A stretch of 64,000 nucleotides of DNA from Selaginella moellendorffii (GCF_000143415.4 NW_003314289.1:1606293-1670292), one strand, 5' to 3'; counted from the first letter of the stretch, positions 1 through 64,000 are shown. The notes: generated from the letters alone by a model not told the origin. Numbers and translations: made by a program.

Positions 1-810
1 GCATGCCACCTTGTCGAACAATCCTCCGTGTGGAACAATGTACTTCTTGGTGGTGATGCTGTCCCGTCGGGCCGTCGCAGCAAGCCCCTCGGCCGAGTTT
101 CGTATCCGGGCAAGTATGCAGTGGTGGTAGAAGTTTCCAACTATTCCCACCATGAACACTACAACTCCTAACCACATTGTGTTGTACGTAGGCTGGTAGC
201 ACATCGCCTCGGCAATCTCTTGGGCGTAAAAGAGATTGAGTGACAGTAGCGCGAAAGTCAGCGACACTAACATGCTCGTCACTCCGCATATTGTTCCGGT
301 ATACTCATGAAGAAAATTCACCTAGCAGTTGCAAGTAAGTTAGCTTTGCTTCAATGGAGTTTGTTTTTCTCTCTTTACTATGTGAGCTGCAATGCAAATA
401 GGTACCTCGAGGACTCGTTTGACGAAATGCAAAGTCATGGCTGCCGAGACGAGTACTATGCGCAAACTGGCACTGTTGTGGAGGCGGAGATCGTATGCCC
501 AAGTGGAGAGTCGCATCGCCTCCATGAACGTCGGTGCGTCAAAGTACTCGAGTTTGTGGAGCAAGAAAGCCGAGCAGAGCAACGCCGCAGGGAGGTAGAA
601 CATGAGCATTCCAATCTTGCTGGGCAACTGGAGGATCTTCTGCTGGCGACCGGCAAACTTGGAGTAAGGCAGTGCCGCGCCACGAAACTCCTGGAGCGAG
701 AGGAGGACGCCGCCGACGAAGAGCAGCATCTCCGATCCCCATACGTACCTGGAACCCGAGCCCGTGAAGAAGAGGTACGAGGAATCCGGGCGGCTATCGC
801 CGAAGAACAT
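1..810 (-). CDS. Steroid 5-alpha-reductase / enoyl-reductase-like membrane protein (3' end outside window)
   Basis: Exon 810-406 (…LPYSKF…LHFVKRVLE), GT-AG intron 405-322, exon 321-1 (VNFLHEY…GNFYHHCILARIR…YIVPHGGLFDKVAC). These are typical steroid dehydrogenase family motifs. Confidence 0.85.
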
Positions 811-1155
811 CTCAATCTCTCACTGGGCTTCAGTTTCTTCCAGGAAATCGAGCATCACGGTCTCGTCGTCCAGTTCTTCGCGTCTTTCATCTCTTCTCGG
901 GGCGGTGGTGGTAGAATTGCTCTTCCTCTTCGCTGGACAGAAGTTGCTAAACCGGATAATTCGGTGTCAAAGGGACACACGGTGCATCGCTTGATCCGAC
1001 GGTGGAGGTTGAGTCCCTCAAAACGGTAACTTGAAGGGCTGGAGATCTGTTTGTGAATATACTGGAATAATAATATTTAGGGTTCTTGCAAGGTCTTAGG
1101 GTTCTTTTTTGTTTGGCTCTGTTGGTCGAATCGATCGATCGATCGATCGATTTCC

Positions 1156-1499
1156 ATGGCAACCACGGCCACGCAAGACGGCGCCGCGGCGACGGAGGAG
1201 GTGAAGCTCGATCTCTTTGAGGACGACGACGAATTCGAGGAGTTTGAGAACGGAGGTAAGCACGATCGCAATGCTAGGGCTACAGTCGCTGGAGCTGGAT
1301 TCTTCCCCTTCTTTGATCTCCAGAATGGGACGACAAGGAGGAGGAGGACGCGCTCCAGCCGTGGGAGGACGATTGGGACGACGACGACGTCAATGACGAT
1401 TTCTCGCAGCAGCTTAGAGCGGAGCTAGAGAAGAACGAGTCCCAGGCACCGAGCGACGATATTTCGCAGCAGAAGAACACCAATACTTCGAGCTCCTAG
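1156..1499 (+). CDS. DSS1: DSS1/SEM1 26S proteasome lid subunit
   Basis: Exons 1156-1255 and 1324-1499 give LFEDDDEFEEF…WEDDWDDDDVNDDFSQQLRAEL, the DSS1 signature. Confidence 0.95.
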
Positions 1500-1719
1500 G
1501 TAGTGGTAATCATTCTTTCGTCCTCTATTCTTTTTTGTCTAAGAAGTCCTTGTCTTGGTGACAGATTGACTAGCCGATCTTAAAGCTCTTTGTCCTTTCC
1601 TGGTGGAATCAACCGAGCTCGATTTTTTTTTTCTTCGTGTTCTTACTGGCATCACATGTCAATGCTCCTTTCCTGCCATTGGGATTGCTGACTCTTTCCT
1701 CTATTTTTTTTGGTTTTCG

Positions 1720-1970
1720 CGTCATAACGGGTGTGTTTCCACTGTTGTAGTTCTAAGTGTGCACACAGGGACGCCAAGTAAGTTTGCGTTGTTTATTTGG
1801 ATTTGAATGGTCATAACGAGTGTGTTTTCACTGTTGTAGTTTTTCCAAGTGTGGACACAGCCAAGTAAGTTTGCTTTGTTCTGTAGTAGTTCTTCTAAGT
1901 TTGGACACAAGGAGGCTCTCCATCACAACCAAGTAAGTTCGCTTTGTTTATTTTGGATTTGAATTGTCAT
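1720..1970. repeat. Imperfect ~90-bp tandem repeat, about 3 partial units
   Basis: Recurring gtcataacg…actgttgtagt…ccaagtaagtt…ttggatttgaat segments. Confidence 0.7.
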
Positions 1971-2935
1971 GGTTGCGTGGCTCTCGGGCACAGTAGCGTG
2001 CGTTCTTGTGTACAGTGATTGTTTTTCTCTTAGAGCTTTTAGCTTTAGATTGTCTTCCCCCGAGTACTTGGTTCTGATTCCTTTGTTCAAATGCTTGCAG
2101 GTTCTTGGTGGAGGAGCTGGGGAACCATCTATGTCTAGCCAGGTAATATGTTCGTATTCTATTACGTAGAGAAGAGGTCTTATTACTTAGCAAAGTCTTC
2201 CTGTTCTGTCCTCTTCTCCGCTTCTCCGTCAACTCTTGCTCTCTTTCGCCCGCTATCCTACGTGCACATTGATGTGAGCTACGGACTGGTTCCAGGAAAT
2301 CTATTCCCGTTTTGTTAGATATTTCAAACTTTGTCACAGGATTGGCATTAGTAAGCCCCTGAAATTGAGCCTGCGAGCCCCTTCAAATTTCTGAATGGCT
2401 TTGTTTGTCCGCTTGTGGTGCGGTAGTACTCCTGTGATATTTCAGACAGCGAATTGATGGCTTACCATCAGCATAGCTTCAAGTAGTAAAGCTTTCCCTT
2501 GTTGAAACTTCCGTGCCGTATGACCGGGTGTGGGCTTTAAATTGATCTTCTGAAGCGCTGTCACTGACTCTTCTGATCGAAAATCCTTGCAGCGTATCTC
2601 TCCGATGTAATCTGGAAGGCATCAAGAGACGATAAGCTCAACGCAGGCTGACGAGATGGATGAACGAACGAGCGACGAACGAACAATAGCCCGCGGCCAT
2701 CCTGTACTACCGAGAATGCAAAGGTCCGGACTTTCTCGAGAGACTAAACGTGTTCGTGATGGACAGACAGACCAGACGGGGAACAAAGAAGAAGAGATAG
2801 ATGCAAGGAAAGAAAGCAAAAGGCCCGGCCACAGACCAACATAAGTATGCTACTACTTATGTATTCACCTGGGATCGCTGTAATGGGCCGCAGCCTCGGG
2901 AAGAGTTCTCGTGATGTCGGAAGGAAGAAATCAAA

Positions 2936-3613
2936 TCAGAGGAGATGGGGGTCACCTAGTCCGGAAGGTGATGAAGACGTGGTTGCCCCGGACAGAGCTG
3001 AGCCTGAGCCTCCAGAGCCTTCACTAGTGGTAGCAGCAGCGGCAGCAGCAGCAGCGGAGGCAGCAGTGGAAGCAGCGGCAGCGGCAGCAACAGCTGAAGT
3101 TGCAGAGCCTGGCCTCTTACGCTTCTTCTTCTCGTAGGCAATGCCACGAGCCTTGGCTTGCATCTCCCTCACTTCCCGAAGATAGAGACGGACAGCTCGA
3201 GCTCCAAAAGGATTCGACTCGGGTTTTCCACCGTGCTCCTCGAATGCAGCTCGGAGCCTTCCAATGAGTGCGTCGAGGCTCCCCCAGGCTTGTCGCAGCG
3301 GGCAGGCACAAGGTGCTGGTGGGTGTGCGAGGCCGAAGAAGGGGCAGGCTGGTGCGTGGATTTTCGTCTTACCGAACTGATCGAGGTAGCGCAGGAATTC
3401 CAGGACGTGAGCTCCGCTGCACCGGGAGAGCGCTAGAGGGGGCCGGTGGTTCTTGAGGTACTGGCCGAAGGTGTTCCAGTCGCGACGCTTCTGGGCCTCG
3501 TAGCGACTTGGAGGAGCTTGCTGGGACGAGGAAGCGTTTGCGTCGGCCCTGCTGGTAGAAGCTCCACCACCAGCAACTTCTCCGTTCGATTCATCTGGTA
3601 ACAAACCACTCAT
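2936..3613 (-). CDS. ALOG/LSH-family transcription factor
   Basis: [25 protein letters not shown]…[20 protein letters not shown]…[13 protein letters not shown] is the ALOG domain plus NLS. Confidence 0.97.
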
Positions 3614-6600
3614 CTTCCTGTGAAGTTTTTCTTCTTTTCTTCTTGTCGATTGAGCTGACTGACTCTTGGATCTTCGTTTTACTTGCAGGAATTTAGGTCA
3701 ATAGTCGTCTCCACGAGGAGGAGGAGAAATGAAAACCAGTGAGGAGTCGGCTTCAACTTACAGGGCCCCAAGTTGTGATTTTTACCACCATCTGCCACTG
3801 CCAATGTGAAAGGCTGCTGCTGCTCGTGAAAGGGGGTCCTTGGGAATGGATCCAGAATCGCAGGACAGCGTACCATGCATCGAGGAAATCGGTACGCGAA
3901 AGAATGGTGTATAATGTTTTCCTTGATGATGATGAACCTGTGTGCTCCAGGAATCTCGAGAGAGAGGCGAGAGAGAGGGGTAGAAGTGAGAGACGCTCTA
4001 CGAGATGGAGAAAGAGACCGAGAAGCTTTGTTGAGGTATGTCCAGTCCAAGTCGCTGTTTGCCTTCCACAGTGATGCCTGTGATGAAAGAGAAAGGCAGA
4101 TGAAGCACAAGATCTTGTCAGAGACCGACCTGCTGTTGTCCAAGGCGAGATCTTTGCGCGCACTTGCCTCCCCGAGAAGGAGATCCTTCTCCAGAAGCTG
4201 CAGGCCAGATGGAAAGAGAGGGGGGAGGGGGGGAGAGAGCTCTCGGAGAAAAAAGAAACGAGAAAGAGAAAAGAGAAGGCAGACAGGAGGACGAGGAAAG
4301 GAAAAAAAAAAATGGAAAGAAAGAAGGGAATCAAAGCAGCCAGATGGGGGAGGAGTGGGATGGGGTAGTGCAAATGCAGATAAGTGATATGGGCAAAGAC
4401 GAACAGTTCCAAGTTGAAGGAAAGGGGGAGGAAGCGATAAACCTGTAAGTACTATGCCTGTTGTTTGGACAAGTAGATATCTAAACGAGGTTGAACGCTG
4501 CAGGGGCAGGGAGGAGGGAGTAAACGAGAGGGCGAAGCTGGAGAGCACACGGATGATCGTGGCAGTGGCAGTAGCGGAGCATTGATGGTGCCCTCCTCGA
4601 GGAGAATCGCCCCTGCAGAGTAACAAAGAGGTACAGCCATAGCTATATCTCTACCGCCTTAAGTTGGAGCTTTGGATCTCTTCTCTTCGCTCCTCTTCTC
4701 TCAGCTTCTACCATTGCGGCTGTTTGCGATTACTACATAGGTAAACGGGGAGCGATGGAGGGGATAAGATGGAAGACGCTGCTCTACTAGGAACTTGGGA
4801 GGAAAAAAAGCACACAAAAACAAAACAAAGGTAAGTTTTTGCGATATTTTTTTCGTTTTTTTTTTCTTTTCTTTCTTATGTGTGTTGCTTTGTAGGGTCA
4901 AGGCGTGGGGGCCCTCATGCAAATGCATAACGTGCCATAAGGCTCACGCCAGCCAAGGAAGAAAAAGAATTTCTATATGCTCCGGCTTGGCACGGGGATC
5001 GAACCCGGGAGCTACTGGAGCTTGATTAGTGGGAGATTAATTGCTAGGTGGACGTCGTTATCGTGGGACAAAGCACGATTATTTGATTTTTTTTGGCACT
5101 ATAGATGTAGAGTGGGGCGGATTCTTTTAAGATTAAGTTGGGCCCCTTAGAGCATACCACTATGTAGCTTCCCTTTGGGAAATAAGAGATTCTTTTAAGC
5201 ATTGGTACTATCTATGCGGAAATAATTGTTTATAATGGCCTTATATACAAAATTCAAAGGGCATCAATGCAGCAAGTTGCAGTACAATGCCCCACCATAT
5301 GGAACACATCAATCAATCAATCACAACACACCAAGGTACGAGTAGCAAGCTTCAATTTTCATCATCCATTCCATTGGGTTCCATTCCATGTCAAAATTCT
5401 CCAGCACATACAAAAGACACATACACATATTTCTTGTAAAGATTTCGTGGATCTTTTCAAGAAGTCATTTTTATTTTCCTTTTTCACCTATGTAGGTTGT
5501 GACTTTTTCAGAAGAGATCAAGTTCTCAACTCCAATGGGTCCCTGTTTGGATTTTGTAGGGTGCAATACGCATCCTCTAAAATGACGGAGGGTATCTTAC
5601 ATGCATAAGTGGTTGTGGTGAGTGCTGCTTCAAAGAGAAAAAGAATGAAAAAGAAAACATGATTAAATCTAATATATTCTTGTTTAGTTTGCATGTCAAC
5701 ATTCCCTTGCTTGTCCACATGGGCTAAACTATTGATCTGGACAAGAAAATCAAGTGTCAAAACTTTAAAAAACTAGAAATAAAATACAAAAGAGAAAGTT
5801 CTTTAAAAACCTTTTTTGGTTTGCTTAAGCAAACCTATAGATGGTAGTGAATATACCTAGAGTATGCTTGGATATTCTAGGATATTCTACCATCTAACGG
5901 TTGGTATTCATTTAGATTAATCTGGTATTTATAATTTATAAACTTTCCTAAACCCTTTCTAGTATATTCTTTTTTATTCTATCATCTAATAGTTGATATG
6001 CAATAAGATTAATCTTGTGTCTATAAATTACAAACATGCTTATAATTATAAACTTTATTTGATCAATTAGATTAATAAGTAATAATAAAACTACCATTAA
6101 GCAAACCAAGCGTTGCTACATGCAATGTGTAGCAATTTATTTAAACAGTGTGTAATTGTTGTAACTAAAAAAAATATAACTATTTTATAAGTAGCTACTT
6201 ATGTTTAGTTTTTGTAATAAATATGTAATATTCTAATTTTAAACTGAAATTTGCTAAATTTATTAAAATTTAAAATGATTAAATATTAAATAAATAAAGT
6301 ATTGTGAGGTCCAAATGTATGGCTATGATGCCATATACTAATATTAGCATATATTGGGTTTTTGATAGTCATTAAATTGATTTCAATTCGGATCACTCAC
6401 TCTTATCTATAATCTAAGGTTTTTAGGTTAGTTAATATGCACATTTCTATATTATTTTTCTATATTCTATACACTCACATTGGTGGAGGTAAGGAGAAAT
6501 TTTGATATTCTCTGAGGAGTGCTTGGATTTGGAATTTTGGTTTAAATTTAATTTTTAAATTGTTTAGATTTCACTTTCTTTATAGCTTTTTAAATTTTTT

Positions 6601-7045
6601 CTCTTTTGTTTTTTTTCATTTTCATAGGAGAGTAGCATCCTCCACCTCCTTTAACTTTGGAGTAATAATTGGTGCAATTGCTCGATGTTATATAGTTGTA
6701 GTTGAACAATCAAACTTTGTGGCATTCACGGCACGTGGTATAACTCCTTACTTTTACTACCAATCCTCACATCCAATCAAAATTCTTCCATGAGAATCGT
6801 AGGAATTGATTTGATCACTTTACAGTGATTGCTAACTATCATTTTTGGGATGATGTTTAGCGTTTGCATGAATTTCCCACATATCTCTAAGGAATGGTGT
6901 TATAATGGTACAATGGTTTGTACACAATTACTCATGTGGATTAAAGCATTCTCCTATATGTCTTCAAGCACACATTTGGATAATGATAATATCTTCTAAC
7001 AATTGCATTGTCTTCATTAAGGGTTATTTAAGGTAGTGATGTAAT

Positions 7046-7228
7046 TGTAAGTAATTAAAAGAAATGATCTATAAGGGTTTAAATATAGAGGGAAAGGGCC
7101 TATAAATAAGAGTGCATCCCATTTTTCAATCGATTAAGGGTCTTGGGATATTTAGGGTTAAATATCTTTAAGTTTGAATAGTATTGGGATGGGTGACCTC
7201 TCGAGAAGTCTAAATTCTAGAGCTTATA
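7046..7228 (+). mobile_element. Cassandra-like TRIM LTR with 5S-like segment, followed by a PBS remnant
   Basis: TGTAAG…AATAGTATTGGGATGGGTGACCTCTCGAGAAGTC…AGCTTATA, then TTTGGTAT a few bases downstream. Confidence 0.75.
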
Positions 7229-8781
7229 GTAATTTGGTATTCACTTCCAAAACCTTTTGCTTTGTACGGAGCCAAATATGTCAAATGTTATGGCTAGCAC
7301 TTTATTAAAATCTTATGGGATTTATGCATACACTTGCTCTAACCACCCTTAACAATACTCTTCAACTAACAAAACATTATGAGACATTGGCTTTTTCACT
7401 TCTCACTATATGTTTTTCAACTCTACTTCTTATGGGAGATGGTTTTGTTTCAATGGAGGTTGATCTTGCTGCTCATATTCAAGGACAAGGGGGAGGATAT
7501 AGTTATGGTTATGATGTTCGCTACTGGGTGTGTGATGAGATTGGTCATACATATTGGCATTATCAGCATTTTCCGGATTAGTATTTCTTGGGTGGATGTC
7601 GCGAATGTGACTTCGGGTATTGAAAGTTACCTATCAGCTAGTCCTTACGGACACTCTTACCTTATTGCCACGATGGCAGGAGGTCGGTATTGTTGGACCC
7701 ATTATCAGTTTCCCACTTGGGCTAGTTGAGAAACTGGTCAATGACCATGTACTTAAATCGGATAAACATAAGGTAGGAACCTTATGTGTTTCTTGCTGAG
7801 CATACTCGGCCTGGTTTGAGAAACTCCTGTCATTGTCTTGCACTTGCTAGTATCAACAACCCCCGCGATATTGAGATTGGTCCCTCAACATCGCTAGATG
7901 ATAGCTTACCGTGTCTGCCAAACACCCTTGCTATCATGCCCTTTATGTTAGTCTCATTTCGGTCCTAAATGCTATTTATGCAAAGTGTCCAGATTTGTTC
8001 ATTTGGCATATCTACGGAATGTAGAGATCGGCCTGAACACAATGGTGTTCATCCCACATCCAAATTTGCAATCTAAGGACATTCCATATTTAGTAAGTTT
8101 CAAGTTTGTCCAAGAGATTAACTCCTAATACTAAAGGAGGCTTGGGGTGAAAGCCCAAAGCGTGTGTTCCTTAAGGGGGGGGGGGGGGGGGGGGGGCTAT
8201 GGGGGTTCCAAATGTATAGTAGGGATAGTGGGTAGGTCGGGCATGGCTGACTAACCTGAGGCATAGTCTAGCTCCCGCTTGTGTGCCTGTCCTTGTTCTG
8301 CGTCCGGCTTAGGTCTAAGCCCAAGTTCCATTCCATGCTAGCTGGTGGAGTACCCATATCCTCACGCTAGGTCACCAGTATGCCGAAATATCGCCAGATT
8401 CCATTTGGCTCCGTTTTGCGTGTTGGTTCTGGCATTAGGATGCTGGTTACTCCAGGACTGTTCTAAGTCACTCCGGGCCCCTGTCCCTTCGCTCCTTGGG
8501 CTGTATGCTCAGGAGTTGCTCCATGGTCTGGTTCCATCACTCCTTGGCTCCACACTTGGGAGTTTGGCACCATTCCTTCGTTCAGTGGCCCAAGGCTTTA
8601 AACCTCGGGTTCCTATGGACACGTGGCATGACCATGTGGTATGTGACACGTGGCATTTGTCACGTGGCACAAAGAGGGTTTAAGTCCTGCTTCGTGGTGT
8701 TATCCTATAGTAAATCACCATAGGATAAAGGGTCAAAACCACATACGCTACAATGGAGGCTTTAGCATCAACAATGTTCTA

Positions 8782-8968
8782 TTGGTACTACTATGGTGAA
8801 AGGTTGGATACCAAGATTCTTCTGGAAAATAAGGAATCTTACGAGTACTGGAGAGTCCTTGCGCAAATAAAGATGTTGGTACTGCTATGGTGGAAGGTTT
8901 GGATACTGAGATTCTTCCAAGAAATAAGGAGTTTTACAAGTAGTGGAGAGTCCTTATGCAAATAAGAT
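8782..8968. repeat. ~94-bp tandem duplication
   Basis: ttggtact(a/g)ctatggtg…ggagagtcctt(g/a)…caaataa occurs twice in succession. Confidence 0.8.
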
Positions 8969-9066
8969 TATTTCTTTTGAGAGTATCATCAAGGGGTTCA
9001 CTTGACATTAATTCACTTGGCACCAATTCATCCAATAATTACTTTCCAAACTTATTTTTATAACAA

Positions 9067-9661
9067 TGTAAGCTTTTAAATTTAAACTTCCTGAGAGGTC
9101 ATCTAGCCTAATACTATTCAAACCCAAGGATGGTTAACCCCAAATATCCTAAGACCTTTAACCGATTGAAAAATGGAGTGCACTCTTGTTCATAGGCCCT
9201 TTCCTTTTATATTTGAACATTTATAGATCATCTTTCAAGTTGTTTTCTTTGGTTTTTTATAATCCATTATGCTTCCCTACAAGTTCACGCCCTTGTGAAT
9301 AAAAGCTAAAAGCCATAACTCTCCCAAAAACCCCACTCTCTTGACACCTTACCTCTCAAGTCGAGCCCAACTAAAGCACATTAGACCTGCCAAATATCAA
9401 TCAACATATGGTGTAATTCCTTTAATTAACCAATAGAGTTAGACCCAAGACTGTTTTAATACCAAATGTAACCTTTTGAATTTAAACTTCCCGAAATGTC
9501 ACCTAACCCAATACTATTTAAACCCAATAATGCTTAACCCCAAATATCTTAAGACCCTTAACCAATTGAAAAAAAGGGTGCACTTTTGTTCATGGGCCTT
9601 TTCTTTTTATATTTGAACCCCAATGGATCATCTCTCAAGTCATTCTCTTTGGTTGCTTACA
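9067..9661 (-). mobile_element. Complete Cassandra-like TRIM (LTR-internal-LTR)
   Basis: LTRs 9067-9261 and 9467-9661 with TGTAA…TTA(C/T)A ends, PBS-like TTTGGTATTAAAAC on the minus strand, and flanks AACAA/AATAA (5-bp TSD with one transition). Confidence 0.85.
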
Positions 9662-10199
9662 AATAAAAAGACTTCTATTATTCTCTCCGTGTTAGTTTAT
9701 ATAGGCTCAAGTTAATTTTCTATTACTCAGCCTATTACCATATATTGCCATCTATATTCACCTTATGTAATAAAGCCAATTTTCATTCTTTATGGCAATA
9801 GCCATACACATGTATATACATGGGATGAGACAGACTTATTTGTGTGTGTAAGCAATCTTGAGCTTGAGCTTGAGTCATTGTAGGTGGTGTTGAGTTAAGC
9901 TTTTGATATCATTTTTGGTATGGATTGGTTACTATACAATTATTCCAAGTGTGACTTTGAAGTTTTTCCCCCTTGTTTCATATTTTTTTATATTTCTTTT
10001 ATTCTTTTTACTTCTGTTCTTTTTTGTCCTTATTCTTCTACCTTTGCTTCCATCACTCTTATTTTTCAATTACTTCCTCTTATGTTTCCATCTTGCTTTT
10101 TTATTCCCTCTTTATATCCATCCAATAGTCTTTATGTTGTAATAGTTGACTGGCTTATGAAAGAGTATGTTAATCTCTTTGAATTTGACTTGTTGTCTA

Positions 10200-10560
10200 T
10201 TGCCAAGATTGCAACAGATCATCCTATTCCAATTAGGGGTGTTCATCCAATCAAGATTTCTGTTCATCATCAGTTGCTAAAGTAGATCAAAATTTTACTC
10301 GCAAATGTCAAAGAGATGTTGGAGAAGGGTGTTATCTAATAGTTATAGAATCCTTAGGTGTGTAAACCTCATTTTGTTATGAAGCTTGATAGGAGTATTC
10401 AGTTTTATATTGACTATTGGTTGTTAAACGAAGTGACAATTTTTCCTCACATTGTTAATCTCCTAGATCATCTAAGGAGAAGTTATTGATTCACCACGTT
10501 AGATCTTGCTTTGAATACTAGCAAATGTCGATAGCTGATAGTTATTTGCCATCTCTTTGG
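10200..10560 (+). pseudogene. Ty3/Gypsy reverse transcriptase relic
   Basis: Translates with stops and frameshifts to KLDRSIQFYIDYWLLNEVT…PHIVNLLDHL…FTTLDLA, matching the Gypsy RT consensus KKDGSxRxCxDYRxLN…PxIDDLLD…FSxLDL. Confidence 0.75.
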
Positions 10561-10739
10561 TATACATATGTCACAGAGATACATAATTCTATTACTACTT
10601 CACTATATAAAACTCTTATATGGTCATGATTCAATACTGCTAACAAAGTTGAGGTTACTTTCATAATTACCATGAGTTCTACTAAGTCTTAGGATTAGTA
10701 TTTAATGAGCATTCTTCCACTTGTTTGAATAGAGTCCAT

Positions 10740-11323
10740 TGTAGTCAACCAAAGAGAACAACTCAAGAAACGATCCATGGGTTTTAAATATAAAAGGAAA
10801 GGGCCCATGAATAAGAGTGCACTCTCTTTTCCAATTGGTTAAGGGTTTTGGGATACTTGGGGTTAAGTATTATTGGGTTTGAATAGTACTAAGTTGAGTA
10901 ACTTCCTAGAAAGTCTAAACTTATGAGTTTATATTTAATATCAGAGCAATTTCGAGTTCGACTCTATTGGTTGGCTAAGGGAATGTTAAGATTAACATTT
11001 GGTAAGTCTAGTTTGCTCCGGTTGAGTTCAACCCAAGGGTAAGATGTCCCAAGAGCCCCGCTCTCGAGGGAGTTGCGGCTCTTAGCTTCTGTTCACAAGG
11101 ACGTGAATTTGTAGGGAAGCATAGTGGCTTGTAAACAACCAAAGAGAACGACTTGAGAAATGATCCATGAGATTCAAATATAAAGGGAAAGGGCCTATGA
11201 ATAAAAGTGCATCTCCTTTTTTAAATAGTTAAGAGTCTTAGGATATTTGGGGTTAAGTATCCTTGGGTTTGAATAATACTGGGTTGGGTGACCTCCCAAG
11301 AAGTCTAAACTCAAGAGCTTACA
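10740..11323 (+). mobile_element. Complete Cassandra-like TRIM (LTR-internal-LTR)
   Basis: LTRs ~10740-10933 and 11130-11323, PBS-like TTTAATATCAGAGC (tRNA-iMet type TGGTATCAGAGC), purine-rich tract before the 3' LTR, and flanks TCCAT/TCTAT (TSD). Confidence 0.85.
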
Positions 11324-22567: not shown

Positions 22568-25500
22568 TTACTTTCTATGGTGTCTTCTCTTGAGCTCTGC
22601 GCGCTGCCTCTTTTCTTCCTCCCACTCTCGATCATACATCCTGGAAGAACAAAGACACAAAGAACTCTCGCGTCAATCCAGAAAGATGAGAGGAGAACTC
22701 ACTGTTCGTGGTCGCGGCGAGTAAGCTTGGAAGGAACGTCTTTGAGAGGTGGCTCCATGTAAACGTTCCTGGCCTGTTGTGGTACCACAGCCTTTCTCTC
22801 GTACTGCTGCTGCGACGCTGCCGCGGGGGGTGGCGGCGGTGGAGGCGGCGGTAAGAATCCCTCTCCAGAGATGTGATCCCGCTTGAGTTTCCTGCGCTTG
22901 GATCCAGCAGCCCCGTCAAGCTCGTCTTTTGCCATCGCCATCTTCTCTCTTTCGCGCTCACGTTCTTTCTCCATCTGGAAGAGCCAAAGCATGAGAAACA
23001 CAGTATAGACGAAAAACTGGAAATAACTCTTACCTTGATCGCTAGAAGTTCTCTCTCGTCTCGCTTCCGCTCCCTGTTATCTTCATCCCTCCTCCGCTTC
23101 TCATCCATGAGCATCATACCGCCTTCATCCGCTCTGCGCTTCTCGTCCCTGTGAGGAGATAAACGCTGCATGGCTCTCCTCCTCTCGACTTCTTCCTCTC
23201 GTCTACTTCCTGGAGCCGACGATAGCAAATGCGGTACCATGTTGGGCGGGAGAGGTGGCGGAGGAGGCAAGCCCTGTGAAAACCGGTCGTCACCATGTGA
23301 CTGTTCTCCAGCAGAGTCAGTGTGTCTGGGCCTGGGCCGCTCGTCCTTGTTGCTTCTCTCGTCCCTGCTTCTAGTGTCAAAATTCCAATCGCCTGCTCTA
23401 TCCGAACTTCTATCTACTGACCTGTCCCTGGGCACTAATCTATCCCTCGACAACTTATCGCCATAGTCATCTCGGTCGGACCTCTCCATCCTGTAATCTC
23501 GGTCTGGTCTCTCTCGCCCCTTCTCAAGGCTGGGACGGTCGTCGTATCCCCCGTGCTCCGCAGACCGGGGTCTTTCAGAAGCTAGCCACCTTTCTCCTGT
23601 ACGAATCTCACCAGCCTCCACATTTCTCTCAACGGGCTCTGCTTTCCTTCGCTTTCGTTCGGACTCGTCGTTACTGCCTGCTCGTTTGATCTGCCTATCT
23701 TTGTCAAGGAAGTGCGCACCATCGTCCCGGTGCGAAGGTGATTTTGATGACGCTGCCATGTGATTGCTCATTGCTCCTTCGTGAGCATCCTGCCTGTCCC
23801 TCTCCCTTTCAATCGAAGCCTTCGGTTCCGCAGACCTGGAGGTTGTTTCAATCCGTGGCTTGGGTGGTAAGTCCTGAGCTCCTGGTCGAGATGATGTGAC
23901 AACCGGTGACCGAGTGGATGAAGCACCCGCATTCGTGTGAGAACTGCTGCTCATACGTCTGCTGGTATCGAATGCACCCGCTTCCTTCTCTACAGTTGCG
24001 GCATTGGAGCTTGTATCCACCTTTGGCGTCTTACTTGGCGGATCGTCTCGCACCTGTTCCGGCTTGCTTCTTGTAGACACAGCTGTTTGAGTCGCCTTGC
24101 GAGGTTGCAAACGAGCCTGCATGAAAAGTATGATCTTCAACCAATGCTTTCACTTAAAAACTACAAGTTACTCACCTCTTCTTCGGCAACTTGTTTGGAA
24201 TGATGCACCTCTGTGCTTCGAGCATCTATACCATTTGCTGGTTCGCTTGAGGGTTTACGGCTTTTGGTCTGACTAGCTTGCTTTAACTCCGTTGAAGCTG
24301 CTGGAACAGCTGGCCTGGAAGCTGCTGCTTTCCCATCTGATCTCACTGGCATCGAAGCAACGCCAGGAGTAGGCTGTTGTTGCGGCTCAGTCAAGGATGG
24401 TGCTGCTTTTGCGGGGACAGGAGGGGGTTTAAGGTCAATGTAACCCATTCCGAACTCCTCGTCACTCATCCATGCATTCTACACCAGTTGAAGTGTTGAG
24501 TAAGAAGTTCCAATTTTACAGGACTGTTTACCTTGCGACTAGCCAGAGCAGCAGACACTCCCGTAGCAAGAACTTTAAGATCTTCACGGTCATCCAATTT
24601 AATTTTGTTAACCTGAAAATCCGGGGTTAGCATTTCACTAGTCCTCCCGTTTGCTTACCCGTCTCTCTATGTTGATGCCTGTTTTCTTGGTGATTGGAAA
24701 GACGCTAGAAATTTTAGTAAGTATAGTAAGCGCGTTACGTATTTCCATATACTCCGAAGATTCCAGACAGTGTATTAGCAGTTTCGTTAATCGGGAGCTC
24801 CATTTCCATTGTATCTGAATCAAATGTCATTGTCCAGGCACTTCAAAAAGAAAATGCTTACCCGAACAAACTGTGCGAAAGTTACCCGTTGACTGTTCGG
24901 ATCTCTGTACAGAACAGCAAAACCAGGCATATTTCCACATTCTCGATCATAAACTGATTCATCGCTCTGCAGAAACATCAGAGGTTGTTATGTTGTCAAA
25001 GTTGATAATGATGTGTACCTTCCAGTGATATGCCATTTTCAACGTCTCAAACAAGAACCTGCCCAGCCTTCCCGCTTCATACTCCGTACAACAGTAAATC
25101 ATTGGTTGCAGCGTTTTACATATGAGACAGTCGATGTGGTTGACAGTGTTGAAGAATGGAGTACCAAGCGAGTGAAGGTTTTGAACAAACCTAGCACAGT
25201 AAACAGCATCGATCGTGCTGAATACGCATCTTGGAAAAATGCAGCGTTGCAAGAACTCCATGTTGATCTTTTGGCTATCCGGGCATGAGGTCAGCCAAGA
25301 ATCCTTCTCACGTAAAAGACGTTGCTGAACAGTAGCCACGTGTTGCTCTTGCTTCTGCAACTCTGATGACAATCTGTCAAGGACTTCCTGTATTTTCTCC
25401 TTATCTTTCTTCCGCTTTGTGATTGCAGCATAAGAGTTGTCAGAGCTCTCCTCCAACGCTCTCAACGAAGACCGTTGCTTTGCAATCTCAAGTTCGTAAC

Positions 25501-28500
25501 GTTGTCTAGGAACGTATAGATCGTGCAACGATAGACCCCAAAATGTGAGGTAAAGTTCCGGCGAGAGGCTGTTCCAGGCTTTCAGAGGTAGCATAGTATG
25601 GACAGTCGAAAGAAGATCAGTCCACCTATACAAACAAACAAGTAAGCTTTCCTCCAAATTTGTATAAATGGAACATACGTTATTGCTTTTCGATGTGGCA
25701 ACTCCAGTACCAGATCCTTAGAAGATTGGCTTTCATCAATCTGCCCACTTGTATCTGACCCTTTTGGCGTTTTAAAGAGTCCCAAGACCGGTCTATAAAT
25801 GAGGAAAGCCACCTGAAAATATTCACAAGTTAGAAGAAGATGATGAACGGATAAACACACCTCCGGTTCTATAAGATACTTGTGTACAAGTTCATCAAGC
25901 GATGGCATGAGTTGAGCATAAGCCGTGGACGGAGTCACAGCAACATACAGAAATTCCACGTACTGCAAGAGCGCGCCGTGACATCTATCGAACTGCTCGC
26001 TGACCATTTTAATATGTGGTGCATTGCATTTCGTTACGATACTGCAAGAGAGCGTTTTATGAGAAAATTTCATTTATGCCTTGACTTACTTAGATCTGTG
26101 TTGAGCAATGAGCAGTACCAACGGAAGTGCTAGTTTGGGCTCTTCCTTGGAAAGTAGGGCGTCCCGCAGCCTATTAGTGGATTTAGTAAACGCCTGAATA
26201 ACACCAGTAAGGATGGCACTCGTTTCACTTGTAATTTCTTACCTTATTGTTCCTAACCAACCCAAATGCTGTAGCTTGATACCGTAAGGTCTCGCCGCCG
26301 GACATGGCTTCCAGTTGATCTTCAGTAACATTTTCAGTGTATTCTACGTTGGCCATTTGTTGCATCAATTCCTAAATCAGAAGGTCAAGAGCAATGTAAA
26401 ACCGTACCAGGAAGAAAATACCTGTAGTACAACAAGTTCTATGCCATCACCCTTCTTTAGCTGATTGACAAGGTACTGAAACAGGCCACGTAGTTCCATT
26501 GAAGGATGCTTTTTGCATCTGTAATGATAAACCTGAGTCCCAGTCCAAAATATCGATATTAGTACTTACAAAGTACCCCAGAAAGATGCCAGAGATTGAA
26601 GCCAATCTGAGAGATTTAATCCATCCTCCTTAAGCTTCTCGCGGCCGCCTTGAGCTAGGCGCTCCAACACCACGTATTCTAGGACGTCATACTCGAGCTA
26701 ATAGAAAACATTGTCAAAATACTGATTCTGTAAAAATATGTCCATATCTTGTTATACCTGAGTGAGGTACTTAAAAGCGTCAACTACAGGAGCAATCATA
26801 TCTTTGTATGCTTCAATCTGAGAAGAAGAAAAACTAAAAGTAAAACAAGTATAAATTTAAAGTTTACTGTACCTGATGGACAATGGTTCTAAGGACAGTT
26901 AACGGATTTGCGTGGGCAAGCTTGGCAACCTGTCGTCCCAGTTGCTTCAAATTTTCCTTGGCAAGCCTTTTTAATATGCGTCTTGTGTCCAGCTGAAACA
27001 CGTTTCTTAAGTACAACAACAAAAACACCTCAGCTCACCTTACCTTAGCAGTCTGACGAGCAGCCAAAAGCATTGGGAATGATTCGTCATCTTTTTCCCA
27101 TTCACCATATATTCGGTATCGGACCTACGAATAAGATCGTCACACAATTTTTAGAGAAAGAGAAATACAACGCTTACCTCATACGAAAGTAAACTCAGAA
27201 CGTCCCATATGGCAATGCAGACAGCTGGATTAGCTGGTAAAAGCTGTAATGATGGAAGTAAGCAAGCGCTTAATGCTTCCTCAACCTTCAGACGTGCTTC
27301 CTTGAGAGCTGCCCTAGCATCTTTGTGCTCAGCTTCTTGAGAGCGCGTAGAATTAACAGCAGACACAGCCGAAGAATAATATCCTCTAAGAACCTTACAA
27401 ACCTGCAATGTGTATGTCAGTCTAATCACAATAGAGGCCATGTGGACGCACCTTCTGTAAAAGAATTACATCTCGATATAGGTATGGACCAATCCAAGAA
27501 AGCATTTGAAAGAGTTCCTTCCTAAGCTCCGTCACAGGAGCTTTTCGGGTAGAAACCTCTTGGTTCAACTTTGAAAAGTACGAAGGTCGAAGACGATTGT
27601 AGATTGGTGCAATAGTGTTTTCTATAATCCTGTAAGCTAATGTCAATTAAAATCTTACAACAGTCAAGACGTTACCTTATCAACCCGCTCGATATTCGCT
27701 CGTGCGCAACCGGATTAAGAGCAGCTAGACGCTCGAACAGGATGTTTGCGTGATGCCTATCAGCTCCGGATTCAATTAAGATAGACACTACATTCAAGCT
27801 TACCAATCGTCGACTGTCAGAAACCCATCAAGCAGCCCCAGCTTTTGATTCGTTACAAGCTCCATTACCCGCTCAGCTGTTGCTTCAACCTCGCCATCTA
27901 ATGCGGCATAAAGGTCAATGTTTACGTCTCCGGGTTTCTCTTCCTCCATGAGATCTTTTCCAGTCGCCGCAAGATTTATCTTTCCTATTCTGTTCGCCTG
28001 CAGAAAACGTTGCGGCAAAAACTTATAAATTACAAATTACCTCCTCCATGCGCCTCTTAAGAATTTCCTCGTACTGTTCAAAAGCTTCTTCATCTTTAGG
28101 TGTTAAATGAGCATATCTAAAACAAAAATGAGTATGAGAAAGCAAAAAAGGAAGTCATTTACATGCTATCCAGGTCAACAAAGTCAGCCTTCACTAGAGT
28201 CGCAGCCAATCTATAAAGACCAGTTGGCACTGGTTCTTCAATCTCAGGACGTTGATAGTATTGAAACTTAAAACCAAGAATATGACAAAGATGAGACTGC
28301 AACATATATCAGCACGTTACAAGAATGCGAAAAAAATAAGGCTTTACTACCTTTCGAAAAAGTGGCATCAAGCCAATAAAGGAAGTGTTCTCAGGATGTA
28401 ATTCAAAAAACTCCAAAACCTGCAGTACTCACACTATCAAGTAAAAACTAAAAATTTCATCAAAACTTACAATGTCAAAAACTCTATTGGGATCGAGGTC

Positions 28501-29430
28501 GAAGTGCCCGATAAGAGACTGCATGATCGCGAATACAGTGAATACCGTGTGCTTCGTCTATTGCCTATAAATACCTTGATAGAGCTGGCGACAGCAGAAC
28601 TGCTCTGAGAACTATCACTTCCACTTTGTTTCAAGAGAGTTAGCTAACAAGAAAAGCTAAAGTCAGCAACCATGACAAGCAACAGCAGTATAGTATTACC
28701 AGCTTTGCATATCCTTCACTCTCCTCCCGCAACAGATTGAACTTCGTCTGTTGGTATAACAGTCGTGTATTCACTCTAACCTGGAAAACACACAAAGATA
28801 ATCTAAAGAAGATAAACAGCGTCAGCGTACCTCCTTCGACTTCAAATCCGGAGCTTTGATCTTGATCATTTCCACCTCCCACAAGAACTCAGCCTCACAG
28901 CGCTCTTGGAAGAGACGAACAGGGACCAAACCAGATTCCGCAAGCCATTTCGCCTGCAAAGCACAGTATAAACAAGACCATCTATACATTAAAAAAAAAC
29001 TTACAAGGTCGACAAGCCGCGATCGAAATTCCCCAGGTACAGTGAGCTGCATAGAAGATCGTGGTGACCTCCAAATCATTTTTTCTATCGATAGAAAACC
29101 AAAAGCTATACCTCTAAGCTCATGTGAGCAATAGCATCGGCAAAATTGGAAGCGATATCTTCCTTAAGAGTCGACTCCAGAAAATTCACAGCATCGAGGC
29201 CTACTCGGCATTTACTAAGTGGCAGGTCTCCTCGGACCTGCATTTCCAACTCAATCGCTATGAGAAATATTTTCTCAATCCAAGAGCTCACATACCATCG
29301 TCCAGCAGAGCTCGTAGATAAATCGATCCGGAGGAACAGCAGCGTGAATCTTAGTCGCGGCATTCGTCGACTTCCATTCCCGGATGTGCTCGCTCGTCAC
29401 GTACTTGCAATTCAGCGCGATTAGAGCCAT
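22568..29430 (-). CDS. THO2: THO complex subunit 2 (multi-exon)
   Basis: Starts MALIALNCKYVT…FIYELCW, contains RVNTRLLYQQTKFNLLREESEGYAKL and FLQRCIFPRCVFS, and ends with an Arg/Asp-rich tail MYDREWEEEKRQRAE…RK*. Confidence 0.95.
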
Positions 29431-29553
29431 CTCCCTCAGAGAGATCGCCTCCTTCTCTTCAGCTCGGCGCCGCGACTCTTCACAGCATTCTCATTGTGTA
29501 CCTGGCGAGCGCCTCGTCGTCCACACCATTGAAACCCTACTAGTGCTGTCACT

Positions 29554-30013
29554 TAGGGCTTTTGGGACTAAAAGAATTTAGGGTTCTTACGCTACTGTGG
29601 CGATGGCGGCGCGTGCGATGGATGCTCCGCCGGTGACGCGATCGCCGACCGCAAGCTCCATATTTCGAGGTCAGTGTACATGAAATGTAAGGAGGAAGCA
29701 GCCGTGGCGAACCAAGCAAATTCGAGACGATGCTCAACTCTCATGCGCTGGTGAGCGCGCAGGATAAGATCTTGCTGGGGGATCCGTCGTCGCGAGTAGC
29801 GCTCGAGTTCCTGGCCGAGATAAGATCCGAGGCACTGGCATCCAGGGCTTTGAATGCTCCGGGGCTTGGTCTCGGTGTGAGGGGCTAGCGATTGGAACTT
29901 CCAGGGCCATGTAGTGGAAAAGATAGTTTCTGGACTTCCTTTACGACTGGAAGAGATTTTCGACGACGATCATGCCACACAGCTCAACCTTTTGCTCGAC
30001 TCCGTCAAGGACG
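29554..30013 (+). pseudogene. 5' partial duplicate of the CTU2 gene with internal deletions
   Basis: Colinear with 32181-32773, including the promoter AAAAGAATTTAGGGTTCTTACGCTACT, with multiple frameshifting deletions. Confidence 0.9.
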
Positions 30014-30243
30014 TGGAGCTGGAGCGGCAAAGGTCGTCAACTTCCAAGGTTAGCATGGAGCTTGGAGCAAGCGGGATCGATCGAGTGGGATCAAGCGGGC
30101 TGAGCAACTGGAGCCCGAGCAGCAGCAGCAGCAGCGAGGAGCGTGAAGAAAGAGTTTGCCACAAAATCAAGATTGCATAGCATTGAGAAGATACATACAT
30201 AAGATAGAAAGAAAAAAAAGAAACATCAATGGATAGGTAGAGA

Positions 30244-31997
30244 TTAAGAGAGTGATTGTTGAGGAGAGGCCATAGACGAGTGTAAGTGACACAAAATACC
30301 ACCCCGTCGTTGTGTGTATAATGTGCATGCTTTCTGCTTCCCAGGAGGCATGTAGTGACACGAAGGATGTGTTGCTGCTGGAATAACCCTATCCAGAGGT
30401 GCCAGTGCGCTATCAAATGCTCCGTAACCCATGAAGACGTCCGTGTAGTGATCATAGTTGCACACCACACCAGAGGCTGGTACCCGGTCTCCAAAGCCAA
30501 TCCAGATAAAGTAGACGTGGTATGGGACGTCGCACGCTTTAGTCACCTCGGACATGAAGTTTGCTGCTCTGGTCTCGTGGTGAGAGGCGAAGTCCTCGTC
30601 CAAGCCAATGACAAAAGCCTTGCCTGGCATGTTAACCAAGACCCGTGGCCAATTCATTGGCATGTCATCCAGCAGCATTTGCCCGTGATCCCCGTGTGGC
30701 AACATCCAACTGGGAGTCTCCAACTTGACGCTGTTTACAACCATGGTTTCCCTAACAGGTTCCAGGTGCACCCGTTTCCGCAACTTGATCACTGTGGCTA
30801 ATGCCATCAAGCAGTTCCACGAGTAGCTGCGCCCGCTGCTGCTGCTGCTGCTGGTCTGGTGCATTACAGGCCACAACCAAACATCTAGCACTTCCTCCAA
30901 GTCTAGGCTCGTAAGCTGCAGTGATCGGAACGACAGGTGCGCCTGGAAGCGAGAAAGGCACCCCCCCATTCCAGATCCATCCATGAAAAGCACGCAACCT
31001 GTTTTCCCCATGAGCTGATATACAGCGTCTGAAGGAGGAGGCATCTTGCAACCTGAAAGTGCCTTCAAGACCAGCCTCCACTCCCTCTCGTCTAGCGGCT
31101 GCTTGAGAAAGCCATCCAGCAGCAGGAGGTGACGATCCAGCCATAGGTTGGGACTTCCACTGGCGTAGCATTCGAGCAAACCCGGTACACCACCCGTGTT
31201 GTACCACAAGCTGTCGAGATCCATACTCTCCTCCAAGAAGTCCATCCCCCCCGGGCCTCGCTTCTCCAGAAAGCAATGCACCTCCATGCCCCCAAAGCCA
31301 GGAGGCACTTGGAAAACCGACGATGGAGGTCGACCAAGGCACAAGGGCGACTTTGCCGCATAGATGACAGTCGCACCACCACTCGTGAGAAGTGGCATGG
31401 CATACTTGCTCGCGCTCTCCAACGCCCACTTCTCGGCAAAGGTATCTGCACGGTTAACGAAGAAGTAGATGGCTTCCTTGCGTTGCTCGAGCCACCGCAT
31501 TGCAGCCTCCCAAGTCTCAATGTCCACCAGCTCGGCAAGCGCTGCCTCGTTCCTGCCATATGAGACGGACAAGCCGAGCAAAAGAGTTTCCAGAGGCGCC
31601 TCAGCGAAGTATGCACCCTCTATGTAAACGACGGCAACTTCCTGGAGAACATAGAATCACTTCAAGGACTCGAAAAAGTTCCTTCACGTACCGGTCGATT
31701 AAACGCCAAGAAAGCAGCAAGTGTAGCGAGAAGGAACGACTTCCCTAATCCTGCTGCTCCTGCAATGCAGCCGAAATCGCCAACTTGTTGCTTCTCCACG
31801 AATGCAAGAGCATCGAGGAAACAGGGGCGTCCCATGTAGTCAAGCCAAGGACCCGGCATGCTCTCAACTGTTGGGACTCTCACCCTGACTGACATTCGGG
31901 GCGAGGATAACTGCGCGGCCTCAACCCCGGTCATGCATTGCACCACCTCCCGCCAAGCATTCCTCGCCCGCCACATCTTACCTTTCATCATCCCCAT
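30244..31997 (-). CDS. Uncharacterised P-loop NTPase protein, Crinkler/RHS-like
   Basis: Exon 31997-31692 with Walker A IAGAAGLGKS, 50-nt GT-AG intron 31691-31642 joining in frame to EVAVVYI, a Walker-B-like IYFFVN and a TGGVPGLL motif. Confidence 0.65.
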
Positions 31998-32229
31998 GCC
32001 TCAAACCCTAATTTGAAACCCTGGTATTTATATCAAAACTTATTAGACAACTTTTACCGAATGAAAATACTCGAATGAACCTTAGAGATACATAAAATAA
32101 AATAACCATTTTCACAATGATCAAAGAATGGAGGTTTTAACACGCATAAGCTGCTATGTTTAACCATTAAAACCTACTTTTAGGGTTTTTGAGACAAAAA
32201 GAATTTAGGGTTCTTACGCTACTCTGGCG

Positions 32230-33486
32230 ATGGCGGCATGCGCTGGCGCGTGCGATGGATGCTCTGCCGGTGACGCGAGTCACGCGATCGGCGATCGCAG
32301 GCTCGATATTGCGAGGTCAGTGTGCATGAAATGCAAGGAGGAAGCAGCCGTGGCGCTCGCGAATCAGACGGAACCGATGTGCGCGCAGTGCCTTCGATCC
32401 AGCATTCTCGGCAAATTCAAGACGGTGCTCAACACTCATGCGCTGGTGAGTGCGCAGGATAGGATCTTGCTGGGATTTTCTGGGGGTCCGTCGTCGCGGG
32501 TAGCGCTCGAGTTCCTGGCCGAGATAAGATCCGAGGCACTGGCATCCAGGGCTTTGAATGCTCCGGGGTTTGGTCTCGGTGTCGTCTTTATCGACGAGGG
32601 GCTGGCGATTGGAACTTCCAGGGAAGAAAGGAGCCGTGCAGTGGATGTAGTGGAAAAGATAGTTTCCAGGCTAGAGCTTCCCCTAGTCGTCAGGCGACTG
32701 GAAGAGGTTTTCGACGACGATAATCAGGAGGATTGTGCCACACAGCTCAAGAATTTGCTCGACTCTGTCAAGGATGGAACTGGAAAGGAGGATATAGTGG
32801 AGATACTTCGCATGGAACTGCTGGAACAAGTTGCAAAGAAGGAAGGATACACTAAGTTGGTGCTGGGACTGTCGACGACAAGGATTGCCGCTCGGGTGGT
32901 GTCTGCCACAGCCAAAGGCCAAGGCTTCGCTTTGGCAGCTGGAGTACAGTACGTTGATTCGAGGTGGCATGCTCCGGTCGTGCTTCCGCTCAGGGACTGT
33001 GCTACGAAGGAACTAGCGCTGCTGTGCCACTTTTTCCACCTCGAGACGCTGTTCTTGAGGAACTTTTCTACTCTTGTGGAGCCTAGCGCCAGCACCATCA
33101 ACAGCCTGTGCAGCAACTTTGTGTTCACGCTACGAGAGGACAACTCTTCCAGGGATCACACGATCGTTAGAACTGCCGGGAAGCTGACGCCATTCAGTTT
33201 CAACCATCTCGCGCCGTCCAACGGAGATTCTCGGTCCATGCGGAAGAGACGGGGCGTTAAGACGGAGCTGTCAAACAGTGGAAGCAACATGGAGGCACTG
33301 TGCGTTTTGTGTCGAGCTCCAGTAGATGGCCGCTCGCAGTTAGAGGATGATCCACGCTACTGTCGGAGCTGCACGCTGCAGATTGTAGACGACAGCAAAG
33401 TTTGCAACTTACTTCCTCGCCACATTCAAGCGAGGCGAGCCGGTCAGGCGTGGATGAAGTCGCAGATCGAGGAATTCTTGCTTTAA
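32230..33486 (+). CDS. CTU2: Cytoplasmic tRNA 2-thiolation protein 2
   Basis: CMKC…CAQC, ILLGFSGGPSSRVAL, KGQGFAL, LPLRDC, HTIVRTAGKL and C-terminal Cys pairs. Single exon. Confidence 0.92.
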   Translation: MAACAGACDGCSAGDASHAIGDRRLDIARSVCMKCKEEAAVALANQTEPMCAQCLRSSILGKFKTVLNTHALVSAQDRILLGFSGGPSSRVALEFLAEIRSEALASRALNAPGFGLGVVFIDEGLAIGTSREERSRAVDVVEKIVSRLELPLVVRRLEEVFDDDNQEDCATQLKNLLDSVKDGTGKEDIVEILRMELLEQVAKKEGYTKLVLGLSTTRIAARVVSATAKGQGFALAAGVQYVDSRWHAPVVLPLRDCATKELALLCHFFHLETLFLRNFSTLVEPSASTINSLCSNFVFTLREDNSSRDHTIVRTAGKLTPFSFNHLAPSNGDSRSMRKRRGVKTELSNSGSNMEALCVLCRAPVDGRSQLEDDPRYCRSCTLQIVDDSKVCNLLPRHIQARRAGQAWMKSQIEEFLL

Positions 33487-33838
33487 GTAAGGAGGAAGGC
33501 CCGGGAAGAGAAAAGCTTACAGTACTAGCAGCCAACAGGTGCGTCAAAACAGGCCAGTTTCAGTACAAGTGGGGACTACGAAATGCCAAAACCGGAAATT
33601 CATATGTCCAGAGCTCTGGCCATTTCAAAACGGGGAGGCACAGCAACCAAGACGGTGATGTTTTGGTGGCTAGCAGCAGCCTCGCAACTTTTTAGAGACG
33701 CGTCAAGAACTACCCTACCATCTGGGTCCAGTGGTGGGAACCAGCAGACAAATCTCGCCAGAATCCTTGAAAACTCTCGTCACCAAGCACCAAGAGCAGA
33801 TGGAAGCGAGGCGTGTTTCATATTCTATTTCGTCGAGA

Positions 33839-35140
33839 TCAGCACGGTTTCCAGGCAGACGCGAAAACCGTGGACTGGTCCTTCCAAGTGAGGAACAAGG
33901 CACTACTTTGGTGTAGACACCCCCAGCCGTCCTTGTACCGCTTCAGCAGCGCTCGTATATCGTCACGGACATCGTCGCTGAAGTTACTCGGTCGGAATCC
34001 CACTTTCTTCAAGACTCTGGACCACTGGGAATGGCTGTATTCTCGCTCGAAGTCATCCTCACTGCAAGAAACTATTGTCAGGATGTTCCGAGCGACGATT
34101 CGCTCCAGCATAAGCCGCTCGTTGCTGGTCCGGACAAAGCTCTCTTCCAGCGACTCGAAGACAAGCGAGTAGAACCTGAGAGCCTCGCAGAAGGACTTTA
34201 GGAAGTCTGTCGAGGCGAAGTTGGCCTGGTGGTCGACAATCGTGACGAGCTTGGGCTTCATGCCGTGGAAAGTAGCGAGCATCTTTTTCCTCGAGGAGCT
34301 CCCGGAACTCAAACTCATCGGGCTTTGACAGGATTTCTTGTGGACGCGATTGAGGGAGCTGACACAGTTGATGACAAGTGCTTCACCCGGCTGGACCTCG
34401 AGCCTTTCAGCGTCGAGCCTCTCCATCTCTGGCTCCTGGAGAGCCTTAAACTCGAAAGGTACTCCCATCAGCCTCGCAAACTTTTGCAGCCTGTTTCCAA
34501 TCTCTTTCATCACTTTGGCTGCAGACTCCTCGCTGTTGGTGGTGACGGTGGTGAGCCTCAAATGCGGTGCGCCCTCCGGCCTCGTCGCCAGCGCTTCCAG
34601 AAAAGTCGGCCACTGGGTGCAAAAGGTGTTGCTGATGTCGACGATGTGGAGCCGAGACTCACCTTCGGCGGCCTCGAGAATCACTCCGTTCGCAGCAACA
34701 TGGCCGAAAGTTGACCACGGGCTCACCTCCTGGAACTTGAGCATCATCTTCCGAGTCGAGTCGAACGAGTAGCCTCTCTCGGCGGCGGAGCTGAGGATGC
34801 GGTGGCAGCGGCTTCCAGTCCCGGTGATCTTGCAGAAGAGTCCCTGGAGGAAGCTCGAGGCGATTCTCTGGTCGAAGTCACCGTATGGAGAGGAGAGCTC
34901 GTTGAGTAGCCACATGAGGCGCTGGACCCGAGACACATCCTTGGAGGACACAGCTCTGGCACACTCGAGCAGCAAATTTGGAGCCCAGTGGTGAGTTGGA
35001 TTCAACAACGCTGGAGTGGAGGAGCTCCTCACTTCTAAGTTCCCGTCAAGAGGTGAGAGATCTTCTCGTTCTTCTTCTTTGCTTTCTTTCGCTCGGCAAT
35101 TCTCATTCTCAGGGAAGAAATTCTTGCAGGTGTGATCCAT
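33839..35140 (-). CDS. SHR: GRAS transcription factor, SHORT-ROOT-like
   Basis: LMWLLNELSSPYGD, KFQEVSPWSTFGHVAANG, LHIVDISNTFCTQWPTFLEALATR and C-terminal ASAWKP. First ATG at 35140. Confidence 0.9.
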   Translation of the reverse strand: MDHTCKNFFPENENCRAKESKEEEREDLSPLDGNLEVRSSSTPALLNPTHHWAPNLLLECARAVSSKDVSRVQRLMWLLNELSSPYGDFDQRIASSFLQGLFCKITGTGSRCHRILSSAAERGYSFDSTRKMMLKFQEVSPWSTFGHVAANGVILEAAEGESRLHIVDISNTFCTQWPTFLEALATRPEGAPHLRLTTVTTNSEESAAKVMKEIGNRLQKFARLMGVPFEFKALQEPEMERLDAERLEVQPGEALVINCVSSLNRVHKKSCQSPMSLSSGSSSRKKMLATFHGMKPKLVTIVDHQANFASTDFLKSFCEALRFYSLVFESLEESFVRTSNERLMLERIVARNILTIVSCSEDDFEREYSHSQWSRVLKKVGFRPSNFSDDVRDDIRALLKRYKDGWGCLHQSSALFLTWKDQSTVFASAWKPC

Positions 35141-35532
35141 TTTGTCACTATGGAACGCGATAGCCGCGTTTGAAGTTCCGGCCGTACGATTTGTACGGCC
35201 GCGGTCGTGCCACGTGGTGTGGTCCACCTCGCCGTCCAGGGGACACGTGTCGGCACGGCACCGGCCAAGCGGCGGGCTAAAATTGCCCCTGGTAATTTGC
35301 TAGGGGATATACCTGGGAATATTCTCATCCCAGCCTTTTACACCTTTTCCAGGGATTCGCGGGAGGAGGGAAAGAAGGCCGTGCGGATCGAGCTCGCATT
35401 GCGCTTGTGGAGGTGATCGCTGGCGGGCTTTGGGGCGCGCGTCGTGGATTCCGATCGAATCGAGGTCTCTGGCGCTCTTGATTGGCGTGGTCTAGATCTG
35501 TAGCTCAGCCCTAACAGCCCTTTCCAGGCGCA

Positions 35533-36398
35533 ATGGGGATCTGGGAAGCGTTCTTGAGCTGGTTGAGAAGGTATGGAGCGTCGAATCCATGCTTGGGTCT
35601 CACAATTCTCTTGGATTGATTGCTCTGTAGCCTCTTCTTCAAGCAAGAGATGGAGTTATCAGTAATAGGACTACAAAAGGCTGGCAAGACGTCCCTTGTC
35701 AACTCCATCGCTGTAAGTTCCAAGTTCTCTCTTTTCTCGCTCTTTCGCTGATGGTTATCGATTTTCTAGACTGGAAGCTTTAGCGAGGACATGATTCCTA
35801 CAGTGAGTAGTCGATTTTCTCGCTGGAAGTTCCTTCTCTTACGCTGCTTCTCTCTCTCTCCCAGGTTGGTTTCAACATGAGAAAGGTTTCTAAAGGCAAT
35901 GTGACGATCAAGCTATGGGACCTTGGAGGCCAAGCGCGGTTTAGAAGTATGTGGGAGCGATATTGCCGTGGCGTCTCAGCCATTGTGTAAGAGCTCTCTT
36001 TCGATTTATCTCTTCGCATGGTTTTCACGAGTTTTTTGCTTGTGATGATCCAGATACGTGGTGGATGCTGCTGACCCGGAAAACATTCCAATAGCCAAGA
36101 GCGAGCTACACGATATACTGAGCAAGCCATCTCTAAATGGGATCCCTCTCCTCGTTCTCGGCAACAAGGTTGACAAGCCCGAGTGTCTATCCAAGCAAGC
36201 ATTCGCCGAAGAGATGTAAGTTCTTTCTCTCTCGTCTTTGCGAACTTGAAAGAATCACATCGTTTCTCTTGCTCTCGCAGGGATCTTCACAGAATCCAAC
36301 ACCGAGAAGTCGCTTACTACATGACCTCTTGCAAGAACACCACAAACATTGATGCAGTAATCGATTGGCTCATCAAGCATTCCAAGAAGAAGCACTAA
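35533..36398 (+). CDS. ARL8: ADP-ribosylation factor-like GTPase ARL8
   Basis: [35 protein letters not shown]…[19 protein letters not shown]…GNKVD…IDWLIKHSK over 6 exons. Confidence 0.95.
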
Positions 36399-36570
36399 AC
36401 GAGAAAGAAAAAACCAAGTGTAGATACGAGAGATTCTGGTATTCTTTTCTGGTGTAAAGCGTTTTTTTTCCTTTTCTCCTGTGTTTCTTCGTGTTTTGTA
36501 TAAATGGTATTATAGTAGATTGGAATTCTTAGTGTTAATATTGTACTGGAAGTTCGTATTGATACTGTAT

Positions 36571-38706
36571 CTATACTCTGGGAAGTTCTTGTTCTTGAGT
36601 GCTCGCATAGATGTTTCCCATCAACACAAAAGGAGAAGATCTTTGCCTGTCAAAACTTAGCAGCTTCTCAAACGCGATCTTTCCAACTTCCACGTTCTTC
36701 CACTTTTGACACGCTCCCAGCAAGATCGTCCACGTAACTTCATCCGCTTCCACCGGCATGGTTTCGATCAAGGCCAGCGCTCGATCAAACCGGTTTGCTC
36801 GTCCGAAAAGATCCACCATGCAGTGGTAGTGATCGATCCCCGGCCGGATCCCAAACTCTCGAGACATCGCTTGGAAGTAGCGCTCGCCTTTGTCGATCAA
36901 GCCCGAGTGACTGCAAGCTGTGAGGATGGCGAGGAACGTCCCGGAGTTTTCCTTGCATCCTTCTTCTCGCATGGAGGAGAGTTTCTCGAAAACTCGACTG
37001 GAGTCTCCCTGTCGACTATAGCCAGCCAGGAGCGAGTTCCAAACGAGAACTCCAGGCCTGTCCAGCGTCTCGAAGATCTGCTGCGCGATCTCTATCCTTC
37101 CAGACTTGGCGTAGAACTCGAGCAGCGAGCTTGCGACCGCGGCGTTGCTCTCGAAACCAAACTCGCAAACTCGGGCGTGGAGCTGTCGAGCAGTGGTGCT
37201 TGCGGCGATGAGTTTCCCGCAGGCTGTGATCCCGGCAGCGTAAGTTAGAGCGTTTGCGTTGCAGCTCTCGGCATCCATCCGGGAAAACTGTTCTAGAGCT
37301 TGCTCGGCCTCGCCGTTGTCGGCATAGCCGAGGATGAGAGCCGTCCACGAGACCACGTCGCGCTGGGAGATCCTCTCAAAGGCCCTGCGAGCGTTGTCCA
37401 TGCTTCCACACTTTGCGAAAGTCGTGATGAGAGCGTTGCCGACAAAGAGCTGCGAGTCCAGGCCTTTCTTCGCGGCCTGAGAGCACAGAGCTAAAGCCTT
37501 CTCCAGAGACTTTGGCTTGGATACAATCGTCTTCTTCTTCGCTTCGTCGTCGACTTTCTTGCAAGCTTCCAGCGCTGCCGAGTTTCCACAGGCCGTCAGT
37601 GCCGCCACCATCGTTCGGGCATCAGCTTCACAGCTCATGTGAGAGAAGAGCTCGAGAGCAACGTCGGCTTCCCCGTTTTCGGCGTAGCCAAGGATCAAAG
37701 AGTTCCACGAAACCACGTCGTGCTGCTTCATACTGTCGAAAACCTCTCGGGCTTCCACCATCTTCCCAAACTTGGAGTACATCTCCACCAGAGCAGTCGT
37801 CACGAACAAGTCCGAGTCGCAGCCCGCCTTCGAAGCTCGAGAGTGAATCCCAGTCCCTTTCTTCACGACTTCTTCGTCCAGATCTTTCTTTTCCCTCGCT
37901 GCTGCTAGACTCGAGCAAGCCGTGAGAGCAGCGACGTAAGTCCGAGCATCTGCTGCACAGCCTTCTTCCAGCATTCGATCGAAGATCTCTAAGCCCAGCT
38001 CGCTTTCACCGTGCTCCACATATCCCTGGATTAAAGCCGTCCATGACACCACACTCCGGCAAAACATCCCCTCGAAAACGGTCCGAGCTCGAGCCAAGCT
38101 TCCACACTTCGCGTACATGTCCACCAGCGAATTCTCCACAAAAGTGTGAGACTCGCAGCCTGCCTCCTTTGCATCCGCGTGTAGAGCCATCCCTCTTTCC
38201 AAGCATCTGGCTTTCACCACTTTGCCTTCCACCACCTTTCCTTCTTCCTTCTCTGCGAGGCTAGAACAGGCCATTAGAGCAGCAACGAAAGTCCGAGAAT
38301 TTGGAAAGCAAGAGCCTGGAGAAGAAGATCGCATGGAAGCGTAGAGCTCCAAAGCAACCTCTTCATCACCGTTGGAGACGTATCCCTGCATGAGAGAGTT
38401 CCAGCAGAAGGCGTCACGGTGGCTCATACACTCGAAAACTCTGCGAGCGTCGCTGGTACTGCCGCATTTGCAGTACATGTCGATCAGCGTGGTTGCGACG
38501 TGGATGTCGGTGTGGACGCTGGCCTCGATCGCTTTCGAGTGAATTCTCTTGCCTCGATCCAAGTCTCGCAAGCTCGAGCACACTTTCAATGCAGCGAGTA
38601 TGTCGGATCTGTTCTTCTTTTGCTCTTGAATCCGAGAGAAACTCCTCGGCACTGTTGTGCTGGATGAGGATGGATTGGTCGCAGTTAGATTGCTCCACTG
38701 CAGCAT
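36571..38706 (-). CDS. PLS-class PPR protein with truncated E domain
   Basis: Repeated LVDMYxKCG/DVVSWxxLI motifs and HYHCMVDLFGRA…WTILLGAC…FVLMGNIYA. Confidence 0.92.
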   Translation of the reverse strand: MLQWSNLTATNPSSSSTTVPRSFSRIQEQKKNRSDILAALKVCSSLRDLDRGKRIHSKAIEASVHTDIHVATTLIDMYCKCGSTSDARRVFECMSHRDAFCWNSLMQGYVSNGDEEVALELYASMRSSSPGSCFPNSRTFVAALMACSSLAEKEEGKVVEGKVVKARCLERGMALHADAKEAGCESHTFVENSLVDMYAKCGSLARARTVFEGMFCRSVVSWTALIQGYVEHGESELGLEIFDRMLEEGCAADARTYVAALTACSSLAAAREKKDLDEEVVKKGTGIHSRASKAGCDSDLFVTTALVEMYSKFGKMVEAREVFDSMKQHDVVSWNSLILGYAENGEADVALELFSHMSCEADARTMVAALTACGNSAALEACKKVDDEAKKKTIVSKPKSLEKALALCSQAAKKGLDSQLFVGNALITTFAKCGSMDNARRAFERISQRDVVSWTALILGYADNGEAEQALEQFSRMDAESCNANALTYAAGITACGKLIAASTTARQLHARVCEFGFESNAAVASSLLEFYAKSGRIEIAQQIFETLDRPGVLVWNSLLAGYSRQGDSSRVFEKLSSMREEGCKENSGTFLAILTACSHSGLIDKGERYFQAMSREFGIRPGIDHYHCMVDLFGRANRFDRALALIETMPVEADEVTWTILLGACQKWKNVEVGKIAFEKLLSFDRQRSSPFVLMGNIYASTQEQELPRV

Positions 38707-39510
38707 TTGCCACTACTATAAGCACAAGAAAAAACTACAGAAAAATCTTACATTTGCTCTCGAAAGCTTCCAGATCTTCCCAGCTGTGATGAAACATAGA
38801 TCTTTCCTCCACTGCATCAAAAGCATTTACACTAGATGAGCGTAGAAAACATTGCCTAGAACTATAGAAGCAACGTACTCAGAGAAAAATCCTTGGTTCC
38901 TTGTGTAATGGATTTTAGTGTGACTCCTGTGAGCGTAGAAATTATTCCAGACCCTGTAGACTAGAGAAACCGATCGAGCATTTGAGAAAATCGAAGAAAA
39001 AAATCTCCTTCAATGCCTCCAAAGAAACAGATAGCACTGGCGAGCGCTAAAGAATCTATGTGGAGTGATAAATCGACTCCAGAGTAGAGAAGATCACTCA
39101 CATTTGAGCGTATACGAGCTAGCCCAAGCCCTAAAGCCCTGGGCGATCCCAGCCGCCCATCTCTTACGGGCATCTGGGCCGTGCATCGGCAAGATATTTC
39201 GCGTTTGATGCCCAATCTTTGGATATTTCGATAGGGAGGGCGGCATCTGGCTGGGGTTAGGGTTCTAGCGGCATCGCGGCAGGGAAGCGCCTTGGCAAGG
39301 AGGTAAGCCACGAATTACGCGCTGCCGAGCCGCACAGCTCGGCATTTCCTTTCTTGGCCATGGAATGCCTGCCGCTGTCTCTGCAAATGCCGTTCTTGGG
39401 GTTTCTTGCCTGGCATTTGAGATCCAGCTCGCATTTTCGCTCGCGCAGCTCTCACGTTTTCGCATTTTCTTGTCCAGTGTGGGAGCTGGGCGAGGGAGAC
39501 CTTGTGAGCC

Positions 39511-41412
39511 ATGGCCGAGGAGGATGATCTCATCACCATTGTGGACGTGACGGACCCGGACGACCCAAGCTACGCCGACGTCAAGACCCGCCGCCGCCCA
39601 CTCACAGATGCCGAGCTCGCCACGCTCAAGCCCATCCTCGAAAAGGTTGGAGCCTACAAGTTCTTCACCATGGAGTTCAACTTCGCCGACGGCCCGGCCG
39701 TGAAGCAGTTCATCGAGAGCGTGGAGCTGGAAGAGTTCAAGAGGACCAAGCAGCGCAAGATCGTCCAGGATGAGATGAAAGGGACCGTGGCTGGCCGGGA
39801 GGTGGTGCTCAATGCGGAGCTCATCGAGAAGGCATTTGGGCTGGTGGACGACGGGGAGAACATATCCAAACCGAAAGGAGAGACTAACGGGCTCCATGCC
39901 TTCTACATCAAACCAAAGTACGTCCATCTCTGCCAGAACTACCGGGGTGTCTATCTCAAGCTCTTCAAGTCCGAGTACTCCTACTTCGTCAACATGGCTC
40001 ACCAGATCCAGGCCTACTGCTGTGGAGGCCACTCGGAGCGCCAGATAACTCTCACCCAGTACCGAGCGATCGACCTGATGATCCGGGGCAAGCCCGTCAA
40101 CTGGAACCGGTACCTCCTCCAGAACTTCCAGGACAAGCTGCGGAAGTACAAAGCCGGGCCTTGTCCTCTCTACTTCGGTGGGACGCTCACGGCTCTCATC
40201 TACAAGGCGCTGCAGGTGGACTACAGCCTCGTCAACAAGCCACTGCTCATCTCGCCGCAGACGCCCGAGAGGATCACTGCAGCGGATGCCGAGAGGGGGA
40301 AGAAGCGCGAGCGGGAGAAGGAGAGGACCAAGGAGCAGCGTCTCATCAAAGACTCTGGTCCGCCCAAGAAGCGGGAAGCCGTGAGGAGGCACGTCGGAGC
40401 CATGACGAGGGCCCAGAGGATGCTCACTGGCGAGAGCCTTCTGGACGAGGAGGAGCCACCCGCGGCATCGGCCAAGCAGCAGCAGGACAGGAAGAGGAAG
40501 CGGCTCAAGCAGCGCGTCAAGTTGGCCAAGAAGCACAAGACGTCGGAGAAGGCATCCGCTGCTCGGGAGCAGTCACCTCCCTACACTCCGGCATTCACGA
40601 TCTCGCCATGCACCACTGGCGGCGAGGAGGAACCGGTCAGCTCGGGCCCGTTTGAGCTCAAGAAGAGGTTCGGCGATACTGGGAAGTCGGGCCGCGAGAT
40701 CGTCTTGTCCACCGCCACCGAGAGGCTGTCGAGGCTGTACGCACAGGCGACTGGTTCTCCGCGGGATCTCGACACTCCCCCTCCGGACGACACATTGGCA
40801 CTCACGGCCTCCAAGGAGCTGTGGTCCAAGTACGATCATCTCTCGAGTCTCCAGCAGGAGTACCAGCTTGAACACATCGTCTCCAAGCAGATGTTGGAAC
40901 AGTCGCTGCAGCGGGTCCAGGAGCTGGAGGACGCGCTCAAGGAGCGAGACCGGAAGGTGACGGAGCTGGAGAGCTCCAAGGCGGTGCTGGAGGAGAAGCT
41001 CTCGTCGCTGGCGACCGGGGATGGCAACCATGTCAGCTACGCGGACGAGGACGCCGCCGCGCAGGGACCGCTCAAAGTCCGCCTCAAAGCTGGCCAGAAG
41101 AAGATGTCCGCGGAGAACTCCCCCGAGGACGAAGCTCCCGCGGTGGCTATGGAGGCGGAGAAAGAGAAGGAGGCGGAGAAAGAGAAGGAGAAGGAGAAGG
41201 AGAAGCCCACCAGCGATGAAGCGGTGCCCGAGAACTTGGAGGAGGTGGTGGAGGAGGCCGAGAAAGAGGGCAGCGGCAACGGCAAGGAATCCAGTGACAA
41301 GAGTGACGGCCCGGTGAAAGCGCCGGAGCTGGACACGCAAAAGCTCAAGGCGATCGAAGAACAGGTAGCGGCGGTGGCCAAGGCGCAGGAGAGCAAGGAC
41401 GCGGACGCTTGA
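39511..41412 (+). CDS. 633-aa orphan protein: transposon-associated-like N-terminal domain, coiled coil and acidic tail
   Basis: Long ORF with strong GC3 bias. GKPVNWNRYLL…LYFGGTLTALI resembles accessory ORFs of plant LTR elements. Confidence 0.7.
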   Translation: MAEEDDLITIVDVTDPDDPSYADVKTRRRPLTDAELATLKPILEKVGAYKFFTMEFNFADGPAVKQFIESVELEEFKRTKQRKIVQDEMKGTVAGREVVLNAELIEKAFGLVDDGENISKPKGETNGLHAFYIKPKYVHLCQNYRGVYLKLFKSEYSYFVNMAHQIQAYCCGGHSERQITLTQYRAIDLMIRGKPVNWNRYLLQNFQDKLRKYKAGPCPLYFGGTLTALIYKALQVDYSLVNKPLLISPQTPERITAADAERGKKREREKERTKEQRLIKDSGPPKKREAVRRHVGAMTRAQRMLTGESLLDEEEPPAASAKQQQDRKRKRLKQRVKLAKKHKTSEKASAAREQSPPYTPAFTISPCTTGGEEEPVSSGPFELKKRFGDTGKSGREIVLSTATERLSRLYAQATGSPRDLDTPPPDDTLALTASKELWSKYDHLSSLQQEYQLEHIVSKQMLEQSLQRVQELEDALKERDRKVTELESSKAVLEEKLSSLATGDGNHVSYADEDAAAQGPLKVRLKAGQKKMSAENSPEDEAPAVAMEAEKEKEAEKEKEKEKEKPTSDEAVPENLEEVVEEAEKEGSGNGKESSDKSDGPVKAPELDTQKLKAIEEQVAAVAKAQESKDADA

Positions 41413-41554
41413 GAGAGTGAGTTCTTTGTTCTTTGTTTCATCACACCATGCATCGTTCTGTGATTTATCATCCATGTTCCTTTTTCCAGTTAAAGGTTGA
41501 GCTTGACAATGTATAAAATGTATGATCATAGATAAGGTTCTCTGGAGGATCTCA

Positions 41555-42510
41555 AAAGAATTTGTGGAAACTATGTCAGATCTTGCGCGCTCCGATCGAT
41601 ACGCAGAGCTCATCAGATCCGCGACCACCGTCCAGCAACTTAACGCCATTCTGCACAACCACCATCAATCTCCTCATCCAGCACTGCAGCAGGGTTTGCG
41701 ATCTCGACTCCGCGCGCCAGGCCTTTGATGCCATCGCCCATCGGCGAGATTGCTCCTCGTGGGCCATGATGATCACTGCATATACCCAGAATGGGCATCT
41801 TGACTGCCTAGGCTGTGATTTATGCAATGCCCGATTGTAATCTTGTGGGATCCAATGCAATGCTTGCACTTTATGCGCAAACAGGGGATTTGGAACCCGC
41901 CCTGGATCTCTTTGATGCCATGCCTGTAAGGATGCCCTCCACAGACGTGGTAGCCTGGAACGCGATGCTCGCAGCATATGCCCAGGGTGGGGATATTCTT
42001 AGTGGGAACACTGCTTTGACAGCATATGCTCAGGCGGAATTTTGATGGAGTGATTGATTTGCTTCACACTATTCCAGTGAGAGATTATGCCAACCTGGAT
42101 CAAGCGTCAGGATGCATTGTGTTTGTGGCTTATTCCCAGCTTAGGCAGCTTGAGCAAGCAAAGGCAGTGTTTGATTCTATGCCCGAGAAAAACGTTGTGC
42201 TTTGCACAATGTGCCTACTCGAATTGCGATAGGTTAGAAGATGCCGAGGCCGTGTTTTGTAAATATGCCAGCATCTCAAAATGCAATGTTTGCAGCATAT
42301 ACCCACCACGGGCATCTCCACCAATATACAATTTTGCTTTCCAGTGCTCCAGAAACAAACACGATAACTTGGACTTTTATTATTCTGGCATTGAGAAGCT
42401 CCAGCGTTGGACGTTTCATCCTGGAATGCTGTATTAACTGCATATACACAAAGAAATTTTTTGCGTTGCCTTGGAATATAATGCTAACTGTGTGTGCTCA
42501 AAATTGTGAC
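41555..42510 (+). pseudogene. Deleted duplicate of the PPR gene at 45414-47189
   Basis: Colinear near-identical blocks (CTATGTCAGATCTT…, GCCTTTGATGCCATCGCCCATCGG…) broken by deletions and frameshifts. Confidence 0.9.
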
Positions 42511-42734
42511 TTTAAGATTACAAAATGGCAGTTCTATGGTTGCTTATTATGGTTATAGCCCAAGGTTATTTGTTATATGATGATAATGATGAAAAGTAAC
42601 TGGTTTACAAGTGGCAAATTAAAATAGAAAGCTTTTAGGCAGTATAAAAATTTCATAATCATGCATGTGGTGGGTCATCGTTATAAATCCTATTATCACT
42701 TTGTCATAAACTCCAAAGAAGCTCCAAAGCAACT

Positions 42735-43340
42735 GCATTTTCAGTACATGTCGATTAGCGTAGTTGCCACGTGGATGTTGGCCTCGGTAGCTTTCAAGTG
42801 AATTCTTGCCTTGATCCAAGTCTCGCAAGGCTCGACCACGCGTTCACCGAGTATGTCAGACTTGTTCTTCTTTTGCTCTTGGATTCGAGAGAAACTCCTC
42901 GGCACTCTTGTTCTGGATGAGGATGGATTGGTCGCAGCTAGATTGATCCACTGTAGCATTTGCCACTACTATAGAAAATCTTCTAGATCTTCCCAGCTGT
43001 GATGGAACATAGATATTTCGTCCAGTGCATCAAAGGCATTTACACTAAGTTGATCGTAGAAGACATAGTCTAGAACTATAGAAGAAACATACTCAGAGAA
43101 AAGTCTTTGGTTGCTCTTGTGACGGGATTTTCGCAGCTCTCTGGAGACTCTTGTGAGCGTCGAAAATAAAACCTTCTTAGCTGCGGACAAGAGAAATCAA
43201 TCTATAAACGAAAGAAAAAACTATAGAAATCTTAAATTTGCTCTCGAAAGCTTCCAGATCTTCCCAGATGATGAAAAAGAACTGCATCAAAAGCATTACA
43301 CTAGAAAAGGAACTATAGAAGCAACGTACTCAGAGAAACC
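42735..43340 (-). pseudogene. Partial duplicate(s) of the 5' end and promoter of the PPR gene at 36571-38706
   Basis: MLQWINLAATNPSSS…RSFSRIQEQKKN matches the 38706 start. The upstream segment 38730-38890 recurs twice (~42965-43120 and ~43215-43340). Confidence 0.85.
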
Positions 43341-43531
43341 TCCTTTAGAGAGACTCGGTTCACAATAAAGTTACCACCCGTGTTTAAATCTAGACCGTTA
43401 ATTCATAGGGTACAAATATTAGCCGTCAGATTAAGAACATATTCCTACATAATATTCTAAAAAAAGAATAAGAAGAATGAATTTCATTGAACAAAGAAGG
43501 CGGACCATATCTTATCTCAATCCTCTCTCAC

Positions 43532-43984
43532 TCAAGAGCCATGGAGGAATGATTTCTTCTCGCCATTAACTTTGAAATCGTAGTTGACACGCCCTGTGTT
43601 TGTAGACCAGACTGGACGATACAAGACCACATTTCCATCGTCCTGAACTCTCAAGGTGTTGCCTCCACTTCTATCAGTACCACTTGCCCAAAGTGCGCGC
43701 CTATTGCCATCGTATACAACCAGGTTTCCATCGGGTTGGAGGGTGAGGTAGCAATTGCTCCCGCTCCCGCCTGTGTTGCTTGCCCAGATAGGATTGAAAT
43801 CCCCCTGGCCTCCATACAGCACCAAGTTGCAATCCCTCTGCATTCGCAGCGAGAAGTAGCCACTTTGGGAGCGAAGCTCGTCACCTTGGTAGAGGGTTTC
43901 TCCAGAATGCAGTGTATCTCTCGCGCTGCACACGGTAACCAAGGCAAGAGCAAGGAAATAGTAGAAGATCAAAAGCTTAACCAT
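43532..43984 (-). CDS. Secreted GNA-related (bulb-type) mannose-binding lectin
   Basis: Signal peptide MVKLLIFYYFLALALVTVCSA plus three QxDxNxVxY sites (QRDCNLVLY, QPDGNLVVY, QDDGNVVLY). Confidence 0.92.
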   Translation of the reverse strand: MVKLLIFYYFLALALVTVCSARDTLHSGETLYQGDELRSQSGYFSLRMQRDCNLVLYGGQGDFNPIWASNTGGSGSNCYLTLQPDGNLVVYDGNRRALWASGTDRSGGNTLRVQDDGNVVLYRPVWSTNTGRVNYDFKVNGEKKSFLHGS

Positions 43985-44199
43985 AGCTGGGAAGTAGAGA
44001 GCACTGTTTCTTGGTGGCTTGACGAGCATCTTATATAGCAAAAACATAAAGAACATTGTTCAGCTGTGTCTCTCACTGCAATAAAGCTTCAACAGTGTAT
44101 ATGTACCATGCTTGGGACCACAATGTTTAAACAAATCTTTAGCTGCTTCAGTTCACCTATCATATCTTGGACCACATTGTCAGCCTTCAACTTTTTTTT

Positions 44200-44372
44200 A
44201 TGTAGTTGTGGCCAAGATAAAGTATGGTGCAGAGCGTTTTGGCTGCAAGTTCAAGGCTTTTTTTGCAGCATGGTCATGGTGACATCTACAAGCTGCAAGG
44301 AGGCACTTCAGTTCCCTTGCCTCCTTCAAGTACCAGATCTACTGAGAAGAACGATCAAGCAGCAGTAGTGTT
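44200..44372 (-). pseudogene. Inverted fragment of the 3' end of the PPR gene at 45414-47189
   Basis: Reverse complement of ~46960-47190 with an internal deletion. Confidence 0.8.
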
Positions 44373-45413
44373 GGATCTCTTCACAAGCAAACCCGGTTGA
44401 ACACAACAACATTGCATCTTCCCAGTTGCAACAATATCAAGATCATGCAAATTAAATTCAGGAGTGAGCCTATAGTTTAAATCATTTAGAAGGATTAAGT
44501 GGAGTGAGAGGAGGTTAAGAGTTTTGTTTTCTATTATGATGGTCAAGCCTTGCTTCTTACTACTCCTCTACTCAGACCATCACAATAAAAAAAAAAAAAA
44601 CGACAGATTCTAAATAATTTGCTGTTTACAAATAAAAACGGTGGCTAATATAATTAATTAAATTAAGGTAAAATCACTTTATAGTGATCATCACATCAAG
44701 CATATGAAAGTAATAATATCCTCAACTTTCAAGGCCATTAAGACTGTGCAAAAGGTGGTGAAAGTATTCTTACGATGAATATTACTGAAAGATATAGACT
44801 GGCAGGGATGGGGCCAAAGAAGGCCCAATTGCCCTTGAATGCTAACACTCCAAGATAGAGATAAAAAAACACACTTTTACTGATTAGATCCTTTTATTGT
44901 TAGGGAGGCCGTGAGCCACTCTCTTCCACACCATAAACACTGACCCTCCTTGTTGCCATTGCCATATAGCCATGGTCCCAGCAAGCCAAATCCTCCAGAT
45001 GTGATCCCAAATCTCTCCCCTAGCAAAGATCCTTGACGCCAAACCTTACCGTAATCAAGAGACCAATTATGTTTATCAAATCATACTAGTATACAAGACC
45101 ATTAATATGTTTATTAAATCATCAATCAACAATGTTGGTGCCTAGCTGGGAACATAAGACCACACAAAACAGATGTATGTGCTCTCCTCAGACAAAAGAA
45201 TGTAAACAACAGAGGGAGCAAAGTTTATGACAAGTATAGCAGCTGGAGGATTTGCTTGAACAATGTCAATCTCTGCCTTGCAAGCTCCCAATTGTGAAAA
45301 GCTCTACACCAAGGAGATGAGCCAAGTCGAGGACGAGCTTAAAATTTGGAACAGTAGATTTTTTATCTTGGGGCTTTATTCATTCCACTTTGAGAAACTC
45401 GCCTGGAGTTTCT

Positions 45414-47189
45414 ATGTCAGATCTTTTTGCACGCTCCGATCGATATGCAGAGCTCATCAAATTCGCAACCACAGTCCAACAACTCCAGCAACTTCACGCT
45501 GACATTCTCCGCAACCCAGCGGGATATACAGTGCACACCATCAATCTCCTGATCCAGCACTGCAGCAAGCTCGGCGATCTCGACTCTGCGCGCCAGGCCT
45601 TTGATGCCATCGCCCATCGGCGAGATTGCTACTCGTGGGTCATGATGATCACTGCATATACCCAGAATGGGCATTTTGAAGCTGCCCAGGCTGTGATTTA
45701 TGCAATGCCGGATTGTAATCTTGTGGGATCCAATGCAATGCTTGCGCTCTATGCGCAAACAGGAGATTTGGACGCCGCCCTGGATCTCTTTGGTGCCATG
45801 CCTGTAAGAACCCTAATTTCCTGGACTTCCATTCTTGCAGCATATGCCCGTGTGGGGCATCTTCATGACGCAACGCGTACGTTTGATTCAATGCCCGAAT
45901 GGAATCTTGTTACATATACGGCCATTATAACAGCATATTCCCAGCTTGGGTATCTAGATGGTGCTAAAGCCGTGTTTGATTCCATGCCCTCCAAAGACGT
46001 GGTGGCCTGGAACTCGATACTCGCAGCATATACCCAGAGTGGGGATAATCTTAGTGCCGGCCGTGTTTTTTATGCCATGCCAGAGTGGAATTCTATCTCT
46101 TGGAACACTGCTTTGACAGCATATGCTCAAGCTGGGAATTTTGATAGAGTGATTGATTTGTTTCACACAATTCCTATGAGGAGTCAGCTCTCTTACAATG
46201 CTCTTCTCTATGCGTATGTGCAGAAAGGAGATTTTGCAAACGCGAATCGAACGTTTGAGATTATGCCAACCTGGGATCAAGCGTCAGGATGCATCATGCT
46301 TGTGGCATATTCCCATCTCAGGCATCTTGAGCAAGCGAAGGCAGTGTTTGATTCTATGCCAGAGAAAAACGTTGTACTTTGCACAAGTCTCTTGTGTGCC
46401 TACTCAAATGGCGATAGGCTAGAAGATGCCGAGGCCGTGTTTGTGAATATGCCCAGACACGACATTGCATCTCAAAATGCAATGCTGGCAGCATATGCCC
46501 GGCACGGGCATCTTTACAAACTTGCAACTTTGTTTTCCTGTGCTGTAGAAACAAACACTATAACTTGGACAACTCTGATTTCTGCTTATATAACACATGG
46601 CTTTATTAGTCTGGCCTGGAGAACCTTGTATCAAGCTCCAGAGTTGGACGTTTCATCCTGGAATGCACTATTAACTGCATATACACAAAGAAATCTTTTG
46701 CGTGGAGCGATAGGAGTGATGACCACAATGCCTTCCATGAACGAGGTGTCTTGGAATATCATGCTAACTGCATATGCTCAAGTTTGCGACTTTACGAGTT
46801 TAATAGCTCTTTTCTACAAAATGGCAGTGGAGGGAGCAGTAGTAACAGATTCTACCTTCTTGTGCGTTATCATTGGGTGCAGTAGAGCAGGAGTTGTAAG
46901 CACTGGATTGCAACACTTTCGTTCTATGGTTGCTGACTATGGGTTTAGCCCAGAGATCCAGCACTACTGCTGCTTGATTGATCTTCTTGGTAGATCTGGG
47001 TACTTGAAAGAGGCAAGGGAACTGATTCTCAATATGCCCTTTGTACCGGATGAGATCAGTTGGAAGTGCCTCCTTGCAGCTTGTAGATGTCACCATGATC
47101 AAGAAGGTGCCACTTTTGCTGCAAAAAGAGCCTTGAACTTGCAACCAAGACGCTCTGCACCATACCTTCTCTTGGCCACAAGCTACTAG
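45414..47189 (+). CDS. PPR protein (short S-type repeats, E-like tail)
   Basis: Tandem 31-aa repeats SWxxxLxAYAQxG…FDxMP, ending HYCCLIDLLGRSG…SWKCLLAAC. Confidence 0.9.
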   Translation: MSDLFARSDRYAELIKFATTVQQLQQLHADILRNPAGYTVHTINLLIQHCSKLGDLDSARQAFDAIAHRRDCYSWVMMITAYTQNGHFEAAQAVIYAMPDCNLVGSNAMLALYAQTGDLDAALDLFGAMPVRTLISWTSILAAYARVGHLHDATRTFDSMPEWNLVTYTAIITAYSQLGYLDGAKAVFDSMPSKDVVAWNSILAAYTQSGDNLSAGRVFYAMPEWNSISWNTALTAYAQAGNFDRVIDLFHTIPMRSQLSYNALLYAYVQKGDFANANRTFEIMPTWDQASGCIMLVAYSHLRHLEQAKAVFDSMPEKNVVLCTSLLCAYSNGDRLEDAEAVFVNMPRHDIASQNAMLAAYARHGHLYKLATLFSCAVETNTITWTTLISAYITHGFISLAWRTLYQAPELDVSSWNALLTAYTQRNLLRGAIGVMTTMPSMNEVSWNIMLTAYAQVCDFTSLIALFYKMAVEGAVVTDSTFLCVIIGCSRAGVVSTGLQHFRSMVADYGFSPEIQHYCCLIDLLGRSGYLKEARELILNMPFVPDEISWKCLLAACRCHHDQEGATFAAKRALNLQPRRSAPYLLLATSY

Positions 47190-47711
47190 GCTATTTAAAT
47201 TGTTGAAAATCTTCTAAATTACTATAAATTTTGTATAGCAAAATAAGAAATTGAGAAGGATTGTGGTCCAAAGAACTTTTAAAGGCATAGAAAGGGTTTT
47301 CTTGATAGCTTTCATAAACATGATTTAAAAAATTAAAACCCTAAACCCGGACATATTCTTTCCGTATTTCTCGCATATCCTCTGTGTTCGGCAGAATTTA
47401 ATTTTCCCACCCACCGCAGAAACATAAAACCTCACCGACCCGTGGCCTCCGCCAACTGCAGGCTGCCACGTGGCGATTTGAACGCACTGAAAGAGGCCCC
47501 TGGGGTTTTTGGAGAGCAAACAAGAACACACCGGAGCATCGCAGCGCTCGCAAGATCGTTATTCTCTCTCTCGATTCATCGTCCTCCAGGGTGAGTGGTG
47601 GATTCTTGGACTGAAATCTCGGGGATTTTGGCGCTGGAAGCAGGCATGGGGCCAAGAATCGTCGCCTAGGGATCCATCGCGCCGCGCCGTCGACCGATCC
47701 CCTCCATCCCC

Positions 47712-48017
47712 ATGGACTGGAAAGATCCGCGGCTCACCGAGCAGATATTGCAGTACACGCTCATCTCCTCGGCGCTCATCGCGATCGCCGCGGGCTACCT
47801 CACCGCCTCGCTCAAGACGATGTTCCTCGTCTATGGCGGCTGCGTGTTCGTGACGCTGCTCGTCATCGTCCCCGACTGGCCCTACTTCTGCCGCCATCCC
47901 CGCGAGTGGATGACTCCAAAGAGGGCCGACGCTCCATTCCACCACCAGCAGCAGCGATCATCGCCGGGCCTGGAATCCATCCGAGAATCGGCGCTGGATG
48001 CCAGCAAGAGAGATTGA
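47712..48017 (+). CDS. SPCS1: Signal peptidase complex subunit 1 (SPC12)
   Basis: MDW…LTEQILQ, two TM helices, VPDWPYFCRHPREW. Confidence 0.88.
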   Translation: MDWKDPRLTEQILQYTLISSALIAIAAGYLTASLKTMFLVYGGCVFVTLLVIVPDWPYFCRHPREWMTPKRADAPFHHQQQRSSPGLESIRESALDASKRD

Positions 48018-48338
48018 TTGATCGACGCTTTCCTCCTCTCCTCTCCTCTCCTCTCTCTCTCTCTCTCTCAGCTTTCTAATCCAATCCTGGCAAGAATAAT
48101 CACCAAGAAGGATTCGATTTCTCTTCGTCTTCTCGGGGATTTCTCCTCCCAGCGCTCCAGATTCATTGATTTCTTCGCCCCAGTACCAACGCATCGTTGT
48201 TCTCTTTTAATGCTTGGCAGCCTTTCGGTCTGGTGGCCACTACCTGACATAAATTCAATGGAACCTTTTTTTATTTTTCTTTGTGAACGTTAGAACCCTA
48301 GAAATGCGAAAGAGCAAGAACCCTAAATTTCGTTGGCT

Positions 48339-50791
48339 ATGGCGGAGGAGGAAGAAGGCGCGGGCTTCCACCTAGGGCAGCGCGTCCGGAGCGCGAGAGA
48401 GGCGCAGCAGCTCGGCACGGTGAGGTATGTCGGGCCAGTGGAGGGCTACCACGGGGTCTGGATTGGAGTGGATTGGGACAGCGGACAATCTCGCCACGAC
48501 GGCTCCGTCAATGGCGTTCGCTACTTCACCGCCAGCGGCGAGAAGTCGGGATCGCTCGTGAGGCCTTCGAATCTCAGCGCTGGGTGGAGTTTGCTCGAAG
48601 CTCTTGTCTCTAGGTACAAGATCAGCATGAGCAAAGACGATGCAGGTACTACATTTTCTTTTCTTTCTTTGCCAAGTGTGAACTGTGTGTTCTTCGTGGT
48701 GGCAGAGGATATGTATCTCATGTCTGTGAGGCAGAGAAAAGTTGCTGTGGAGCTCGTTGGGCAGAGCAAAGTGGAGGAGAAGCAAAAGAAACTCAACGAG
48801 CTCCGCGCCGCATCTCTAGTCTTTGCCGGTGTTTCGTCACTCGGACCACCTGGAGAGATATCTTCTTCTGCTCCAAGTATGTTTTTTTGGCTTGCTTTCT
48901 TTCTTATCTGATAGTTTCATTGCGGTTGTTATCATGTCAGATATTGAAGAACTCGACCTGACGGGGAATCTGATCTCCGACTGGAACGTGAGTATTTAGC
49001 TCTACTTCTTTTTCTAGCAGCTTTATGATCTACAGCTTGTTGCGTATAGTTTGTCACTTGTCTCTGCGAGGAGCTGCCGCGTTTGAGAGCCGTAGACCTC
49101 AGCTATAATCGAATTGATATCCGGCCAGAGATGCCACGGCCTCCTCTTAATTTGAGGACTGTTGTGCTGAATTACTGCTCTCTCTCTTGGGAACAGGTGC
49201 GCAACAGCGTTAGCGTTAGACCTTTTGTGAAAGTTTTTTGTAGGTTGACATGCTGAGCAAGTCGCTGCCGTTTGTGGAGGAGCTCCATCTTCGACATAAC
49301 AATATCCGTCTCTTACAGGTTTGTGCTCTACGTTATTTCCTTGCTTTTCAATTCTGTGAATAATGCGTGTATGCTCTAGACTTCTGGCGAAGCAGTTGAG
49401 GGATTTGAGGAGCTCCGGGTTCTCAACCTTGAAGGCAACAGCCTTGAAAGTTGGGACGAAATGATGAAGCTATCAAGCCTCAGAAGGTAGTCTTCTATTT
49501 CATTTTCTTGGGAGTAAGCTGACTGGCCGTCTGCAGCTTGAAGACTCTAAACGTCTCTGGAAATGCGATCACCAAAGTTTCCTATCCGGAAAACATAAAA
49601 GACCAGTGGCCTTTCTTGCAACTATCATGTCTTCTTCTAGGTATGTTTCTCGTTTCTTATTTCACTCCTAATTTACTTTATGTTCTGGATGTAAGGAAAG
49701 AATCAATTGGCAGACTGGGAGTCTGTGGATGCTCTTGACAAGTTTCCCAATCTCACGGTAGTCATCATGCATTATACTTTGCATTTTCTTTTATAACAAG
49801 TGCCTGTAGGAAGTAAGGCTGAGCGAGAATCCAATAGCAGATACAAGCAAAGGTGGTGCACCAAGATACGTTTTAGTAGCCCGGCTCAGCAAAATAACTG
49901 TTCTCAACGGGAGTGAAGTAAAGCAATGTGTCAATTATGCTCGGTTGTAATTGGTATTTTACAGGTCAAACCACGGGAAAGGAAAGACTCGGAGATCAGG
50001 CGAGTATAATAACCAGTATGATAGACCTCACAGCTCAAGGTGTCTACTGCAGATATGTCCGTCACGTTCTCAATACTATGACGCCAGGCGAAGACATCAG
50101 AAGATCTCATCCAAGGCAAGCAGTGTGTTTTCGGCATCCGTGTTAGTTGTTGTTTTTTCTCTCTTTTTGTTTTTTTTTTTTTTTTGGTCTGCAGGTTCGA
50201 GCAGTTGAAGAAACAGTATGATATTTCAGAAGAATCGGTGCCACAAGCTGGGTCACAATCATCTCAAAATATGGCGGCTAGCCTCATAAGTAAGCTCGTC
50301 TTTTTACCTCGATTGCTTGTGACTTCACGTTTGCTATTTACTTACAGCAATTACGATCAAATGCGTTGCTGCCAGCCTAGGAGAAATCGCACCAGTGACT
50401 AGAAAGCTTCCTGGTTCGATGACGGTATTGCGTGGTGCATATTTTGCAGCGAAAACGATTGCTTGCGTGTATTGCAGGTCGGTAAGCTGAAGCTGCTTTG
50501 CGAGGCTTTGTTCAAGCTGAAAGCAACAAAGCAACGTCTTTTTTTGGAGGAAAAGGTCGTGCTCTTCCTCGCTTTCATTCACGACAATTGTCGTACTAAT
50601 TGCCGCTTCTACACAGGAGAGCCCGCTGCCGCTTCCTCTCGATGACGACCTGGAGAGCCTCGGAAACATTGGATTTGGACAACAGGGTGTTATTCTAATG
50701 GAAGAATGTAAGCATCGCGTTGCAGGTCTTGGTATCATCCAAAGGACGTGCCAATTTAAACTTACCCTTTTTCATATTTCTTTCAGGTTGA
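48339..50791 (+). CDS. TBCE: Tubulin-folding cofactor E (CAP-Gly, LRR and ubiquitin-like domains)
   Basis: GTVRYVGPV…WIGVDWD…HDGSVNGVRYF, LRR exons, ERKDSEIRYV and a TVGKLKLLC UBL segment. Exact stop is approximate. Confidence 0.9.
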
Positions 50792-51157
50792 ATGCGATGT
50801 GCCGTGTTGGTGAGTGCAACTAAATTTTCAGCACATCGTCATCATCCTCGGCATCGCATTGGTGTTGTTACTGTAAACAAAAGGATGACTCTCCGTGTGC
50901 AACGATGCTCGTGCTCTTTTTTTACAATTTTTTCTTTTCTTTCCGTGCCACAGATTTGTGTCCCTCCTCATTATTTACATGATCCGCAAGAACCGGAAGC
51001 ATATCCCGATGACCAGTTGCGCTGGAGGAAGTAAAGTTCCGAGTTCATTGGATTTCTACTCCAGCACAAATTTTCTTTCTCCATGGAAGGTAACTGCTTC
51101 GCAAGCTCGACTTGCTCACTTTTCGTTCTTGCAGCAGCGAGTGAAGTCTAGAGCAAC

Positions 51158-51508
51158 ATGTCTAGAGATCTCCGCGATAGTCACGCTCCACCCTGTGGAG
51201 ACAATCAAGACTCTTGCGTCGATTCGCCAATGCCGTACTTGGTGGCGGCACTGGGAGCCATGCTGCTGCTCGTGGTCCTCACACAGACACTGCGGCTTAT
51301 TTCGTATCTCCGGACCTCCCAGAATCTTAGAGCCGCCGCTAGTGCCCAGCAGCATCTCCAGCTCCGGCCAGCCGCGGGAGATGACCACCAACAGGTCGAG
51401 AGCAAGTTGACACCAGGCCAGTGCCGTGAAATCGTTGTCATCATGGCTGGTGACGAAGCTCCCACTTTCCTCGCAGAGCCAACGAGAGTGGAAACTCCTA
51501 CTCGGTAG
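51158..51508 (+). CDS. GDU: GLUTAMINE DUMPER-family amino-acid export regulator
   Basis: SPMPYL + TM helix, and VIMAG motif (IVVIMAGDEAPTFLAEP). Confidence 0.85.
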   Translation: MSRDLRDSHAPPCGDNQDSCVDSPMPYLVAALGAMLLLVVLTQTLRLISYLRTSQNLRAAASAQQHLQLRPAAGDDHQQVESKLTPGQCREIVVIMAGDEAPTFLAEPTRVETPTR

Positions 51509-51854
51509 TTCTTAACACTGGATCCTGTTCTTGACAACCAAAATCACGAAAGTTCCTCGTCCAAGAGGTACTTTTTGTCTTTCCATTGATTTCTCTTGTG
51601 CTATTGTTAACAACAATTACGCTCTTGTTTTGGAGGATAATCTGCCGACCAGAATAGTTTAAGAGCAAACAAGGCTGTGGCAGATGTTGGCAAGTTCTTG
51701 AGTGTCTTGGAGCTAGAATAGCCGGCCGAGATTTTCTTTGTCCGTTTTGATAAGTCTAAACCATTTAGAAACACTCGTTCGGTTTCCCAGGTCCTGTTCG
51801 TGCCTCGTGATTTATACCAGGCACCGAGGAGTTTACTTCTGTGCCTCTGCCAAA

Positions 51855-53060
51855 ATGCTTCCAGCACAGAGCGCGTTCTTGCGGATGTTTTGCTGCCATG
51901 GGCCTCTCACCAGGTAAGCTTCTTGCTCTAGATTTCTAAATCGCCTAACAAATCTTCTCTCCTGTCCTCATAGTTACCAGGAAGATCACAAAGGAGGCAG
52001 CTCGAGCTGGAGGATCTTCACATTCAAGGAACTTATCAATGCTACTAGCAACTTCTCGGACGATCGAAAGCTTGGAGAAGGTGGCTTTGGCAGCGTTTTT
52101 TGGGGACAACTTAGTGATGGTACTCAGGTAAGCTATCATGGCAAAAGAAAAGACTGCGCTAAGCTCATTCGTATCTATAATAGATTGCAGTTAAGAGATT
52201 GAAGAACCTGACCACCACAAACGAGATGGCATTTGCGGTGGAAGTCGAGACATTGGGACGCGTCCAGCACAGAAATCTTCTAAAGCTCCGCGGCTACTGC
52301 ACAGACGGCCAAGAGCGCATCATCGTCTACGATTACATGCCGAACTTGAGCCTCCTGTCACACCTCCATGGAAAGCTCGGCTCCAGCGCGTGCTTAAGCT
52401 GGCCGAAGAGGGTGAAAATCGCGATGGGATCCGCGGAAGCAATCGAGTAAGTTCATGGCTTTTCTTGATATCTTTGTCTAACTTTGCATTGCCAGATACT
52501 TGCATCACGATGCGAACCCCCACATCATCCACAGGGACGTGAAAGCCAGCAACGTTCTCATCGACGCCAACTTCGAGGCACAGATCGCCGACTTTGGCTT
52601 CGCCAAGTTCGTCCCGGAGGGAGTGACTCACATGACCACCCGAGTGAAAGGAACGCTGGGATACTTGGCCCCAGAGTACGCGATGTGGGGGAAGGTGTCC
52701 GAGAGCTGCGACGTCTACAGCTTCGGGATCCTGCTGCTGGAGCTCATCAGCGGGCGGAAGCCGATCGAGAAGATGGGGTCGGGAATGAAGCGCACCATCG
52801 TCGAGTGGGCCGCGCCGCTCGTGTTCCAGGGAAAGTTCGAGGACCTGGTGGATCCCAAGCTCCAGGGGAAGTTCAGCATGCTCCAGCTCAAGAAGCTGGT
52901 TCACGCGGCCACCTTGTGTGCGCAGAGCAATCCGGAGAACAGACCCACGATGCGAGAGGTGGTGGCCATCCTGAAAGAAAAGCGTCTAGACATGACCTCT
53001 GGGAGTTTCCGGATGGACACTGTGAAGTATAGGCAAGAACTCTTGGATGAAGAAGACTAA
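51855..53060 (+). CDS. Receptor-like cytoplasmic kinase (PTI1-like)
   Basis: WRIFTFKEL…LGEGGFGSV…IAVKRLK…HRDVKASN…DFG…[10 protein letters not shown] in 4 exons. Confidence 0.95.
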
Positions 53061-53284
53061 GAAGTAGTCCCTGGAACTCCTGGAAGAAACTACTTCTTAG
53101 ACTTCTTCCAGAGAGTTTTTTTGTTTCCAAGTCTATGGCTTTACAAAGCCAAGAACTCCTGCTGGATGAAGAAGACTAAGTTTGTTCTTCATCTAGAGAG
53201 TTTTTTCCCAAGTGTATAAGTTTGTCAAGCAAAGAAATTTTTTTCCAAGTGTGGAACTTCGAGGGATTAGGGTTCTTGTTTGCG

Positions 53285-53611
53285 ATGGACAACGCCGGTG
53301 GATCAGGCGCTGGTGGAAGTGGGGTCTTGGCTCCGCCACCGCCGATTGAGCCAGTGACTTACATGTGTGGAGGTGAGCGGCGCCATGCTTTTCTTCGCTT
53401 GGTGTGGGTTTTTACATCTTTTTGTTTGCTAGATTGTGGAACCGACAATTCGCTCAAGCCTGGGGATGTGATACAGTGCCGGGAATGCGGCTATCGCATC
53501 CTCTACAAGAAGAGAACTCGAAGAAGTAAGCGAATCTCTTGTTTTTAGAGCTTTCCATTCGCTCATCTCGGCTTTTGGGTGATTGCAGTTGTGCAGTATG
53601 AAGCACGCTAG
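53285..53611 (+). CDS. RPB12: RNA polymerase I/II/III shared subunit 12
   Basis: VTYMCGDCG…[25 protein letters not shown] over 3 exons. Confidence 0.95.
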
Positions 53612-53905
53612 GCGGCAAAGCTCATCCTTTTCGCATGGATCTTAAAGACGATACTGTTCTTTCTCGATCTCCTCGATCTCTCTCACATCCTCTAGGTACT
53701 GTGCTGCGTGTTGTTTTGATAGGAATGGAAGCCCACTAAAGTGGAAGTCCACTTTCGGGAAGAATGCATGAAAGGTGTCACGTATCAATCAACTTCTGGC
53801 GTTTAGGTACTTCAAAATTGCCCAAGATGGGCATCTTTATTTTTTTATAAAGAATGATGGAAGAGTGAATGTGATGGAACGATCTTTCAAAATTTTGGTC
53901 TCGGC

Positions 53906-55468
53906 CTAGAGCTTTGACATCGTGCTAACCTGCTTGTAGTGGCTGGGTCTGCCGTCTGGATACGTCACAAGCACCATCCTGTAGCCTTCACGCTTGAGAA
54001 GCAACTGTTGGCTCAACTCGAGTTGCTCACAGGCCATTTCTCCGGCATGCACACTTGAACCTCGGATGACTTTGGAGTGCAGCAGCATGAACTTGCCATC
54101 CGCCAGCTCCACCACCGCGTTGTGCCATGGCGTTGGGATGTGGAAGTTCTTCTCCTCGGAAGAACGCTGCGCTGCCACTAGAGAGGAATGGATGATGTTG
54201 ATGCCATACTTGGGACCTCTGTTTGGATGCGGGTGGATGGAAATGCGCAGCTGCAAAGGGAAGAGCCACTCCACCATGGCCGAGTATGCACGGTTCCTGA
54301 GGATCATGAGGAAGGCAACCTGGCTGCACAGCTTCTTCTTGGCCGACTTTGACGGGAGATTCTTGCAGCTCTTGTGTTCGTACAAGTCCTCGAGCATGAA
54401 CCTGGAGAAGCCACGATAAAGATTGCGTGTCTCCGGGTCATCCTTGATCTCCTTGGTGACAGTTGACTCGTCACAGCCAAACAAGCACATGAGAGCTCGC
54501 CTGGCATTCTCTGCATTGGCGGTGAGCTCGGTAGCAACAGGATGCTCCACGGTGGTGTTGGAGATAAGCTTCGCAATGCTGTCCTCGCTGTGGTTGTCCA
54601 GCAGAAACTCATCCAGGCGAAAGAAATTGACCAAGCCGGGATACAAGTTGTGTGCCATCTCCCAAAACATCTCCCCATAAGAATCCACAGCAGCATCGTC
54701 CGAGCCGACGAGATCGGAGAAGACATGGCCATCCGAGACGACGTTGTAGTGCACGCCTGGAGCATACACGGCCTTGATGAGATCAGCCACAATCTTCATG
54801 GAATGAATGGCAAGCTCCTCGGCCTTGTCGGGGCTCTTTCCCAGAGTCTTGTCGGGATTGCACGACTTGACTGGAAATGCCGGCAAGATGAACTCGAGTG
54901 GGATATTTCTTGCGACGTGGTACCTCACCCTGTCTGCGAACCTCTGCTTGCCTCCACTGGTGAACCACTGGTCGTGCTTTGGGAAGTGGATGTAATTCTT
55001 CTCAATGATGTCCACAACTTGCGAGGTGATGTCGTCCACCTCTTGAGGTGTGTGCGAGCTGAAGGGCTCCAGAAGACAATCTCTGGTCATGACGCTATTG
55101 TCCAGCAGCAGAGAGGCCAGGTAGCTCATCTCGCTCTCCACTGTGCTCGCGGGATCCTCCATGAAGGCAACGCCCTCGAATCCGTTGCCAATATATCTCT
55201 CGTAGACAGTGGCTGTCCACTCCTGATCATTTGCTGCTCCAAGCATGGAAATCGTGTATCTGTTGATCTCTGGAGCAATAGACCGTGTGGCTTGCTTGGC
55301 CGCCTCTAAATCTTCTGCTGTGCTCGCAACCATGGAGGAAAACATGAAGTCACTACTCTGAGCGGTAGAAACTGGGACATATCTTGACGCAGACTGTGAG
55401 ATGAATGCAACCTCGCCATTCTCCCTGTGAATATACAAGAATGCAATCTTGTCCTTGGGATAAGCCAT
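53906..55468 (-). CDS. Isocyanide (isonitrile) synthase, DIT1/PvcA family; intact copy
   Basis: FILPAFPVKS, PDKAEELA, VVSDGHVFSDLVG, LYRGFSRFMLEDL, AYSAMV, RISIHPH and HIPTPWHN motifs. Intronless, 520 aa. Confidence 0.92.
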   Translation of the reverse strand: MAYPKDKIAFLYIHRENGEVAFISQSASRYVPVSTAQSSDFMFSSMVASTAEDLEAAKQATRSIAPEINRYTISMLGAANDQEWTATVYERYIGNGFEGVAFMEDPASTVESEMSYLASLLLDNSVMTRDCLLEPFSSHTPQEVDDITSQVVDIIEKNYIHFPKHDQWFTSGGKQRFADRVRYHVARNIPLEFILPAFPVKSCNPDKTLGKSPDKAEELAIHSMKIVADLIKAVYAPGVHYNVVSDGHVFSDLVGSDDAAVDSYGEMFWEMAHNLYPGLVNFFRLDEFLLDNHSEDSIAKLISNTTVEHPVATELTANAENARRALMCLFGCDESTVTKEIKDDPETRNLYRGFSRFMLEDLYEHKSCKNLPSKSAKKKLCSQVAFLMILRNRAYSAMVEWLFPLQLRISIHPHPNRGPKYGINIIHSSLVAAQRSSEEKNFHIPTPWHNAVVELADGKFMLLHSKVIRGSSVHAGEMACEQLELSQQLLLKREGYRMVLVTYPDGRPSHYKQVSTMSKL

Positions 55469-56612
55469 GACTCTGAGTTCGTCACTGAGAAATTCAGGTC
55501 GAGCTAAATCGTCAAGTGCCAGCGGTGTTGGTGATCCCCGAGTCTTTTATACGGGAAAACCAAAGGGTCGTCTATCTTTGACTGACGTGATATTTGAAAA
55601 CGTCTTGTCGAGGGAAGATTCCCTTGAAAGTGAACTCAAAGTCGGTTCGTTCAATGCATGTTTTGTGATAAGCACATTGGATCCTGCGTATAAAGAATTG
55701 CAAAATGAATGTTCTTCGAAGCCAAGATTATGCTTCAAGCTAGAACTAGGTCTCTAGCAAGCGATCACTCAACCAAACGAGTAAAAGTTATCAAGCATTA
55801 CCGTGTTGCTTGCACCAATTTTGGGAATTATCCTCTTTCGCTATAAGCACGTGTAAAAGAGCTACAAAACTTTCCATTGTTCTGGGTCACGGTCAACTTA
55901 CTCGGCTGAATGAACGTTCTTCTTGTGAATTATCCATTGCATTGGGATGGCCCACGCAGGACATCCCTGTTGCTTATTCAACACAAATGGTTTTGCGATA
56001 AGCACGTTGGATCCATGTGTTTGTAAAACTTTGCATGGTTCTAATGTTCTTTTAAGCATATGCTTCAGATTCAAACTTGGTCTCAACCAAATGAGTAAAA
56101 GTTGTCAAACGTGAGCATTGACTTCCTAGTGTCCAAGAAGATTTTATTTTTCTACCATTCGTACTGTATTTTCCTTACTGTAGGCCCAAGTAGATCTGAT
56201 ATCTCACCTTGTCTTAAGCCCTCTTGCTTTGCTAATAAATAAACAACTGGCTGTACATTTAAAACTCTTGTATTTGCCCCGGTTGGATTTTTCCAATACC
56301 AAAAATCTCCTCACTAGCACATTGCCCTAATCTTTAGGGTTTCCTAGTGAAACTACAGAAGCTTCCACGGAGAGGTACGTGACTTGTCCTCCATTGAACA
56401 CGTTTTTCAATTGTAGAAACGCTTGTCAAAGATGGTCGACCCGTCCAACTCTCCTTATATATAGCTCAGCTCTAGGCATCAACAAATCAATCATACGACT
56501 ACCAGCTCAGTCAACAGCAGCAAGACAGTAACGTTTCTGCTTGCGATCTCATCTCTAAAGTTTCTTGCCAGAGCTCTGTATTCTAATTTACAAGTCTCCA
56601 CTCCTGATTTCC

Positions 56613-58161
56613 ATGGCTTTTCCAAAGGACAAGATTGCGTTCTTGTACATCCACAAGGAGAATGGCGAGGTGGCATTCATTTCACAGTCTGCCAGAAGAT
56701 ATGTCCCCCAAGTTGCCACTCAGAAGAGCAGTAGTCATGTTTTCTTCCATGGTTGCGAGTACAGCAGAAGATCTAGAGGCAGTCAAGCAAGCCACACGCT
56801 CAGTGGCCCCAGAGGTGAACAGGTACACCATTTCCATGCTTGGAGCTGATTCATGCTCTTCGTGGGAAGCCACTATCTACGAGAGATACATTGGGAATGG
56901 CTTCGAGGGCGTGGTTTTCATCCAGGAGGAGGATAGCGAGAACATGAAGTATCTGGCCTCTCTGCTGCTGGACAACAGCGTCATGACTAGGGATTGTCTT
57001 CTGGAGCCCTTCAGCTCGCACACACCTCAAGAGGTGGACGACATCACCTCGCAAGTTGTGGACATCATTGAGAAGAATTACATCCACTTCCCAAAGCACG
57101 ACCAGTGGTTCACCAGCGGAGGCAAGCAGAGGTTCGCAGACAGGGTGAGATACCATGTCGCAAGAAATATCCCACTCGAGTTCGTCTTGCCGGCATTTCC
57201 AGTCAAGGCGTGCAATCCCGACAAGACTCTGGGAAAGAGCCCCAACAAGGCCGAGGAGCTTGCCATTCATTCCATGAAGATTGTGGCTGATCTCATCAAG
57301 GCCGTGTATGCTCCAGGCGTGCACTACAACGTCGTCTCGGATGGCCATGTCTTCTCCGATCTCGTCGGCTCGGACGATGCTGCTGTGGATTCTTATGGGG
57401 AGATGTTTTGGGAGATGGCACACAACTTGTATCCGGGCTTGGTCAATTTCTTTCGCCTGGATGAGTTTCTGCTGGACAACCACAGCGAGGACAGCATTGC
57501 GAAGCTTATCTCCAACACCACCGTGGAGCATCCTGTTGCTACCGAGCTCACCGCCAATGCAGAGAATACCAGGCGAGCTCTCATGTGCTTGTTTGGCTGT
57601 GACGAGTCAACTGTCACCAAGGAGATCAAGGATGACCTGGAGACACGCAATCTTTATCGTGGCTTCTCCAGGTTCATGCTCGAGGACTTGTACGAACACA
57701 AGAGTTGCAAGAATCTCCCGTCAAAGTCGGCCAAGAAGAAGCTGTGCAGCCAGGTTGCCTTCCTCATGATCCTCAGGAACCGCGCATACTCGGCCATGGT
57801 GGAGTGGCTCTTCCCGTTGCAGCTGCGCATCTCCATACATCCGCATCCAAATCGAGGTCCCAAGTATGGTATCAACATCATCCACTCCTCTCTTGTGGCA
57901 GCCCAGCGTTCTTCCGAGGAGAAGAACTTCCACATCCCAACACCATGGCACAACGCGGTGGTGGAGCTGGCGGATGGCAAGTTCATGCTGCTGCACTCCA
58001 AAGTCATCCGAGGTTCAAGTGTGCATGCCGGAGAAATGGCCTGTGAGCAACTCGAGCTGAGTCAACAGTTGCTTCTCAAGCGTGAAGGGTACAGGATGGT
58101 GCTTGTGACGTATCCAGACGGCAGACCCAGCCACTACAAGCAGGTTATGTCAAAGCTCTAG
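56613..58161 (+). CDS. Isocyanide synthase paralog; +1 frameshift near 56705-56736 (possible pseudogene or N-truncated product from ATG 56737)
   Basis: N-terminus MAFPKDKIAFLYIH is in a different frame from the rest. The C-terminal ~400 aa are nearly identical to the other copy. Confidence 0.85.
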
Positions 58162-58499
58162 GCCAAGACCAAAATTTTGAAAGATCGCTCCATCACATTC
58201 ATTCTTCCATCATTCTTTATATAAAAAATAAAGATGCCCCATCTTGGGCAATTTTGAAGTACCTAAACGCCCGAACTTGATTGATACGTAACACCTTTCA
58301 TGCATTCTTCCATGGTGGAGTGGCTCTTCCCGTTGCAGCTCCGCATCTCTATCCACCAGCATCCGAGTGGATCGGTCGATTTGGATGCGACCAATCCACT
58401 CGATTGGTCGCATCCAATCGAGTGGTCCACTCGATTTAGTCGACGTCAAGGGGTGGCTACGTGCCTCTTGCACACTGCCTGGAAGATGCCTGCAGAGTG

Positions 58500-59335
58500 G
58501 ATGCAAGTCGAAAGGATGTAGACCTACTCTCAGGCACAGGGTACGTATTGGACTTCGAGCTTATGGCAGATACCGACTTTATGAACTTTGTCATCTGGAA
58601 GAGCGCCTCAGAGATGGTAAGCTATGCTGGACAGGCTATAGAACTAACAGAAGAGGAGGAAGCAGACTTGTGCAGCATGGATAAAGTCTTTTGAGGAAAG
58701 TTTCAGCCACTGGCATCTGTTTTGGAAATCATGATCTTAAAGGACGTGAGCCTGCGGGAGGCCGCTGCTTATGTCGCTGTGGGACTTATAACAGAGTTAA
58801 GTCACCCAATGAAGATATTCACGTTCTATGATGGGGTGTCCATGGTGGGTGTCGACGGAAGATATTGAGGAACTCGAGACGGTTGTAGTGCAATACTTCT
58901 GTGCTGGAGAGGGGTGCGTTTTCAGGGGCAACAAGGATACATGTGCTGCATTGTCTGAGGCTGGCCTGGGATGGACAGCTGCGGGGTTTAGTGTTCACCT
59001 GGATGAGTCTGCACCCAGGAGCTACTTTCAATATCAATACCAGGCAAAGGGTTTTTTGCGGAGTTCCTACCTGCAATCAAAGTGGTTGCGGTTGTCAACT
59101 GTTGTGCCTTTCCCGCCAGGCCCGGGTTTGTGCCTGAAGAACTTGGTAGCTCTATCATTCGAGAGCATGTGGTTTAAATACGGGGGAAAGATGGAGACAT
59201 GCCACTTATCAGACCGCTGCTGAAGGCTAATGGATGAAGCAATCTGCACAACGTGGATCTCAGGAGAAAACACTACAGTGCAAGGCATCCGATACGAATT
59301 GAATGAAGGGATGAAGATCCGGAGGTGTATGTGAT
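58500..59335 (+). pseudogene. Disrupted coding-like sequence of unknown family
   Basis: GC-normal, codon-like stretch broken into short ORFs by stops and frameshifts. No family recognised. Confidence 0.35.
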
Positions 59336-60599
59336 GCACATTTTGGAGCAGTATGAGTTTGTTACAAAGCCACTGGGCTCGACTGAGCTTGTGAAGACCG
59401 GTTCTGACGTAAGCTTTCTACTTAAGGGATCTTAACTTAAACCTATCATACATAAGCACTGATTTTGCTCGTTGCGGATGCTCATGTAAGGTCATTTTTT
59501 TATTAGCTTGAAATTAATTCTAGAGACCCTATAAAAGCAAAGTGTTCAAACTGTCAAAAGCTTGCCACCAACAAAAAGAATAGATGGCAAGAAAGACCAA
59601 AGAAAAACAGAAGGATGATTTGTATAAATTGAATTTTGTAAATGCTAGAGTGTATTTCTGCCACCATTATCCATAATGAGATTTGAATCTTAAGATTAAA
59701 TTTCTAAATTAGTCTAAGGTTGGACTAAATTAATTTCTAAAAACACTATAAAAATAGAGTTTCTAGTACTTTATGTCCAACACAACTCATTCTTCTTATC
59801 CTTTGTCCCTTTTTAATACTTTTTGTCATGTGTTCTTCTTTTAACAATGTGCTTTTTATTGATAGTTTAAACACTCTCTGATTGATGGCTTTTCCTATCA
59901 AGCATTGAAACAGCTATTCACTTATAATTTGAATTGTCAAGTGCTCTTTATTGATAAAAGAGGATTCTACAAAACTATTAATCAAATATAAAAATAATGA
60001 AGAAGAAGAAATGAAGTTGTATTGAATACTCCAAATAAAAAATCATCGAAACATTTCTTTTATAAGGGCTCTAAAATTAATATAGTCCATAATTCATAAA
60101 AACTTAATCTGTGTATAGGTTAATAGTCATCTCAAATGCCTATCTATATGCATAATAAATCGAGTCCATTACCAAAGGGCTAAGGATACTTGGTCATATA
60201 ATCCTCAATAAATACAAAGAAATGGGAAATATATAACATTAGCAATTGATATGCCAATGGTATATAATATGAGTTCTATTGCTTCCTCAACTAAATGAAA
60301 TTTTTGATTGCTATACAACTTAGTCAATATTCCACTCCAATAAGATTAATATTTCTCTAAAGTTCACTGAAAAAAAATTGTGCAATGGTGGGATTTAAAA
60401 ATGAAGGGCAATAGCAATGGGTTTGCAATTGTGGGGAATTTGCAATTGTGGGGAATTTTTTTGAGTAAAAGTTTGAGGTTAAAATCCCATTATGGAAAAT
60501 AATGATAAAAATTCACTTTAATAAAAAATAGCAAATATGTGACATTAATAGCTGCCATGATCTAATATTATAAGATTAAACCCACTTTTCCCTCTAAAT

Positions 60600-60810
60600 A
60601 TGCTAATTTTGAGGATGTTTTGATAAAAAGAGAGATGATTTTTTGCATCAAATTACCACCATTTGATCCCACTTACAATCTTTCACCAACTAAGTGAAAG
60701 TAGTATATAGATATATCAATGAGAATCTTTCTATTCAACATTCTTCATCTTTAGCCGATGCATTTGTTTTCTTTGTATCTAAGAAGGATGGGTCAATTTT
60801 TTGGTGGCTG
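60600..60810 (+). pseudogene. Ty3/Gypsy RT N-terminal relic
   Basis: IQHSSSLADAFVFFVSKKDGS resembles IRPSxSPxxAPxxFVxKKDGS. Confidence 0.55.
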
Positions 60811-62354
60811 ACTAACTTTCAGTATTTTTTGAGATGTTAGAGTGGCTCTTAAAGGATCGGTTCTTCATTGGAAGATTGATATATACAGCATTTACAACGT
60901 TTAGATAACAAGTGAAAGGAAACCTTTTATAATTATTATGGATATTTCAAGTATATAATGATATTTTTGTGTTTGATCAATATACATGTTATTTTTTAAT
61001 ATATGTGAAATAACATTTTCTCTGATTTCTTTAATCTCTTCATTGTCATTTATCTTGATGACATTCTCATCTTCTTTGAGACTTAATAAGAACATGATTG
61101 TCATCTTCACTTTATTCTTCAATGCACCACCTTTTTGCAAAGTTGAAAAAAAGAAATTTTAATCAAGATTCTGTGGAGTTTTTAAGTTTAACTGTTTCCT
61201 TACATAGCATCATCATGGATTACTCAGATTTCCATCATTCTTGAGTGGTAATGCTACATTTTGACCTTTAATATTAGACTTTTCATTTTTCTAAATCAGT
61301 TTTTTCTTACAATTCTCTACTCCTCTTGATCACTTACTAATATGTTAACTTTTAAATAGTACTAATTGAAGGTGATAGAAACTTTAGTTCACAGTTAAGT
61401 TTAAACAATCTCCTAATCTTAATACCCATTTTTACATTTCTATACATAGGGTGAGAAATAATACAACCTGTCTAATAGACAATAAAGTAAATATAGAAAA
61501 AACTTCACAAATATTAACAAAAAGACCGTGCCAATACTTTTAACTTCAATAGGCAATCCACTAGGTTGTGCTATTAAATCTTGATAATCCTTAAAATCTA
61601 AAAATATGGTTTATTGCAACTAAATCCAACTATAGAAGTGGATTATTCACAATAAAAACATGATATATCATAAATACTACTCCACCAGATTAACAATATT
61701 ATTTTTGTTATCAATCATGGGTAAAGTGGCTTGGTTCTTAAAATAATAGTTATATTTGAAACTTATCATTTTTATGGTGTTATTGTCATTAAATTATGAA
61801 TTGTCACCTTCTTGTGATTGCTAGGGTGAAAGATATGCTTTGAATATGACTCCAAATAGATCCTCTTTAGTTGTTCAAACTATTATCAAGTTTAATCAAT
61901 TCAGAAAGAATTTGCTCAAATGTCTTAGAAATGGTAAAACTAATTTTGTAACTTTTAAGAATGAACTATATGATGAATATACTTATGAAGTTTTTAGTCA
62001 ATTTTAAATTTATTACCAATAACAAATACTAAGTCAGTTGGCTGATGGTTATACCTTTTATTTTTGGCTGTTTGAGTGTATTGCTTTTAAGCAAACTAGA
62101 CTTGCCAAATGTTAATTTCAATATGAGACACAAATCCCTAAGCCCCAAAGTGGAACTAAAAGGTGCCACGTGGTAGTGACCGAAGTAGAAGCCAAATGAG
62201 TGTAACACATTTGAACTAAAAACTCCAACTTGAATAGTCGAGAGTGGGAATGGAACTCCTAATGAAATGCTCAAGGAATGAGTACGAAGTAAGAAGTAAG
62301 TGAGTTTCTAGAAAAGGGACACAAGAGGACTAACACATGACACATAAAAGTGTC

Positions 62355-62635
62355 AAGATGGAATTTGAAATGGACCTGAGATGGAGTCCAAGATGGACCT
62401 AAAATGGAGTCTAAAATGGACTTGAGATGGGGTCTGAGATGGAGTTTGAGAAGGACCCAAGATGGAGTTCAAGATGGACCTAAGATAGAGTTTGAGATGG
62501 ACCCGAGATGGAATCTGAGAAAGACCCTAGATGGAGTCTAAGATGGACCTGAGATGGAGTTCGAGGTCAAGACTGAAACCGAGACCGAGACCAAGACCAA
62601 AACTGAGACTGAGACCGAGTCCGAGTCTGAGTCCA
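62355..62635. repeat. Minisatellite: ~23-bp unit GAGATGGAGTCCAAGATGGACCT, then 6-bp CCGAGA/CTGAGA units
   Basis: Directly visible tandem array. Confidence 0.85.
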
Positions 62636-62987
62636 AGGGTGGAAGCCCAAAGCGTTCGTCTCCCAGACCCTGGGGGGTTTGGTGAGATCCAAAAGTATAG
62701 TAGGGGGAGGACTCCAGTAGAGCTAGTTGGCTATAAAAGGCTAGTGTGACCAAAAAAAGGTATACTTACGTATTGGGTGATAATATAATTACAAAGTTAG
62801 AGTGAATATAGATAAACAAGTGGGGTAGCTTAAAGAATTGGCTTTAACTCCCCTCAAAGATCAAATGGTTAATGCTTCCAATCTAAGTATGGGTGGCACT
62901 ACCTACTTAGATACCTAATGTGGCTCATCAGAACCTCTCTTTAGCCATATGGCTAAGGCATCTAAAGGCAAAAGGTGACGAGGCTTG

Positions 62988-63119
62988 TGTAAAGCCATGG
63001 TTAAATATAAAAGGAAATGGCTTATGAACAAAAGTTTTTTTTTTTCAATTGGTTAAGGGTGTTAAGATACTTAGGGTTAAGTGTTTACCTCTCAAGAAGT
63101 CCAAATTTAGAAACTTACA
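62988..63119 (+). mobile_element. Internally deleted Cassandra-like solo LTR
   Basis: TGTAAAG…AAATATAAAAGGAAA…CAATTGGTTAAGGGT…AGAAGTCCAAA…CTTACA. Confidence 0.7.
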
Positions 63120-63870
63120 TTTACATATGTATCTTTCCACTACTTTCATAGTATTGGAGCTAATTGACTCCTTGATCTTGGCATGGTGCTTGTTGGTAGG
63201 AGGTAGAGCATAAAGTCAATGGGAGATTGAGAAATTTCAACAACTTATATTAATAATTAAGTCACTATTGCATAATAGTTCTTTACAGGAATTTCTAACA
63301 ATTGGAAAGGATACTTATGGATATTCAAGTGTTTGAGGGAGTCTAGCAATTCATTATGCTTATAGCAAGATTTAAACTTTAGTAATGAACAAAAGTGTGT
63401 GCAAAGAAGGCCAAGACAAAAAACTATGTTTTAGGTAGTTTTTCATATACTTTTCTCGTCATTTCTCCATAGATTAGTTAAATATGATTTATTCTTAGAT
63501 TCAAGTTTGGATGAGTTGTTGGTTATAGTTATGAGTGGAAGTGTTAAAGATAGAAATGATGAGGCATATAGTTATGTCCATGTGGCAGTAACTTTCTTTC
63601 AAAGCTTATATTTACTTTATGATGGTGTTTAATTTTTATTGGTAATGGTTTGTTTCTTTAATTAGTGTTTTTTCCTCTGCCTTACTGTTCTGCTATCATA
63701 AGCATGATTTGATGTTTTCTTATAGACATGAAGCATGATGTTTTTTATGCTAAGGTTAGCAAATAAATAATGGACTATAACATTCCAGGCTCCTTAGAGA
63801 TCACAAGCACCAGGCCGTTTATCTTAAGTTTCTCTTTTTTGCAGGCAGAAAGTTTCTCCAATGTACTTGA

Positions 63871-64000
63871 TCTTCCCTTCTTGGACGAGCTCACCCATCA
63901 ATAAAGCCAATGCTTCAAAATCAAAACACAAAAATTTCTGCTGGTTTTGATCTTGAAACATTGGCTTTGTTGATGGGTGAGCTTGTCCAAGAAGGGAAGA
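63871..64000. repeat. Inverted repeat/hairpin, 57-bp arms and 16-nt loop (may extend beyond window)
   Basis: 63871-63927 is the reverse complement of 63944-64000 with 4 transition differences. Confidence 0.9.

What the first reader, a model, noticed from the sequence alone, without database searches (positions are those of the whole stretch)
53906..58161. Plant-encoded isocyanide synthases (DIT1/PvcA family): candidate horizontally acquired isonitrile pathway
Seen: two intronless genes with the full ICS motif set (LPAFPxKS, PDxAE, SDGxVFSD, RxSIH, TPWH). The first is ~300 bp from a spliced plant RPB12 gene, which argues against simple contamination. Known: ICSs (bacterial IsnA/PvcA, yeast Dit1, Aspergillus XanB/CrmA) convert an amino acid amine to an isocyanide using ribulose-5-phosphate, and the products are often copper-chelating antimicrobials. 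I know of no characterised ICS pathway in land plants. Inference: LYRGFSRFMLEDL, ILRNRAYS…LFP…GPKYGI and HIPTPWHN recall the fungal CrmA-like clade, suggesting fungus-to-plant transfer. Here the enzyme is stand-alone, with no NRPS-like domain and no PvcB/IsnB dioxygenase in the window, so the plant may make a simple amino-acid isocyanide for defence or metal binding.
Basis: partly seen in the sequence, partly recalled or inferred. Interest (0 to 1): 0.93.

Follow-up and report, generated by a model that had tools for sequence, protein, structure and literature searches.

The report
Fungal-type isocyanide synthase genes in Selaginella
The spikemoss Selaginella moellendorffii carries a large, expressed family of Dit1-type isocyanide synthase genes, most likely acquired long ago from a chytrid-like fungus, so it may make isocyanide or N-formyl amino-acid compounds not described from land plants in the papers searched here.

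Summary
**Observation: mostly confirmed.** Window 53906-55468 (-) is an intact 520-aa DIT1_PvcA gene (PF05141, E 6e-83). It lies 294 bp from a spliced RPB12 gene. The head-to-head copy at 56613-58161 (+) has a one-base frameshift near codon 40. It alone has lost two invariant residues (KS to KA, PD to PN), and no gene-2-specific RNA contig was seen, so it is probably decaying.

**Source.** The window is Selaginella moellendorffii scaffold GL377593.1. Gene 1 is already in NCBI; its paralogues are named 'spore wall maturation protein DIT1'. Lim et al. 2018 mention ICS in 'one species of moss'. The presence is therefore on record but unstudied.

**Origin.** The family has about 40 protein models on at least 12 scaffolds. 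dN/dS is 0.12-0.22 and GC3 is host-like. The maximum-likelihood tree places a monophyletic Selaginella clade among chytrid Dit1-like proteins (93/94), apart from Dikarya Dit1 and bacteria. AU tests do not reject the alternatives. Two early-branching paralogues keep a phase-1 intron at the same site as chytrid and Coccidioides genes. This supports fungus-to-plant transfer.

**What fails.** The 'CrmA-like' reading is not supported; the genes are Dit1-type. No P450 or TauD partner lies nearby, and the product is unknown.

First readers flagged the same family elsewhere in this genome.

The parts
53906..55468 (-). ICS gene 1: an intact, intronless, 520-aa Dit1-type isocyanide synthase-like enzyme. 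It has an N-terminal PAS-like domain (about residues 1-110) and a PvcA/IsnA-fold catalytic domain (about 140-470).
   Evidence: ORF. PF05141 at E 6.4e-83. PDB sequence hits to PIsnA 9DH4/9DHM and PvcA 3E59 at E 1e-25 to 1e-28. AlphaFold model with pLDDT 85.5, pTM 0.87. Foldseek TM (target-normalised) 0.82-0.87 to PIsnA/PvcA. Exact-match RNA contigs at 53872-54086, 54389-54657, 55052-55278, 55295-55431 and 55367-55676. dN/dS 0.15-0.22 against paralogues.
56613..58161 (+). ICS gene 2: a head-to-head copy of gene 1 and a probable pseudogene or inactive copy. It has a one-base insertion near 56733 (frameshift after about 40 codons) and unique replacements of an invariant Ser (KS to KA) and an invariant Asp (PD to PN).
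   Evidence: DNA alignment. tblastn in two frames, 56613-56744 and 56737-58158. Motif scan. Almost no RNA contig depth over the gene body (56740-58600) in three RNA runs; the contigs at its 5' end differ at 6-7 of about 120 bases. The RefSeq model P0125 (578 aa) starts in the shifted frame at 56662 and splices past the stop into 58440-58691.
55469..56612 (.). The 1.1-kb divergent intergenic region between the two start codons. It contains the gene 1 5' UTR, which reaches at least 55676.
   Evidence: Exact RNA contigs at 55367-55632 and 55520-55676. RNA depth is zero across 55805-56365.
53285..53611 (+). RPB12 (RNA polymerase subunit, Zn_ribbon_RPAB4). It has three exons, is highly expressed and is convergent with gene 1.
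   Evidence: PF03604 at E 2e-14. Introns 53371-53430 and 53526-53588 are removed in RNA contigs of runs X4, X6 and X9. A poly(A) tail follows 53758. Contig X9 record 23 runs from the RPB12 exons to 54086, inside gene 1. The spliced translation gives 67 aa. The record annotates a 67-aa product here.
58303..58368 (+). Short third ICS fragment (equivalent to residues 395-416 of gene 1) just beyond gene 2.
   Evidence: tblastn 82% identity over 22 aa. Direct repeat D1 and inverted repeat I7.
53758..53920 (.). The 3' flank of gene 1, which belongs to the inverted duplication. Its partner is 58147-58311, so the palindrome spans about 53758-58311.
   Evidence: Inverted repeats I4 and I5, 89-95% complementary.

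Best explanation
The two genes belong to a tandemly amplified, Selaginella-resident family of Dit1-type isocyanide synthase-like enzymes (Pfam DIT1_PvcA).

**Origin (partly shown, partly inferred).**
- The ancestor of the family entered the Selaginella lineage as genomic DNA from a fungus, most likely a chytrid or a chytrid-like lineage.
- The incoming gene kept at least one fungal intron.
- It took on host codon composition and multiplied to about 40 protein models in the diploid assembly. These include several head-to-head pairs on scaffold GL377593.1.
- The subfamily in this window later lost the intron.

**State of the two genes (shown).**
- Gene 1 is intact, represented in RNA libraries and under purifying selection.
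- Gene 2 is a recent inverted copy that is decaying.

**Mechanism (inferred from family knowledge, not shown here).**
- The catalytic domain binds an aromatic L-amino acid, most likely tyrosine, together with ribulose-5-phosphate.
- It converts the alpha-amino group into an isonitrile or its hydrated N-formyl form, as Dit1, PvcA and IsnA do.
- The product then feeds a lycophyte-specific metabolite whose later steps are encoded elsewhere, because no Dit2-type P450 or PvcB-type dioxygenase lies beside the genes.
For: **Identity**
- PF05141 at E 6e-83.
- PDB sequence hits to PIsnA and PvcA.
- Predicted fold has TM (target-normalised) 0.82-0.87 to PIsnA with L-tyrosine or isonitrile product, and to PvcA.
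- Family-invariant residues are kept in gene 1.

**Plant residence**
- The exact protein lies on the 1.97-Mb S. moellendorffii scaffold GL377593.1.
- The window carries ALOG, GRAS, PPR with E motif, THO2, CAP-Gly, B-lectin, kinase and RPB12 genes.
- An RNA contig joins spliced RPB12 to the 3' end of gene 1.
- GC3 is 0.66-0.78, inside the host range of 0.44-0.81.

**Amplification**
- Five ICS genes lie within about 21 kb.
- Further copies lie 90-100 kb away.
- Two 90% clusters hold 27 members, and about a dozen other clusters exist.
- DNA-run depth is 190-540 on the 3' two-thirds of gene 1 against about 10-36 on the flanks.

**Constraint**
- dN/dS is 0.12-0.22 in all 21 pairs, with dS up to 1.1.

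**Fungal, chytrid-like origin**
- All hits above 50% identity are S. moellendorffii. The next best are chytrids at 43-45%.
- An exhaustive HMMER run on 1.84 billion representatives gave the same order.
- In the careful ML tree Selaginella is monophyletic (100/100).
- It sits inside a clade that otherwise holds only chytrids plus one unnamed ENA protein (93/94).
- Dikarya Dit1 (100/100) and bacteria (100/99) are separate.
- Only 2% of bootstrap trees have the chytrids monophyletic without Selaginella.
- The PKD..F.Y and GRPSHY motifs are shared only with chytrids in a 16-sequence alignment.
- Paralogues P0005 and P0006 carry a 57/55-nt GT..AG phase-1 intron after DGHVFSDL. The position and phase match Powellomyces and Phlyctochytrium (phase read directly), and the position matches Cladochytrium and Coccidioides.
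Against: - AU tests do not reject a tree with all fungi as one clade without Selaginella (p 0.147, 16 lnL units worse) or with the chytrids monophyletic (p 0.20). The donor lineage, and strictly the nesting itself, rest on moderate support plus rare shared characters.
- The Selaginella stem branch is long (0.99), which makes its placement less certain.
- No other plant was shown to lack the gene by a genome search. The absence rests on protein collections that may not hold other Selaginella proteomes.
- Logan contigs have no strand, and an RNA library can carry DNA, so transcription of gene 1 from its own strand is likely but not proven.
- No enzymatic evidence exists. The Dit1 clade's own chemistry (isocyanide or formamide) is disputed (PMC7345447).
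- No pathway partner was identified.
Confidence: 0.78

Rival explanations
1. Vertical inheritance: the gene is an old eukaryotic gene kept in fungi and in the Selaginella lineage and lost from all other plants. The shared intron would then be an ancestral eukaryotic intron.
For: The AU test does not reject Selaginella lying outside a monophyletic fungal clade (p 0.147). The shared intron is old within fungi, being present in both chytrids and an ascomycete. Paralogue dS up to about 1 shows long residence.
Against: No other plant protein appears in the 120 best hits listed from a collection of about 15 billion proteins, nor among the named proteins of the best 150 cluster representatives. This would require many independent losses across Archaeplastida. 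The best tree nests Selaginella among chytrids (93/94 and 87/87). The derived PKD..F.Y and GRPSHY motifs are shared with chytrids only, not with Dikarya.
Confidence: 0.08
2. One reading: transfer from a Dikarya fungus of the CrmA-like (ICS-NRPS) clade, with loss of the NRPS part.
For: These motifs are indeed present.
Against: The same motifs occur throughout the Dit1-type proteins in the alignment, including yeast Dit1p and the chytrid proteins. None of the 120 nearest proteins has NRPS-type domains, although that search could not see proteins above about 910 aa. Full-length homology, including the N-terminal domain, is with single-domain Dit1-type proteins (98-99% query coverage with Powellomyces and Geranomyces). 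The tree puts the genes with chytrids. Dit-type ICS are reported as deeply diverged from other fungal ICS (bioRxiv 10.1101/2023.04.17.537281). No CrmA sequence itself was included in a tree here.
Confidence: 0.04
3. Contamination or misassembly: the ICS genes come from a fungus living on the sequenced plant.
For: Fungal affinity of the proteins. Chytrids are common in plant and soil samples.
Against: The genes lie inside a 1.97-Mb scaffold between plant-specific genes. An RNA contig from an independent study joins spliced RPB12 to gene 1. Runs from several studies and years hold the sequence. GC3 is host-like. Paralogues lie on at least 12 scaffolds next to plant genes. Identity to any fungus is only 45% or less.
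Confidence: 0.01
4. Dead cargo: the whole family is a decaying relic with no function in the plant.
For: Gene 2 is frameshifted and has lost two invariant residues. Many database models are fragments of 126-394 aa. RNA depth on gene 1 is low, at 2-30 for exact-match contigs.
Against: dN/dS is 0.12-0.22 in all pairs, even at dS about 1. At least seven full-length open genes keep every family-invariant motif. Exact-match RNA contigs cover gene 1 in three runs, while neighbouring intergenic DNA has zero depth. The 386-394-aa models start with the same internal sequence (MTRDCLLE) and probably reflect old gene calls rather than truncation.
Confidence: 0.06
5. Direct bacterial origin, as for many plant horizontally acquired genes.
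For: Bacterial ICS are the best-known family members and give the PDB matches.
Against: Bacterial homologues are only 28-31% identical over the catalytic domain. They lack the N-terminal domain in PvcA and PIsnA (315-330 aa chains aligned only to query residues 179-468). They are separated from the eukaryotic clade at 100/99. The shared spliceosomal intron site with fungi is also incompatible with a bacterial source.
Confidence: 0.01

Closest known systems
Chytrid Dit1-like proteins (Powellomyces hirtus, Geranomyces variabilis, Phlyctochytrium arcticum, Blyttiomyces helicus, Cladochytrium tenue, Irineochytrium annulatum)
   Same: They are homologous over the full length, with 34-45% identity and up to 99% coverage. 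They share the N-terminal PKD..F.Y start and the C-terminal GRPSHY motif. The phase-1 intron after DGHVFSDL is at the same site as in the early-branching Selaginella paralogues. They fall in the same clade in the ML tree.
   Different: The chytrid genes mapped have three to six introns; the Selaginella genes have one or none. Chytrid genes sit beside an OPT transporter (Powellomyces, Phlyctochytrium), or beside a P450 and fused to an MFS (Cladochytrium, Irineochytrium). The Selaginella genes have no such neighbours and are massively amplified. None of the chytrid proteins has been characterised, to my knowledge.
Saccharomyces Dit1 (spore wall maturation protein; the dit1/dit2 cluster)
   Same: Same Pfam family, same two-part architecture (N-terminal extension plus ICS domain) and same invariant residues. 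Identity is 43% over the catalytic part (S. kudriavzevii Dit1p). RefSeq names the Selaginella paralogues after it.
   Different: Yeast Dit1 belongs to the separate Dikarya clade (100/100). It works with the adjacent P450 Dit2 to make bisformyl dityrosine for the ascospore wall (PMC7345447; bioRxiv 10.1101/2023.04.17.537281). No P450 lies in the 64-kb window or in the flanks (about 10 kb each side) of the four other Selaginella loci whose neighbours were listed. Yeast DIT1 is, to my knowledge, single-copy; here there are dozens. The C-terminus differs (GGHF-type rather than GRPSHY).
Bacterial isonitrile synthases PvcA (PDB 3E59) and PIsnA (PDB 9DH4, 9DHM)
   Same: The catalytic fold matches (TM 0.82-0.87 normalised to the target, Foldseek E about 1e-21) and so do the core motifs (LPAFPxKS, SDGHVF, RxSIHP, TPWH). 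PIsnA was crystallised with L-tyrosine and with an isonitrile product, which supports an aromatic amino-acid substrate for the fold.
   Different: Identity is only 24-31%. The bacterial proteins have 315-330 residues and lack the 140-170-residue N-terminal PAS-like region. Bacterial genes usually pair with a TauD-type dioxygenase (PvcB/IsnB; for example the Hymenobacter locus), which is absent here.
Aspergillus fumigatus CrmA / XanB (ICS-NRPS and ICS-dioxygenase hybrids)
   Same: The same Pfam ICS domain.
   Different: The Selaginella proteins carry no NRPS-like or dioxygenase domain and group with Dit1-type proteins. Dit-type ICS are reported as deeply diverged from these clades.

Membership tests
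DIT1_PvcA / isocyanide synthase superfamily (PF05141) | Significant match to the family profile above the curated threshold | tested here: met
   Gene 1 scores 278.8 bits and gene 2 scores 269.2 bits, against a cutoff of 26.4.
DIT1_PvcA / isocyanide synthase superfamily (PF05141) | Family-invariant residues in the LPAFPxKS, PDxxE, SDGHVFSD, RxSIH and TPWH motifs | tested here: met
   Gene 1 keeps all of them. Gene 2 does not: it has Ser to Ala in LPAFPVKA and Asp to Asn in SPNKAEE, both unique among the Selaginella models in which the motif could be read.
DIT1_PvcA / isocyanide synthase superfamily (PF05141) | PvcA/IsnA three-dimensional fold | tested here: met
   AlphaFold model with pLDDT 85.5. 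Foldseek matches to 9DH4, 9DHM and 3E59 at E 7e-22 to 3e-20, target-normalised TM 0.82-0.87.
DIT1_PvcA / isocyanide synthase superfamily (PF05141) | Catalysis: amino-acid amine plus ribulose-5-phosphate gives an isonitrile (or formamide) | not testable with these tools
   This needs recombinant enzyme assays.
Fungal Dit1-type subfamily | Placement inside the eukaryotic Dit1 clade rather than with bacterial ICS | tested here: met
   The eukaryotic clade is separated from bacteria at 100/99. Selaginella lies with chytrids at 93/94. AU tests leave the exact position within or beside fungi open.
Fungal Dit1-type subfamily | N-terminal extension of about 140-170 residues ahead of the ICS domain, homologous across members | tested here: met
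   Query coverage is 98-99% with Powellomyces and Geranomyces and 84-90% with Coccidioides and Daldinia. The region aligns. The model shows a PAS-like sheet-and-helix domain at residues 4-103.
Fungal Dit1-type subfamily | Conserved fungal intron positions | tested here: inconclusive
   One of the three positions shared by chytrids and Coccidioides is kept in paralogues P0005 and P0006, with the same site; the phase was read directly in two chytrids and matches. The two genes of this window are intronless.
dit1/dit2 gene cluster (Dit1 plus P450 Dit2, with or without MFS Dtr1) | Adjacent Dit2-type cytochrome P450 | tested here: not met
   No P450 was found among the long ORFs of the window or among the called genes about 10 kb either side of four other Selaginella ICS loci whose neighbours were listed. 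It is present beside Coccidioides and Cladochytrium Dit1. A P450 elsewhere in the genome was not searched for.
CrmA-type ICS-NRPS hybrids | NRPS-like adenylation, thiolation or transferase domains fused to the ICS domain | tested here: not met
   PF05141 is the only Pfam hit on both proteins. The 520-aa length leaves no room for such domains.
PvcA/PvcB or IsnA/IsnB-type bacterial pathway | Partner TauD/TfdA Fe(II)/2-oxoglutarate dioxygenase, adjacent or fused | tested here: not met
   None in the window. Plant-type 2OG-FeII_Oxy genes lie 4-10 kb from paralogue P0005 only. They belong to a different family, and any link is untested.

The most novel reading that the evidence does not exclude
Selaginella uses a chytrid-derived, amplified Dit1-type enzyme family to make isocyanide or N-formyl aromatic amino-acid metabolites. 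None was found for Selaginella in the papers searched here, and I know of none from any land plant. Possible roles are metal-binding or antimicrobial defence compounds, or cross-linked formyl-tyrosine material in spore or cell walls, in parallel with the fungal spore-wall dityrosine layer.
Probability: 0.4. Interest if true: 0.8.

Novelty: new member of a known kind. Interest (0 to 1): 0.58.

Why it matters
- I know of no isocyanide or N-formyl-tyrosine chemistry reported from land plants. An expressed, selectively maintained family of ICS genes in a model lycophyte gives a direct route to test for it.
- It is also an unusually well-marked case of fungus-to-plant gene transfer. The tree, two lineage-specific sequence motifs and a retained fungal intron position all point the same way, and the gene then amplified about twenty-fold.
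- The likely donor group is notable. Chytrids include parasites of plant spores and pollen, but donor ecology was not tested here.
- The case is tempered by the genes having sat in public annotation since 2010 and having been mentioned in one sentence by Lim et al. 2018. What is new is the analysis, not the existence of the genes.

Tried and rejected
**Searches that returned nothing useful**
- The search for related loci on bacterial and archaeal genomes with the fungal/plant alignment found nothing, because the derived patterns were too eukaryote-specific. Bacterial outgroups were taken from a tblastn of plasmids instead.
- Literature searches for Selaginella with 'isocyanide synthase' or with 'pyoverdine' gave no paper. 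A broader six-term search listed none among its top 25 that combined Selaginella with isonitrile, isocyanide or dityrosine.
- Richards et al. 2009 (Plant Cell) on plant-fungus HGT could not be read. I cannot say whether it lists this gene.
- No paper on the PIsnA structures was found, so substrate-contact residues could not be checked.

**Analyses that did not hold up**
- The Embleya open frame was a poor slice. It gave a branch of length 10 in the quick tree and was dropped.
- The AU tests were expected to reject fungal monophyly and did not. The donor claim is weakened accordingly.
- I considered whether a BAHD acyltransferase next to two paralogues marks a duplicated cluster. tblastx shows only the ICS gene itself is shared between those loci, so the adjacency may be chance.
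- I considered that the gene 2 frameshift might be an assembly error. The model P0004 on the other large scaffold starts with the same shifted-frame peptide, which argues against this without settling it.
- The Logan contigs gave no strand and no tissue information, so the expression pattern could not be read.

Full report
**1. What is at the coordinates**

Window 53906-55468 (-) is an uninterrupted 520-codon ORF. Its product matches Pfam DIT1_PvcA (PF05141) at E 6.4e-83 over residues 181-469. It carries LPAFPVKS, SPDKAEE, SDGHVFSD, RISIH and TPWH.

The two genes are head to head. Their 3' 1204 nt are 97% identical and their 5' 350 nt are 82-88% identical. The inverted duplication extends about 150 nt past each stop codon, so it spans about 53758-58311. 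A 66-nt third fragment lies at 58303-58368.

Gene 2 is damaged.
- The start codon homologous to that of gene 1 is at 56613.
- One extra base near 56733 shifts the frame after about 40 codons.
- The ORF in the finding begins in the shifted frame.
- The RefSeq model avoids the problem with an internal start. It then splices past the normal stop into unrelated sequence.
- Gene 2 alone has Ala for the Ser of LPAFPxKS and Asn for the Asp of PDxxE. Both residues are invariant in a 50-sequence alignment. The comparison covers the Selaginella models in which the motif could be read.

**2. Source of the window and whether the genes are resident**

The exact gene 1 protein is held in NCBI on a 1,968,525-bp contig. 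This is Selaginella moellendorffii scaffold GL377593.1, at about 1,660,198-1,661,760. Its paralogues there are named 'spore wall maturation protein DIT1 [Selaginella moellendorffii]'.

The window holds typical land-plant genes: ALOG, GRAS, two PPR genes (one with an E motif), THO2, CTU2-like, CAP-Gly/LRR, B-lectin, a protein kinase and RPB12.

RPB12 is a three-exon gene for a 67-aa protein. Its stop codon ends 294 bp before the end of gene 1. Both its GT..AG introns are removed in RNA contigs of three runs from three studies. One contig (X9 record 23) continues from the spliced RPB12 exons to 54086, which is 180 nt inside gene 1.

GC3 of the ICS genes (0.66-0.78) lies within the range of neighbouring host genes (0.44-0.81). 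Contamination is excluded for practical purposes.

**3. Expression and constraint**

In three RNA runs, contigs with no mismatch lie on gene 1 and its 5' UTR. They cover 53872-54086, 54389-54657, 55052-55278, 55295-55431 and 55367-55676. The intergenic 55805-56365 has zero depth, and the body of gene 2 has almost none.

Logan contigs have no strand, and DNA carry-over cannot be fully excluded. Transcription of gene 1 is therefore likely rather than proven.

Pairwise dN/dS among seven full-length family members is 0.12-0.22. dS runs from 0.17 (gene 1 against gene 2) to about 1.1 for the oldest pairs. The family is old and under purifying selection.

**4. Size of the family**

- Five ICS genes lie within about 21 kb around the window's end, in the order -, +, -, + and -.
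- Identical copies lie at 1,750,273 and 1,764,233 of the same scaffold, inside a 13,960-bp tandem repeat.
- Further members lie on at least eleven other scaffolds.
- Two 90% clusters alone hold 27 protein entries.
- The assembly carries both haplotypes, and old and new gene models overlap. A fair estimate is 10-20 loci per haploid genome.
- A 2024 DNA run shows summed contig depth of 190-540 on the 3' two-thirds of gene 1 (patchier, about 60-490, on gene 2), against about 10-36 on the flanks. 269 contigs were laid at 95% identity or more. This agrees with many near-identical copies.
- First readers flagged the same family on another piece of this genome and 125 kb beyond this window.

**5. Origin**

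*Similarity searches.* In a word-indexed search of 5.8 billion clusters, every hit above 50% identity is S. moellendorffii. The next hits are chytrid fungi (Blyttiomyces, Cladochytrium, Zopfochytrium, Phlyctochytrium, Powellomyces, Geranomyces) at 34-45% identity. After them come ascomycete Dit1-type proteins, with yeast Dit1p among them.

An exhaustive HMMER pass over 1.84 billion 50% representatives gave the same order. No plant other than S. moellendorffii appeared among the named proteins of the best 150.

*Alignment.* Selaginella and chytrid proteins share features that the five Dikarya proteins in the 16-sequence alignment lack. One is an N-terminus beginning (Y/F/L)PKD..F.Y. The other is a C-terminal GRPSHY motif.

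*Tree.* A careful ML tree used 53 sequences, the LG+C20+F+G4 PMSF model and 496 columns.
- Selaginella is monophyletic (100/100).
- It sits inside a clade that otherwise holds only chytrids, one protein later named as Irineochytrium, and one unnamed ENA protein (93/94).
- It is sister to the group of Spizellomycetales-type chytrids plus Blyttiomyces (87/87).
- Dikarya Dit1 forms its own clade (100/100).
- Bacterial ICS are separated at 100/99.
- Only 2% of bootstrap trees make the chytrids monophyletic without Selaginella.

*AU tests.* The tests do not reject all fungi as one clade without Selaginella (p 0.147). They also do not reject the chytrids as one clade (p 0.20). The tree favours nesting but does not prove it.

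*Intron.* An independent character helps.
- The two earliest-branching full-length Selaginella paralogues, P0005 and P0006, each carry one short GT..AG intron of 57 and 55 nt.
- The P0005 intron contains a stop codon and the P0006 intron shifts the frame, so both must be spliced.
- The intron sits in phase 1 in the codon after DGHVFSDL.
- The same site holds an intron in the chytrids Powellomyces, Phlyctochytrium and Cladochytrium and in the ascomycete Coccidioides Dit1. Phase 1 was read directly in Powellomyces and Phlyctochytrium.
- Fungal genes share two further intron sites that the Selaginella genes lack.

Three conclusions follow. The gene came from a eukaryote with fungal gene structure, not from a bacterium. 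It came as genomic DNA, not as cDNA. The direction was fungus to plant. The subfamily in this window lost the last intron afterwards.

**6. What the protein is likely to do**

The AlphaFold model (pLDDT 85.5, pTM 0.87) has two parts.
- Residues from about 140 to 470 match PIsnA crystallised with L-tyrosine and with an isonitrile product, and also PvcA. Target-normalised TM is 0.82-0.87 and E is about 1e-21.
- Residues 4-103 form a five-stranded sheet with flanking helices. This part draws PAS-domain matches over about 100 columns.

The architecture and invariant residues are those of Dit1-type enzymes. From family knowledge, the expected reaction is conversion of the alpha-amine of an aromatic amino acid, probably tyrosine, to an isonitrile or N-formyl group, using ribulose-5-phosphate as the carbon donor.

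Which of the two products is released is disputed even for yeast Dit1. That enzyme is reported to give N-formyl-tyrosine, and PvcA cannot replace it (PMC7345447). Others treat it as an ICS with an isocyanide intermediate (bioRxiv 10.1101/2023.04.17.537281).

No Dit2-type P450, MFS or TauD dioxygenase lies in the window or within about 10 kb of the four other Selaginella loci whose neighbours were listed. In contrast, Coccidioides and Cladochytrium have an adjacent P450, and two chytrids have an adjacent OPT transporter. Downstream steps in the plant are unknown.

**7.

The presence of PF05141 in a plant is not new. RefSeq annotates the family. Lim et al. [quoted passage not shown]

I found no paper that analyses the Selaginella genes. 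The library lacks most subscription journals, and Richards et al. 2009 could not be read.

**8. Verdict**

This is a real, resident, amplified and constrained family of Dit1-type ICS-like genes in S. moellendorffii. It is best explained by an old transfer from a chytrid-like fungus. It is a new host lineage for a known enzyme kind, and its chemistry is untested.

Interest is moderate to high for plant specialised metabolism and for eukaryote-to-eukaryote gene transfer.

Noticed in passing
window 53589-54086: RPB12 transcripts read through into the antisense of gene 1. One RNA contig (X6 record 18) splices a GT..AG 3'-UTR intron (53804-53936) and continues to 54086. Another (X9 record 23) runs unspliced to 54086. 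X4 shows a poly(A) tail after 53758. The convergent genes therefore overlap at the RNA level.
   Followed up: partly
P0121 residues about 4-103 (window 55160-55459, - strand): The N-terminal extension shared by Dit1-type enzymes is predicted to fold as a PAS-like domain. Foldseek reports local matches to ARNT, HIF-2a, PpsR and phytochrome PAS domains at probability about 1.0 over roughly 100 columns. An IMG relative is even named 'PAS domain S-box-containing protein'. Its role in Dit1-type enzymes seems undescribed.
   Followed up: partly
L012 4617-7468 and L013 1691-4518: In the chytrids Powellomyces hirtus and Phlyctochytrium arcticum, an OPT oligopeptide transporter gene lies next to the Dit1-like gene. 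In Cladochytrium tenue (L015) a P450 lies upstream and the Dit1 model is fused to an MFS transporter. Irineochytrium has a similar fusion named 'Dityrosine transporter 1'. These may be chytrid dit-type clusters.
   Followed up: no
L003 6346-8027, L010 5858-7239, L009 15331-20999: BAHD acyltransferase genes (PF02458) lie 2-4 kb from the ICS paralogues P0002 and P0006. Two plant-type 2OG-Fe(II) oxygenase genes lie 4-10 kb from P0005. tblastx shows that only the ICS genes themselves are shared between these loci, so the adjacency may be chance or an incipient cluster.
   Followed up: partly
window 53926-55129 vs 56944-58147, and 55155-55469 vs 56612-56927: The palindrome is unevenly similar. It is 97% identical over the 3' 1204 nt but only 82-88% identical over the 5' 350 nt. 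This pattern suggests partial gene conversion between the arms.
   Followed up: no
L001 and L002 (GL377593.1 1,740,273-1,775,798): Two identical 521-aa ICS genes sit in a 13,960-bp tandem repeat unit. The unit is otherwise filled with repeats, and those repeats also match window 6300-11300 and 62100-63000 at 70-83% identity.
   Followed up: no
window 54057-55050: RNA contigs of 926-994 nt in two runs lie on gene 1 with 39 differences (about 96% identity), and they are identical to each other in the listed differences. They probably come from a more highly expressed paralogue, at depth 42-85 against 2-30 for exact gene 1 contigs. Which paralogue this is was not determined.
   Followed up: no
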